This document shows positions 1-64,000 of a DNA stretch of 64,000 bases, one piece after another (positions within the stretch are counted from its first letter, which is position 1; each line of letters opens with the position of its first letter). The stretch comes from Bacillota bacterium (GTDB lineage: Bacteria > Bacillota > Ch66 > Ch109): NCBI GenBank assembly GCA_050952625.1, contig JBMNLH010000001.1, forward strand, positions 32,001 to 96,000, written 5' to 3'. A program made the translations under genes and the position numbers. Below the pieces are notes generated by a model. The model did not search any database, was not told the origin of the DNA, and worked only from the letters and a program-made list of their open reading frames with translations.

Positions 1-16
1 TGCATTATCACCATCT

Positions 17-553
17 TTGTGGGAGGTTACTTGTTTACAATGCAAATCAAAATCATATTTATTTATATATACTAACATTAATGGGCAGCAGATAATTCAC
101 TTGTCTGAAACTATCAATGGAGTTTCTACTCCTAATACTCCTTATGAAGTATCTTATTATTTAGATCAAGCACATAAATCTAAAATTATTGGAGCAAATA
201 GTGCTGCAGTTGTTATGTATAGAACTGCACTTGAACATCTCTTATATAATCAGGGTTATACAAAAGGAATGTTAAATGCAAAAATAAATGAATTAGAGAA
301 TGGTATTAATAGCGGAACAGCACCAAGGTGGGCACTTAATTTAGATGTTGAAATATTAAAGATTATAAAAGACCTTGGGAATGGTGCTGCTCATACTAAT
401 AAAGGCGATATAACTAAGCAATATTTATTTGATTCTGAAATTGTAAATAAACTGGATTTGGTTTTTAAATATCTATTAGAAGAAGTTTATGAAATAGAAA
501 TAAAAAGAAATAAATTAGTAACAAAGTTAAAAGATGTGAGAAACCAAATATAG
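17..553 (+). CDS. DUF4145 (HEPN-like) domain protein, probably truncated at the window start
   Basis: ANSAAVVMYRTALEHLL...IKDLGNGAAH pattern typical of DUF4145; CxxC near the start; AT-rich island context. Confidence 0.65.
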   Translation: MWEVTCLQCKSKSYLFIYTNINGQQIIHLSETINGVSTPNTPYEVSYYLDQAHKSKIIGANSAAVVMYRTALEHLLYNQGYTKGMLNAKINELENGINSGTAPRWALNLDVEILKIIKDLGNGAAHTNKGDITKQYLFDSEIVNKLDLVFKYLLEEVYEIEIKRNKLVTKLKDVRNQI

Positions 554-705
554 TTCTCAACGTAATTTCATATTATACACAATTTATCAAAAATAATAAT
601 TAATAATGAAGATTATATATGAATGATATATAATACTATTAAGATAATAATTGGAACATAATGGTAGCATTGTGTTTTAGTATAAAGAACTTGGGGGGAG
701 AGAAT

Positions 706-1710
706 ATGGCAACAACAGTAAATAATGCATTTGAGGAGTTTATGCGGGATAAAGTTAACTTGGATCAAGAAAAAACAAAAACTGCAAGGAAAAGTAGGGA
801 CAACCTTATAGATAATATTCATAGTTTAAATTCTAATGAAGATTTTTTCAATTTGTACAATGACATTGATATTTCTTTTGGTTCATTTGGCAGAAGAACA
901 AAAATAAGGCCTTTAGATGACATTGATATTATGATTGGGATAAGTGGTGATGGTAGCACTTATTATGATTCTGGTAATGACGTTAAAATCTATGTACAAA
1001 ACGATGACTCTGCACAAAAAGGGTGTTGCAATGAAAATACTAATGTTCTTAATTCTACTAAAGTCATTAATAAGTTTATAAGTGAACTTAAGGAATTTAA
1101 AGATTATAAGAAAGCAGAAACCCATAAGAATGGAGCAGCGGCAACTCTTCAACTTAAGTCTTATGAGTGGAACTTCGATATTGTGCCTTGCTTTCTTACA
1201 AGTGAAGAATCGAATGGAAGGAATTATTATTTAATACCAGATGGAAAAGGAAACTGGCAAAAAACAGATCCACGTAAAGACAGAGATAGAGTATCAACTT
1301 TGAATCAAAAACATAATGGGCTAATGCTAGAATCTATAAGATTAGTAAAGTATTGGAACAAAAGACCTACAATGCCACTGATGTCATCTTACGTATTAGA
1401 ATGTTTATTGCTACAATACTTCGATAGTGTAGATAGCGTGAATTCCTATATTGATATTAGGTTTAGAGATATCTTATTATACATTAAAGATAACATTTGG
1501 TCTTCTATAAATGATCCAAAAGAAATCCAAGGTGACTTAAACACACTTTCTTATGACGATAAACTGAAAATTTCTAATAAAGCAAAGAGTGATTACGATA
1601 AAGCAAATGATGCAATCTCTGCAGAGGTAGACGACAAAGATCAAGAAAAAGCAATTAAAAAATGGGGCGAAATATTTGGGAGCGAATTTCCAGAGTATTG
1701 TGAGGAGTAG
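706..1710 (+). CDS. SMODS-family nucleotidyltransferase (CBASS CD-NTase)
   Basis: SFGSFGRRTKIRPLDDIDI (GS...DxD), FDIVP, YLIPDGKGNWQKTDPR, IRLVKYWN; ATG at 706 follows a GGAG RBS. Confidence 0.85.
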   Translation: MATTVNNAFEEFMRDKVNLDQEKTKTARKSRDNLIDNIHSLNSNEDFFNLYNDIDISFGSFGRRTKIRPLDDIDIMIGISGDGSTYYDSGNDVKIYVQNDDSAQKGCCNENTNVLNSTKVINKFISELKEFKDYKKAETHKNGAAATLQLKSYEWNFDIVPCFLTSEESNGRNYYLIPDGKGNWQKTDPRKDRDRVSTLNQKHNGLMLESIRLVKYWNKRPTMPLMSSYVLECLLLQYFDSVDSVNSYIDIRFRDILLYIKDNIWSSINDPKEIQGDLNTLSYDDKLKISNKAKSDYDKANDAISAEVDDKDQEKAIKKWGEIFGSEFPEYCEE

Positions 1711-1716
1711 TTAAAA

Positions 1717-2622
1717 ATGAAGAATAACAATGAAATTAACCAAAGACAGAATTCAGAAGAAATTCTATCATATTTATTTACTCAGAGAAAATTATATTCA
1801 ATAAGTAAAAAAGTAGTTATATACTTATTTGTTTTGAATTTGATATTTTATTTTTTAGGATTAAGCGATAGTATTCAAAGTAATAATCGCTTTAAAGTAA
1901 TATATGTTTTCTGGGGATTAATTTTTAGTATATTATACATTAGAGAGAGTAATAGAATAAATACTGCTGCAACAATGCAGGAACTAATAGATAGAAAACT
2001 ATATGGTTTTGATGTAAATACGCCCTTTATAAAAAACTCATACTTACACCAAGTAGTCTTAAATACTAAGGCGAAATTTCCAAAAGAATATGAACATCAA
2101 GTAAGTCATAATGGGAAAGAAGGTGGCGTTAAGGATTGGTATTCAGATGTATCAGGCCTTCCACTAGAAAAAGCAATTATACTTTGCCAAATAGAGAATT
2201 GTGAATGGGAAATTAAATTAAGAAAGCATTTCCAAATATTAAATATATTATTGTTTATATTGATGATTGCTATATATGTTATTACTTATTGGAATAATAG
2301 TTTAGAAACTTTAGTAATAAAATTATATCCTATATTAACTATAGTGGCTGATAGATTAGGATATATTTATAAAAACAGTAATAATATTAGTGGAAGTAAA
2401 AGTATAAATGATTATTTGTATCAAATATATGATGATATTGAAAGATATGATAAAGAGGATATCATAAATAATGCAAAAGAAATTCAACATTGCATATATG
2501 AAAGAAGAAAAAACTTTGCTCCTATTCCTGATGCATTCTACAATTTGCATAGAGAGAAGTACCAAAATTTCTCAAATCAGTATATTTTTGATTTAAAGAA
2601 AAAGTTACAAAATTTATCTTAG
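1717..2622 (+). CDS. SMODS-associated 4TM (S-4TM) membrane effector of a type I CBASS
   Basis: Starts INQRQN; QRKLYS; two TM pairs; AATMQELID, KDWY, ILCQIEN.W, PIPD.FY motifs; 6 bp downstream of the CD-NTase. Confidence 0.8.
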   Translation: MKNNNEINQRQNSEEILSYLFTQRKLYSISKKVVIYLFVLNLIFYFLGLSDSIQSNNRFKVIYVFWGLIFSILYIRESNRINTAATMQELIDRKLYGFDVNTPFIKNSYLHQVVLNTKAKFPKEYEHQVSHNGKEGGVKDWYSDVSGLPLEKAIILCQIENCEWEIKLRKHFQILNILLFILMIAIYVITYWNNSLETLVIKLYPILTIVADRLGYIYKNSNNISGSKSINDYLYQIYDDIERYDKEDIINNAKEIQHCIYERRKNFAPIPDAFYNLHREKYQNFSNQYIFDLKKKLQNLS

Positions 2623-2687
2623 TGTTGTTTAATACTTTTTATTAGCCAATATTATGGAAAATTGTAGATGGGGAAACAAACTCTAAT

Positions 2688-3491
2688 TTGAAGGTGATAT
2701 TGTTGAAAGCAGAAATAAAAGGGAAAATAAGTTCAACAGGTTCTAATCTTAGTGAACGATTAGAAGATAAACTTACGGGGGACTTTTTTGGTTCCTTAAG
2801 GTATATCCCCTTTAACAAAGCAACAAAAAGTATCCTATCAAAGGCGAAAATTTTAAAGGAAAACTATACTCAAATACTTGATACGGTTAATAAATTAGAT
2901 ATTGATTATTGGGATAATAATATTGAGTTTTGGCCATATGACTCTTTAGGAGAATTAGATGTACTTCTTGATTTTGAAGAAATAGTAATCGGTATCGAAG
3001 TCAAATTATATAGTGGATTATCTTCAGATGATGGAGTTGATAATTCAGTCTATGATTATGTGGCTGAGAGCAGCCATCAATTATCCAGAGAGTCAAGGAT
3101 ATTGAATAAAAAAATAATGGGTACCAAAAAATCTGCATTTTTAATATTTATTGCACCGGAGTATAACTGCTATCCTATTTGTAAAGAGGCATATGAAAGA
3201 AACATTATTGAAGATAGCGTTGTTATTGGTTATTTACCGTGGGAAGAGATACTGGCAGTTCTGGAAAATGAAGTTATTTCAGAAGAATTAACAAAATATG
3301 AAAAATTGATAATACAGGATCTTATCGAATTACTGAAAAGGAAGGGACTAGAAAGGTTTAGGAATTTTGATATTGAATGCCCAAATATTGATTCTGATCT
3401 ATATTTTGAGTTTGAAGGGAAGGAAATTATTGATATAGATTTCACTTTTAACCATAGGGTTGTAACGGAGGGGTATTATGAATTTAAGTGA
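2688..3491 (+). CDS. PD-(D/E)XK-like nuclease
   Basis: EDKLT..FFG.LRY, ELDVLL...IGIEVK and QL.RE motifs. Confidence 0.6.
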   Translation: MKVILLKAEIKGKISSTGSNLSERLEDKLTGDFFGSLRYIPFNKATKSILSKAKILKENYTQILDTVNKLDIDYWDNNIEFWPYDSLGELDVLLDFEEIVIGIEVKLYSGLSSDDGVDNSVYDYVAESSHQLSRESRILNKKIMGTKKSAFLIFIAPEYNCYPICKEAYERNIIEDSVVIGYLPWEEILAVLENEVISEELTKYEKLIIQDLIELLKRKGLERFRNFDIECPNIDSDLYFEFEGKEIIDIDFTFNHRVVTEGYYEFK

Positions 3492-4056
3492 GAATATTAA
3501 AAATGCATTTAATGTTATAGACAAGACATATGAAAATGTAGATAAATTAATGAGGTATTGTGATTCTATCGCCAATGATTGTGGCTATGAGTCTGTAACA
3601 GATAAGTTTTTAAGATATAAATCAGATTCATACTACGGTGGATGGTTTATTCGCAGTTTTATAAAGTTATATCAGTTAGAAAATGATAAAAGGTTAGAAA
3701 ATGATTGGAAAAATGGACCTATATTTGCAATGGAATTAAGTTTTGAAGATACTCCGATAGTTTACTTGTCAAAATTTGAATATGGAGATATATCCCAATG
3801 GACTAAAGGCGCAATATCACCTACATCATATTGGGTATTTTCTGAACCAATAGATTGTCAAGGAAGTAATTTTAAAGAAAAGAATTTAGATAATACGAAT
3901 GGTTATTTCATTTCTGAACCTGAAACTGAGAATATTAAGAACAAATATTGGGGAGTTAAAAGAGTAGTTTATACAACAACTGATTTATTACAGTTGGAAT
4001 CGAATAATATTTCAGATAAAGTATTTGGTGAGTTTAATATATTAAGAAACTTATAA
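3478..4056 (+). CDS. hypothetical protein, translationally coupled to the nuclease
   Basis: 192-aa ORF overlapping the upstream stop, with a GGAGG RBS. Confidence 0.6.
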   Translation: MNLSENIKNAFNVIDKTYENVDKLMRYCDSIANDCGYESVTDKFLRYKSDSYYGGWFIRSFIKLYQLENDKRLENDWKNGPIFAMELSFEDTPIVYLSKFEYGDISQWTKGAISPTSYWVFSEPIDCQGSNFKEKNLDNTNGYFISEPETENIKNKYWGVKRVVYTTTDLLQLESNNISDKVFGEFNILRNL

Positions 4057-4159
4057 AAAGATATTAATTATGAAGTCATAGTATTAGTTATGTTTTTAAA
4101 TAGTTCTTGGATATATTCAATTAGTACTTGACAAAAAAAGACTGGTTGAGGAGTGAAAG

Positions 4160-4918
4160 ATGATGTATCAGATAAACAGTAAACCTTTATTGATGGCATC
4201 TGATAAATATGTAATGTTGAGAGAGAAGTACGACTATAATTCTCCAGACTGTAAATTAGAAATTGTGAAAACAGGTAACATATATAATGTAGGAAAGTTT
4301 ATTGGAATATTTGCAAGAGAAGTACCAAATGGAAATCCTAATGGTATAAATATTAGAAGATTTGAAAGTATTGTACAAGAAGTATTTCAAGATTGCTATA
4401 TTGCATTTATCTCCAATAATCTTACAAATAATCATATAATAAATTTAAAGCAAATATCTTCAGCAATTGTATATTGGAAAATGACAAGTCAAGGTGGGCG
4501 TGCTAAATTAAAGGTGGACAATGTCTTGGCTAAGTGGAATGCTGACACGGTAAATCAGTTAATGAATGCATATGAGAAAAAGGATATGTCACTTTTCCGA
4601 ATTGGAGGAGTTAGAATACCTACAGCAACAACATTTATGCGGTTCCTGTTTCCAAATGATTTTGGAGTGATGGACTCCCGTGTAGTAGGCAATGATACAC
4701 AACCTAATGGTATAACGACTCTTAGCCTAAGAAATGATGGTTATATAAATGATACTAAGCAAAATATAATAAAGTATGAAACGGAATATATAATATTTCT
4801 AAGGGTACAGGCAGCATCCCTTAATAAGTTAGGTATAAAATTTCGAGATGTTGATGACCAGGGGGAAATATTTTTATCAACATTTCGTTCTTCCGATATC
4901 GAAATGAGTTTATTCTAA
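4160..4918 (+). CDS. hypothetical protein with helix-hairpin-helix (HhH glycosylase-like) motif
   Basis: LFRIGGVRIPTATTFMRFLFPNDFGVMDSRV resembles HhH followed by the conserved Asp. Confidence 0.45.
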   Translation: MMYQINSKPLLMASDKYVMLREKYDYNSPDCKLEIVKTGNIYNVGKFIGIFAREVPNGNPNGINIRRFESIVQEVFQDCYIAFISNNLTNNHIINLKQISSAIVYWKMTSQGGRAKLKVDNVLAKWNADTVNQLMNAYEKKDMSLFRIGGVRIPTATTFMRFLFPNDFGVMDSRVVGNDTQPNGITTLSLRNDGYINDTKQNIIKYETEYIIFLRVQAASLNKLGIKFRDVDDQGEIFLSTFRSSDIEMSLF

Positions 4919-4979
4919 ACAATAATTTTCAATAGGATAAAGTTAAAGGCTGGATATAGGTGAAAAAGGGTGTGAAACA

Positions 4980-5531
4980 ATGAAAAATAAAATTGAAGTC
5001 AGGAATATGATTGAAACGGACCAGAAGCAAATAAATACAGAAGTGAAATTTTTAAAAGATGGAGAACATACATATCGATATATGCTAAAAAAGCAATGGG
5101 GCGAAGGTGAAAAAACTGCGGCAATTATAATGTTAAATCCTAGCAAGGCAGATTCTTTAAAATTGGATCTAACGGTTATGAATGTTACGAATTATCTTGT
5201 GGATAATGGGTTTAGCGGTATGTCCATAGTTAATTTGTTTTCATATATGTCTACTAATCCTAACAATTTAAAATATAGAAATCAAGATTATGAAGGAATT
5301 AATATTGAATACATAGAGCAAGCATTTGAAGATGCATCAATAATAATCATTGCTTGGACAAGAGGTGAAAAGATAACTGAGAAGAGAAAAATTAAAGGTA
5401 TATTAAAGAAATATGAACATAAGTTGAAATGTTTTAAAGATGGTAATGAGAAAATAATGAGGCATCCGAGCAGAGGATTTAATGATAAGTGGACCTTAGT
5501 AGATTATAATTTTGATATAGAAGGGTTATAA
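4980..5531 (+). CDS. DUF1643 family protein
   Basis: YRY.L...W, IMLNPS.AD, NLFS, IIIAW and RHPS motifs. Confidence 0.8.
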   Translation: MKNKIEVRNMIETDQKQINTEVKFLKDGEHTYRYMLKKQWGEGEKTAAIIMLNPSKADSLKLDLTVMNVTNYLVDNGFSGMSIVNLFSYMSTNPNNLKYRNQDYEGINIEYIEQAFEDASIIIIAWTRGEKITEKRKIKGILKKYEHKLKCFKDGNEKIMRHPSRGFNDKWTLVDYNFDIEGL

Positions 5532-5593
5532 ATTTTCATTAATTAAATGAAGGAAAAGGAATACCTTTAGTATACGAAATGAGGAGTGAGTAA

Positions 5594-6439
5594 ATGACGC
5601 CAGAGAAAAGTCTACATTATACAATGATTAAATACTTAGATATAGAAGGTGAAACTGAACTAAGTAACTTTATTAAACACTCAAAAATAGTATATGATAG
5701 GCGTTGGGATTATTCAGGTATTGTATCAAATCAAAGAAAGATGTTCATTAATATAAAAACACCTATTGAATTTAAAAAGATTTTAGAAGGTAATCTAAAG
5801 AAGTTAGAGAAAATTTGTTTCGAGATATATGAAGATGATGATGAATATGCTGCGGTAGGTGTTTATATAAGTACATTAGCCTATAACATTACAAGTGTAG
5901 AAATTGATGAAATTGAAAATGAAATTGTGGAGGATTCAATTTATCAGAACTTTATATTGGAAATCTCAAGTATGGATATTGATCAGATTGAAAGGAAATA
6001 TTTATATGAGGCTTGTGAATGTGCTATAAGAAATAATAGATTAGCAGCGAGTACAATGCTAGGATGTGCTGCTGAATACTTATTAATAAATCTAAGCAAC
6101 GCATACTACCAGTATTTAGAGAACAATGGAACCTCTAATGAAATTGAAAATTTTAAACGCAAAGTTGTTAATGCAAAATCTGCTTATGATAGACTCGATG
6201 AATTTGAAAAAAGGATAGAATCAAATATAGGTATATTTCAAGAAGTAGGGTTTGAAAATCCGAAATTGAATTTTAACTTTTTAGATATTATACGAAAAGT
6301 AAGGAACCAATCTGGACATCCTACAGGACTAGAGGTTTCTGAAGGAGATTTAAAAATGTTTTTCGGCAATTATCAACACTTTATAAAATTGGCTCATAAA
6401 CTAATTGATGTATTACCTACATATAGTGTTGAGGGGTAG
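5594..6439 (+). CDS. HEPN-like domain protein
   Basis: C-terminal LAASTMLGCAAEYLL...IRKVRNQSGHP with an RxxxxH motif. Confidence 0.55.
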   Translation: MTPEKSLHYTMIKYLDIEGETELSNFIKHSKIVYDRRWDYSGIVSNQRKMFINIKTPIEFKKILEGNLKKLEKICFEIYEDDDEYAAVGVYISTLAYNITSVEIDEIENEIVEDSIYQNFILEISSMDIDQIERKYLYEACECAIRNNRLAASTMLGCAAEYLLINLSNAYYQYLENNGTSNEIENFKRKVVNAKSAYDRLDEFEKRIESNIGIFQEVGFENPKLNFNFLDIIRKVRNQSGHPTGLEVSEGDLKMFFGNYQHFIKLAHKLIDVLPTYSVEG

Positions 6440-6546
6440 ATGTATTTGTTCGTTGTCGACTTATAAGAAAGTCGATTCAGAATTACAAAATATGTTCACG
6501 AATAAAACCGGTATAAATATAGATTATTTATGGGAGTGGAAGAACT

Positions 6547-7668
6547 ATGGTTGAAGGGAATTCAGTACAACCTGTTAAGATTGAGTTAGAAGTATTAAAT
6601 ACACTAGATGGAAACGATGTTATTAGTCGGAAAGAAACCGAAATAGATTCTCAATTAATTGATGGGTTAATAAATTTAGTAAAGTCTAAAGATAATTTTT
6701 CTTCAATTAAGGAAGCCCCTGAAAATGTAAAAGATCTGTATGAAGTGGTTATTAAACCACATCTTCAGGAAGGAATAGATTCAGGAAATTTAGAATGGAA
6801 TGGTGTTAGTGCTCAGATACGAAACAAGAAGAATGGGGAAATAGCAGGAAATATTGAACTATCAAAACACGAATTAGAGCAGGTGGTTCCCAATAAAAGT
6901 GCAATAAGTAATGCAACCAAAGCCATATGCAGTGTTGCAGGACAAATGCAATTAGTTGAAATTACGCAAAGATTAGAACAGATATCAGAGAAGATAGATT
7001 TATTAATAGAAAATGAAAGAGATAAAACAAACGCAAGACTAACTGGCACTTTAAAGACTTTGCAGAAAGCATTAATGATTGATGACAATAGTTCCTTTAA
7101 ATTTGCTAGAATCGACAGATGTATTGATAGATTGCAGGAGTTAGTAGATTATTTTGAAATAAAAATTGATAAGGACTTAAACAAAGAAATAAAAAGGAGT
7201 ATGCTAGAGTCTATCATTGACAGTTTTAAACCTTCAAATAGGCAAGATATAAAATTTTACGATTCTATGAAGAAATGGTTGGATAATAGCAACTATTATA
7301 TTCAAGGGTATGTTTACTCTAAATGTGCATTAGCAAAATGCTATGAGGTCATCGAGGGCATTGAAGAAGGTCAGAGAGAACTTTATGAATGCAAACAAGT
7401 TTACAATGAATATCTTTTACGAATAGGTGAAAAAGTTACATATTTGCTTAAGGAGAAAGGATTATCAGTATCTGAAAGTCAAGACATTAATCAAGTTATT
7501 GATTACATAAGTAAAAGGCAAAAACATTCAAGGATAAAAATGAATCTGATTAAATTAAAGGAAAATACTGTTAAAGGTAATGATGATATTAGCAAACTTG
7601 ATACTCAAGGAACAGGTTCAATTATTTTGGAACTGCAGGATATACAAGGTCTAGATAAGGAGGATTAA
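6547..7668 (+). CDS. hypothetical helical/coiled-coil protein
   Basis: 373-aa ORF with RBS; no recognised motif. Confidence 0.7.
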   Translation: MVEGNSVQPVKIELEVLNTLDGNDVISRKETEIDSQLIDGLINLVKSKDNFSSIKEAPENVKDLYEVVIKPHLQEGIDSGNLEWNGVSAQIRNKKNGEIAGNIELSKHELEQVVPNKSAISNATKAICSVAGQMQLVEITQRLEQISEKIDLLIENERDKTNARLTGTLKTLQKALMIDDNSSFKFARIDRCIDRLQELVDYFEIKIDKDLNKEIKRSMLESIIDSFKPSNRQDIKFYDSMKKWLDNSNYYIQGYVYSKCALAKCYEVIEGIEEGQRELYECKQVYNEYLLRIGEKVTYLLKEKGLSVSESQDINQVIDYISKRQKHSRIKMNLIKLKENTVKGNDDISKLDTQGTGSIILELQDIQGLDKED

Positions 7669-7669
7669 A

Positions 7670-7969
7670 ATGCTTGAGGGATTCTGTTTAAATTGTCAGA
7701 AGAAGTCTTATTTTACCCATATAAAAAACAACACATATAAATGTAGTTTTTGCGGGATTGAATTTAAAAAGTGTAAAAACAAAAAGCACAATTGCTTAAA
7801 TATGATAAATATTAAAAATCCTTCAGGATATTGTGATGACTGTATTAATAATGGGATAAAAGTTGGTAGAGTAGGACCAATTGCTGTTCTTGGTGGCATA
7901 GGTGTCTTTGCTTGGAAAAATAAAGGCAAAATTATTAAAGTTGCATCTAAAGTTATCAAAAGAGTATAA
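7670..7969 (+). CDS. small Cys-rich (zinc-finger-like) protein with a C-terminal hydrophobic helix
   Basis: CxxC x3 plus further Cys, then PIAVLGGIGVFAW and a basic tail; AGGAGG RBS, 1 bp after the upstream stop. Confidence 0.65.
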   Translation: MLEGFCLNCQKKSYFTHIKNNTYKCSFCGIEFKKCKNKKHNCLNMINIKNPSGYCDDCINNGIKVGRVGPIAVLGGIGVFAWKNKGKIIKVASKVIKRV

Positions 7970-8056
7970 AAAATAGTAGATATAAAAAATTAATACGTTT
8001 GCTCATAAGGAGAGGGAAGAATGTATTAACTATATTAGAATGGAGGAAAACATAAT

Positions 8057-8329
8057 ATGAAAGAACAATTTGAAAGGTATCTGATAGATTGTGGATATAA
8101 GCAAATAACTCCAAGTGGTAATCCTAGCACGGTTTATGATTATATCAAAAGAATTGATAAGATTTGTGAATGGGAGAATATCTCTTGGGAACAACTGGCT
8201 ACTAATATACATATAATTCTACCGCAATATGATGTTGGAGGTAATAAAGAGGATTTGGGGAAAAAGTCACACAATGCAGTAATAAATGCTTTGAGACGTT
8301 TTTCAGATTATGTAATCCAAAACCTTTAA
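8057..8329 (+). CDS. hypothetical protein
   Basis: 90-aa ORF with a GGAGG RBS. Confidence 0.65.
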   Translation: MKEQFERYLIDCGYKQITPSGNPSTVYDYIKRIDKICEWENISWEQLATNIHIILPQYDVGGNKEDLGKKSHNAVINALRRFSDYVIQNL

Positions 8330-8835
8330 AAGTACGAAGATAAATAGAAGTCTGGAATTTTGGGAATTAAATTTAAGGCTTCTGAGACGATTCTTCTAAA
8401 GAAGTATGGACATTTTATAAATTTAAACGTATATCTGAATCTCTAATCTGGAAAGACGAATATAGCACACATTAAGTAAAATATTATATAGTATATTTAG
8501 GTCAATAAAATACCCTATATATAATGTAGGAAAAATTTTATTAATAACTAAATATATTAATTATAATTATTCAATAGATTTATTTGTTCATTGTCGACTT
8601 CCAAGAAAGTCGGTTCAAAATTACAAAGTTTGTTCACGAAAGATACCGAGCGTCAGACTGGGAAACCAGCCTGGCGTTTTTTATTTGTGCAAAAATAGAT
8701 CCACCCGCCACAAACATTCCGAAATCCAAAACCCCCTATTTCCCCGCAGCCTTGTAAAATCAATATATATAAAAATATAAATAAATATCCTCCCTATGCA
8801 TATCGCACTTACATCTCATATAATTGTTCCTATTT

Positions 8836-9052
8836 TTCCACGAGCAAACTTTGTCATTCTTCACTGCTCACGAGCAAACTCGCTTGTCATTTTCTCATTT
8901 TTTATATCTTTTTTTATATTTTTTAAGGTAATAAAACCCGAGAGCAAACTTTGTCACTACAAGGGAAGAAACAGCGAGAAGCCTTGCAACAACTACATTT
9001 CATCACGAGCAAACTTTGTCACTACGTGAGCAAACTTATTTGTAACTACACA
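8836..9052. mobile_element. Tn7/TnsB-type transposon end of the defence island
   Basis: Five GAGCAAACT sites (~8842, 8872, 8942, 9007, 9028); terminus reads TGTGTAGTTACAAATAAGTTTGCTC on the minus strand. Confidence 0.7.
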
Positions 9053-9057
9053 GATAT

Positions 9058-9511
9058 TGTTTATTTACACTCGAGTTTGTTTACAATTACAAAGTTTGCT
9101 TATCGCAAGCGCCAACCGTCAGGGGGTTCATTCCCTTTGGCGGTTTTTTGTTGTGTAAAAAAGCATATAAGAATGTATAAATTATTAAATCCGGACGCAG
9201 TTTTAATCCCTCGTAAGCCTGTATAATTCGTATGTGTAGGTGGTTTCGATATTTCCTCCCGTAGGTTATACCCTGCGTATGAATACTCATTACCTTCCAC
9301 GAGCAAACTTTGTCATTCTTCACTGCTCACGAGCAAACTCGCTTGTCATTTTCTCATTTTTTATATCTTTTTTTATATTTTTTAAGGTAATAAAACCCGA
9401 GAGCAAACTTTGTCACTACAAGGGAAGAAACAGCGAGAAGCCTTGCAACAACTACATTTCATCACGAGCAAACTTTGTAACTACGTGAGCAAACTTATTT
9501 GTAACTGAACA
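9058..9511. mobile_element. non-autonomous 454-bp Tn7-like mini-element
   Basis: Starts TGTTTATTTACACTCGAGTTTGTTTACAATTACAAAGTTTGCT and ends AACTGAACA; 9295-9511 is a near-identical copy of 8836-9052; 5 bp (GATAT) from the first end. Confidence 0.65.
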
Positions 9512-9587
9512 ATTGGTTTTAGTCAGGTTTGTATGTTATCATGGGTTATCATGTAATACTAGGCTTAATGAATTAAATAGCTTATTT

Positions 9588-9617
9588 AAAGAAAGGGAAC
9601 GCTACCCTTTCTTTTTT
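9588..9617. terminator. intrinsic terminator (bidirectional-type)
   Basis: aaagaaaggg-aacgcta-ccctttcttttttg hairpin with T-tract. Confidence 0.7.
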
Positions 9618-9679
9618 GTTTTAGAGAAAGATAACTCTAGCATAATTAAGGAAAGCCGGGAATATGGATAATTAGTAGA

Positions 9680-10466
9680 TTGATGATCCATTTTCTGGGG
9701 GGATTTTCTTTGGTCCTAATGCGCGTCTATCGCCTTCGGATTCCCTTGATAATTGGCCTAGTAATTGGTATATTTGTTCTCTACGGTTTGCGCCAATATT
9801 ATTTAAGTTCAGAGGCGGATAAGGCAATTGAAACTATGTCTTGGGCGGTGGCTAATCGAGTTATTGTCGTTGATCCCGGTCATGGAGGGATTGATCCGGG
9901 TGCAGTTGGACCTTCCGGGATTCTGGAAAAGGATATTACTTTAATTATTGGCCATAAGGTGTCCCGATTGCTAGGCGAAGCCGGGGCCCGCGGTGATTAT
10001 GACCCGAGAGGCAGATGTTGACCTTAGTGATCCCGGCAGCGGCAGTCTCCTGGAAAAGAAACGGCAGGATCTGGCGCGCCGAGCTGCCTACGCCAACGAA
10101 CGGAAGGCCGAACTATTATTAAGTATCCATGTCAATAGCTTTCCCTCCTCTAAATGGTGGGGAGCTCAAACCTTCTATCTGCGCAATAGTCAAGAGGGGA
10201 AGAGGTTAGCCGAGTTGATTCAGGCCGAACTGATTCGAGTTTTGGGGAATAATAATCGACGCCAAGTTAAACCGGAAGTTTACTATATTATGCAAAATAC
10301 TAATATGCCGACCGTCATTATTGAGGTAGGTTTTATCTCCAATCCCAAGGAGGAAGCCTTGATGGCTGATCCGATCTATCAGGAGAAGATTGCCCAGGCG
10401 ATTTATGCTGGGGTGGTGCGTTATTTTTCCGAGGAATTGAATACGAGAACGAGTCGAGAGGGGTAA
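9680..10466 (+). CDS. cwlD: germination N-acetylmuramoyl-L-alanine amidase CwlD; single frameshift near 9990
   Basis: N-terminal TM helix and VDPGHGGIDPG...EKDITL; second ORF continues MTRE.D, SIHVN, GAQTFY, IIEVGFISN; the two ORFs join with a one-base correction. Start codon uncertain. Confidence 0.8.
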
Positions 10467-10594
10467 AAGTGTGAGAGGTTTGCCATGGGGTGAGAGAGTT
10501 AGGGGGTGAGTGGTAGGGCGAAAAGCTGATATAAACGACTAAAAGTGAAGCGGGAGAAGTTTTCACTCGCTTCACTTTTAATTGTCTGAGTTAA

Positions 10595-10692
10595 CAGTCC
10601 CCTACTTCTCTAAGTGGGGGTTACCTTATTCAAACTTCAGGTAGAGCAGAGTTTCCACCTGAGGCCTCGATGTTCAAGCTGAACGAGTTCCC
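10595..10692 (-). mobile_element. possible IS200/IS605-family end remnant
   Basis: Minus strand gaactcgttcagc..gaacatcg..cctcaggtgg...acctgaag...cccccacttagagaagtagggg, stacked hairpins resembling clostridial IS605 ends (recalled, not searched). Confidence 0.4.
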
Positions 10693-11111
10693 TTGACAGT
10701 AGCTCCTCAGGTCATTTCGCAGCACCAGCAAAACAAGAATACCAAAGCCACTGTGTTAAATGCAGGTCATAATTGACACAAAATGGATAAAAAATATATT
10801 CTCGGAGCACCCTCAAAAAAGAGAAAAATTGCACAAAACGTCGAATGGAAATAAACACATGCCTTATCATATATTAGCAATAATAGCTATTGTTATGCCC
10901 TATTCTTTACTGCCGAGGCTTCCAAGTCAGTTATATTCCTGCCTTAATTAATTATACGAAGCAGAGGTGAGTTTTGGGGGGCTACCGATTGGCTAATGAC
11001 AAAAAAATAAATTAATCATGTATAACATTTTATGAAAAAGATGAACTGCACTACATCAGCCTTATCACAATCACATCTTAGCAATTCATAAGATGTTTAT
11101 TAATCTCTGCA

Positions 11112-13472
11112 TTGAAATGGGGTTATATGTTGGATAATAACAAAACCAATCAGATAACAAATAAAAACGCCCGGTTTAAAGTATTACTGATGGCCTTCAG
11201 TCTATTGATTATCATTATGTCATTTACCGGGTTCGTCAACTATATGACTTTTGCGGATAATTACAATAATTCTTTAGCCAGCACCTACTCAGTTGCCGGA
11301 AACGAGTTAGTTAGAAAAATTGAGTATGCTCTGCTCTATGGCAAACCAATCGAAAATTACTATGGCATGAATGAAACATTGAATGAATTAAAAGAGGTTA
11401 TTCCCGAGGTTGGAGAGGTAAATATTGTTTCTCCTGACGGTACCCTTATGTACGATTTAAGCGGTTTTGTCAGGGATAGACGCTTACCTGACGATTTATT
11501 AAAAGCGGCTGCCTTTCAGCAGGGGACATTAAATGAAAATTTAAGCTACCAGTTTTATGAAAATAACACTTATGTGTTTATCAAGATTAAGGATAGTACG
11601 GCACAGCATGTGGCTAGCTTAGCCATGGTTTTTCCCGAAGGTACTTTTCTGCACGCAAACTTTGAAGCTGCCTTTTCCCAGTTTAGTAGTTCCTTTTCCA
11701 AACAATTGGTGGGGTATCTTTTAGGTATTGTACTGCTGGCGATGTTATTGTTATTCCTTATTTTCCTTAAGACTACAGTTTATAATGAGGCTAATTCACT
11801 AAATACCAAGAAAATCTTAATTATATTTATTGCCGTGTTAGGTTCGGCCCAACTTATGTATAGTGGGGTGAACTATTATCTATTTAAAAATGCCTATGTC
11901 GACATGGCATATACTAGCAAGAATTTTATTGAGAATACAATTGAAAAAAATGTGACCGGTGTGTATGCCAAGGGACTAAGCTTGCAAAATATCGAAGGTT
12001 TCGATGCATATCTTGACTCAATCAAAGATAGTATCGCGCAGATTGAGGATATTACTTACGAGATAAATCCGGCAAACTCTGAACAGATCAGCCGGTTTAA
12101 TGCGCTCATTTCTAATGATTACATAAATCAACAAATGTCCAAAATTCTACTGGATATGTTAACGGTCTTAATTATATCCATCTTCTTTATGATTGAGCTA
12201 ACCTTACTGGCGGTTGTCATTATGACCAGGGGGCCAACTTCTGCCTCCCGGCAGTTGGAAACTGACATCGATATAACCAGCAGTCATCGGTTAGTCCGGG
12301 CTTTGGTGTTCTTTATTAGTTTAAGCACCTTTATGTCTCTTACTTTTGTACCGATTGTGATGAAAAATATTTATCAACCTTTCCTGGGATTACCTAGAGA
12401 TGTGGTGTTAGGATTGCCACTTTCAGCAGAAATGCTGGGTGGGATTCTAGCCATTATTTTGGCTGGCCGGTCAATTAATAAAAGCAGTTGGCAGCAGGTC
12501 TTTTATCTAGGGGCCGTGTTCTTAGCAGTCGGTAATTTACTATCAGGATTAAGTGATACGGTTATTGCTTATACCCTTTCACGGGCGGTAGCTGGTTGGG
12601 GTTCCGGTTACATTTTAATAACTATCCGTACCCTGGCGGTATCATTACCGGACCGAACGGTCGCTATTGCCGAATTTTCGGCCGGTTCGATTGCTGGATT
12701 GAACTGTGGGGCCGTAATTGGGGGTATGTTGGCTGATCGGATTGGATATAGCGCGGTTTTTTGTATCGCCGCTGTTACCGTAGCCTTTTCCGTTTTCTTC
12801 GTTTATCGGCTAATGCCCGGTTATACAATTGAAGCGAAAGGAACCGGCAGCAGTTCGGTGATGGCCAACTTGGTTAATCTTATTACAGACAAGAAAGCCA
12901 TGGTATTTCTTGCCTGCATCTTTATCCCCTACTTTGTTGCGGGAGCATTTCTGGATTATTACTTTCCTCTATTTGCCTCAAGCAATAACCTTTCCCAAAG
13001 TGACATTAGTCGAGGTATTCTGCTGAATGGTCTATTCGTAATCTATCTGGGTCCGGTTTTAAGCCGATTGCTCTCAGACAGACTAGGTAACACTAATGGG
13101 ATGGTCGTATCTGTACTGATTGTCGTTTGTGCCTTAGGAACCTTCATTATGTTTGGCAATATTCCGGCAGCCTTTGTGACGATTATTTTATTAGGGATTG
13201 CCGATAGCTTTGGCGTGGCCATGAAGACAAATTATTTTTTGGGTTTAAACGGAATCAAAAATTTAGAACTCAATCAGGGGATTGCTGTATTTAGCGGGAT
13301 GGTAAATTTGAGCAGAATGGCGGGACCGATTGTATATGGCTTGGCGTTATCTTTGGGAATGAGAATGGGGGTGGGGATAATTGCGCTTGTGATATTTGTC
13401 TTATTGCTGGTGTTTGTCTTTGTTACCAAGGTTACGTCTGAGAAAAGCGATGCTTTTACGGTTGGAAGTTAA
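11112..13472 (+). CDS. MFS transporter with an extended N-terminal extracytoplasmic/sensor-like region
   Basis: C-terminal ~400 aa with 12 TMs and GGMLADRIG, SRLLSDRLG; N-terminal TM-loop-TM modules. Confidence 0.75.
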   Translation: MKWGYMLDNNKTNQITNKNARFKVLLMAFSLLIIIMSFTGFVNYMTFADNYNNSLASTYSVAGNELVRKIEYALLYGKPIENYYGMNETLNELKEVIPEVGEVNIVSPDGTLMYDLSGFVRDRRLPDDLLKAAAFQQGTLNENLSYQFYENNTYVFIKIKDSTAQHVASLAMVFPEGTFLHANFEAAFSQFSSSFSKQLVGYLLGIVLLAMLLLFLIFLKTTVYNEANSLNTKKILIIFIAVLGSAQLMYSGVNYYLFKNAYVDMAYTSKNFIENTIEKNVTGVYAKGLSLQNIEGFDAYLDSIKDSIAQIEDITYEINPANSEQISRFNALISNDYINQQMSKILLDMLTVLIISIFFMIELTLLAVVIMTRGPTSASRQLETDIDITSSHRLVRALVFFISLSTFMSLTFVPIVMKNIYQPFLGLPRDVVLGLPLSAEMLGGILAIILAGRSINKSSWQQVFYLGAVFLAVGNLLSGLSDTVIAYTLSRAVAGWGSGYILITIRTLAVSLPDRTVAIAEFSAGSIAGLNCGAVIGGMLADRIGYSAVFCIAAVTVAFSVFFVYRLMPGYTIEAKGTGSSSVMANLVNLITDKKAMVFLACIFIPYFVAGAFLDYYFPLFASSNNLSQSDISRGILLNGLFVIYLGPVLSRLLSDRLGNTNGMVVSVLIVVCALGTFIMFGNIPAAFVTIILLGIADSFGVAMKTNYFLGLNGIKNLELNQGIAVFSGMVNLSRMAGPIVYGLALSLGMRMGVGIIALVIFVLLLVFVFVTKVTSEKSDAFTVGS

Positions 13473-13517
13473 TTGCACTTTTATTTTAAATTTTAATGAA
13501 AATCGAGGTCTTTTGAA

Positions 13518-14663
13518 ATGAATCAAATGACAAAGATACTTTTAACATGTATTTTTTCACTATTCATTTTAACTGGATGCGTTGAAAGCCAATTAGCCAT
13601 CCAAAGGGAAAAAGACGCGGGGCAGGGTGAACAGATTGTTGTCGGCGTGCCGGTCCCCCTAGAATTTGCCCGGGAAAATACTAAATTTTTACAAGGCTTA
13701 GATTTAGCCCTGGAAGATATCAACGCGGAGGGGATTAACGGTAAGAAAATTAGTTTGGAAGTCGTAGATGACGAAGGAAATTTTAAAACTGCCGTTGATG
13801 TCGCCCAGCAGTTTAGCCAGAATACCCGGATGGCCGCCGTGATTGGGCATTGGTATTCTGATATTTGCCTGCCGGTAGCCAATATATACGAAGATGCCGG
13901 GATGTTGATGGTGGTTCCCACTGTCTCCAATCCGGAGCTGACAGAAAAAGGATATAAATATGTCATCCAGAGTATTACCAATGACAAAAAAATTGCCGAA
14001 AAAATGTGTGCTCATGCTAAAAACATGGGATATAAAAGAGCAGTTATTTGTTATGAAGAAAGTTCTTATGGTAAAAATCTGGCTGAGGCCATCGAAAAAG
14101 AGGCAGCCGCCAACAATATCAAGATTGTTGATAGAAGTTCCGGTTTAGTAACTGAAGAGCAGTTTAAAAAAGCCTGCGATAAGTGGAAAGCCCTGGAGTA
14201 TGAGGCAGTACTATTAGCCCTGAATATGCCTGAGGGAGCTACTTATATCAGCGAACTTAAAAAAATGCACCAAAATATTGGGATTATTTCGGCTGACGGA
14301 TTAGATGTGAGTAATTTCATTGAGTTGCTTGGCAAAGATGCCGAGGGAGTAGTAATTATTACTACCTATAGTCCTTATAGTAAAAGACGCGAGCTAGATG
14401 AATTTACTCAGAAATATCAAGTGAAATACAATGAAGAACCAGATGTCTGGGCAATCCAGGGGTATGAATCGCTGCAGCTTATTGCCCACGCCATAAAGCA
14501 AACCAATAGCGTTTCAGCGGCAGCCTTAGCCGATTATTTGCGTTCTATGGATCCCTGGCTCTCTGTCTCAGGGAATATTCATTTTAACGAGTATGGAGAA
14601 ATCATTGGAAGGGATGTTTACCAGAAGGCGGTTGTTAACGGACAGTTTCAGTATCTTGATTGA
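13518..14663 (+). CDS. LivJ-type (periplasmic binding protein type 1) substrate-binding lipoprotein
   Basis: Lipobox LTGC; LALEDINAEGINGKKI..VVDD and AVIGH motifs. Confidence 0.85.
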   Translation: MNQMTKILLTCIFSLFILTGCVESQLAIQREKDAGQGEQIVVGVPVPLEFARENTKFLQGLDLALEDINAEGINGKKISLEVVDDEGNFKTAVDVAQQFSQNTRMAAVIGHWYSDICLPVANIYEDAGMLMVVPTVSNPELTEKGYKYVIQSITNDKKIAEKMCAHAKNMGYKRAVICYEESSYGKNLAEAIEKEAAANNIKIVDRSSGLVTEEQFKKACDKWKALEYEAVLLALNMPEGATYISELKKMHQNIGIISADGLDVSNFIELLGKDAEGVVIITTYSPYSKRRELDEFTQKYQVKYNEEPDVWAIQGYESLQLIAHAIKQTNSVSAAALADYLRSMDPWLSVSGNIHFNEYGEIIGRDVYQKAVVNGQFQYLD

Positions 14664-14689
14664 TCTTATAGTAAAAGGAAGGAATAATC

Positions 14690-16033
14690 ATGTCAGAGAA
14701 TAAGCTTTTTAGAAAAGTATCCCTGGACCGCTTATCCTCGCCAGAAGAACTGGACCAGCGGTTAAAGGTGGTTTCACCTATCGGATGGGTTGCTCTGATT
14801 GCGGTTGGTATCCTGATAGCAGCGGCTCTAGTTTGGGGATTTTTAGGCAGCATTGCTGATAAGGCTACCGGTCAAGGGATTATTATCTCTAGCGGGGGCA
14901 TTACCGGGATTGTTCACCATGCTAATGGACAGGTAACCGACGTAAGTGTAAACGACGGTGATTATGTTCAAAAAGGTCAGGTAATCGCTCGGATTCAGCA
15001 AACCGAACTTATTGAAGAGATCAACAAATACAAACAGGACCTAGAGGCGGCGCGGGCTATTGATCTGGACAATCTCGAATTGAACAACAGCCGGCTCAAT
15101 TTTAATATCTATGGGAAAATTGGCGAAATTTATAAAAACTTTCAAGCAGCCGAAGCTAATCTCGAGACGCAAAGAACCTATTACAATACGCAAAAAGCTC
15201 AAGCTGAGTATGAGTTGGAGCAGGCCAGGATTCAATATGAAGATAGTCTGGAGAAATACAATAAATACAAAACCCTATACGAAAGTGGAGCGGTATCAGA
15301 GAGAGAATTGACTGATTATGAGCGACAATTGCAAGTTCATGAATTAGCCTACAAAACTAAACAACAAAACTATGTTCAATTGCCCTTATCCCAGTTGCTC
15401 GAGGCAGAAGCTAATTTTGAGGCCCAAAAGCAGTGGCTTAAAGATACCATTACTGTTTCGATTCTAGATCTGGAAAATAATATTGCCAAAATGCAACGAG
15501 ATTTAATGACTAATAGTGAGATAATTGCCAGTGTTTCGGGTCGGATCCTGGAGTTGAGGTTTAAAAAAGGCGACATTGTTCAAGCGGGCAGTGTTATTTG
15601 CACGATTGCCGAAGAAAGAGCCCAAACTGATTCGCTGGAAGCAGTTATTTATGTACCGGTGGACCAAGGCAAAAAAATAACACCCGGTATGGAAGCCAAT
15701 ATCTCGCCGACGACAGTGAAAAAAGAAGAATTCGGCTTTATGCTGGGCAATGTTGTTTCTGTTTCTGAATTCCCATCTAGTGCCCAAGGAATGATGGTCA
15801 CGTTGGGTAACAGTGAACTAGTGCAACAGCTATCCAGAGAAGGTCCGCCCATTGAGGTTCGGGTGAAGCTGATCATGGATAGCAGTACCCCCAGCGGTTA
15901 TAAATGGTCCACCTCGCAAGGGCCACCGATTATTGTTGATGACGGTACTTTTTGTTTAGGGGAAGTAAAAGTTGAAGAAAAAAGGCCGATTAGTATGGTA
16001 ATCCCGTTTATTAAAAAGCTTTTGCCCATCTAA
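14690..16033 (+). CDS. NHLP bacteriocin system secretion protein (HlyD-like)
   Basis: LFRKVSLDRLSSPEELD N-terminus, KKEEFG, SGYKWS and RPIS.VIP motifs of the TIGR03794-type family. Confidence 0.9.
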   Translation: MSENKLFRKVSLDRLSSPEELDQRLKVVSPIGWVALIAVGILIAAALVWGFLGSIADKATGQGIIISSGGITGIVHHANGQVTDVSVNDGDYVQKGQVIARIQQTELIEEINKYKQDLEAARAIDLDNLELNNSRLNFNIYGKIGEIYKNFQAAEANLETQRTYYNTQKAQAEYELEQARIQYEDSLEKYNKYKTLYESGAVSERELTDYERQLQVHELAYKTKQQNYVQLPLSQLLEAEANFEAQKQWLKDTITVSILDLENNIAKMQRDLMTNSEIIASVSGRILELRFKKGDIVQAGSVICTIAEERAQTDSLEAVIYVPVDQGKKITPGMEANISPTTVKKEEFGFMLGNVVSVSEFPSSAQGMMVTLGNSELVQQLSREGPPIEVRVKLIMDSSTPSGYKWSTSQGPPIIVDDGTFCLGEVKVEEKRPISMVIPFIKKLLPI

Positions 16034-16064
16034 ATAAAGTGCTTGGATTTTGAGGTGATAAATT

Positions 16065-18224
16065 TTGCAGGAAACGCAAAAAAGAAGAAAAGTGCCTTCC
16101 ATCTTGCAGATGGAAGCAGTGGAATGCGGTGCTGCATCCCTGGCAATGATTTTTGCCTATTACAAAAAACACCTGCCTCTGGAGAAACTAAGGGTTGATT
16201 GCGGGGTTACTCGTGACGGAGTAAAGGCTAGCAATATCTTAAAAGCTGCCCGGAGACATGGATTTACCGCCAAGGGATTTAGAAAAGAACCGGCCGAGTT
16301 AAAAAATGTGCCTCTGCCGGCGATTATTCATTGGAATTTTAATCACTTTGTTGTCTTAGAAGGATTTCGCAAAGACAAGGTTTATATTAATGACCCGGCT
16401 AGTGGCCCTAGAGTCATTTCCGAAGAAGAATTTGACTTGGCCTTTACCGGGGTAATCTTGACCTTTGAACCGGGACCAGAATTTCAGCCAAGCGGTAAAA
16501 AGCCAAGCTTTGTTGCTTCATTAAAAAATTGGCTGACCGGTTCCAAGGCAGTCATCACCTATTTAGTGCTTATCGGGCTATTAATGGTCATACCCGGTCT
16601 CATAGTGCCGGCCTTTAGCAAGATTTTTATTGATGACGTTTTATTAGGCGGCAAAGGTGATTGGCTTAAACCCTTGCTTTGGGCGATGGGACTAGTTGTC
16701 GTATTGCAGGCAGTCTTGACCTGGTTGCAGCAGCATTACCTGTTGAAAATGGAGACCAAAACAGCGGTAACCAACGCAGGGAAATTCTTTTGGCATATTT
16801 TTCGGTTACCAGTCGTCTTTTTTCAACAGCGCTCAGTTGGCGATATATCCAACCGCATGCAAAGTAACGATCAGGTAGCGGCCTTTTTATCGCGAGATCT
16901 AGCGGAATCAGCCATTGGTTTTTTAACGATTGGGTTTTACTTAATTGTCATGCTGCAATACAGTGTATACCTTACCCTGGTATCTCTTGTAGCTGCTGCT
17001 TTAAGCATCGCCTACCTATATTATTCGTCCAACAAGATTGAAACTTTAAACAAAAAACTCTTACAGGACAAAGGTAAGGTAATGGGTTTCTCAATATCCG
17101 GGTTATATATTATTGAAACGCTAAAAGCTTCGGCCTCAGAGTCGGATTTTTTTGCCAAATGGTCGGGCTACCATGCTAAAGAGATCAATGCCCAACAAGG
17201 CCTGGGCAAAACAACCCAAGTCTTGTTCCACTTACCTGAATTTCTGACTCAGTTTGCTGACGTAATTGTTCTATTTGTGGGCGGTCTGATTATCATCAGT
17301 GGCGACTTAACCATCGGTTCATTGATTGCTTTCCAAGGTCTGGTCGGCAATTTTATGGCACCGGTAAATGGGCTAACGCAAATGGGGATGAAAATGAAGC
17401 AAGTGCAAGGGGATATTAACCGTTTGGAAGATGTTTTTAAGTATAGCATTGATGAGAATGTCAGCCGGGAAGTGCCAGTTGCCAAAGAAGACGATGCACA
17501 CAAAAAGCTGGAAGGTTACGTCGAAATAAAAGACTTGTCATTTGGTTACAATCCCTGGGATCCCCCGCTGATCGAGAATTTTAGTCTGACCCTTAAACCT
17601 GGTTCCCGGGTTGCCTTAGTCGGCAGCTCCGGGAGCGGTAAAAGTACAGTAGCCAAGTTGATTGCCGGTATTTACCAGCCTTGGTCCGGCGAAATACTAT
17701 TTGACGGACAAAGCAGGGAACAGATACCACGCAATGTGATAACCAACTCTATGGCCGTAGTTGACCAGGATATTACCTTATTTGACGGAACGATCAGGGA
17801 AAACCTCGCCATGTGGGACAGCACTATTCCTGAAGCCAGCATTATTCAAGCAGCGAAAGATGCCTGTATTCATGATGATATAGCCATCAGAGACCATGGT
17901 TATGACCATAAAGTCAGTGAAGGCGGGGCTAATTTTAGCGGCGGTCAGAGGCAGCGGCTGGAAATTGCTAGGGCATTGGCTGGAAATCCATCAATCTTGA
18001 TCCTTGACGAGGCAACAAGCGCGCTGGACGTACATACAGAAAACCTGGTGGACCAAAACATTCGCCGTCGGGGTTGTACCTGTGTGATTGTCGCCCATCG
18101 TTTAAGTACAATTAGGGATTGTGATGAAATAATTGTCATGGACCGGGGTAAAATCGTTCAACGCGGCACGCACGATCAATTAAAAAATATCGAAGGGCTT
18201 TATGCACAGCTGATCGGTGCTTAA
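16065..18224 (+). CDS. NHLP export ABC transporter with C39 peptidase, permease and ATPase domains
   Basis: ILQMEAVECGAASL (catalytic Cys), HWNFNHFVV, Walker A GSSGSGKS, FSGGQRQR, ILDEATS. Confidence 0.92.
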   Translation: MQETQKRRKVPSILQMEAVECGAASLAMIFAYYKKHLPLEKLRVDCGVTRDGVKASNILKAARRHGFTAKGFRKEPAELKNVPLPAIIHWNFNHFVVLEGFRKDKVYINDPASGPRVISEEEFDLAFTGVILTFEPGPEFQPSGKKPSFVASLKNWLTGSKAVITYLVLIGLLMVIPGLIVPAFSKIFIDDVLLGGKGDWLKPLLWAMGLVVVLQAVLTWLQQHYLLKMETKTAVTNAGKFFWHIFRLPVVFFQQRSVGDISNRMQSNDQVAAFLSRDLAESAIGFLTIGFYLIVMLQYSVYLTLVSLVAAALSIAYLYYSSNKIETLNKKLLQDKGKVMGFSISGLYIIETLKASASESDFFAKWSGYHAKEINAQQGLGKTTQVLFHLPEFLTQFADVIVLFVGGLIIISGDLTIGSLIAFQGLVGNFMAPVNGLTQMGMKMKQVQGDINRLEDVFKYSIDENVSREVPVAKEDDAHKKLEGYVEIKDLSFGYNPWDPPLIENFSLTLKPGSRVALVGSSGSGKSTVAKLIAGIYQPWSGEILFDGQSREQIPRNVITNSMAVVDQDITLFDGTIRENLAMWDSTIPEASIIQAAKDACIHDDIAIRDHGYDHKVSEGGANFSGGQRQRLEIARALAGNPSILILDEATSALDVHTENLVDQNIRRRGCTCVIVAHRLSTIRDCDEIIVMDRGKIVQRGTHDQLKNIEGLYAQLIGA

Positions 18225-18243
18225 TTAAGCTCGAAAGAGGGGT

Positions 18244-20931
18244 TTGACCTTGAGTTTTATTGACCGTTTGCAATTCAACCAGATCCAAGCCGAAGGCAAT
18301 AAACCAATACTGTTAACGGACCAGAAAGTATGGCTTGTTAAAGCCGGCAAGGTAGACCTATTTATTGCCCGAGTAATGAACGACGGGATAACCGGCCGCA
18401 GAGAATACCTGTTTTCGGTTGGACCGGGTGATCTGTTTCTAGGATTATCCCCCCATATTGTGCCGGAAGGAGAATTTGGTCTACTGGCGGTAGGGCATAC
18501 CGGCACTATGTTGCTAGAATGTGATGTGCAGCAATTAGCCGTGATCAAAGATGAGCCGGACAGGCAGGAAATAACCGACCGGCTCAGGCACTGGACCGAA
18601 AAGTGGGAAATAGCCGGGATCAAGGCAGATTATCAATTTGACTGGGCAGCAACCTTGCCATTTGAACAAGTGGCCGTTTTTAATCAATCTGCTTTTACTC
18701 AAGCCCTGGCAATGTTGCTTGCTAAGTATCAGCAAGAAGAATTTAGGTATAAGCTTAAGGATGAAAAAGATCAATCTCATATGAATACTGGGCTGCGCCG
18801 GCTGATGAACACCTTGAATCTTAAAGATCGGGACAGCCTGGGGACTGAAGAGCTGGCGATCAATAACCTGCTCTTTAAAGCGTGTCTGGCGGTGGGTAGA
18901 GCCAAAAAGATTAAGATAGTACCATCCTACGGCCTGAAAAAAAATAGAGCGGATTCAAAAGACCTATTAGGGGATATTGCCCAAGCATCACAAATTAGGA
19001 TCCGGCAAATTATTTTAAAAGATAACTGGTGGAAAGAAGACAATGGAGCCCTGCTGGCCTATAAGGAAGCAGATGGCCAACCAGTAGCCTTGCTGCCTGT
19101 TTCACCAACCAAATATCGTTTATACGACCCGGCTGATGACAGTCAGGTGCTGGTAGATAGCCGAGTGGCGGAGACGATCAAGGCTCAGGCTTATACTTTT
19201 TATCGTCCGTTACCCGCCAAGGCTATTACAATAAAAGACTTGCTCCGGTTTTTAGCGGAGGGCATTTGGAAAGCAGACGCGATGACTGTAGTAGCGATGG
19301 GTATCCTGGGTGGCTTGTTGGGGATGCTTACACCAGTGGTAACCGGGATAATCTTCGACCGGGTAATCCCAGATGGTGAAAGACTGCTATTGACCCAAAT
19401 CGGGTTTTTACTGATGGCAATTGCCCTGACTACCTTTGCCTTTAATCTAACCCGGGGTTTTGCGATGCACCGGATCGAAGGGAAAGCGGAAGCGGACCTG
19501 CAAGCCGCTGTATGGGACCGGTTAATTAGTTTGCCTGTGCCCTTTTTTAAGGACTATACTGCCGGCGAATTAGCCGGTCGGGCAATGGGCATCAGCCAGA
19601 TTAGAAGCATTTTATCCGGTGCAGTGGCCAATACCATGATTTCCGGTATCTTTTCGATATTCTATTTTATTCTGTTGTTTTATTACAGTTGGAAACTAGC
19701 ACTTATTTGTACCCTGATTGTGCTTGTTGTCGTGGCGATATCGCTCCTGTTTGGCTACTTGCAAATCCGCTATGAACGACAATTAGTCGATTTAAACAAC
19801 ATGCTGGCGGGGAAAGTTTTTGGCCTGTTAAGCGGGGTTAGCAAAATAAAAACCTCGGGTGCCGAAAAAAGAGCTTTTAATATTTGGGCGCAGGATTTTG
19901 GTCAAGTCAGAGATATTACCTATCGCAAAGAGAACCTAGGCAATAAAATGGCAGTTTTTAATTCGACGGTCAAGATTATTGCCACGGGGATTATCTTTTT
20001 TGCCATGATGAAAATGCAAGGGATAAACTTGGGTGCTGGCAAATTTATTGCTTTTAACTCAGCATTCGGCAGCTTTTTAGGGGCAATGTTAGAGATATCC
20101 GGCGTTGTCCTGCAGCTCAATGTCATTAAACCGCTATACGAAAGGACCAGGCCGATTTTAGAAGCCTTGCCGGAGTACGATCAGCAAAAAGTTGATCCTG
20201 GTGAAATTGAAGGCAATATCGAAGTTAGTCATGTTAATTTCCGTTATCAGCCCGACGGTCCCTTGATCCTGAATGACGTGGTGCTAGAGATAAAAAAAGG
20301 TGACTATGTGGGTATTGTTGGTCCGTCCGGGAGTGGCAAATCTACCCTGTTTAGATTACTGCTCGGCTTTGAAAAACCAGAATCAGGGCAAATCTATTAT
20401 GATCAGCAGGATTTAGAGAATGTGGATATTCGGGCTATTCGTCGCCAGTTAGGCGTGGTTTTGCAAAACGGACAATTAATGGCCGGCAGCATCTTTGATA
20501 ACATCGTGGCGGCCAACCCCGGCTTAACGCTTAGTGATGCCTGGGAAGCGGCCCGGATGGCCGGAATGGAAGAGGACATTAAAAACATGCCCATGGGCAT
20601 GCACACCATGATCAGTGAAGCTGGCAGCACCCTATCAGGCGGCCAAAAGCAAAGGCTGCTCATTGCCCGAGCCATCATATCTCGACCGAAAATCCTTTAT
20701 TTTGATGAAGCAACTAGTGCCTTGGATAATAAAACCCAAAAGGTAGTCAGCGAGAGCCTGGCTAAATTAGGCGCGACGCGGGTCGTAATTGCTCACCGGT
20801 TAAGCACAATTGTCAATTGCAACAAGATAATTGTGATGGAGCGGGGACGAATAGTAGAGCAGGGGGGCTACCAAGAACTGTATGAAAAGGGCGGCCTTTT
20901 TACGCAGCTAGTTAACCGACAGTTGGCTTAG
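18244..20931 (+). CDS. NHLP export ABC transporter permease/ATPase, second subunit with N-terminal cNMP-binding-like region
   Basis: WLV..GKVDLF N-terminus, AYTFYRPLP, GPSGSGKS, LSGGQKQR, FDEATSALD. Confidence 0.9.
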   Translation: MTLSFIDRLQFNQIQAEGNKPILLTDQKVWLVKAGKVDLFIARVMNDGITGRREYLFSVGPGDLFLGLSPHIVPEGEFGLLAVGHTGTMLLECDVQQLAVIKDEPDRQEITDRLRHWTEKWEIAGIKADYQFDWAATLPFEQVAVFNQSAFTQALAMLLAKYQQEEFRYKLKDEKDQSHMNTGLRRLMNTLNLKDRDSLGTEELAINNLLFKACLAVGRAKKIKIVPSYGLKKNRADSKDLLGDIAQASQIRIRQIILKDNWWKEDNGALLAYKEADGQPVALLPVSPTKYRLYDPADDSQVLVDSRVAETIKAQAYTFYRPLPAKAITIKDLLRFLAEGIWKADAMTVVAMGILGGLLGMLTPVVTGIIFDRVIPDGERLLLTQIGFLLMAIALTTFAFNLTRGFAMHRIEGKAEADLQAAVWDRLISLPVPFFKDYTAGELAGRAMGISQIRSILSGAVANTMISGIFSIFYFILLFYYSWKLALICTLIVLVVVAISLLFGYLQIRYERQLVDLNNMLAGKVFGLLSGVSKIKTSGAEKRAFNIWAQDFGQVRDITYRKENLGNKMAVFNSTVKIIATGIIFFAMMKMQGINLGAGKFIAFNSAFGSFLGAMLEISGVVLQLNVIKPLYERTRPILEALPEYDQQKVDPGEIEGNIEVSHVNFRYQPDGPLILNDVVLEIKKGDYVGIVGPSGSGKSTLFRLLLGFEKPESGQIYYDQQDLENVDIRAIRRQLGVVLQNGQLMAGSIFDNIVAANPGLTLSDAWEAARMAGMEEDIKNMPMGMHTMISEAGSTLSGGQKQRLLIARAIISRPKILYFDEATSALDNKTQKVVSESLAKLGATRVVIAHRLSTIVNCNKIIVMERGRIVEQGGYQELYEKGGLFTQLVNRQLA

Positions 20932-20978
20932 CCCTAAAGACTGTTGGGCGACTTCTTAAGGATTGGGGTGGAATCTGA

Positions 20979-21521
20979 GTGATCGACAGTATTCTAGTGC
21001 CGATGCAGACCGGGCAAACAGATGTTATGTCCGCGGTTTATATCGAATACTATAAAAAGTTATACAAATATATTCTTTATCGCGTCGGCGATCATAACGT
21101 AGCCGAAGATCTGGTTAGTGAAGTATTTGAAAAAATGTTGACTAATTATTCCACCTATGATGATCAAAAGTCCAAATTCAGTACTTGGCTGTTCGCAATT
21201 GCTCATAATACAGTTATTAACTATTACAAAAAAAGCCAACGCAGGTATACTTTGGGATTAATTAACTGTGAAAAAATAGAGTCAAAATACCAATTGGAGG
21301 ACCTGATTATTGATAAAGAATTAAAAGAGACCCTCCTGCGGGCAATCATGGCTCTAGATGAGCGGCAGCAAAATATAATAGCTTTTAAATTTGGGGCTCG
21401 TCTGACCAATCGGGAAATTGCTAAGATCCTGAATTTAACGGAAAGCAATGTTGGAACTATTATATATCGGTCATTAAAACGTTTAAAAGATATCCTGAAG
21501 GAACAAGGGGTCATCTATTAG
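20979..21521 (+). CDS. ECF sigma-70 factor
   Basis: AEDLVSEVFEK, FSTWLFAIAHN, region 4 LTNREIAKILNLTESNVGT. Confidence 0.92.
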   Translation: MIDSILVPMQTGQTDVMSAVYIEYYKKLYKYILYRVGDHNVAEDLVSEVFEKMLTNYSTYDDQKSKFSTWLFAIAHNTVINYYKKSQRRYTLGLINCEKIESKYQLEDLIIDKELKETLLRAIMALDERQQNIIAFKFGARLTNREIAKILNLTESNVGTIIYRSLKRLKDILKEQGVIY

Positions 21522-21548
21522 TCTAACTGGATAAAGAGGTGGTTAAAG

Positions 21549-21845
21549 ATGCTGGAAAACAATGGCTTAGAGGCATTTATTTCAGACCTTGACAAAATCA
21601 TATTCGGGGAGCCGATCGACCCCTCGGAATACGAGCAGTATGATACGGAACACAAAGAATTGCTATACCTGGCCCAGTTGCTGGCGCAGGCAGATTATAC
21701 CCCGGAAACCAGGGGCGCGAGGGAAAGGTTATGGTCAAAGATGCACAAAAACGGGGAACTGGAAGACGATGACCTTGATCTGGTGGCCGGCGGGGTTAAT
21801 TTGCATGAACTGTTTGAAAAAATAATTAAAAGGAAAGATATTTAG
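21549..21845 (+). CDS. putative anti-sigma-like small protein with a double-glycine leader motif
   Basis: Directly after the ECF sigma; contains ELEDDDLDLVAGG followed by a 16-aa tail. Confidence 0.6.
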   Translation: MLENNGLEAFISDLDKIIFGEPIDPSEYEQYDTEHKELLYLAQLLAQADYTPETRGARERLWSKMHKNGELEDDDLDLVAGGVNLHELFEKIIKRKDI

Positions 21846-21967
21846 TTGGGTGTTTTTGCGGCAATGGATTGTTTTATCAGCTGACGGGGTCGATTTGTTA
21901 TCGATAAGAAAAATCTCTGGAAACGCGAGATTAATGTGATACTTGATGGCTTCGGTTGTATTAGTAG

Positions 21968-23041
21968 TTGAAAAAAAATGAGGTATATGCCATGCCCAGT
22001 GCACAGTTATTATTTTTAAAAGACAATCAGTTTAATTATAGTGAAATCTTGGCCTGGGATGATATCCCTCTGCCAGATGAACCGTTTGTCGATGCTTGGC
22101 AAGAGTATATCCAGGATATTGCCCGCCAAGGTGCCTTGGATGCTTTGAGCAAAAGACTGGTTCAACTTCAGTTCCCCATTCAAGCGGGTATGAGCACTAA
22201 TCCCAATTACCTGCTAGCCACGAGAAGAGGTTTACCTACCACTACCATGCCGGAAGCGACCGGCACCCAGTTTGAGGATCCATCCAATTTAAAAGTATAC
22301 CTTCATCAGACTTTAGCCGGGCGAATTCCGGTAATTGAAACGAGCAATAGATCTGATTTTGAAACCCTGGTGCGGGTGTTTTCCCGCCGTAACGAACCGG
22401 TGCCTATCCCAGCCTCAATGGGTGCTTGTATGATTAAGGGCTATAACAATTGGGACCGGGTAGCTAAATACAAACAGCAGCAGGCAGAAAATTTTGATTT
22501 TAATCAAATGAAAGGACAAAAACATCTCTATCAGGACGTATTCTTAATTTTGACGGACAATGGCTATAGCGGGGTGCCGGCAGAAATGTTAGGGTTAGCT
22601 GAGGATGAGTGGCGCAGGCTATCAATGATAATTCGCCGGGAGCACGAAGCAACCCATTATTTTACCCTGCGTTGCCTAGGCTCCGCCAGGAACCATTTAT
22701 TAGATGAATTTATCGCTGATTACATGGGCATTGTTGCTGCCGCCGGCCGATATCGAGCTGATTGGTTTCTCTGCTTTATGGGTCTGGAAAAGTACCCGGC
22801 TTTTCGGTCTGGGGGCCGGCTGACAAATTATCTAAATAACGTCGAGCTATCTGAGCCAGCCTTTGAATTATTAAAAACATATGTGAAGCAGGCGGCGGAG
22901 AATTTAGAAAGAATTGGCCAGAAGTATGATGATCAGGTTTACACGGCGCGAGGAAAATATGAAATGCTCCTACGCTTAACCAAAACAAATTTAATGGAGT
23001 TAGCCGCTGCAGACGCCGAGGAAAGAATTTTTGGTTACTAG
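21968..23041 (+). CDS. HExxH-motif protein (DUF7005-like), putative RiPP modifier
   Basis: AGRIPVI...DFETLV...EPVPIPASMGA...NW and RREHEATHYFT...DEFIAD. Confidence 0.6.
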   Translation: MKKNEVYAMPSAQLLFLKDNQFNYSEILAWDDIPLPDEPFVDAWQEYIQDIARQGALDALSKRLVQLQFPIQAGMSTNPNYLLATRRGLPTTTMPEATGTQFEDPSNLKVYLHQTLAGRIPVIETSNRSDFETLVRVFSRRNEPVPIPASMGACMIKGYNNWDRVAKYKQQQAENFDFNQMKGQKHLYQDVFLILTDNGYSGVPAEMLGLAEDEWRRLSMIIRREHEATHYFTLRCLGSARNHLLDEFIADYMGIVAAAGRYRADWFLCFMGLEKYPAFRSGGRLTNYLNNVELSEPAFELLKTYVKQAAENLERIGQKYDDQVYTARGKYEMLLRLTKTNLMELAAADAEERIFGY

Positions 23042-23272
23042 GGATCAAGTGGGATAAATTCTAGCAAGCGGTTTGCTGGCTAAACATTTGGAAAGGAGGG
23101 GGTAACGCTTCCCAAGTGAAGATTAGACAAAAGTGCAGATAGAATGCGGGACAGATATCGATGCGTGCATTGGTATCTGTCTTGACCAAAAATGATGGGT
23201 GATCCCTTGATTAAGCAGCCCTTAGCTTCTGTCTATTATCGGGAAAAATAATGCTTAATGAGGTAAATTAAC

Positions 23273-24301
23273 ATGGAAGGCAATGTAAAACGGTATCTTG
23301 ACAGCATTGGCCCAAGTTTGCCGGCAGAGATTATTTCTCTGGAAACCAAACGAAAAATTGATAAAATGGCTGTTCTGTTCAGTGATTTTGCCGCCAGCGA
23401 ATATATCATGGAAACCAACCTTAATTCGGCGGTTGCCGAGGCAGATTTTTCGTTTCGGATTCTTACGTCAGAAAAGGACTGTTTAATGAAGGGATTTAAT
23501 AGTTTTAGTATCTCTGGCCTGGCGACTGACGCAACCTGGATGAAGGTGATTGACTTTGTGCACTTCTGGCCACCGGATATCCCGGATATTTGGCTGGAAA
23601 TGGATTACGGAGAGTTTGCCAAGGACGTACCGCAGCCCTGTTTTTTCTTTAACGCTACCCAAATCAAAGAAGGTACCGAAATAAATAACGACCTGTTGCA
23701 TAGTTCATTAAGCCGGTTGCTGGATTCTAGCCAGTTAGCGACAATATGGCCAAACTTGACCGAGATTATTCATCAACTACCGCCAGAAGTTGGTCTATTC
23801 CAAATAGGCACCATGCTCGCCCGCCATCAAGACCGGGTTAGGGTTTTTACCGCTGAACTAACTCAGGAGCAGACGTTAGCCTACCTGGCCAGGATTAATT
23901 GGCCGGGTGATTTTCCAAAACTGGAGCAGTTGTTTAATCTGGTGCATCCCCATAGTGATGGTCAGTATATCGTGGATTTTGATGTAACGAGGCAGGGGAT
24001 ATCGGAAAAAATCGGGATAAATTTTGGCCTGGCCAAAAAACAAGAATTGCCCGCCTTTTTAGCGAATTTAACTCGGCACGGATTATGCAATGAGGTTAAA
24101 CAACAGGGCGTTTTAGCCTGGTCAGGCAGCAAAGGGTGTTTTTTAGGGCCAGCGTATGGTTTCTCGGCTCTGGTAAAAGATATATCTCACTTTAAAATGA
24201 GTCTTATCCCTGAGGAAAGTGTGATGATGAAGGCTTATCTCCGGATAATGGGTATCTACTTAAAAGAATTATTCACAACCAGGACTGCTGGCAAATTGTA
24301 A
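23273..24301 (+). CDS. hypothetical RiPP-associated enzyme, possibly a prenyltransferase-barrel fold
   Basis: DIWLEMDY, QIGTML.R and C-terminal ISHFKM...KAYL; the fold is inference only. Confidence 0.45.
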   Translation: MEGNVKRYLDSIGPSLPAEIISLETKRKIDKMAVLFSDFAASEYIMETNLNSAVAEADFSFRILTSEKDCLMKGFNSFSISGLATDATWMKVIDFVHFWPPDIPDIWLEMDYGEFAKDVPQPCFFFNATQIKEGTEINNDLLHSSLSRLLDSSQLATIWPNLTEIIHQLPPEVGLFQIGTMLARHQDRVRVFTAELTQEQTLAYLARINWPGDFPKLEQLFNLVHPHSDGQYIVDFDVTRQGISEKIGINFGLAKKQELPAFLANLTRHGLCNEVKQQGVLAWSGSKGCFLGPAYGFSALVKDISHFKMSLIPEESVMMKAYLRIMGIYLKELFTTRTAGKL

Positions 24302-24331
24302 TGCTAAGCCAGGGAGGCTAAGATAGCTAAG

Positions 24332-24592
24332 ATGAACCAACCGGCTTATAAAGAAATGCAACAGATTATAAAGCAGGTAGCTCGAGAGGCGATGCTAGAT
24401 AAAAGCTACCGCGAGCTATGTTTAACTGACAGTCGGACCGCCCTCCAAATCATTATCGATAAAACCAATAGCACGATAGAAGTGCCGGACAATATCTTTT
24501 TTCAGGAAGAAGATGGGGAAAGCCTTGACAGTAATGGCATAGTTTACATTTTACCTCCATTTCTTAAACCATCGTGGCTTTTGAATTCATAG
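24332..24592 (+). CDS. NHLP-leader-like small protein lacking GG and core
   Basis: REAMLDKSYRELCLTDSRTAL...VYILPP resembles the NHLP KA..D..FR..LL.DP..AL...lvlP pattern. Confidence 0.5.
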   Translation: MNQPAYKEMQQIIKQVAREAMLDKSYRELCLTDSRTALQIIIDKTNSTIEVPDNIFFQEEDGESLDSNGIVYILPPFLKPSWLLNS

Positions 24593-24799
24593 ATCCAAGA
24601 GTTAGGCAAAGATGGTTCTTAAAAGCAAGGTCCTGGTCCCTTGCTTATAAGAAATAAATCCGGATGCGCTGGTAAACATGTAAAAAGGAGGCGGTATAAC
24701 TTACCGGTAAAGAGTTTAACTCATCGCGAACAAGGTGGTTAGATCTAGGTGCCAATTAAAACTGTTTTAAAATAATTTATTAAATTAAAAGGAGGATGT

Positions 24800-25135
24800 A
24801 TGCTAATGGAGCAAAAATTAATTCAATTACAAGCTAAGTTAGAGGCCGATACCGGTTTATTAGAAAAGTTATTTTCTTTGGAAAGCCCCGTAGAGGTGCA
24901 AAATTTCTTAAAAGATCAAGGTCTGGACTTCACCCTGGAGGAAATCAATGTTGTCAGAGAGGCACTGGTTAAGGTTTTGGAAAAAGGTGGCGGTGAGCTT
25001 TCCGATGAGGATCTAGAGAATGTTGCCGGTGGATCTATAACCGTAGCGGCTGTTGTAGGGATTGTTGGAGCAATTGGTGGGCTTGTTGGTGCCCTAGGAG
25101 GAGTCGTGGACCTAGCAGTTCGATCAAGATGGTAG
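24800..25135 (+). CDS. RiPP precursor 1, Nif11-type leader; core SITVAAVVGIVGAIGGLVGALGGVVDLAVRSRW
   Basis: LEAD..L.EKL...GLDFT.EE...ELSDEDLENVAGG; AGGAGG RBS. Confidence 0.88.
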   Translation: MLMEQKLIQLQAKLEADTGLLEKLFSLESPVEVQNFLKDQGLDFTLEEINVVREALVKVLEKGGGELSDEDLENVAGGSITVAAVVGIVGAIGGLVGALGGVVDLAVRSRW

Positions 25136-25358
25136 AGTTTATGTAATGATCGGTGGAGAAGAGATAGGAGCCCAATAAGCAACTATTTAGAAGCCATGAA
25201 TCAGATGAGTGTATTGAGGTTCATGGCTTTCCTCCAACCTTGTGTTGTTCAAATTAACTTATGCTTGGATGATCCGATTATTTACCCAAAAATAAGTTGA
25301 AACTTAACAATTGTAACGGTAGCAAAAACAATATATTAAAACTAATCAAAGAGGATGT

Positions 25359-25664
25359 TTGACCATAGAAGAAAAATTAACGCAATTAAAAACTAAGCTA
25401 GAGGCGGGATAAGAGCCTGGCAGAAAAGTTATTTGCTCTGGAAACCCCCGAAGAGGTACAAAGTTTCTTAAAAGGTGAAGGTCTGGAATTCAGCCTGGAA
25501 GAAATCAATACTGTAAGAGAGGCACTGGTTAAGTTTTGGAAAAAGGTGGCGGTGAGCTTTCCGAGGCGGATCTAGAAAATGTTGCTGGTGGATCACAACT
25601 ACTGATAAACCCGGATTTGTTAGAGATAAAGATAAATATACCAATACTCCCAACAAGATGGTAG
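25359..25664 (+). pseudogene. RiPP precursor 2, Nif11-type paralogue with two indels; core SQLLINPDLLEIKINIPILPTRW
   Basis: Manual translation is collinear with precursor 1; extra G near 25408 (gcgggataa) and missing G near 25533 (aagttttgg vs aaggttttgg); ELSEADLENVAGG intact. Confidence 0.8.
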
Positions 25665-25690
25665 AGTTTGAAAATTAATCAAAGGGATGC

Positions 25691-25759
25691 TTGACTACGG
25701 AAGAAAGAATAACTCAATTAAAAACCAAGTTCGATGCTAACTTATGCTTAACGGATTAG
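25691..25759 (+). pseudogene. truncated start of a third Nif11-type precursor
   Basis: LTTEERITQLKTKFDA resembles LTIEEKLTQLKTKLEA, then runs into the aacttatgctt repeat. Confidence 0.5.
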
Positions 25760-25790
25760 TAATTCTGATTTTAAATTAGGGGGTTATATT

Positions 25791-26144
25791 ATGGAAGAAA
25801 AAATTTTGTCGACTTTGGAGCTAAACGAAGTGATTGCCCAAAAAGCCAGGGAAAATGAGGAATTTCGCTTGGCTCTCTTAAATGATCCCAAGGCAGCCAT
25901 CGCAAAGGAATTTGGAGTTTTGTTGCCAGATAACACCAAAGTAGAGGTTCACGTGGAAAGCCCGAGAGTATTGCACTTAATAATCCCAGCCGGTAATGCC
26001 GATGAGTTGACTGATGACCAGTTGGAAGACGTTGCGGGCGGGGCACTTACAGATCTGCTGAAACTTATAGATCCTGGGAAAATGGTGATAGTGGCCTATG
26101 GAGTACCGTACCCTGGAGGCTCAGGCTGGAAATGGCCTTTTTAA
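25791..26144 (+). CDS. RiPP precursor 3, NHLP leader; core ALTDLLKLIDPGKMVIVAYGVPYPGGSGWKWPF
   Basis: KARENEEFRLALLNDPKAAI...VHVE...LHLIIP...ELTDDQLEDVAGG. Confidence 0.92.
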   Translation: MEEKILSTLELNEVIAQKARENEEFRLALLNDPKAAIAKEFGVLLPDNTKVEVHVESPRVLHLIIPAGNADELTDDQLEDVAGGALTDLLKLIDPGKMVIVAYGVPYPGGSGWKWPF

Positions 26145-26288
26145 ATTATAAATAAGCCGACTGGGTTATATTTAGAAGCCATGAATCGGGTGAGGTAGTT
26201 CATGACTTTACTCTAATTATGCGTGTTGTTGATGTTAACTTATGCTTAATGGATTAATAATTCTAATTTTAAATTAGGCGGTTATATC

Positions 26289-26666
26289 ATGGAAGAGAAA
26301 ATTTTGTCGACTTTGGAGCTTAACGAACTGATTGTCAAAAAAGCCAGGGAAAATGAGGAATTTCGCTTGGCTCTCTTACATGATCCCAAGTTAGCTATCG
26401 CAAAGGAATTTGGAGTGGTGTTTCCAGATAACACCAAGGTAGAGGTTCACGTGGAAAGCCCGAGAGTATTGCACTTAATAATCCCAGCTGGTAATGCCGA
26501 TGAGTTGACTGATGACCAGTTGGAAGACGTTGCGGGCGGAGCACTTCAAGATCTGGCGAATCTAGATCTGATGAAAAAATATGATGATTTTGGGAGACAA
26601 CAGATGATAATTACCAATTTAGTATCGCACCCTGGAGGCTCAGGGTGGAAATGGCCTTTTAGATAA
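26289..26666 (+). CDS. RiPP precursor 4, NHLP leader; core ALQDLANLDLMKKYDDFGRQQMIITNLVSHPGGSGWKWPFR
   Basis: Leader nearly identical to precursor 3; divergent core with the same C-terminal decapeptide. Confidence 0.92.
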   Translation: MEEKILSTLELNELIVKKARENEEFRLALLHDPKLAIAKEFGVVFPDNTKVEVHVESPRVLHLIIPAGNADELTDDQLEDVAGGALQDLANLDLMKKYDDFGRQQMIITNLVSHPGGSGWKWPFR

Positions 26667-26685
26667 GCGAGTTGGGTTTTAACTC

Positions 26686-35997: not shown

Positions 35998-36993
35998 ATG
36001 CGGGAAGCTCTCTACTATGAAGCTAGAACAGAGAATAAAGTTAAGTGTCTCTTGTGTCCCCGGGAGTGCCTGTTAGCCCCGGGAAAGGCGGGCGTCTGCC
36101 GGATCAGAGAAAATCGAGACGGTCGGTTATATACTCGGAACTATGGCCGAGCCTCAGCCTGTGCTTTGGATCCGATCGAGAAAAAACCACTGTATCATTT
36201 TCACCCAGGGAGCACCATTTTGTCCCTCGGGACATTTGGCTGTAATTTTGGCTGCCGGTTTTGTCAGAATTGGTCTATCGCGCAGGCTGAGCCTTCGACG
36301 ATTAAGCTTCGCCCAGAACAAGTCATTCAAGCACTCCTGGAAGCGGCTGAACCCTACCGCTGTATTGGTTTAGCTTTTACCTATTCAGAGCCCCTGGTGT
36401 GGTATGAGTACGTGCAGGAGACAGCCGAGCAGGGGCAACGGGCCGGATTTAAAAACGTCCTGGTGACCAATGGCTTTATTCAGGAACAACCCTTAAAAGA
36501 ACTGCTTCCTTTGATTGATGCGCTGAATATTGATGTCAAGGCTTTTACCAATGAATTCTACCGGCACTGGTGCCGGGGGAGCCTTAAACCGGTCTTGCGG
36601 ACGGTTGAGTTGGCTGTAGTTCAGTGTCATGTCGAACTCACCACCCTGCTCATTCCGGGACTGAATGATTCAGCAGAGGAAATTAAGGACCTGGTTACCT
36701 GGGTAGCCGGTTTAAGCCCAGATATACCCCTGCACTTCTCCCGTTATTTCCCCAATTATCAACTGAATTTACCAGCCACCCCAGTATCAACCATGGAAAG
36801 GGCGTATGAAATCGCCCGGGAACAGCTTAACTATGTTTATCTAGGCAACCTCCCCGGGAACCAACGGAGCAACACCGCTTGTCCCCAGTGTTCGCAACTT
36901 CTGGTTGAACGCAACGGCTATCAGACCGAGGTAGTCGGGCTGTCTGGCCAGGCATGTGCCAACTGCGGTCAGTTAATTCCGATTATCAGATAA
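35998..36993 (+). CDS. amrS: AmmeMemoRadiSam system radical SAM enzyme
   Basis: CLLCPREC, DPIEKKPLYHF, GCNFGCRFCQN, TYSEP, PLHFSRYFP. Confidence 0.9.
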   Translation: MREALYYEARTENKVKCLLCPRECLLAPGKAGVCRIRENRDGRLYTRNYGRASACALDPIEKKPLYHFHPGSTILSLGTFGCNFGCRFCQNWSIAQAEPSTIKLRPEQVIQALLEAAEPYRCIGLAFTYSEPLVWYEYVQETAEQGQRAGFKNVLVTNGFIQEQPLKELLPLIDALNIDVKAFTNEFYRHWCRGSLKPVLRTVELAVVQCHVELTTLLIPGLNDSAEEIKDLVTWVAGLSPDIPLHFSRYFPNYQLNLPATPVSTMERAYEIAREQLNYVYLGNLPGNQRSNTACPQCSQLLVERNGYQTEVVGLSGQACANCGQLIPIIR

Positions 36994-37233
36994 GCTCTCA
37001 TGTTCTGATCGTGCTGCCAAGTAGGATAACGGCTCCTCTGATATACTCAGCTATACTCAGCCTCTCTCCGCATATTAAGCTCTCCGGACCCTACATCCCC
37101 CTTCGGACCGAACGCCAAGCGGCGGTTTAAATCACCAGCATTTCTTTTAATTCCCTTAAACCAACGGTACCAGAAAAAAAGGATATTTGTCGATATCGCT
37201 GAATAAGTATTGTTGGGGAGATACCCCTAGGGG

Positions 37234-38451
37234 GTGAGGGGATTGAAAATGAATTACAAAGAGCAGGCTCTCTGCGAACTACAAGCCATTGCCGACCAGA
37301 TAATTGAAATAAGCCGAGCAATCCATCAGCAGCCAGAATTGGGGAATCAGGAGTTTTTCGCGGTTCAACTGATCACCGGTTGCTTGGAAAAGTACGGCTT
37401 TACGATAACCCGAGAGTTGGCCAGCCTGCCGACAGCTTTTGCCGCCGAATACCAGGGCAAACGGGGAGGACCAAAGATCGCTTTTTTGGCCGAATATGAT
37501 GCCTTACCGGAACTGGGCCATGCCTGTGGCCATAATCTGATCGGAGCCGCCAGTCTAGGGGCCGGCCTGGTAGTGAGCCGCCTGCTGAGCGACATCGCGG
37601 GGACCGTTTTGGTGATTGGCACCCCGGCCGAGGAGACAAATGGAGCCAAGGTAACGCTAGTTGAAGCCGGGGTGTTTAACGAAATAGATGCTGCTTTAAT
37701 GTTTCATCCGGGAGACTGTAATGCTGTGGAGGTTAGTTCCTTGGCCCTAGATGCGCTGGAATTTACCTTCAAAGGCAAGGCAGCTCACGCCTCGATCTGT
37801 TCCCAAGGAGGAGTAAACGCCTTAGAAGCAGTACTCTTGCTGTTCGGCGGAGTGAACGCTCTGCGGCAATACCTGGGTGATGAGGTGTTGATTCACGGAA
37901 TTATTGCTGAGGGCGGGATCAGGGCGAATATTATCCCGGAACGGGCAGTAGCCCGCTTTTATATTCGCGCTCGGCAGCTCGACCAATTAGAAAGAGCGGT
38001 GGCCCGGGTTAAGGACTGTGCCCGGGGAGCAGCCACCATGACCGGCACCACAGTGGAGTGGCGAAACTACGAGTTTTCCTATAAAGGAATGATCAGTAAT
38101 CCGACCCTGGTCAGTTTGTTTAAGAAAAACCTTCGGGATTTGGGGGTCAAGGATCTGGTTGGCCCACGGGAAACCCTAGGCTCGCTGGACATGGGGAACG
38201 TTAGTCAGGTGACGCCCAGCCTGCATCCCTACCTTTTATTAAAGCCCCGGTTGATTCCGCATACTCAAGAATTTGTTGAGGCAGCCGGGTCAAAGGCCGG
38301 GGAACAGGTTTTGCTATTGGCAGTAAAGGCTTTAGCTTGGACTGCCATCGATCTTTTGCTTAACCAGCAGTTAGTGGAAAAAGCCCGGCGTGAGTTAGAG
38401 CGAAAACTGGCGGCCCAAAGCCAGGTGGAATGGGGAGCAGCCTCGAGTTAG
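37234..38451 (+). CDS. M20 family amidohydrolase
   Basis: PELG..E, AEYDALP..GHACGHNLI, GTPAEE, GS.DMGNVS. Confidence 0.88.
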   Translation: MRGLKMNYKEQALCELQAIADQIIEISRAIHQQPELGNQEFFAVQLITGCLEKYGFTITRELASLPTAFAAEYQGKRGGPKIAFLAEYDALPELGHACGHNLIGAASLGAGLVVSRLLSDIAGTVLVIGTPAEETNGAKVTLVEAGVFNEIDAALMFHPGDCNAVEVSSLALDALEFTFKGKAAHASICSQGGVNALEAVLLLFGGVNALRQYLGDEVLIHGIIAEGGIRANIIPERAVARFYIRARQLDQLERAVARVKDCARGAATMTGTTVEWRNYEFSYKGMISNPTLVSLFKKNLRDLGVKDLVGPRETLGSLDMGNVSQVTPSLHPYLLLKPRLIPHTQEFVEAAGSKAGEQVLLLAVKALAWTAIDLLLNQQLVEKARRELERKLAAQSQVEWGAASS

Positions 38452-38459
38452 ATATTAGG

Positions 38460-38540
38460 ATTGGATGTTGGACGTAAGGCGTGAAGGTGTGCAGTGTGAG
38501 ACGTGAGGAGTTAGGTGTTAGGCGTTAGGTGTGCGGGGTA
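38460..38540. repeat. degenerate G-rich heptamer repeats (also ~39770-39830, ~10468-10520, ~59520-59600)
   Basis: gtgagac/gtgagga/gttaggt/gttaggc units just after stop codons. Confidence 0.6.
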
Positions 38541-38726
38541 AATTTGGGATGGTTTTTGACTCGGATGGTGCAAGTATTAAACTTATAGTAACAAGGTGAA
38601 TTAAAATTGACGACCGGTCGGTTAACTCACCGGCTCTGAAAGTTATTAATTTATCTGAAGAAAGTATTAAAAATCTGGACAAGAAAATGTATAATAACTC
38701 GATAGGTAGTTTTAAACATTAAGGGA

Positions 38727-39773
38727 GTGAACTGGGTGATCAAAGTTGGGATTGTGGGCGACGGCTACACAGCGGAGGAACTCGTTCGCTTGTTGGCTCG
38801 TCATCCGGAAGCGGAAGTAATGGCGATTACCTCCCTATTAAATATAGGCCGGGGTTTTGATGAAGTATTTCCTAATCTTAAGCATTACACAAAAGTAACG
38901 TGTGAAAGCATGGACCTGCCATCATTTGTTGACCGCTGCGACGCGGTTATTGTTGCTTTGCCCCACGGTCAGGCAGTACCAGTAGTTAAAGAGGTGGTCG
39001 CTCAGGGCAAAAAAGTTGTTGACCTGGGTGCGGATTTCCGGTTTAAGCAGGTGGACGTCTATGAGAGTTGGTACAATGTCAAGCATGAAGCCCCTGATTT
39101 ATTAAAAGAGGCAGTCTACGGAATTCCGGAACTGTATGGTGATCAGGTCCGCAATGCGCGAATCGTCGCCAATCCCGGCTGCTTTCCAACTAGTGCCATT
39201 TTAGGACTGGCTCCGGCCTTAAAGGCCGGCCTTTTAGATACCCGGACCTTGATTGTTGATGCGAAGACCGGCGTTTCTGGTGCAGGAAGAACCCCTGGCC
39301 CAAACAATCTGTTTTGTGAAGCGAACGAAAACGTTAAAGCCTATAATGTGTGTACCCATCGGCATTCCCCGGAAATTGAACAGGTTTTCTCCTGGTTAGC
39401 CGGCCAAGAAGCGATAATTTCTTTCACGCCTCATTTGATTCCGATGTCGCGGGGAATTTTAAGCACCATCTATGGGTCCCTGATCCGGTCGATTACCCGG
39501 GACGAGATTCAGTCAATTTACGAAGAGTTTTATCGGGATTGTTTCTTTGTGCGGGTGCAGCCGGCCGGTCAGTTGCCGCTGACCCGGGCGGTTTATACTT
39601 CAAACCACTGTGATATTGGGCTGGTAATTGACGAAAGGACTAACCGCCTGGTGGTAATATCCGCCATTGATAACCTGGTCAAAGGGGCCTCAGGCCAAGC
39701 CATTCAAAACCTGAACCTGATGTTTGGCCTGCCGGAGACCTGCGGTCTGGAAGCGGCGGGTTTGTTGCCGTGA
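38727..39773 (+). CDS. argC: N-acetyl-gamma-glutamyl-phosphate reductase
   Basis: ALPHG, DLGADFR, ANPGCFPT, GVSGAGR, DNLVKGASGQA. Confidence 0.95.
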   Translation: MNWVIKVGIVGDGYTAEELVRLLARHPEAEVMAITSLLNIGRGFDEVFPNLKHYTKVTCESMDLPSFVDRCDAVIVALPHGQAVPVVKEVVAQGKKVVDLGADFRFKQVDVYESWYNVKHEAPDLLKEAVYGIPELYGDQVRNARIVANPGCFPTSAILGLAPALKAGLLDTRTLIVDAKTGVSGAGRTPGPNNLFCEANENVKAYNVCTHRHSPEIEQVFSWLAGQEAIISFTPHLIPMSRGILSTIYGSLIRSITRDEIQSIYEEFYRDCFFVRVQPAGQLPLTRAVYTSNHCDIGLVIDERTNRLVVISAIDNLVKGASGQAIQNLNLMFGLPETCGLEAAGLLP

Positions 39774-40054
39774 GGCGTGAGATATGAGGTGTGAAGACGT
39801 AAGGCGTGGGGTGTGAGGTGTGAGGTGAGCAGTTATTTAAGCCCGCATTAGTACGTTAGTTAATACACTTTTTAACCACTCACGCCTGCTAGGTACAACC
39901 GCGGGCGATAAGGGCGAGCATGTTTGTCATTGTTATCAATATGATCATTATTCGTTTATCGTGGTGCGGTCAGCGGATGATAGCACTGGACCTGACCGAA
40001 TTTAAAACACAAGCATTAAAGATATGTTAATGAAAGGTAAACGGTGATTAACCC

Positions 40055-41284
40055 ATGAGTATCAAACACGAGATAAAAGGCCTGGAAATTGTTCCCGGTG
40101 GAATTACTGCTCCCCGGGGCTTTCAGGCTGCAGCGGCGGCGGCGGAAATCCGCTATCCGGATCGGCCGGACTTAGCCTTGATCTGCTCAGAAGTACCGGC
40201 TGTAGCTGCCGCGGTTTATACCCGGAATAAGGTGCAGGCCGCCCCATTGATCGTTAGCCGGGAGCACCTGGCTAATGGCCAGGCTCAGGCAGTGGTCATC
40301 AATGCCGGTATTGCCAATGCCGCCACCGGTCAGCAAGGGCTGGCGGATGCCCGGCAAATGGCTTATCTGACGGCGGAGGCCCTACAGATCGCCCCAGAGA
40401 ATGTGGTCGTCGCTTCAACCGGCGTGATCGGCCAATTATTGCCCATGGAGCGGGTGGAAAAAGGCATCCGGCAGGCGGCAACTCAATTGAGCCCAGCCGG
40501 TGGGGCTGAGGCTGCTCAAGCGATTATGACCACGGATACCCGGCGTAAGGAGGTCGCAGTTAAACTGCATATTAGCGGCTGCCCGGTAACGATTGGCGGT
40601 ATGGCCAAGGGTTCCGGGATGGTTCATCCGGATATGGCGACTATGTTAGGCTTTATTACGACTGACGCCGCCATTGAGCCGGGAGTTTTACAACAAGCCC
40701 TAAAGGCATCGATTGACCGGTCGTTTAACCTGGTGACAGTGGATGGGGATACCAGTACCAATGACATGGTTTTATTGCTCGCCAATGGCCGGGCAAACAA
40801 TCCACGCATAGCCGGTGCAGGGCCGGACCTGGCCGCTTTCCAGGCCGGCCTTGATTATATAACCGTATATCTGGCCAAAGAGATTGCCCGGGATGGTGAA
40901 GGGGCTACCCGATTAATAGAAGTGAGAGTTATAAACGCTCCGTCCCTAGATGATGGCAAAAAGGCGGCTCGGGCGATTGCTGGTTCTAGTTTGGTTAAGT
41001 CCGCCGTCTTTGGTCGGGACGCCAACTGGGGCAGAATCCTGGCAGCCCTTGGGTATTCAGGGGCCGATTTTGAGCCGCAGCAGGTTGATATTTACCTCGG
41101 CGAAGTTTTGGTCGCTCGTGACGGAGCCGGCCTAGCTTTTGATGAGGAACTGGCCCGTCAAGTGCTGGAACAGGAAACGGTGGTTATCACCGTGGACCTG
41201 AAAGCCGGTCCGGCAGCAGTCACCGCTTGGGGTTGTGACTTAACTTTTGACTACGTTAAGATAAATGCCAGTTACCGAAGTTAA
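40055..41284 (+). CDS. argJ: ornithine acetyltransferase
   Basis: STGVIG, IMTTDT, KGSGMVHPDMATML, DGDTSTND, DGEGAT. Confidence 0.95.
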   Translation: MSIKHEIKGLEIVPGGITAPRGFQAAAAAAEIRYPDRPDLALICSEVPAVAAAVYTRNKVQAAPLIVSREHLANGQAQAVVINAGIANAATGQQGLADARQMAYLTAEALQIAPENVVVASTGVIGQLLPMERVEKGIRQAATQLSPAGGAEAAQAIMTTDTRRKEVAVKLHISGCPVTIGGMAKGSGMVHPDMATMLGFITTDAAIEPGVLQQALKASIDRSFNLVTVDGDTSTNDMVLLLANGRANNPRIAGAGPDLAAFQAGLDYITVYLAKEIARDGEGATRLIEVRVINAPSLDDGKKAARAIAGSSLVKSAVFGRDANWGRILAALGYSGADFEPQQVDIYLGEVLVARDGAGLAFDEELARQVLEQETVVITVDLKAGPAAVTAWGCDLTFDYVKINASYRS

Positions 41285-41417
41285 AACTATTATAAGTTGC
41301 AGATTGTGTTTTAGAAACCAGGTTAACGCTCACTGGTTTTAAGCTCACTGCTTGAAGCCTGTTATTTTTTCAATAACACTGGAAATTAATTACAGGCTGA
41401 AAGGGAGGTAAGTAACC

Positions 41418-42302
41418 GTGCTAACAGCGATTGAAAAGGCTGGCATTCTAGTCGAGGCATTGCCCTATATCAGAAAGTTTTTTGGTAAAACTATCGTTAT
41501 CAAATATGGCGGGCACGCCATGACTGATGAAAAACTAAAGCAGGCCGTCATGACGGATGTCATTCTGATGAAGTATGTCGGGATAAACCCAGTAATTGTC
41601 CATGGCGGAGGACCAGAGATTAATCATCTCCTTGATCGGTTAGGCATGAAGTCGTCCTTTATCCAGGGTCTTCGGGTGACTGACCGGGAGACCATGGAAA
41701 TAGTGGAGATGGTTCTAGTAGGTAAGGTTAATAAGGAAATAGTATCTTTGCTTAATCAAAACGGCGGCAAGGCAGTCGGGCTGAGCGGCAAGGATGGGCA
41801 ACTGATTGAGGCCCAAAAGAAGTTTTTAACTCCGTTTAATGGTGAGGAAGACCAGATTTATGAACTGGGGTTTGTCGGCGAAGTGGCCCGCATCAATCCA
41901 GAGATAATTGAAACCGTAGTGGAAAAGGGTTACATTCCGGTCGTTGCCCCGGTCGGGGTGGGCGCGGATGGCGAAAGCTATAACATCAACGCCGATTATG
42001 TAGCCGGGGCCATCGCCGCCGCCCTTCAGGCAGATAAATTGATCCTGTTAACTGACGTGGAAGGAATTTACGGAAAGTTTGGCGATGCCTCCACGCTTTA
42101 TTCGTCAGTTCGATTAACGGAAATACCCGGCTTAATTAATGAAGGGGTAATTTCCGGAGGAATGATTCCGAAAGTCCAGTGTTGTACCCAGGCAATCCAG
42201 GGAGGTGTTTCTACCGCCCATATCCTCGATGGCCGCATTTTCCATTCAATCCTGCTGGAGATTTTTACGGATCAGGGAATCGGCACCATGGTGGTGCGGT
42301 AG
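41418..42302 (+). CDS. argB: acetylglutamate kinase
   Basis: EALPYI, VIKYGG, VHGGGP, GLRVTD, NINAD, GGMIPK. Confidence 0.95.
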
Positions 42303-42337
42303 GTTGATATACCAAGATCAATAAAGAGGAAGGGGTT

Positions 42338-43297
42338 TTGCTAATGTCAGAAGTTAAACTTTATCCAAGCTTTCAGGGACGCGACTTTATTTGTATGGCT
42401 GATTATACCCAGGAAGAGATCTACCAGATCTTTGAAGTCGCTCAGTCACTTAAGGAAAAACAGCGGCGACGCGAACCCCATCCTTTGTTAGCCGGTAAGA
42501 CGATGGGGATGATCTTTACCAAAAGTTCAACGCGGACCCGGGTCTCTTTTGAGGTCGGTATCTACCAATTAGGGGGATACGGACTTTTTCTCAGTGCTAA
42601 TGATATTCAACTAGGGCGGGGTGAGACCATTCATGATACCGCCAAGACCCTGTCGCGCTATCTGGATGGGATTATGATCCGTACTTTTGCCCATCAAGAT
42701 GTGCTTGATCTAGCTAAATACGCTTCGATTCCAGTCATTAACGGATTAACGGACTTGCTGCACCCTTGTCAAATCATGGGTGACTTTTTGACGATCTTGG
42801 AAAAGAAGGGACAACTCCAAGGTTTGAAATTAGCTTTTATTGGCGATGGAAATAATATCGCTCATTCCCTGCTGATCGGTGGAGCCAAGGTGGGCATGGA
42901 CGTGGTCATTGCCTGTCCGGTGAGTTATGAACCGGATTCGGCCATTTATCAACAGGCCAGTGCTATTGCCGGAACGACCGGAGCTCGGTTGCAAGTGGTC
43001 CATGACCCACGGGAAGCCGTCGTCGGGGCCGATGTTGTTTACACAGATGTTTGGGCCAGTATGGGGCAGGAAAAGGAAAGAGACAAGCGGATTCAGGATT
43101 TTGCTGGTTACTGCGTTGATGCCCAGTTATTAAAACTGGCTAAAGCGGAAGCGATTGTGATGCACTGTCTGCCCGCTCACCGGGGAGAAGAGATTACGGA
43201 TGAGGTCATGGATGGGCCACAATCAGTTGTTTTTGATGAAGCAGAAAATCGCTTGCATATTCAAAAGGCGATCATGGCTTTGGTGATGGCTTCATAA
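42338..43297 (+). CDS. argF: ornithine carbamoyltransferase
   Basis: SSTRTR, HPCQ, SMG, HCLP, AENR. Confidence 0.95.
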   Translation: MLMSEVKLYPSFQGRDFICMADYTQEEIYQIFEVAQSLKEKQRRREPHPLLAGKTMGMIFTKSSTRTRVSFEVGIYQLGGYGLFLSANDIQLGRGETIHDTAKTLSRYLDGIMIRTFAHQDVLDLAKYASIPVINGLTDLLHPCQIMGDFLTILEKKGQLQGLKLAFIGDGNNIAHSLLIGGAKVGMDVVIACPVSYEPDSAIYQQASAIAGTTGARLQVVHDPREAVVGADVVYTDVWASMGQEKERDKRIQDFAGYCVDAQLLKLAKAEAIVMHCLPAHRGEEITDEVMDGPQSVVFDEAENRLHIQKAIMALVMAS

Positions 43298-43596
43298 CTC
43301 AAATGAAATGAATTAGTTATTTAGTGCTCTGTATTCATAATTCATCATCGTTTTTAACTAAAAATACTTGTGAAAATAGCTAGGTAGTTTTAATATTGAG
43401 AAGGGGTTAGTCTTAGCCGAGAGAGATGGAGAGTATTTGGGCGATAATGGAAAAAAATCAAACCTTTTGTTTGACAGGTATCCAGTTAAAGACTAAAATT
43501 AGGTCGATATTGATAGCGGCGATTTTCGACAGACGGATGTTGATTTTCGCAAATTAATTTAAATGGTAGCTTAAGAATGCAGGAGGCGAATTAGAT

Positions 43597-44910
43597 TTGG
43601 CTCGAAGAAAGGTCTTAATCATGGGGGCCGCCGGTCGCGATTTTCACAACTTTAATGTGTTTTTTCGGGGTAATGCGGATTATGAAGTGGTTGCTTTTAC
43701 CGCCACCCAAATCCCGGATATTGAAGGTCGGGTTTATCCGAAAGAGTTAAGTGGGGAGCTTTATCCCGAGGGGATTCCCATCTATGCCGAGGAAGAACTA
43801 GTTTCTTTAATCAAGAAGCTTCAGGTAGATGAGGTAGTGTTTGCCTATAGTGATGTCACCCACGAATACGTTATGCATAAGGCTTCGACGGTCCTAGCCG
43901 CTGGTGCTGATTACCGCTTGATGGGGCCGCAATCGACCATGCTTAAATCCACTAAACCCATCGTGGCGGTCACGGCCGTGCGGACCGGCAGCGGTAAGAG
44001 CCAGACGACCCGTAAGGTCTGTGATACCTTAAAAGCCATGGGGAAAAAAGTAGTGGCGGTTCGGCATCCAATGCCCTATGGAGATTTAACCAAGCAAATT
44101 TGTCAGCGGTTTGCCACCTATGCTGACTTGGACCATTATGAATGCACCATTGAAGAGCGGGAAGAATACGAACCCCATCTTGATCGGGGCGTTGTTGTCT
44201 ACGCCGGGGTAGATTATGAAAAAATTCTCCGGGAAGCGGAAAAGGAAGCCGATGTAGTCGTCTGGGATGGAGGAAATAACGACATCCCGTTTTTTGCCCC
44301 GGACATTCATATCGCCGTTGTTGACCCGCACCGACCAGGGCATGAACTAGCCTATCATCCAGGAGAAACCAATCTCCGGATGGCTGGAGTAATAATCATT
44401 AACAAGATGGAGACTGCCTCACCCGAAGGAATTGATATAGTCCGTAAGAGCATTGAAGAAGCTAACCCGGAAGCACTGATCATTGAAGCTGCCTCACCAA
44501 TCTTTACTGAAGAACCTCAGAAGATTAAAGGTAAGCGAGTACTGGTCATTGAAGATGGCCCTACCTTGACGCATGGTGAAATGACTTACGGGGCCGGAGT
44601 AATTGCGGCTAAGCGATTTGGGGCCGCCGAAATAATTGATCCCCGACCCTATGCGGTCGAATCAATTAAGGAAACTTACCGCAAGTATCCCAATATCGGA
44701 ATTTTGCTGCCGGCGATGGGCTATGGAGCCAAGCAGATTCATGATCTTGAAGAAACAATTAATCGTGTTGACTGTGATACAGTAATCATTGCCACCCCAA
44801 TTGATCTTTCCCGGGTCGCCAAGATTAATAAGCCAGCAGTCCGGATTAAGTATGAACTGCAGGAAATTGGTTTACCTAACCTGTTCGATGTGTTAGACCG
44901 GCTAAAGTAG
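43597..44910 (+). CDS. arcE: arginine synthetase ArcE-like P-loop protein (often annotated cDPG synthetase or GTPase)
   Basis: MGAAGRDFHNFN, FTATQIP, RTGSGKSQT, RHPMPYG, TIEEREEYE, WDGGNND, EDGPTLTHG. Confidence 0.75.
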   Translation: MARRKVLIMGAAGRDFHNFNVFFRGNADYEVVAFTATQIPDIEGRVYPKELSGELYPEGIPIYAEEELVSLIKKLQVDEVVFAYSDVTHEYVMHKASTVLAAGADYRLMGPQSTMLKSTKPIVAVTAVRTGSGKSQTTRKVCDTLKAMGKKVVAVRHPMPYGDLTKQICQRFATYADLDHYECTIEEREEYEPHLDRGVVVYAGVDYEKILREAEKEADVVVWDGGNNDIPFFAPDIHIAVVDPHRPGHELAYHPGETNLRMAGVIIINKMETASPEGIDIVRKSIEEANPEALIIEAASPIFTEEPQKIKGKRVLVIEDGPTLTHGEMTYGAGVIAAKRFGAAEIIDPRPYAVESIKETYRKYPNIGILLPAMGYGAKQIHDLEETINRVDCDTVIIATPIDLSRVAKINKPAVRIKYELQEIGLPNLFDVLDRLK

Positions 44911-45247
44911 GCTAGTTAACGCTTGGTTTTAACTCGGTCAGCAGGCTAAACCGGGAACGAAAATATATGATGTAAACCGCTAATCGCTGACCTTTGTTAA
45001 AAACAAGGTACGATTGATTTATGGAAGAATTAACCTTAGATGAGCTGAATCGGGAGTCGGGCCTGGCAGCAGATAGCCGGTCCGAATTCTGGTTTGAAGC
45101 GGGAGTTTATGAAGCAATTCCGTCTAGAAACTCTGTCTAGCTGTTCGTCAGGTTCCGGGCGGTCCTGGTCCGGATCAGGTGCGAACAGCGCGCATCTCAC
45201 GCCCGACATTGTTTGTTAAAAGACTAAGCAAGGATTTGTCCTGCTGT

Positions 45248-45448
45248 CTATTTTTTTAGATAAATTACCTTTCCAGTGTCTGGATTAAAGGCCGGGCTTT
45301 TATTCGGACCTAGATCTCCTTTTGCAGCCAAATATGTATCAGGATCAAAGCTCGGGTTGGTGAAGAGTTGATGAAGAACAGCTAATTCTTCATCAGATAA
45401 AATATCGCGAGTATTTATTAATGATTTAGTGTCTGACTTATTCATCAA
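45248..45448 (-). CDS. small hypothetical protein
   Basis: 66-aa ORF with an AGGAGG RBS. Confidence 0.5.
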   Translation of the reverse strand: MMNKSDTKSLINTRDILSDEELAVLHQLFTNPSFDPDTYLAAKGDLGPNKSPAFNPDTGKVIYLKK

Positions 45449-45510
45449 TTAATCCTCCTTAATGATATTCTGTTACTAACTGTATATACTAAAAGTGCAG
45501 AGGCTATCAT

Positions 45511-45654
45511 TTAATAACCCATCTGATTGATAGCTAAAACCACCAGAGATACCAAGCCAATCATAAAAAAAGCACTAAAGGTAGCCCAAATTGTCCGACG
45601 ATAAACCCTTTTGTAATATTGATACTTTTCGGGTAATGAATTTGGATTTGCCAT
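45511..45654 (-). CDS. 47-aa single-TM protein downstream of the c-di-GMP riboswitch
   Basis: Manual translation MANPNSLPEKYQYYKRVYRRTIWATFSAFFMIGLVSLVVLAINQMGY; GGGAGG RBS. Confidence 0.6.
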   Translation of the reverse strand: MANPNSLPEKYQYYKRVYRRTIWATFSAFFMIGLVSLVVLAINQMGY

Positions 45655-45756
45655 GTCTTGATCCTCCCTTAATTTATCGGAAAAATAAAAATACCCGGTA
45701 TTAGTACCAGGGCATGCTAAAATTGGTCAAATTCCTGTCAATATTGACCCTTTTTG

Positions 45757-45837
45757 TGGCAACCCGGCTATCATAGGCTTTTCAGCCCTTAGACCCGTAG
45801 CTTTGCGTCATACCTTTTCAGGTATTTTGCCCTTAGC
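45757..45837 (-). ncRNA. c-di-GMP-I (GEMM) riboswitch
   Basis: Minus strand GGGCAAAATACCTGAAAAGGTATGACGCAAAGCTACGGGTCTAAG...ATGATAGCCGGGTTGCC. Confidence 0.9.
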
Positions 45838-46049
45838 ACTAAATAATAAATGTCTTTAATATATCCTATCAAAACCTGACTAATTTATCAAGGAAATGTT
45901 TGACAAGATTTTGCATATTTCTAGCAAAATCTTCCCAAACAAGTAATTGACACGGTAAAGACGGGTTCAGCAAAAACTGCCTCCCTTGACATATTTCCGG
46001 TTGTCCGGTAATTTAGATTATAAGAGAAAATATAAGAGCTAATGGAGGA

Positions 46050-46406
46050 ATGGTTATGCCTACTTATACCTTTGATTGTCCTAATTGTGGCCGGTTTGAT
46101 ATATCACTCAGGATGTCCTCGCCAAACTTGGACGAATGTCCAACCTGTCAAAGCCCAGTAAAAAAGGTTTTTTTACCGCAACGAGCTATCTTTCGCGGTG
46201 GACTTCCTAGCAACAGCTACGAGCGGCGGTATAGTTTCTTAAACATGGATAAACTAGCTTCTGGTAAAGTTACTCCCCAGGAAATGATGGAGGAATATAA
46301 AATAAAACGCTGGGGTGAAAAAGCTACTCCAGAACAAATCCTTGGGGATTTCAAACGCGAGTTAGATGAACAAGATCACCGTATAAAAAATTTGGAAACG
46401 GTTTAA
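46050..46406 (+). CDS. FmdB-family zinc-ribbon protein
   Basis: MPTYTFDCPNCG...ECPTC. Confidence 0.75.
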   Translation: MVMPTYTFDCPNCGRFDISLRMSSPNLDECPTCQSPVKKVFLPQRAIFRGGLPSNSYERRYSFLNMDKLASGKVTPQEMMEEYKIKRWGEKATPEQILGDFKRELDEQDHRIKNLETV

Positions 46407-46424
46407 CCGGCAGCCAAATTGCCT

Positions 46425-46901
46425 CTAGGAATTGCTTAATTCATTAAAGTACTTATTGTTTGTTTTTTCCTCGTTTAAACCCAGCCACTCAATAATGAGG
46501 GCATGCATTGATTCGATCACCTTAGCGGTTTCCAGGCCAAGTTTATTTGCTTCGTCTATACTGTTTTGCAATCGGTCAGTTGGCCAGTAAACATAACCAT
46601 CCTGCGGACCACGATACTTAGCTTCGTCAACGATTTTCAAAACCGCTGGATCGGTTATTTTTTTTCGGCCTCGTTGCAATATTTGGATAGTAGTTGGGTT
46701 AATATTAGCAAAAACATAAAACATTTCACGGGTGACGCTGTTACCCATTATCCTGATTTCCCGCTCTACTCTAACTTGGGAGTAAGGACAGCCATCACCC
46801 CAGAGACCTAGAATTAGTTCTCTCCTTTCTTTTTCAGGCTTCTTTTTCATATTATCCCTCCTACCAAGCATACCGTTTTCCCAATTTTCCGAATATAACA
46901 T
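46425..46901 (-). CDS. hypothetical protein (true start probably the ATG near 46850)
   Basis: ORF with GGAGG upstream of MKKKP. Confidence 0.5.
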   Translation of the reverse strand: MLYSENWENGMLGRRDNMKKKPEKERRELILGLWGDGCPYSQVRVEREIRIMGNSVTREMFYVFANINPTTIQILQRGRKKITDPAVLKIVDEAKYRGPQDGYVYWPTDRLQNSIDEANKLGLETAKVIESMHALIIEWLGLNEEKTNNKYFNELSNS

Positions 46902-47082
46902 TCGATATTACTGGCTAAGTTTCCTTCTGGTTGAAGAATATTTTTGTGAATTTTTTGACGATAATTCCCATATGATTGGTTTTCGTCCCAAGACCGGGGT
47001 CTCATTTTTATTAAAAACACCCTAATTTTGGTGTAATTTCTGGGAAATCAGGAGGAAATCATTTGTACCCGTCGAACTTAGG

Positions 47083-48213
47083 TTGAATGAAAGTAGAGAA
47101 GGACATAAATCTTGGAATGAATTGGAGAGGTTTATGAGGAAAATAAGGACTGCAGAAATATCACCGGGAATGATCTTGGCCAAAGATGTCTTTTCCCATG
47201 AGAACATTCTATTTCTGGCCCAGGGAATTGAATTAACCACGAGTCATCGAGAAGCATTAATCTCACAAGGTGTAGAATATGTCCATATTTGCCTTTCGGA
47301 ACCGAGCCAAGAAGAAAGCTTGCGGGACAATAAGATTAACTTACAGGAAAAACGCTTTGAAAAGACCTATTGGGAAGCAATCCATAGAATCGAATCTGTT
47401 ATCAAGCAGCTAATCTATCAACAAAGACTGGTTGAAGCAGAATTAAGAGATGCAGCGCAGAATCTCTTTCCACTTATATCGGCTGATTCAAATGTTTTGT
47501 ATCTACTGAAAAAAGCCAAGCAGCAGAGTGATTCAATTTTTACCCATTTAATAGGAGTAGGCGTCTTTTCCATGCTGTTAGGAAAGTGGCTAAATTATAA
47601 TGAATCTTCCCTGGTCGAGGTTGGACTAGCGGGGATTATCCATGATATAGGCAAATGTTATGTTCCCTTTCAGATATTAAATAAACAGGGCTCTTTAAGT
47701 CCAGAGGAATGCAGACTGCTGAAAAAGCACACTGAATACGGTTTTAACCTTGCCCTGGAGTCAGACATTAGAAGTGTTGCAATTTTATCGGCTATTCTGC
47801 AGCACCATGAACGATTAGATGGCAGCGGCTATCCTTTTGGTTTACGCGGCAGTCAAATCAATGAAGCGGCCCGGGTGGTGATGGTTGCCGATATTTTTGA
47901 GGCCATGTTGGCTAATCGGTCTTATCGAAAAGGCTTAACCTCTTTGGCGGTAATTGAAGAAATAAGATTACTGACTTACGGAAAACTGGACCCGACTATA
48001 ACCACTGCTTTCTTGTATCGGATAATTGATAGTCTTATCGGCTGTCGAGTCAAGCTTAGCAATGGGGCAATTGGAGAGATTATTTATATTGATCGCCATC
48101 GCCCCAATCAACCAATGGTTAAGGCCGGGAATCAAATCTATGACCTGCGGACGATCCATAGCCTGACGATTATCGAGGAGTTTGTTGACGGGGACACGCC
48201 ATCAATTGCGTAG
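47083..48213 (+). CDS. HD-GYP domain phosphodiesterase-like protein
   Basis: IHDIGK, HHERLDGSGYPFGL. Confidence 0.9.
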   Translation: MNESREGHKSWNELERFMRKIRTAEISPGMILAKDVFSHENILFLAQGIELTTSHREALISQGVEYVHICLSEPSQEESLRDNKINLQEKRFEKTYWEAIHRIESVIKQLIYQQRLVEAELRDAAQNLFPLISADSNVLYLLKKAKQQSDSIFTHLIGVGVFSMLLGKWLNYNESSLVEVGLAGIIHDIGKCYVPFQILNKQGSLSPEECRLLKKHTEYGFNLALESDIRSVAILSAILQHHERLDGSGYPFGLRGSQINEAARVVMVADIFEAMLANRSYRKGLTSLAVIEEIRLLTYGKLDPTITTAFLYRIIDSLIGCRVKLSNGAIGEIIYIDRHRPNQPMVKAGNQIYDLRTIHSLTIIEEFVDGDTPSIA

Positions 48214-48344
48214 CTCCTCTTTTTTTGTATCCACTTTGGATGCCTGGATGAGCAACTTAAGCGATTTTCTGGAAGTCTTAGGAATAAGGCTTTTCGGTTA
48301 AGTCAATACTTTAATGTAGAGAAGATTGGAGGTGAATTATTTTT

Positions 48345-49262
48345 ATGTTTTCCGCCGGAGTTGCCCCTTTGGGTAACGAAAAAGAAATTGATCAGGAAAA
48401 TTTGGAGGCAAATATTGACTTTGAACACAACTTACCCGATATAGAATCGGAAACTGATTCTAAAAAAGTTGCGCCTGAAAGAGTTTTTGGCGGTTGGGAT
48501 GTCCTGGATCCGCTGTTAAAGCAGCTTATATTGGAGAATAATGAATTGCCGCGTAAAGAACGGCAGCCGATTATTAACTTGCTAAAAGAATTTGCCTTGG
48601 CGCACCATAAATCATTACGCAGCGTTCAGGCTCGTTACTATCAGGTAATTAAGAAGGAGTTGGATAAAGAAAAAAGAGCTGAAGAGATAGAAGATATAGA
48701 GAATCGAACGGTGGAAACGGTCCAAATGCTTCCTTGTAATTACCCTAAAGTTGGTGACATTGTAAATGCGCGAGTCGTCAACCTTATTGATTACGGAGTT
48801 TTTATGGAAACGGATACTGGTTATACTGGCTTTTTGCGCATGGGTGATGTCACCTCTGATGAATGGCTTTCTGGCCGAAACGATTTGGAACGCTATTTTT
48901 ACCAGGGTGAGAAGGTTAAAGTCAAGGTTATTAAGGTAGTTGACGATAAAATCTACTTTTCAACCAAGGCTATTGGAGGCAAGAAGCCGCATCGTCTGGA
49001 ACAGCCAAATATTATTGGGCTAAAGATTGCCAAAGGGAGTCCTGTTGAAGCAGAACTTAATGAACTAGTAAGATTGCTTACATCCAGGGTTGGCCCGGTT
49101 TCAGAAGCCTGTAAGTCCGTCTTAAGTGAATTGCTTTTAACTTATGGACCGGTTCGGGTAACGGCCAGAATTTTAGAAGGCTTAGCTGAATTTGATCAGG
49201 GCTTTTGGTTGGCACGTCAAGCCAAAGACTATTTGGACGGAGAATTTAATCGACTGAATTAG
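48345..49262 (+). CDS. S1 RNA-binding domain protein
   Basis: KVGDIVNARVVNLIDYGVFM...G.KVKVKVIKV...IYFSTK. Confidence 0.75.
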   Translation: MFSAGVAPLGNEKEIDQENLEANIDFEHNLPDIESETDSKKVAPERVFGGWDVLDPLLKQLILENNELPRKERQPIINLLKEFALAHHKSLRSVQARYYQVIKKELDKEKRAEEIEDIENRTVETVQMLPCNYPKVGDIVNARVVNLIDYGVFMETDTGYTGFLRMGDVTSDEWLSGRNDLERYFYQGEKVKVKVIKVVDDKIYFSTKAIGGKKPHRLEQPNIIGLKIAKGSPVEAELNELVRLLTSRVGPVSEACKSVLSELLLTYGPVRVTARILEGLAEFDQGFWLARQAKDYLDGEFNRLN

Positions 49263-49389
49263 ACTGAATTAACTAAGAAAAAGTTAATTAATCCGGTAAT
49301 AACAAGAAGGCTTAAAGCCCTAACTGGGTCTGTTAAGCCTTCTTAATCTGAGTTCAAAAGCCCTTTACTTCGTAAGTGAGGGTTACCTA

Positions 49390-50007
49390 CTAATCTAAAG
49401 GCACTAACTCAGCTTTGATCGGGGGCTGTTCGCTTTGATAAGATGTCCACCAGGGGTGGCCTTTTTCCCAGACACAGCTTCTTCCTTTTTCTTGATTTAG
49501 AATTACTGAATTTGGCTGAGTTAACCGGTGACCAGATAATTGTTTCTGACTGGAACTGATATCAAAAAATTCAAGACTATACAAGGAACATTCCCAAAAC
49601 TCATTTAGAGCAATATCCGGTTGATTATCAGCGTTAAAAGTACTGCCCCCGATTATTTGTAAATCATCTGAGTAATTAACGGTTAATTTTTGGATACCCG
49701 GAAAGAGTTCGCAACCGTTGCGGTCATAGACTTCCAGGTGCCAGAGGTTATCCCCCAAAATTTGGTGAGTCAGGGTCATCTCCAGCTCATTGACGAGCAG
49801 CCAAGGCGGGTCATTATGCTTTATGTGGTCTGCCCGTTGATAGACCTTAACCTGCCACTTATCGCCATCATCCCAGTCTGGTTTGGGTGAAATCAACCAG
49901 TTAAAGCCAAGGTACAGAACACCAAGCATCACGACTAAGCCTAAACCATACCCAATCCATTTTCTTGGTAATTTTAAGTTAATTGTTTTGAAAAGTTCCA
50001 TTCTCAT
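49390..50007 (-). CDS. membrane-anchored hypothetical protein
   Basis: N-terminal TM helix; coupled to the upstream gene. Confidence 0.55.
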   Translation of the reverse strand: MRMELFKTINLKLPRKWIGYGLGLVVMLGVLYLGFNWLISPKPDWDDGDKWQVKVYQRADHIKHNDPPWLLVNELEMTLTHQILGDNLWHLEVYDRNGCELFPGIQKLTVNYSDDLQIIGGSTFNADNQPDIALNEFWECSLYSLEFFDISSSQKQLSGHRLTQPNSVILNQEKGRSCVWEKGHPWWTSYQSEQPPIKAELVPLD

Positions 50008-50008
50008 C

Positions 50009-51160
50009 TTACCCCCTTCCGCTAATTATTTGGTCAATCAGTCTTCGACTTAGGACCTGGTGCTGGGTAGCTGAAGCCGGATACCAGAGAAAATCAGGAT
50101 GATCCCGGCGACTGTCACCCACGGTATTCCATCCGCCATCAATGGACCTTTCCCAGCCGCCGGCTGTTGGACGACGCTGATCGCCAGTGATCCAGTAATA
50201 GTAAACCTTCATTGAGGATCTAGTGCCCTGGTAATCTGGATGGGCCGTATAAGCAAACCAGACTCGGCAACGGACATGGGTGCGGTCCGGCTGGTTTCGG
50301 TCCGGCTGGTACTCCATTTGGTAACGGTAAGCCGGGTAGTTCCAGATTTGCGGACTGTTGGTTTCTTGCGTCCCGCCTCGGATATCCATAATTATGGGTC
50401 GGCGTTTCTCACCAATAAAGTCAATCAGCACGCGGTGAAACTGGTGGGGGTAGATATCGTCAATATCATCCCCGGGGCCGTCATAGCGGCTCCCATAAAA
50501 CGCGACCGCCGGGTCCCACCAGTGCCATTCCGCCAAAAGCCCTTTCATATCGCTCGGGTTAAATTGAATTCCGGCCAGGGTCCGTGCGCTTTGGGGTTCG
50601 GGTTCCAAGACGGAGGCGGCGGCCCAGCCATTGCAATGACCAAACCATTCTTCACCTGGTCCATCAGCGTAATGATGCTGCCTTTCCCAGGCGCGGCTTT
50701 CTGGATTAGGCAATCCCTGGGCGACAGCGAGAGCATCATATTTGTCCATGGGCCCTCGGGGATCATAAAGGTGATAAGGCAAACTAACGTGGAATGGCCA
50801 CCACCAACCAGACCAAGGTAAGTTTTGCACTTCTCCTTGATAGATAAGGTTTCCGGGATCGGTTTGAGTTGTAATGAGCTCTGGATTTAAGGGATCGGTC
50901 TGAGTCGTAAGCAGTTCAGGGTTTAAGGGATCGGTTTGAGTCGTAAGGAGTTCAGGGTTTAAGGGATCGGTCTGAGCGGACGGCACAACTTCTGGCGGTG
51001 GGTCAAAGTTAAGGACATTACCGTACCAAAGTGCCAGGCAAATCAGGCAAATGCCCGTGATGCTCAATATGGCAACCTTGGCTATCGCTGGAATACTCTT
51101 TAAAGCAGGTAGGAAAGAAGGTTTTTTTCGTTCCATTAGCTCACGCCTCCATAAAATCAT
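50009..51160 (-). CDS. membrane-anchored transglutaminase-elicitor-like protein
   Basis: PWSGWWWP, P.DKYD, WFGHCNGWAAAS...PEP, D.KGLL, IWNYP. Confidence 0.6.
   Translation of the reverse strand: MILWRRELMERKKPSFLPALKSIPAIAKVAILSITGICLICLALWYGNVLNFDPPPEVVPSAQTDPLNPELLTTQTDPLNPELLTTQTDPLNPELITTQTDPGNLIYQGEVQNLPWSGWWWPFHVSLPYHLYDPRGPMDKYDALAVAQGLPNPESRAWERQHHYADGPGEEWFGHCNGWAAASVLEPEPQSARTLAGIQFNPSDMKGLLAEWHWWDPAVAFYGSRYDGPGDDIDDIYPHQFHRVLIDFIGEKRRPIIMDIRGGTQETNSPQIWNYPAYRYQMEYQPDRNQPDRTHVRCRVWFAYTAHPDYQGTRSSMKVYYYWITGDQRRPTAGGWERSIDGGWNTVGDSRRDHPDFLWYPASATQHQVLSRRLIDQIISGRG
50855..50976 (-). repeat. 36-bp coding tandem repeat (QTDPLNPELLTT, ~3.3 copies)
   Basis: gggatcgg at 50855, 50891, 50927 and 50963. 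Confidence 0.9.
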
Positions 51161-51211
51161 CCTTTCTTAGAATTTATTACGCTAACTTAAAACTTAGAAT
51201 AAATTATTAAA

Positions 51212-52567
51212 CTAGTTAGTGTCCGACTGGACAACTGGCTTCATCTTTTCCAATGGAACGAGTAAGAGGTACCCCCAGGTTAGGATAATGCTCAAGGTAG
51301 CACTGGCGACAATTGCCCACCAGATGCCGGCTGCTCCCATTCCGAGCACATTTGCCAGATAATGGGCCCCCGGAACCCGGATAATCCAGAGAGTGATAAT
51401 GGAGATGATCGTTGGAGGCATGACCGCCCCGGCTCCTCGTAAGATACCGCTTAAGGCAAAGGTCCAGCCTAAAGGAAAGTAAGATAGGCTTATTATGCGT
51501 AAATACCGAACACCTTCCGCGATAACCTCCGGTTCACTGACAAACATGGCGATCAGGTAGCGGGCAAAAACATAAAACAGAACCGAAACACTTAGGGCCA
51601 AGACGCCGACAATCAGACTGGAAGCCCGAATGATGTGCTTGATTCGGTCACCTTTTTGAGCCCCGATATGCTGGCCGGTAACTGTACTGGTGGCCATGGA
51701 AATCGCCTGAAACGGAGTCATGATCAAAGCGTCTATTCGGGTACCGGCCGCGAAAGCCGCCATAACGGTTGTACCCAAGCTGTTGACCACGGAGCTAACC
51801 ACTAGCATGCCGACTGAGACGGCAAATTGTTGAATACCAAAGGGGAGTCCCAGCCTAATAACGGTTCCGGTAAGCTGACGATCATAGGTAAAAGAAAAGA
51901 CTGAGAGCGAGCTACTTTGTTTTTTTAAGTAATTGGCTCCCAGGAAGAATAACAAGGCCTGAGAACACAATGTTGCGACAGCAGCCCCGCTGACTCCCCA
52001 TTTAAACACAATGATAAAAAGAGGGGTGAGCAGGGCATTTAGGAACAAAGAATAAACTAAAAAATATAAGGGGGTCTTGGTGTCGCCGAATCCCCGCAGT
52101 AATCCCACGACCAAGTTATAGCTTAAAATAAAGTAGAAGCCTAGAAAAAAGATATTCAAGTAGTTTTTGGCCAGGGGAAAAACTTCAGCCGGGGTTTGGA
52201 CCAGCCTCAATAGCGGCCCGCTGACGAGAATGCCCAGAATCGTTAAAACTACTGCACTTACTGTCACCAAGGTATTTGAATTATCCATCAACTTTTTCAG
52301 GTCATCAAAGCGACGAGCCCCCACATACTGCGAGACCAGGATACTAACGGCCATGGAAAAGCCAATAACGACTGAGATGATAATAAAAATGATAAAAATA
52401 CTGCCTGAAACAGCGGCCAGTGCTTCTGAGCCCACGAAGCGACCTAACCAAATGCTGTTGATGACATTGTTTAGATTCTGCAGCAAACTGCCAAGCAGTA
52501 GGGGCAGGGAGAAGTTGATTATATTTTTTAATAAATTGCCTTCGGTTAGGTCCCAGTGTTTTTCCAT
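51212..52567 (-). CDS. MATE family efflux transporter
   Basis: DLTEG, LRGFGDTKTPL, GVSGAAVAT, 12 TMs. Confidence 0.9.
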   Translation of the reverse strand: MEKHWDLTEGNLLKNIINFSLPLLLGSLLQNLNNVINSIWLGRFVGSEALAAVSGSIFIIFIIISVVIGFSMAVSILVSQYVGARRFDDLKKLMDNSNTLVTVSAVVLTILGILVSGPLLRLVQTPAEVFPLAKNYLNIFFLGFYFILSYNLVVGLLRGFGDTKTPLYFLVYSLFLNALLTPLFIIVFKWGVSGAAVATLCSQALLFFLGANYLKKQSSSLSVFSFTYDRQLTGTVIRLGLPFGIQQFAVSVGMLVVSSVVNSLGTTVMAAFAAGTRIDALIMTPFQAISMATSTVTGQHIGAQKGDRIKHIIRASSLIVGVLALSVSVLFYVFARYLIAMFVSEPEVIAEGVRYLRIISLSYFPLGWTFALSGILRGAGAVMPPTIISIITLWIIRVPGAHYLANVLGMGAAGIWWAIVASATLSIILTWGYLLLVPLEKMKPVVQSDTN

Positions 52568-52759
52568 CAGTTTAGCCTTTCTCTCCGACCGAGTTCCTTG
52601 CTAAATTATACCCGTTGTCGAGTGATCTGTATATGCTCCAATAAATTCGAGGCAGATCCTATTCCGTTAAGCAGTATCAAGGCAGTATCTTATTTATTTC
52701 TGTTTCTAGAACATGTGTTAAAATAAATAGTATCAACGACTTGGAGGCAGGCGAGATTA

Positions 52760-53308
52760 ATGTGGGACAAAATAAGTAGATTTTATCCGCCCTGGTTAGA
52801 GATTTTTCCCCTGGCATTGGTGGTTTTTGCTCTGCTTTATACCAACGCCTGGTATGATGCTTTACCATCAACTGTCCCCACCCATTTTGGGGCCGACGGT
52901 CAGCCGGATGGCTGGAGCAGTAAAAGCTTTGTCAGTGTTTATTTACTTCCGCTGACCAACTTATTTATTTATCTAATGATGGTCTTTATTAACCTCTTTT
53001 TAATTATCCGGCCAGATGACCCGAGACGAGTGGTCAATTTAATGGAGAAAGAGAAAGATGCTTTGGGTCCGGAACGTCTGGAAGCCATTCGGACCTTTAC
53101 GGCGCGGGGACTTTGGCTAATTAATACTTTAACGATTGGTTGCCTGGCTTATCTGACTTACGGCAGCATCAATGTCGGCCTAGGCCGGCAGGAAGGCTTG
53201 GGCTGGGTGATGTGGGTATTTTTTGGGGCCTTTATCATCGTCAGCCTGGGGATGACCATTAAGGTTTTGGCTTTATCTAGCCCGCCTACCTCGAAAAAAG
53301 GCACTTAG
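52760..53308 (+). CDS. DUF1648 membrane protein
   Basis: LPSTVPTHFGADGQPDGW. Confidence 0.8.
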   Translation: MWDKISRFYPPWLEIFPLALVVFALLYTNAWYDALPSTVPTHFGADGQPDGWSSKSFVSVYLLPLTNLFIYLMMVFINLFLIIRPDDPRRVVNLMEKEKDALGPERLEAIRTFTARGLWLINTLTIGCLAYLTYGSINVGLGRQEGLGWVMWVFFGAFIIVSLGMTIKVLALSSPPTSKKGT

Positions 53309-53552
53309 AGATCGGCTTGTGTTTTATTCGGTCCAAAAAAATAACCCGGCAAAGTGGGGGCGATTGGTTGGTCCTCTATTCGAGAGGCGACCCCTGCCTC
53401 TAGACTATTGTGTTGAACATAGTCAGGAGGCAGCCTACAAACGCTTGACTCAATTGGTTTGGGAAAATTTGAGACTGGAACTAATCTATTAATGGAACTT
53501 TGCTGTTAAGACCAATTAATGAAACGAAATAGTGGCCTACCGCCGGCTATCG

Positions 53553-53672
53553 CTACTTGAGGATGAAATTAAGCAGCGGGTAGCCAATAGACAATAACAC
53601 GATCACCAGAATTAGGGCCCCAAACGTGAAAGCAATAAATTGGGATGATCGATCGTACCGTTTATTCAGCAA
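53553..53672 (-). CDS. possible 39-aa membrane peptide
   Basis: GGAGGTG RBS then TTG; LLNKRYDRSSQFIAFTFGALILVIVLLSIGYPLLNFILK. Confidence 0.35.
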   Translation of the reverse strand: MLNKRYDRSSQFIAFTFGALILVIVLLSIGYPLLNFILK

Positions 53673-54000
53673 TTAACATCCACCTCCAGGAAAAAGTTGT
53701 TCAGAAAGAAGTTTTTCAGTTAATCATTAATCAGTTCTATTTCTTTATAGACGGGTTAGATTCCTGCTTTGTGAGGCATTTCTCTTAGGGATGCTTGTGT
53801 TTTAACTCGGTCATACCATAAGAAAAGCTGTTAACGTTTAAACGTTAACAGCTTTTCTAGCTAAGCATAGGAAACCTGTACCCCTTGGCAACAAAAGTTA
53901 TTTCAATAAACCCGTTCGGTATAACCGATCAGGTTCGGTTTAAATACTTGGTTGATTAACCTAGGGAATTAACCTTGTCTTATGCCAGATCCTGCTTGGA

Positions 54001-54291
54001 TTAATAACTGGAAGCACTCCTAAAGCAGTTCCAGCAATAAACCGGACGGTCACCTCGCGGTTTAAAGGGTACCTGAGTTTCACAACCACAACTGCTGCAA
54101 ATTACATCGAACATTTCTCTTTCGGAATTAAACGACCGGTTGGCTTGACCTCTGCGATTTCGTCGGCACTCAGGGCACCGTGCTGGCAGATTTTGAAATC
54201 CCTTTTCCGCATAAAACTCTTGCTCGCCTACTGTGAATACAAAATCGTTGCCACAGTCTCTGCATTGTAACACCTTGTCTTCGAATTCCAC
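54001..54291 (-). CDS. zinc-ribbon / CxxC-x17-CxxC protein
   Basis: DKVLQCRDCG..FVFTVGEQEFY..KG...P.RCPEC; C..C..VPFKP...RPVYC..C. Confidence 0.85.
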   Translation of the reverse strand: MEFEDKVLQCRDCGNDFVFTVGEQEFYAEKGFQNLPARCPECRRNRRGQANRSFNSEREMFDVICSSCGCETQVPFKPRGDRPVYCWNCFRSASSY

Positions 54292-54643
54292 TGGATGATC
54301 CCCTTTCCAAATAAAGCTCCTCCTGAATATAACCACCACGTTCAGCTTTACCTAAAAAGGGGTAAGAGTGAACTAGATGATTTGGAAGGCCAATATTAAT
54401 ATTATCACCTTAATCTAAAATTGTAAAACCCAAAATACCTCGATTTTTCGACAGTCAGCCTATGCTTGTTCGGGAAAAATCTTCTCGGAAAAGGCTAAGA
54501 ATAGTGTATACTATATTAAACTATTTAAGAAATAAAGCGACGCTTGTGTTATACTGGCAGACTTGACTGGGATCGACAATAATTATAGATTTTCCAGTGA
54601 TCAACGAAACTTTAACGAACCTTTTGAGGATGGTAGATTGACA

Positions 54644-55974
54644 ATGAAAGAAATCCCCCACAATGCTTCCAATCCCCCGGCAACTGGCCCTGGTCGTGTT
54701 CGCTACCTTCTCTCTGCGGTCTTGTTAATTACCATAACCATTCATTATTTGCAACGGGTAAACATTAGTATCCTGCTGGCGGATCCTCAGTTTCTAGCCG
54801 ACCTGGGGTTAACCGGGGAAACAGCCAAACAGGGATTGCTGATGACTTTTTTTTTATTGCTCTATGCGCTCACTAATTTTATTGCCGGTCCGCTAGGGGA
54901 TCGGTTTGGCCCCCGGCGGATTATGGCCCTCGGCGTGTTCGTATCAGCGGGATAGCCATGGTCGTGGGCGGGGTAGCTTCCGCTTTTGGGATCATGCTTT
55001 TTGCGCGGATCCTGCTAGGAATAGGGAATGGGATCCATTATCCAGCCCAAGGCGTGTTTGTCCGACGCTGGTTTCCGCCCTGGGAAAGAGGAAAAGCGAA
55101 TGCCATCAATAGTATCGGCAGTAATCTAGGGCCGATTTTGGCGATGCCGTTGTTTGTTTTAATTGCCAATAATTGGGGATGGGAGGCTTGCTTTTTTTCA
55201 GTCGCCTTATTGGGCTTGCTAGTGGCTTTGCCCGGAGTCTGGTTTCTAACCAGTGACTTGCCAGAAAAAAGTCCGTTTATTGGCGCAGCCGAAAAGGATT
55301 ACCTGCATAAAAATGTGGGAGGGAGTTTGCCCGGCGGCCAGGTGGCTAGAACACCATTTAGAGTGCAAGTGGGAAAAGTCTTGGAAATTCCTTGGCTAGG
55401 CATGTATATTGTTACCTATGCCTCTTTTCTTTCAATCTGGTTTGGGCTGCTGACCTGGCTGCCGCAGTATTTTACCATGGCTAGAGGCATTTCTTTTAAA
55501 ACCATGGGTTTTGTATCATCTCTTCCCTACATTTTAGGGATCATTGGGTTGACTTTTGCTGGCGTTGTTTCGGATCGAATTGGCCGGCGCGCCCCCTTCG
55601 TGGTTGTCGCTTTGGCGGGCTCTGCCAGCCTGTTGTACTGGGCCGCCGCCACCTCACAGATCTATCCCTGTATTATCTTAGTATCCTTGGCGACCGGTGT
55701 GCTCTCTCTTTTTATGGGGGTATTTTGGGCGATGGTCCAGACCCTCCTGCCGATTAATCTAGTCGGTTTAGGGGTGGGGATGATTTCTGGAGTTGGCAAC
55801 TTTATTTCTGCGCTAACCCCCCTAATTATCGGCGGTTTAATTCAGCTGACCGGCAGCTATTTAGCCGGGATCCTGTACTTGGTGGTCTTTGGTTTGGTGG
55901 GCGCAGTTTGCAGTTGGGTTTTAGTTCGGGAAGAAAAAAAGACCTTTCAGGTCAAGACAGTCGGGGTAAACTAA
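54644..55974 (+). CDS. MFS transporter (anion:cation symporter-like); frameshift near 54950
   Basis: R.NIS and GDRFGPRR in the first ORF; WFP..ERGKA and SDRIGRR in the second. Confidence 0.8.
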
Positions 55975-55977
55975 GAA

Positions 55978-56436
55978 TCATCGAGGCATTCGGCCGGTTA
56001 CCTCAAGGTATTTGCGATGCAGCCAGTGAATCGATCTGACCGGTTCAGCAAACATTAGAATACACCAGCCATAAACCAGCACCAAGTTGTTCTGTAATCC
56101 GACTTGGACCGCCTCCTCAGACACAGCTCCTGGCTGCAGCCAGATTGCTTCAATACCCTGTGTGATCAGATCCTGGATTAGGGTCCGATTCTCGCTGGCT
56201 GGGGTGACGACGACGGCTGCTTTGGGTGCTTGCGGAATACTGGAAACTGAGCCGTAGTAGGTTAAACCGTTATAAGTTCCAGGAAAACGGTTAACCGGGA
56301 AAGCCGAGTAGCCGCCCTTTTTGAGATGATTATAGGTCTGCCAGCCGAATCCTTTTTGGTTTCGGGAGACGCCAATAACTGCATACTCAGGGTAACTCAT
56401 GAATTGATTGATACTATCCAGGCTAGAAGCAGACAA
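55978..56436 (-). CDS. CoA-binding domain protein
   Basis: AVIGVS, PVN, IWLQPG, C.LM. Confidence 0.8.
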   Translation of the reverse strand: MSASSLDSINQFMSYPEYAVIGVSRNQKGFGWQTYNHLKKGGYSAFPVNRFPGTYNGLTYYGSVSSIPQAPKAAVVVTPASENRTLIQDLITQGIEAIWLQPGAVSEEAVQVGLQNNLVLVYGWCILMFAEPVRSIHWLHRKYLEVTGRMPR

Positions 56437-56539
56437 ACTATTCCCTCCTAATCATAATTTTATTAACAATTTAAATTAAATGTATTAATCAAAAAGCCGT
56501 AACAATTCGATTTGCTACGACTTTTTTACCTATTTATGA

Positions 56540-56894
56540 TGAGTAAACCTGTAAGCGGAGTTCTGTCCCTCTAACGAGGTGATGATCATCTATCTGGGAT
56601 GCCAGTTGCCTGACACCTCAAGCGACCTACCCGGAAGCGGAGCGGGCAACTCCATCGCTTCTCTATTCGGTCTTGCTCCGGGTGGGGTTTACCGAGCCAG
56701 CCAGTCGCCTGACTGCTGGTGAGCTCTTACCTCACCTTTCCACCCTTACCGGTGTAAACCGGCGGTTTGTTTCTGTGGCACTTGCCTTAAGGTCACCCTC
56801 ACTGGGCGTTACCCAGCACCCTGCCCTGTGGAGCTCCGACTTTCCTCGAACACAGCCTTTCGGCTTTTGTGCCCGCAATCATCCAGTTTACTCA
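56540..56894 (-). ncRNA. rnpB: RNase P RNA (class A)
   Basis: Minus strand GAGGAAAGTC, AGTGCCACAGAAA, GGTAAACCCCAC..GAGCAA, ACAGAACTCCGCTTA; ends pair (gagtaaac/gtttactc). Confidence 0.95.
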
Positions 56895-57190
56895 CCTGAT
56901 TCAGTGATTTAACGCCAATATAGATTAGCATATGGAAAAGATGTTGTCAAGGAGACTTTCATTACTATTTGTGCCGCCAGCGGTCGCGGCGGAATGGAGG
57001 TTACTATGAAATGATATCCTTGGTTAAAAAAGGATAGTTTTCTTAAAGGCGAGGGTATTGCTAGCTGATGAGAAGTGAAAAAATCCTGATGGCAATCAAA
57101 AACGAGAAGGAATGGTCCAAACGACGTCGAATTATATACATTCTAGAAAGCAATTATTGTCACAATTTGTAGCAGGTTGGGGGACGGAAG

Positions 57191-57547
57191 ATGATTAATG
57201 AAAAACAAAAAGATCCAACTAATCAGTCGGTTAGTGATTTGACCAGATTTGGCCGTCGGCACATTAAGGTTATTGGCGAGTCAACCTTGGCCAACTTGGA
57301 GATAAAATTAAAAGATTGGTTGCAAGAAGGACACATTGTGCGACATCTTCAAATTGATCATTTGCCCGAACAACCGTCCTGCGAAAAGTGGCAAGCCATT
57401 GTGACTTACTATATAAACAATGGGGCGGATCGGCCGCCCAAGCGCAAGTGTTACCGGTGCCTTGACCGGGATGGATGTCCGCGCTATCAGGCATATCTGC
57501 AACGCAAAGAGGAGTATAACCACTTTACAAATTCTTCATGTAATTAA
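57191..57547 (+). CDS. hypothetical protein with a C-terminal Cys cluster
   Basis: 118-aa ORF with a SigH-like promoter upstream. Confidence 0.5.
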   Translation: MINEKQKDPTNQSVSDLTRFGRRHIKVIGESTLANLEIKLKDWLQEGHIVRHLQIDHLPEQPSCEKWQAIVTYYINNGADRPPKRKCYRCLDRDGCPRYQAYLQRKEEYNHFTNSSCN

Positions 57548-57817
57548 TTAAATAATAGCCGAGGATAGCGGCAATTGGAATGGTAATAATATGAATAATC
57601 CACCAGCGTCCAGCAGATATTGTCAACCATTTTATGTATTGACTCAATCAAGACACCCCTTGGTATTTTGTTTTCGCAGTATTAATGATGAATTGATTGC
57701 GCGCCGTTTTTAATGAAGGTCAGTGATTGGCGGTTTGCCTAAAGAGTAGAATTCTGGTAAGTTGTTTAGCTTTTAGGAGTCCTTCCATCATGGGAGGACT
57801 CCTATGGGTTAACCTAT

Positions 57818-58318
57818 TTAGTGAGTATTAACGCTATTGGCCCCGTATTTACGGAGAACCGAGGCGGCTTCGTTTACTTTGCTTGGGTCAGAATGAACCG
57901 AGACCATTATTTTACCGGAACGAATGTCTTGTTCCAGTTGGCGGCTTTCAGCTTCGGGAATTCCCCAATCAATTAAACTACCAGCAATACCACCGGTCGC
58001 CGCTCCGCCCAAAAGACCAGCAATTGGCCCAGCAGCAAAAAGAGGACCCAATCCCGGGATAGCCAGAGCACCTACCCCGGCCGCTAATCCAGCCAGACCG
58101 CCAAGTACTCCTCCAGTAGTGGCACCGTCAGATACAGAATCATTGCCAAATTCCATATCGCGGCGGCCTTGGGCACCTGCTCGATTGGCATTGCCCCGAG
58201 CGACTTCATCTTTAGCGACAATAGAAATCTCGTTATCGAAGCCTTTCTGGCGCAGTTCATTAACCGCCTGTTCGGCTTTGCTACGGGTATCGAAAGTACT
58301 AACTACTAAGTTTGGCAA
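57818..58318 (-). CDS. general stress protein (YflT/17M-like, Gly-rich)
   Basis: AEQAVNELRQKGF..EISIVAKD and GGVLGGLAG...IPGLGPL.AAG. Confidence 0.8.
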   Translation of the reverse strand: MPNLVVSTFDTRSKAEQAVNELRQKGFDNEISIVAKDEVARGNANRAGAQGRRDMEFGNDSVSDGATTGGVLGGLAGLAAGVGALAIPGLGPLFAAGPIAGLLGGAATGGIAGSLIDWGIPEAESRQLEQDIRSGKIMVSVHSDPSKVNEAASVLRKYGANSVNTH

Positions 58319-58716
58319 AAAGCATTTACCTCCTTTTCAATAAATAGTAACTTGCACTTTTCGCGTAACCGAACTTAGTATTCCCCGGTGTTAGAGATAT
58401 ATTCGGTTTAAACCTTTTTTTAATCCAAAATTTATCCGACGTTCCTATATCAGGTTTCATCCCCAGTAATTTGCTTAGCGGTTTAATTGCTCTTTTGTTT
58501 GAATTTTTGTGCTAAACTCATTACGTTATTTGAAGCTCTTATGGGAGTCTTCATAAGTTATTTTGCATAAACGATCCTTAGATTTTTAGATAAAAACAGG
58601 AAATATAATGATACATGTCGAATTTTTATCTCTAGCGAAATAAATATATTATTTCAGGAGATTTTAATGATACAAGAGTAAAAGATTACCCGAAAAAGAG
58701 GTGATTTTACCCCGTT

Positions 58717-59535
58717 ATGCATTCGCGGACGATCAACCGATCGGTTAAACGATATTACCGACAAGGACGAGTCGAGGAGTTTCTGGACTGCCTGGTTCGG
58801 GAGTTTCCCGTCACTCTCTACTTCAATGACCACGAACTAGTTACATTGTTGTGTACACCGGAGTATTTAGAAGATCTGGCGGTTGGTTTTTTAGTCTCCG
58901 AAGGGCTGATGCGGAGCCGAGAAGAATTGGAGTCAGTGGTAGCTGATTATGATAAAGGTCAGGTTTGGGTCAAGAGTTCGGCTGCCCACTTTATCGCAGA
59001 AAAGACATTTTTAAAGCGCTACCTGACTACCGGCTGTGGGAAAGGCACCAGTTTTTACAACCTAAACGATGTCCAAAGCTGTCGTCCAATAACCTCAGGG
59101 TTGCACGTGGACTTGGGACAGGTACTAGATCGAATAAAAGACCTGCAAACCAATTCCCAATTATTTCAAATCACAGGGGGAGTCCATAGTGCCGCTTTGG
59201 CCACGGCCGAAGAAGTTATTTTGTATCGAGAGGACATTGGCCGACATAATGCCGTTGATAAAATATTGGGATACTGCTTAAGACAAGGACAGGAACTAGC
59301 TGAAAGGATAATGCTGACCAGTGGACGTTTATCTTCTGAGATGCTGTTAAAGGTAGCCAAGGCCGGCATTCCCATGGTTGTTTCGCGTTCCGCCCCCACT
59401 GATCTGGCCGTCGAATTAGCCGACCAACTAGGCATTACCTTAGCGGGATTTGCCCGGGGACCGCGTTTTAACGTGTACAGCCATCCAGAGCGGATAGTTG
59501 GGTTGAGGGATGGAGGCATAGGGACGGAGACATAG
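58717..59535 (+). CDS. fdhD: formate dehydrogenase accessory sulfurtransferase
   Basis: LAVGFLVSEG, GCG, TGGVH, EDIGRHNAVDK, SAPT. Confidence 0.93.
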   Translation: MHSRTINRSVKRYYRQGRVEEFLDCLVREFPVTLYFNDHELVTLLCTPEYLEDLAVGFLVSEGLMRSREELESVVADYDKGQVWVKSSAAHFIAEKTFLKRYLTTGCGKGTSFYNLNDVQSCRPITSGLHVDLGQVLDRIKDLQTNSQLFQITGGVHSAALATAEEVILYREDIGRHNAVDKILGYCLRQGQELAERIMLTSGRLSSEMLLKVAKAGIPMVVSRSAPTDLAVELADQLGITLAGFARGPRFNVYSHPERIVGLRDGGIGTET

Positions 59536-59667
59536 GATGAGATATTGGGATATGAGAGGTTAAGTAAAAACTTATGCTTAAGGGTAAGGCGGCTGGGCGT
59601 TAGAGATAAAGCAACTGAAGAAATAAATATTATTTATTATTAATAAAGTAACGAGAAGGAAGAGATC

Positions 59668-60189
59668 ATGGGACAGCGATCAGTAGTGGAATCGGCAGGA
59701 GGGAGAGTCCCTCTTTTTTCTGTAGTAGGGGCTTCCAACTCCGGAAAAAGCACACTTTTGATTAAACTTGTTCAAGCCCTAAAGAACAGGGGCTATCGGG
59801 TAGCGGTTATTAAACATTCGCGAAATTTTGAAGTAGATCAGCCCGGCAAGGACAGCTGGCGTTATCGGGCTGTTGGAGCTGGACCGGTAATTTTGGCGGG
59901 TCCGGAGCAGATGGTCCTCTTTCGGGCCTGGGAAAAAGAATGGGAACCCGAGGAGATTGCTCAGAGCTTGACAGATGTAGATCTGGTGATTACAGAAGGC
60001 TATAAAAAGGGAAAGCGGCCCAAAATTGAGGTCTTCCGTGAAGATAACTCCCGCGAGTTGATCTGTCCGCCCGAGGATCTGATCGCCGTGGTCAGCGATG
60101 TTAATAAGGATTGGGGAGTGCCGGTTTTTGACCTGGAGCAAATTAAAGAATTGGCAGATTTTGTAGAAGCCCGATTTCTAAAACGGTAG
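59668..60189 (+). CDS. mobB: molybdopterin-guanine dinucleotide biosynthesis protein B
   Basis: GASNSGKST, VIKH, D.PGKDS, EGYK. Confidence 0.9.
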   Translation: MGQRSVVESAGGRVPLFSVVGASNSGKSTLLIKLVQALKNRGYRVAVIKHSRNFEVDQPGKDSWRYRAVGAGPVILAGPEQMVLFRAWEKEWEPEEIAQSLTDVDLVITEGYKKGKRPKIEVFREDNSRELICPPEDLIAVVSDVNKDWGVPVFDLEQIKELADFVEARFLKR

Positions 60190-60201
60190 AAGGGTGGGTC
60201 C

Positions 60202-62139
60202 GTGCTGGCGTTAATGAATAAAATCAAGGTTACTTTGTTGCCAGAAGACAGAGAAATATGGGTTCCTCAGGGAGAAATGCTTAGTGAGGCTTTACTGATG
60301 GCCGGGTTTGCCCTGGAAACGCCTTGTGCCGGGCACGGGGTTTGTGGCAAATGCAAGGTTCAAGTCATGGGTGCTCTGGCTGCTTCTACTTCCGCCAGTG
60401 GCGAATCTGCCGGTCACCTCGAACTCTACGCGGCTGAGTGGCAGCACCTAAGCTTGGAAGAGATACAGCAGGGCTACCGCTTAGCCTGTCAAGTGGTTTT
60501 ACAAGAGGATGTCCAGGTGAGAATATCCTCTGAGTTTCGGGAAGTATTACGGAAAACAATTGATATAACGAGTACTGGAAATGGCAGTAAATTCCCATTG
60601 TGTCCACTAGTCCGCAAAGCGTTTTTGGTGCTGCCGGAGCCGACGCTGGAAGACCGTCTGGGTGACTGGGAACGAATGGAACGTGGCCTGGTGGAAAAAG
60701 GCTTTTTGCCTCGACCGGATCAGATGGAACGGGGACTGCAATTAGATGGAGCGGTTTTACAGGAACTCCCCCGGGTATTAAGGGTCAATAATTATCAGGT
60801 TACAGCGGTTCTTTATGACAGTAAGCTGATTGCAGTTGAAGCCGGCGATACCACTGCCAGCAGCTATGGGATAGCCTTAGACATCGGCACCACGACGATG
60901 GTTGGAGGTTTAATTGATCTAGCAACCGGGGAACAATTGGCCGTAACCAGCCGCACCAATCCTCAGCGTTCTTTTGGGGCTGACGTTATTTCTCGCATTT
61001 CTTTTGGCAGCCAAGGGAAATCGCAGCTTGAAGAATTGCAGAGCCGACTGCTAGAAGCGGTGAACCAGATGATTGATGAGTTAATAGAAACAGCTCAGGT
61101 TGACCGAAAGCACATCTATGAAGCTGTCGTGGTGGGAAATACGGCTATCCACCACCTGTTTTTAGGACTTGACCCCACCTACTTGGGACAGGGGCCTTAT
61201 GTACCAGTAGTTACCCGGCCGCTGCGGGTGAAAGCGCGCCAATTGGGAATTCACCTGCGTGATTCGAGCTACCTTTATTTGCTCCCGAACATCGCTGGCT
61301 TTGTGGGCGGGGATGCCGTTGGGGTAATCTTGTCGACCGGTTTATATCAGAGTTCGGATATTAGACTGGCGGTGGACATTGGTACTAACGGCGAAATCGT
61401 TCTCGGCAGTGCTCAGCAATTATTGGCCTGTTCGACCGCCGCCGGACCGGCTTTCGAAGGAGCGCGAATTAAGCATGGCATGCGGGCAGCTGAGGGAGCG
61501 ATTGAAAAGGTGATAATGGAAGAAGACGTAAAAGTCGCCGTCATCGGGTCCGTTCTCCCAGTGGGGGTATCCGGCTCCGGGCTGATTGATGCGGTAGCAG
61601 AAATGCTGCGGTTAGGCATTATTGATCATACCGGGCGGATTCTAAGTCAGGCTGAACTCCCCGCTGAACTGCCGGAGTCGATTCGCCGTCGGGTGGTGAA
61701 GGATAACAACGGTCGGGAATTTATCCTGGTATGGGGCGAGGAATCGGGCAGCAGTCGGCCGATTACGATTAACCAGGAGGATATTCGTGAGCTGCAGTTA
61801 GCCAAAGGCGCGATTACCGCGGGAATTAAGGTCTTACAAAAAGAACTGGCCATCAAAAAAGACCAAATTGCCGAGGTTTACCTAGCCGGGGCTTTTGGCA
61901 GCTGTATTAATCCGGTAAGTGCCATGGCGATTGGCTTGATTCCGGCCATGCCTCCGGGTCGGGTCAAGGCTGTCGGTAATGCCGCCGGGGCCGGGGCCAA
62001 ACTGGCCTTGTTATCACGTTCAGCCCGGAAGCAGGCCGCAGGAATTGCCAGGGAAGTCAGGTATATTGAACTTTCCGGCCGGCCTGATTTTCAAGAAGCT
62101 TTTTTAAATGCCATGTATTTTCCAAATTTACGCCGGTGA
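60202..62139 (+). CDS. ASKHA-domain [2Fe-2S] corrinoid reductive activator (RACo)
   Basis: CAGHGVCGKC...RLACQ; DIGTTT, GADVISRI, DIGTNGE, AGPAFEG, LAGAFG. Confidence 0.88.
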   Translation: MLALMNKIKVTLLPEDREIWVPQGEMLSEALLMAGFALETPCAGHGVCGKCKVQVMGALAASTSASGESAGHLELYAAEWQHLSLEEIQQGYRLACQVVLQEDVQVRISSEFREVLRKTIDITSTGNGSKFPLCPLVRKAFLVLPEPTLEDRLGDWERMERGLVEKGFLPRPDQMERGLQLDGAVLQELPRVLRVNNYQVTAVLYDSKLIAVEAGDTTASSYGIALDIGTTTMVGGLIDLATGEQLAVTSRTNPQRSFGADVISRISFGSQGKSQLEELQSRLLEAVNQMIDELIETAQVDRKHIYEAVVVGNTAIHHLFLGLDPTYLGQGPYVPVVTRPLRVKARQLGIHLRDSSYLYLLPNIAGFVGGDAVGVILSTGLYQSSDIRLAVDIGTNGEIVLGSAQQLLACSTAAGPAFEGARIKHGMRAAEGAIEKVIMEEDVKVAVIGSVLPVGVSGSGLIDAVAEMLRLGIIDHTGRILSQAELPAELPESIRRRVVKDNNGREFILVWGEESGSSRPITINQEDIRELQLAKGAITAGIKVLQKELAIKKDQIAEVYLAGAFGSCINPVSAMAIGLIPAMPPGRVKAVGNAAGAGAKLALLSRSARKQAAGIAREVRYIELSGRPDFQEAFLNAMYFPNLRR

Positions 62140-62371
62140 AGATTCCTCTAGCGGGGATGGGCATACCATAAAAATTCGAGGTTGTCCGAAATATGTAGCG
62201 AAAACGTTGGTATAAGTAAACCATCTAGCTATGAGTCAAAGAAACAGGAATTTCCAAGTAAGGTAGGAATATTATTCTACAAAGAAAGGAACGGGAACAA
62301 TAATAAATCAAAATGAAACTGGTTTTGGAAAAAACCCGGTTGTTCCGTCCAAAGCCAAGGCAGATGTCCCA

Positions 62372-63595
62372 TTGTCGCTCCAACGAGCCAGGGTGCTGAC
62401 TGCCTGTTCCCACCGCCAACCCGATCAGGTGCCCAAAGGGGAATTCGGGATTGAGCCGGGTTTGCGGCAGCGGCTGCTTGGGTTGTTGCGCAAGGAACAA
62501 AGAATAATAAGCCATCCGGATAAAAACGTACCTGCTCCTGCGGGTAGTTGGCAAAATCAAGGGAGCGACCAGGCCAACAAATTATTGACCAAGAGCAAGT
62601 CAAGCGAGTCAGAGGAAATAGAACCACCAAAAAGCAGTTTTATCCACGCGGAATCGCCAAAGGACCAGACTGATCGAGAAATGGCCGAACTGATCTCGGT
62701 GTTGGCCGGGTTGGACATGGATCTTACCGCTGCGAACCCATATTTCGCGCCCCGTCAGGATTTAGGGCCTGACCCCCGCGGCCGGCGGCGGTGGCTGGAT
62801 TTCTGGGGAAATGAAGTAATTGAGGTTGGGGCGTCCACCGGCGTAGTTAGACCGGCCTGTTCTGGAATCAAGGAACTGCTGAACTACGCTTTCCCCCAGT
62901 TGGAGACAGTGGATTTTGCCATGATTAAGCGGTGGTCGCAGGAGACCCCGTTTTTTATTTTCAGCCAGGTGCCAGGACCGTTTAGCCTGCTGGCCGGGTT
63001 AACCTCGTTTCTGGATTTTTTACGGTTTACGGAAACTAACCAGTTGGAATTAAAGCAATTAGCCGCAGCAGCCGGCCAATGGCTGGGGGACTTGCTGCAA
63101 GCGTGCATTACCGCTGGAGCCCAGGGAATAGTGATTACCGAGGACCTGGCTTATAATCGAAGCCCCTGGATACACATAAAGGTATTGCGTCAAGTATTTT
63201 GGCCTGCTTTAGCGGAGATGGTCGAGTTAGCGAAAAAGGCCGGGGTGCCGGTTTTACTGCATTGTGATGGAGATGTCCGTTCCCTGCTGCCCGAGGTGGC
63301 GGACCTGGGTTTCAACGGAATTCACTCCCTGCAGCCTTCAGCCGGAGTTAATCTTGAGGTAGTTAAGGCTGAGTATGGTTCCCGACTTTGCCTGATGGGC
63401 AATCTCGATTGTGATTACCTCCTGCCGCAGGGAACTGTAGCAGAAGTTGAGGCAGCCACTCGGGAGACCTTGCGGGTGGGCAGCCCCGGCGGCGGATTTA
63501 TCCTGAGCAGCAGTGCTGGCATCCTTTCCTCAGACTGGCCAGCGGAAAACGTGCTGGCCATGTACCGAACGGCTGCTTCAGGCAAGTTTTTCTAA
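62372..63595 (+). CDS. uroporphyrinogen decarboxylase / MtaA-family protein
   Basis: EDLAY, LHCDG, LQPSAG, LMGNLD, GGGFILSS. Confidence 0.75.
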   Translation: MSLQRARVLTACSHRQPDQVPKGEFGIEPGLRQRLLGLLRKEQRIISHPDKNVPAPAGSWQNQGSDQANKLLTKSKSSESEEIEPPKSSFIHAESPKDQTDREMAELISVLAGLDMDLTAANPYFAPRQDLGPDPRGRRRWLDFWGNEVIEVGASTGVVRPACSGIKELLNYAFPQLETVDFAMIKRWSQETPFFIFSQVPGPFSLLAGLTSFLDFLRFTETNQLELKQLAAAAGQWLGDLLQACITAGAQGIVITEDLAYNRSPWIHIKVLRQVFWPALAEMVELAKKAGVPVLLHCDGDVRSLLPEVADLGFNGIHSLQPSAGVNLEVVKAEYGSRLCLMGNLDCDYLLPQGTVAEVEAATRETLRVGSPGGGFILSSSAGILSSDWPAENVLAMYRTAASGKFF

Positions 63596-63842
63596 GGAAT
63601 TGTTATGTTAATGGGAATTGTTATGTTAACGCTCAGGTTGACCTAGAGCCAGTTATTGTCATTGATGGTTGTGTCCTTGGGGCATGGATGGTTAACAAGC
63701 CTTGGATTAAAAAGACAAGAGTATACTAGGAACTATGACATACGGCAGCAGAAAAAAGATCTGGGCGGGCTAGAAAAGATAGCAGGGAATCCGGAAGTAA
63801 TTCCAGATTCCCTGTCTTATGGATTGGCACATTATTTATGAA

Positions 63843-64000
63843 CTAGCCGCGGATGAACATCTGAGTCCAGTAATGCTTGTACGATCCGCCAGCAGCGTAA
63901 CCAATGCCGATCTGGTTATAGTTGGCGTTCAGGATGTTTTGCCGGTGACCCGGGCTGTTCATCCAGCCTTGAACCACCTGTTGAGGGGTGGTTTGCCCAG
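63843..64000 (-). CDS. CAP/SCP-domain protein (YkwD-like), C-terminal end only
   Basis: Manual minus-strand translation GQTTPQQVVQGWMNSPGHRQNILNANYNQIGIG...YWTQMFIRG*. Confidence 0.85.
   Translation of the reverse strand, partial: GQTTPQQVVQGWMNSPGHRQNILNANYNQIGIGYAAGGSYKHYWTQMFIRG

Follow-up and report, generated by a model that had tools for sequence, protein, structure and literature searches.

Introduction

The release of an ECF sigma factor is usually triggered from outside the cell, by a signal that is relayed via a membrane anti-sigma factor. In the FlgM/sigma-28 flagellar checkpoint, the anti-sigma factor is itself an export substrate, and it controls transcription of the cargo of the machine that exports it.

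Among the ECF groups described from Firmicutes, three (ECF232, ECF106 and ECF250) are of particular relevance here. Their putative anti-sigma factors are one-helix DUF4367 proteins with a conserved N-terminus, encoded at position +1, according to the accessible part of the supplement of PMC7826278; that part mentions no leader-motif variant for any of the three groups. The NHLM export systems, which handle Nif11- and NHLP-type peptide precursors, are defined by the families TIGR03793, TIGR03794, TIGR03796, TIGR03797 and TIGR03798 (PMC2887384, PMC4289311), and the word ‘sigma’ is absent from the main text of both surveys.

The stretch of DNA analysed here (64,000 nucleotides, referred to below as the window) carries an NHLM-type cluster in which an ECF sigma gene is followed by a gene for a soluble, 98-residue protein. 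That protein combines an N-terminal domain related to the DUF4367 putative anti-sigma factors with the leader motif that the C39 peptidase domain of an exporter recognizes in its substrates.

The sigma factor gene and the 98-residue protein

The sigma gene (20979..21521, + strand) encodes a protein of 180 residues that matches Sigma70_r2 (PF04542) and r4_2 (PF08281) above the Pfam cut-offs and TIGR02937 above the NCBIfam cut-off. No sigma3 model was matched in the Pfam/NCBIfam scan, in keeping with the two-domain (sigma2 and sigma4) ECF layout of ∼180 residues, and an alignment and tree of relatives support the same assignment. The best-scoring NCBIfam family is the BldN-type TIGR02952, at 152 bits against a curated cut-off of 206.45 (relatives of the sigma factor score 148–192 bits), and membership of the BldN family was rejected because the score falls under that cut-off. 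Other members of the window sigma's family pair with DUF4367 membrane anti-sigma-like proteins, as indicated by the alignment and tree of relatives, and we would tie the factor to ECF232, ECF106 and ECF250 through its partner architecture and the likeness of its promoter.

The gene for the 98-residue protein (21549..21845) begins after a gap of 28 bp on the same strand, with a purine-rich stretch, AAAGAGGTGG, just ahead of its start, and is present as a single copy in the genome. A preliminary description of this region, made from its letters alone, proved accurate in its account of both reading frames, of the leader motif ELEDDDLDLVAGG (residues 70–82; 21756..21794, + strand) and of the 16-residue tail VNLHELFEKIIKRKDI (residues 83–98; 21795..21842, + strand), and also in stating that the protein has no transmembrane segment (its highest 19-residue hydropathy is 0.6) and that its N-terminus is neither NHLP nor Nif11. 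The last point follows from the absence of any Pfam or NCBIfam family match, including TIGR03798 and TIGR03793 at E 0.05. Identity as a Nif11 or NHLP precursor was ruled out, as the leader-domain models fail on this protein while the cluster's own precursors, starting at 24800, 25791 and 26289, pass.

An AlphaFold2 model of the protein (pLDDT 67, pTM 0.39) contains helices at residues 4–18 and 33–50, which together form a hairpin (4–50), and a further helix across the leader motif (residues 73–80). A fold search with this model (pLDDT 67) returned generic helical matches only, with a best Z of 5.1; RsdA (3vep) stood at rank 46 (Z 3.8, rmsd 2.8, 46 aligned residues). The N-domain profile found no match in a sequence search of the PDB (best E 0.34), and the ESM Atlas returned only unnamed clusters of 68-residue proteins, under 0.9, with no structural match above the bar. 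When 40 family members were compared with Pfam, no family was matched by more than two of them.

Relationship of the N-terminal domain to membrane-bound DUF4367 proteins

A genome scan with the single 98-residue protein as query gave nothing useful, and neither did a search for longer proteins with the family alignment; the long relatives described here came from genome searches. When 401 genomes of the phylum were scanned with a profile built from 40 relatives, short proteins were matched over their full length, and so were, over positions 1–70 only, reading frames of ∼300–330 residues. When 12 close short forms were aligned by hhalign with 10 long forms alone, residues 1–56 were matched with a probability of 96.8 and an E-value of 2e-10; pairwise BLAST of the window's N-domain with one long form (L059) produced no alignment, so that the kinship to the long forms is one of profiles only. 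The six long proteins that were scanned all carry DUF4367 at their C-terminus, and all 14 long forms contain a hydrophobic segment (1.7–2.7, as compared with at most 1.44 in the short forms) and follow an ECF sigma gene.

The N-domain of the window protein (residues 1–56; 21549..21716, + strand), which is helical in the model and presumed to bind sigma, is therefore best regarded as an anti-sigma-type domain, because of its homology to the N-terminus of the DUF4367 putative anti-sigma proteins and its position after a sigma gene. The proposal that the 98-residue protein is an anti-sigma factor is strengthened by this homology to one-helix membrane proteins that follow the same family of sigma factors. 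In our best reading it is the anti-sigma factor of the adjacent ECF sigma, to which homology and position suggest that it would bind. The long DUF4367 forms are themselves putative anti-sigma factors.

The leader motif of the short forms occupies the place of the membrane helix in the long forms (residues about 70–110). Natural short forms of 80 residues lack the third helix that otherwise lies between the hairpin and the motif, and in these proteins the motif therefore comes directly after the hairpin. For class I anti-sigma domains, which combine a three-helix bundle with a fourth helix, sigma2 binding is ascribed to the last helix (PMC7406223, accessible portion). The 80-residue forms make it plausible that the motif helix may have a dual use, contacting either sigma or a C39 domain.

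Distribution and genomic context of the family

After removal of three duplicate loci (L012, L015 and L112), the N-domain profile yielded 42 short and 14 long forms. The leader motif is found in 42/42 soluble short forms versus 0/14 membrane-bound long forms. A C39 domain is encoded within the fetched stretch at 28/42 short versus 0/14 long loci, precursor genes are present within it at 37/42 (including L004 and L009) versus 0/14, and a RiPP setting (an exporter, precursor or DUF7005 gene) surrounds 41 of the 42 short forms and none of the 14 long ones, three of which lie on short contigs (1.8, 2.9 and 10.8 kb); many of these loci are close kin, so that the counts are not independent and Fisher values overstate the difference. 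An ECF sigma gene stands directly upstream of 41 of the 42 short forms (some of these sigma genes being frameshifted), which bears out the expectation of conserved sigma adjacency in homologues.

The exceptions are few. L101 has no sigma gene directly upstream, and L106 has no RiPP genes nearby and a tail of only eight residues. L118, which falls below the N-domain profile and is outside the tally of 42, likewise has no sigma gene directly upstream; its reading frame (L118:9073-9381) has a degenerate first helix and an intact GG motif, and is flanked by two large enzyme genes that we take, from their appearance, to be YcaO-like and LanM-like.

Retention of the motif was examined in several ways. 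An initial homologue search found it in 10/10 full-length homologues, the sequence without it being one 72-residue fragment. A profile of the N-domain only gave 22 matches across 401 genomes (15 known motif-bearing short forms and seven long reading frames) and 17 short matches in a protein database, of which 15 have the motif and the other two (62 and 72 residues) look fragmentary; this search for motif-less forms is not fully independent, because its profile derives from sequences that had themselves been found with the motif. Among 30 close relatives, conservation is highest in the motif columns (0.85), followed by the N-domain (0.59), the tail (0.45) and the linker (0.33). A chance origin of the motif was rejected, since a strict leader pattern matches 5 of the 29,978 six-frame reading frames of the genome, all five of them in the cluster, and the motif columns are the best conserved. 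The tail, which is moderately conserved in the close clade, ranges from eight to about 40 residues across homologues and is zinc-ribbon-like in 17/42.

A tree of the sigma factors (48 rows, comprising loci with an intact adjacent sigma gene; unrooted) places the 12 long forms all on one side of a branch (98/94). The clade of the window (17 rows, 100/100) holds 16 GG forms and a single AG form, and a separate clade of 15 rows (below, the Ala clade) contains AG or AA forms whose tails are mostly zinc-ribbon-like. The tree being unrooted, we infer rather than observe that evolution ran from the long to the short form. In four loci of the Ala clade (L048, L050, L053 and L054) genes for a 7TM histidine kinase and a response regulator lie directly upstream of the sigma gene, and in two others (L049 and L052) a large MalT-like ATPase regulator occupies that position, which suggests a second layer of control.

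The modification enzymes vary by cluster, and may be SPASM radical SAM enzymes, B12-dependent radical SAM enzymes, or ThcOx and YcaO; given these differences, the exporter and the leader are the shared elements. In L056 and L058 the ThcOx and YcaO genes are adjacent and the C39 exporter is encoded remotely in the genome, and L006 and L009 have no C39 domain in the fetched stretch; a C39 domain is encoded in 5/5 genomes that were checked. At L006:6712-9394 there is no HlyD or C39 gene, and the MFS gene is apparently fused to the one for the second ABC subunit; the sigma, anti-sigma and precursor genes remain.

The surrounding NHLM cluster

All of the following features lie on the + strand of the window. 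Upstream of the sigma gene are an NHLM HlyD-type secretion protein (14690..16033; TIGR03794, above cut-off), a C39 peptidase ABC transporter (16065..18224; TIGR03796, PF03412) that is the presumed partner of the leader motif, and a second NHLM ABC subunit (18244..20931; TIGR03797, above cut-off) that has no Pfam C39 match and ends 48 bp upstream of the sigma gene. The catalytic cysteine (Q..ECG) and WNFNH motifs of the C39 transporter are intact. An MFS protein with a large N-terminal extension precedes these genes. It and two solute-binding proteins accompany the cluster in many relatives (the positions in the window being 11112-14663 and 31348-32541), and import or sensing of the product is a possible role for them.

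Downstream of the 98-residue protein, the first gene past the predicted promoter encodes a DUF7005 protein (21968..23041; PF22541). It is followed by a 342-residue protein (23273-24301) with no Pfam or NCBIfam match that is conserved in close-clade clusters, and then by an 86-residue reading frame (24332-24592); both are candidates for novel modification proteins. The precursors comprise one of Nif11 type (24800..25135; ELSDEDLENVAGG; TIGR03798, above cut-off) and two of NHLP type (25791..26144, ELTDDQLEDVAGG, and 26289..26666; both TIGR03793, above cut-off). A third Nif11-type precursor at ∼25360-25661 is broken by frameshifts that split its leader (...ELSEADLENVAGG and then SQLLINPDLLEIKINIPILPTRW), and may be a pseudogene or an assembly error. 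The cores of the cluster's Nif11 precursors often end in RW or RGRW. The modification enzymes are a radical SAM/SPASM-TPR maturase (26686..28215) and a second radical SAM/SPASM enzyme (30110..31375), both identified by Pfam and NCBIfam, and between them lies a peptide arginase-like protein (28588-29373; NF052474, 191 bits, below cut-off). The 51-residue reading frame that closes the cluster (32567-32722) has a leader motif (ELADEELENVAGG), W is the last residue of its core, and it is probably a truncated precursor. Far from the cluster, a small reading frame with an NHLP-like leader end (LSDEQLDQVAGG; G000:C1:1449880-1450218, − strand) has no strong promoter site.

The leader motif compared with true precursor leaders

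The leader-helix residues bound by C39 domains are L(−12), L(−7) and V(−4), and a segment of 13 residues is enough (PMC6363468 and PMC6959990, accessible sections). The window protein has all three; its position −5 is hydrophobic, and −2 and −1 are both Gly. Across the 42 short forms, L(−7) is invariant, position −12 is L, I or M and position −4 is V, I or A; one further homologue, P0049, has Tyr at −7. The expectation that the motif would be conserved among homologues thus stands for the leader motif as a whole (42/42), and fails for Gly(−2), which is present in only 23/42, with Ala in the other 19. Precursor-like reading frames of the same loci, by comparison, have Gly at −2 in 72 of 72 cases under a search pattern that allowed Ala or Ser. 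The Ala(−2) forms are spread over three or more separate branches of the sigma tree; L008 is one such form within the window's clade, where 18/20 loci keep GG. The zinc-ribbon clade intermixes AG and AA types, with the AAG unit displaced by a residue with respect to V(−4); for variants ending in AA, a cryptic ClpX-type tag was considered as a possibility.

Two other positions set the short forms apart from the precursors: −5 is hydrophobic in 33/42 short forms versus 1/72 precursors, and −11 is mostly acidic in the short forms and Ser or Thr in the precursors. We read the pattern, from these sequences, as a sign that selection favors binding over cutting and that the helix has an additional hydrophobic face; the hydrophobic residue at −5 may form a second helix face that binds sigma.

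The canonical C39 cleavage sites are GG, GA and GS (PMC10885120, accessible portion). Such a pair is present at −2/−1 in the window protein and in 23 of its 42 homologues, and missing from 19/42. The cleft at the cut site is described as very narrow and specific for a double glycine in the accessible part of PMC6959990, and because of this cleft and of the GG/GA/GS consensus, the Ala(−2) forms look uncleavable. In the window's clade cutting may occur, because GG is kept in 18/20 loci and the catalytic motifs of the C39 domain are intact. C39 cleavage, as put forward in the preliminary description, thus fits the window's clade, and is weakened as a mechanism for the whole family by Ala(−2) in 19/42 forms. 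Two of its further suggestions lost ground. Export of the anti-sigma factor itself is weakened by topology, since GG divides a PCAT substrate into a leader ahead of it and a cargo behind it (PMC6959990, in the same part), which places the N-domain with the leader; export of the inhibitory domain in the manner of FlgM was rejected as unlikely on these grounds. Release of the tail as a signal peptide is a weak idea in view of the zinc-ribbon-like tails in 17/42 forms and of tail lengths from eight to about 40 residues.

Predicted promoters

A predicted ECF promoter, TGTGATAC-N13-TTGTAT, is located at 21935..21961 (+ strand) ahead of the modification and precursor genes, at a position that is conserved in relatives. 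In the close clade the pattern TGTG[AC]TA[CG]-N13-TTGTAT directly follows the anti-sigma gene in 18/20 loci, with a CGTG variant in the other two, and in the other short loci the corresponding position carries TGTAATA-N14/15-CGTATTA in 14/22 cases; the long loci have it in 0/14. A matrix trained on 16 sites, with the window left out, was scanned over the 2.9-Mb genome and returned two strong sites, the one at 21935-21961 of the window (30.0, the best in the genome) and one at G000:C2:82431 (29.1), the next site scoring 16.8. Allowing two mismatches, the promoter pattern has one match in the window against 1.2 expected by chance, which is not significant by itself; support for the promoter therefore comes from its positional conservation and the genome matrix scan, and not from that count.

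The second strong site directly precedes an orphan, frameshifted Nif11-type precursor (G000:C2:81855-82431, − strand), with a partial duplicate of its start upstream; this gene stands alone among what we take to be purine-synthesis genes.

The window's promoter (TGTGATAC / TTGTATTAG) differs from that of the Ala clade (TGTAATAC / CGTATTAAC). For ECF232 the accessible part of the PMC7826278 supplement gives TGTT(AAT) / CGT(ATTAAC), and the −10 element CGTATTAAC that is predicted for ECF232s1/s2 recurs in the promoters of the Ala clade and upstream of the sigma gene of one long form (L109).

The MFS-led exporter operon of the window ends with the sigma and anti-sigma genes. The ECF promoter element is absent from this operon, and a sigma-70-type promoter-like site (10773..10800, + strand) with 11/12 matches, a likeness to the consensus only, lies upstream of it. 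From this arrangement it appears that the exporter, the sigma factor and the anti-sigma factor come first, and that the cargo is placed under sigma. Part of the FlgM-like layout that had been proposed is thereby retained, in that a sigma-type promoter precedes the cargo genes and not the exporter operon; the other part is not, as the inhibitory domain is leader-side and its export unlikely. In the Ala clade the ECF element is also found before the exporter operon (L050, L053, L054 and L104) and, in two loci, before a radical SAM gene, and it lies upstream of sigma in L056, L058 and L107. Its presence before the exporter operon or sigma in some loci means that cargo-only logic is not universal, and that the sign of control may differ between loci.

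Three metatranscriptome runs from one sample, available as contigs, contain short pieces only within 22167-27573 (including the Nif11 precursor gene) and none on the exporter, sigma or anti-sigma genes; because contigs carry no information on transcript starts, strand or level, and because part of the window served to find the runs, we draw nothing from them.

Proposed mechanism and alternatives

We consider it highly probable that the anti-sigma factor reads the leader-binding machinery of the cluster, a claim that takes in the model preferred below together with the three alternatives discussed directly after it. In terms of origin, the membrane helix and outside DUF4367 domain of the Firmicutes family would have been swapped for a copy of the leader's C-terminal 13 residues. 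Sigma would transcribe the modification and precursor genes from the promoter at 21935-21961, a step that the sequence supports, and the exporter, sigma and anti-sigma would come from the upstream operon that lacks this promoter. The N-domain would keep sigma inactive, as its homology and position suggest, and the leader helix, judging from its motif, would dock in the hydrophobic groove of the exporter's C39 domain. Docking would be what selection keeps; cutting at GG may happen in the window's clade and would not be needed across the family. In the least certain step, an unoccupied exporter would pull the helix and the inhibitor off sigma, so that cargo production would wait until an exporter is in place with capacity to spare. 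Precursors, as they build up, would then compete for the C39 groove, the anti-sigma factor would return to sigma, and transcription would be switched off. We tentatively favor this decoy or partner switch, in which the protein would dock on C39 and free sigma when the exporter is unoccupied, with both the binding and the sign of control deduced from sequence. For the family at large we propose, with the same reserve, that a membrane sensor was swapped for a leader decoy that reads exporter occupancy from inside the cell, that its two-faced helix binds either sigma or C39 and so provides RiPP production with a secretion checkpoint, that it has repeatedly become uncleavable (Gly to Ala), and that some clades have added a zinc ribbon as a second input.

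Many membrane anti-sigma factors are activated via membrane proteolysis, and a cleavage switch would stand in for it here: C39 would cut after GG, removing the 16-residue tail, and the new C-terminus would destabilize the anti-sigma factor or mark it for proteolysis. The GG pair in 18/20 close-clade loci (23/42 overall), the intact catalytic motifs of the window's C39 domain and the ability of LahT150 to cut any substrate bearing the 13-residue motif (PMC6363468, accessible sections) all suit this explanation, which we nevertheless judge unlikely in view of Ala(−2) in 19/42 forms and at least three branches (L008 of the window's own clade among them), of the one-residue slip of the AAG unit against V(−4) in the zinc-ribbon clade, and of the narrow, double-glycine-specific cleft and GG, GA or GS sites noted above (PMC6959990 and PMC10885120, in part). 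Somewhat less likely again is a tether of opposite sign, by which the motif would anchor the sigma/anti-sigma pair on the exporter until precursors or released leader peptides displace it, the free anti-sigma factor is lost and sigma is switched on, in a positive feedback. In its favor, the motif takes the place of the membrane helix of the long forms (residues about 70–110), and promoters before the exporter operon (L050, L053, L054 and L104) or upstream of sigma (L056, L058 and L107) would suit an autoinducing loop; in the window, however, the precursors appear to depend on sigma's own promoter, so that the loop would need leaky expression to start, and a degradation signal was not identified. 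It is improbable that the partner is instead a leader-binding modification enzyme (radical SAM, YcaO or DUF7005), with the anti-sigma factor reporting free enzyme. That idea would account for L056 and L058, which have ThcOx and YcaO genes as neighbors and a C39 exporter encoded at a distance, and for L006 and L009, where the fetched stretch has no C39 domain, but between clusters it is the enzymes that change and not the motif, conservation falls on precisely the residues that C39 domains bind, all five genomes checked encode a C39 domain, and NHLP leaders engage enzymes via a folded leader (PMC12537861, accessible portion) that is absent from the 98-residue protein.

Two further explanations would remove the protein from this regulatory role or its motif from contact with the exporter, and we regard both as very improbable, to an equal degree. 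The protein might be a true precursor whose leader belongs to a new family that arose from an anti-sigma domain, the tail being the exported signal or product; the intact GG of the window and the partial conservation of the tail in the close clade accord with this, as does the recruitment of the NHLP and Nif11 leaders themselves from unrelated proteins (PMC2887384, in part). Its single-copy gene, however, directly follows sigma in 41/42 loci and lies upstream of the promoter that serves the precursors, and the Ala(−2) forms (19/42), the zinc-ribbon-like tails (17/42) and the eight-residue tail of L106 also tell against it. Alternatively, the motif might be vestigial, an acidic sigma-binding helix acquired by fusion with a precursor fragment that has lost its contact with the export machinery. 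Systematic departures from true leaders at −11, −5 and −2 point in this direction, as does the motif of the 80-residue forms, which comes directly after the hairpin like the sigma2-binding last helix of class I domains (PMC7406223, in part); retention of L(−12), L(−7), V(−4) and small residues at −2/−1 across distant branches, and the continued presence of 41/42 soluble forms among RiPP genes, argue against it.

Comparison with known systems

The regulator architecture is real and conserved, and apparently undescribed in the literature; a search found no description of an anti-sigma factor with a leader motif, most subscription papers lying outside its reach. The window's input appears to be internal, namely the state of the peptide export machinery, read by substrate mimicry. 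If this is true, export-coupled transcription would have evolved independently a second time, FlgM being the other case, and RiPP clusters would have a new mode of control. The promoter motif also finds orphan precursor genes, and removal of the anti-sigma factor would be an obvious route to switching on silent Nif11/NHLP clusters of anaerobes.

As in ECF232 (and ECF106 and ECF250), the sigma gene is followed by that of a partner with a conserved N-terminus, the long relatives have one helix and DUF4367, and the −10 element CGTATTAAC of ECF232s1/s2 is shared by the Ala-clade promoters and L109 (PMC7826278 supplement, in part). Unlike the partners of those three groups, the window's protein is soluble, has neither DUF4367 nor a membrane helix, and bears a RiPP leader motif, and its clade differs from ECF232 in using TGTG[AC]TAC / TTGTAT and in placing RiPP cargo genes behind the promoter. 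The cluster itself resembles described Nif11/NHLP export systems in its exporter trio, its Nif11 and NHLP precursors and its radical SAM enzymes; the pair formed by sigma and the 98-residue protein is not part of the NHLM system as described. With C39/PCAT substrates such as LahA, CtA and ComC (PMC6363468, PMC6959990 and PMC10885120, in part), the protein shares a helix bearing L(−12), L(−7) and V(−4) as well as, in the window's case, the GG pair, whereas its family departs from them in the hydrophobic −5, the acidic −11, the Ala(−2) of 19/42 members and the N-terminus of an anti-sigma family.

The likeness to FlgM is one of logic: the putative anti-sigma factor resembles an export substrate and would control transcription of the exporter's cargo, but it would do so with an ECF sigma and an ABC/C39 exporter in place of sigma-28 and type III export, its inhibitory domain is on the leader side and is unlikely to be exported, and many members of its family look uncleavable. 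We view the 98-residue protein not as a member of the FlgM family but as a DUF4367-type ECF regulator in a soluble variant, whose input is of a new kind.
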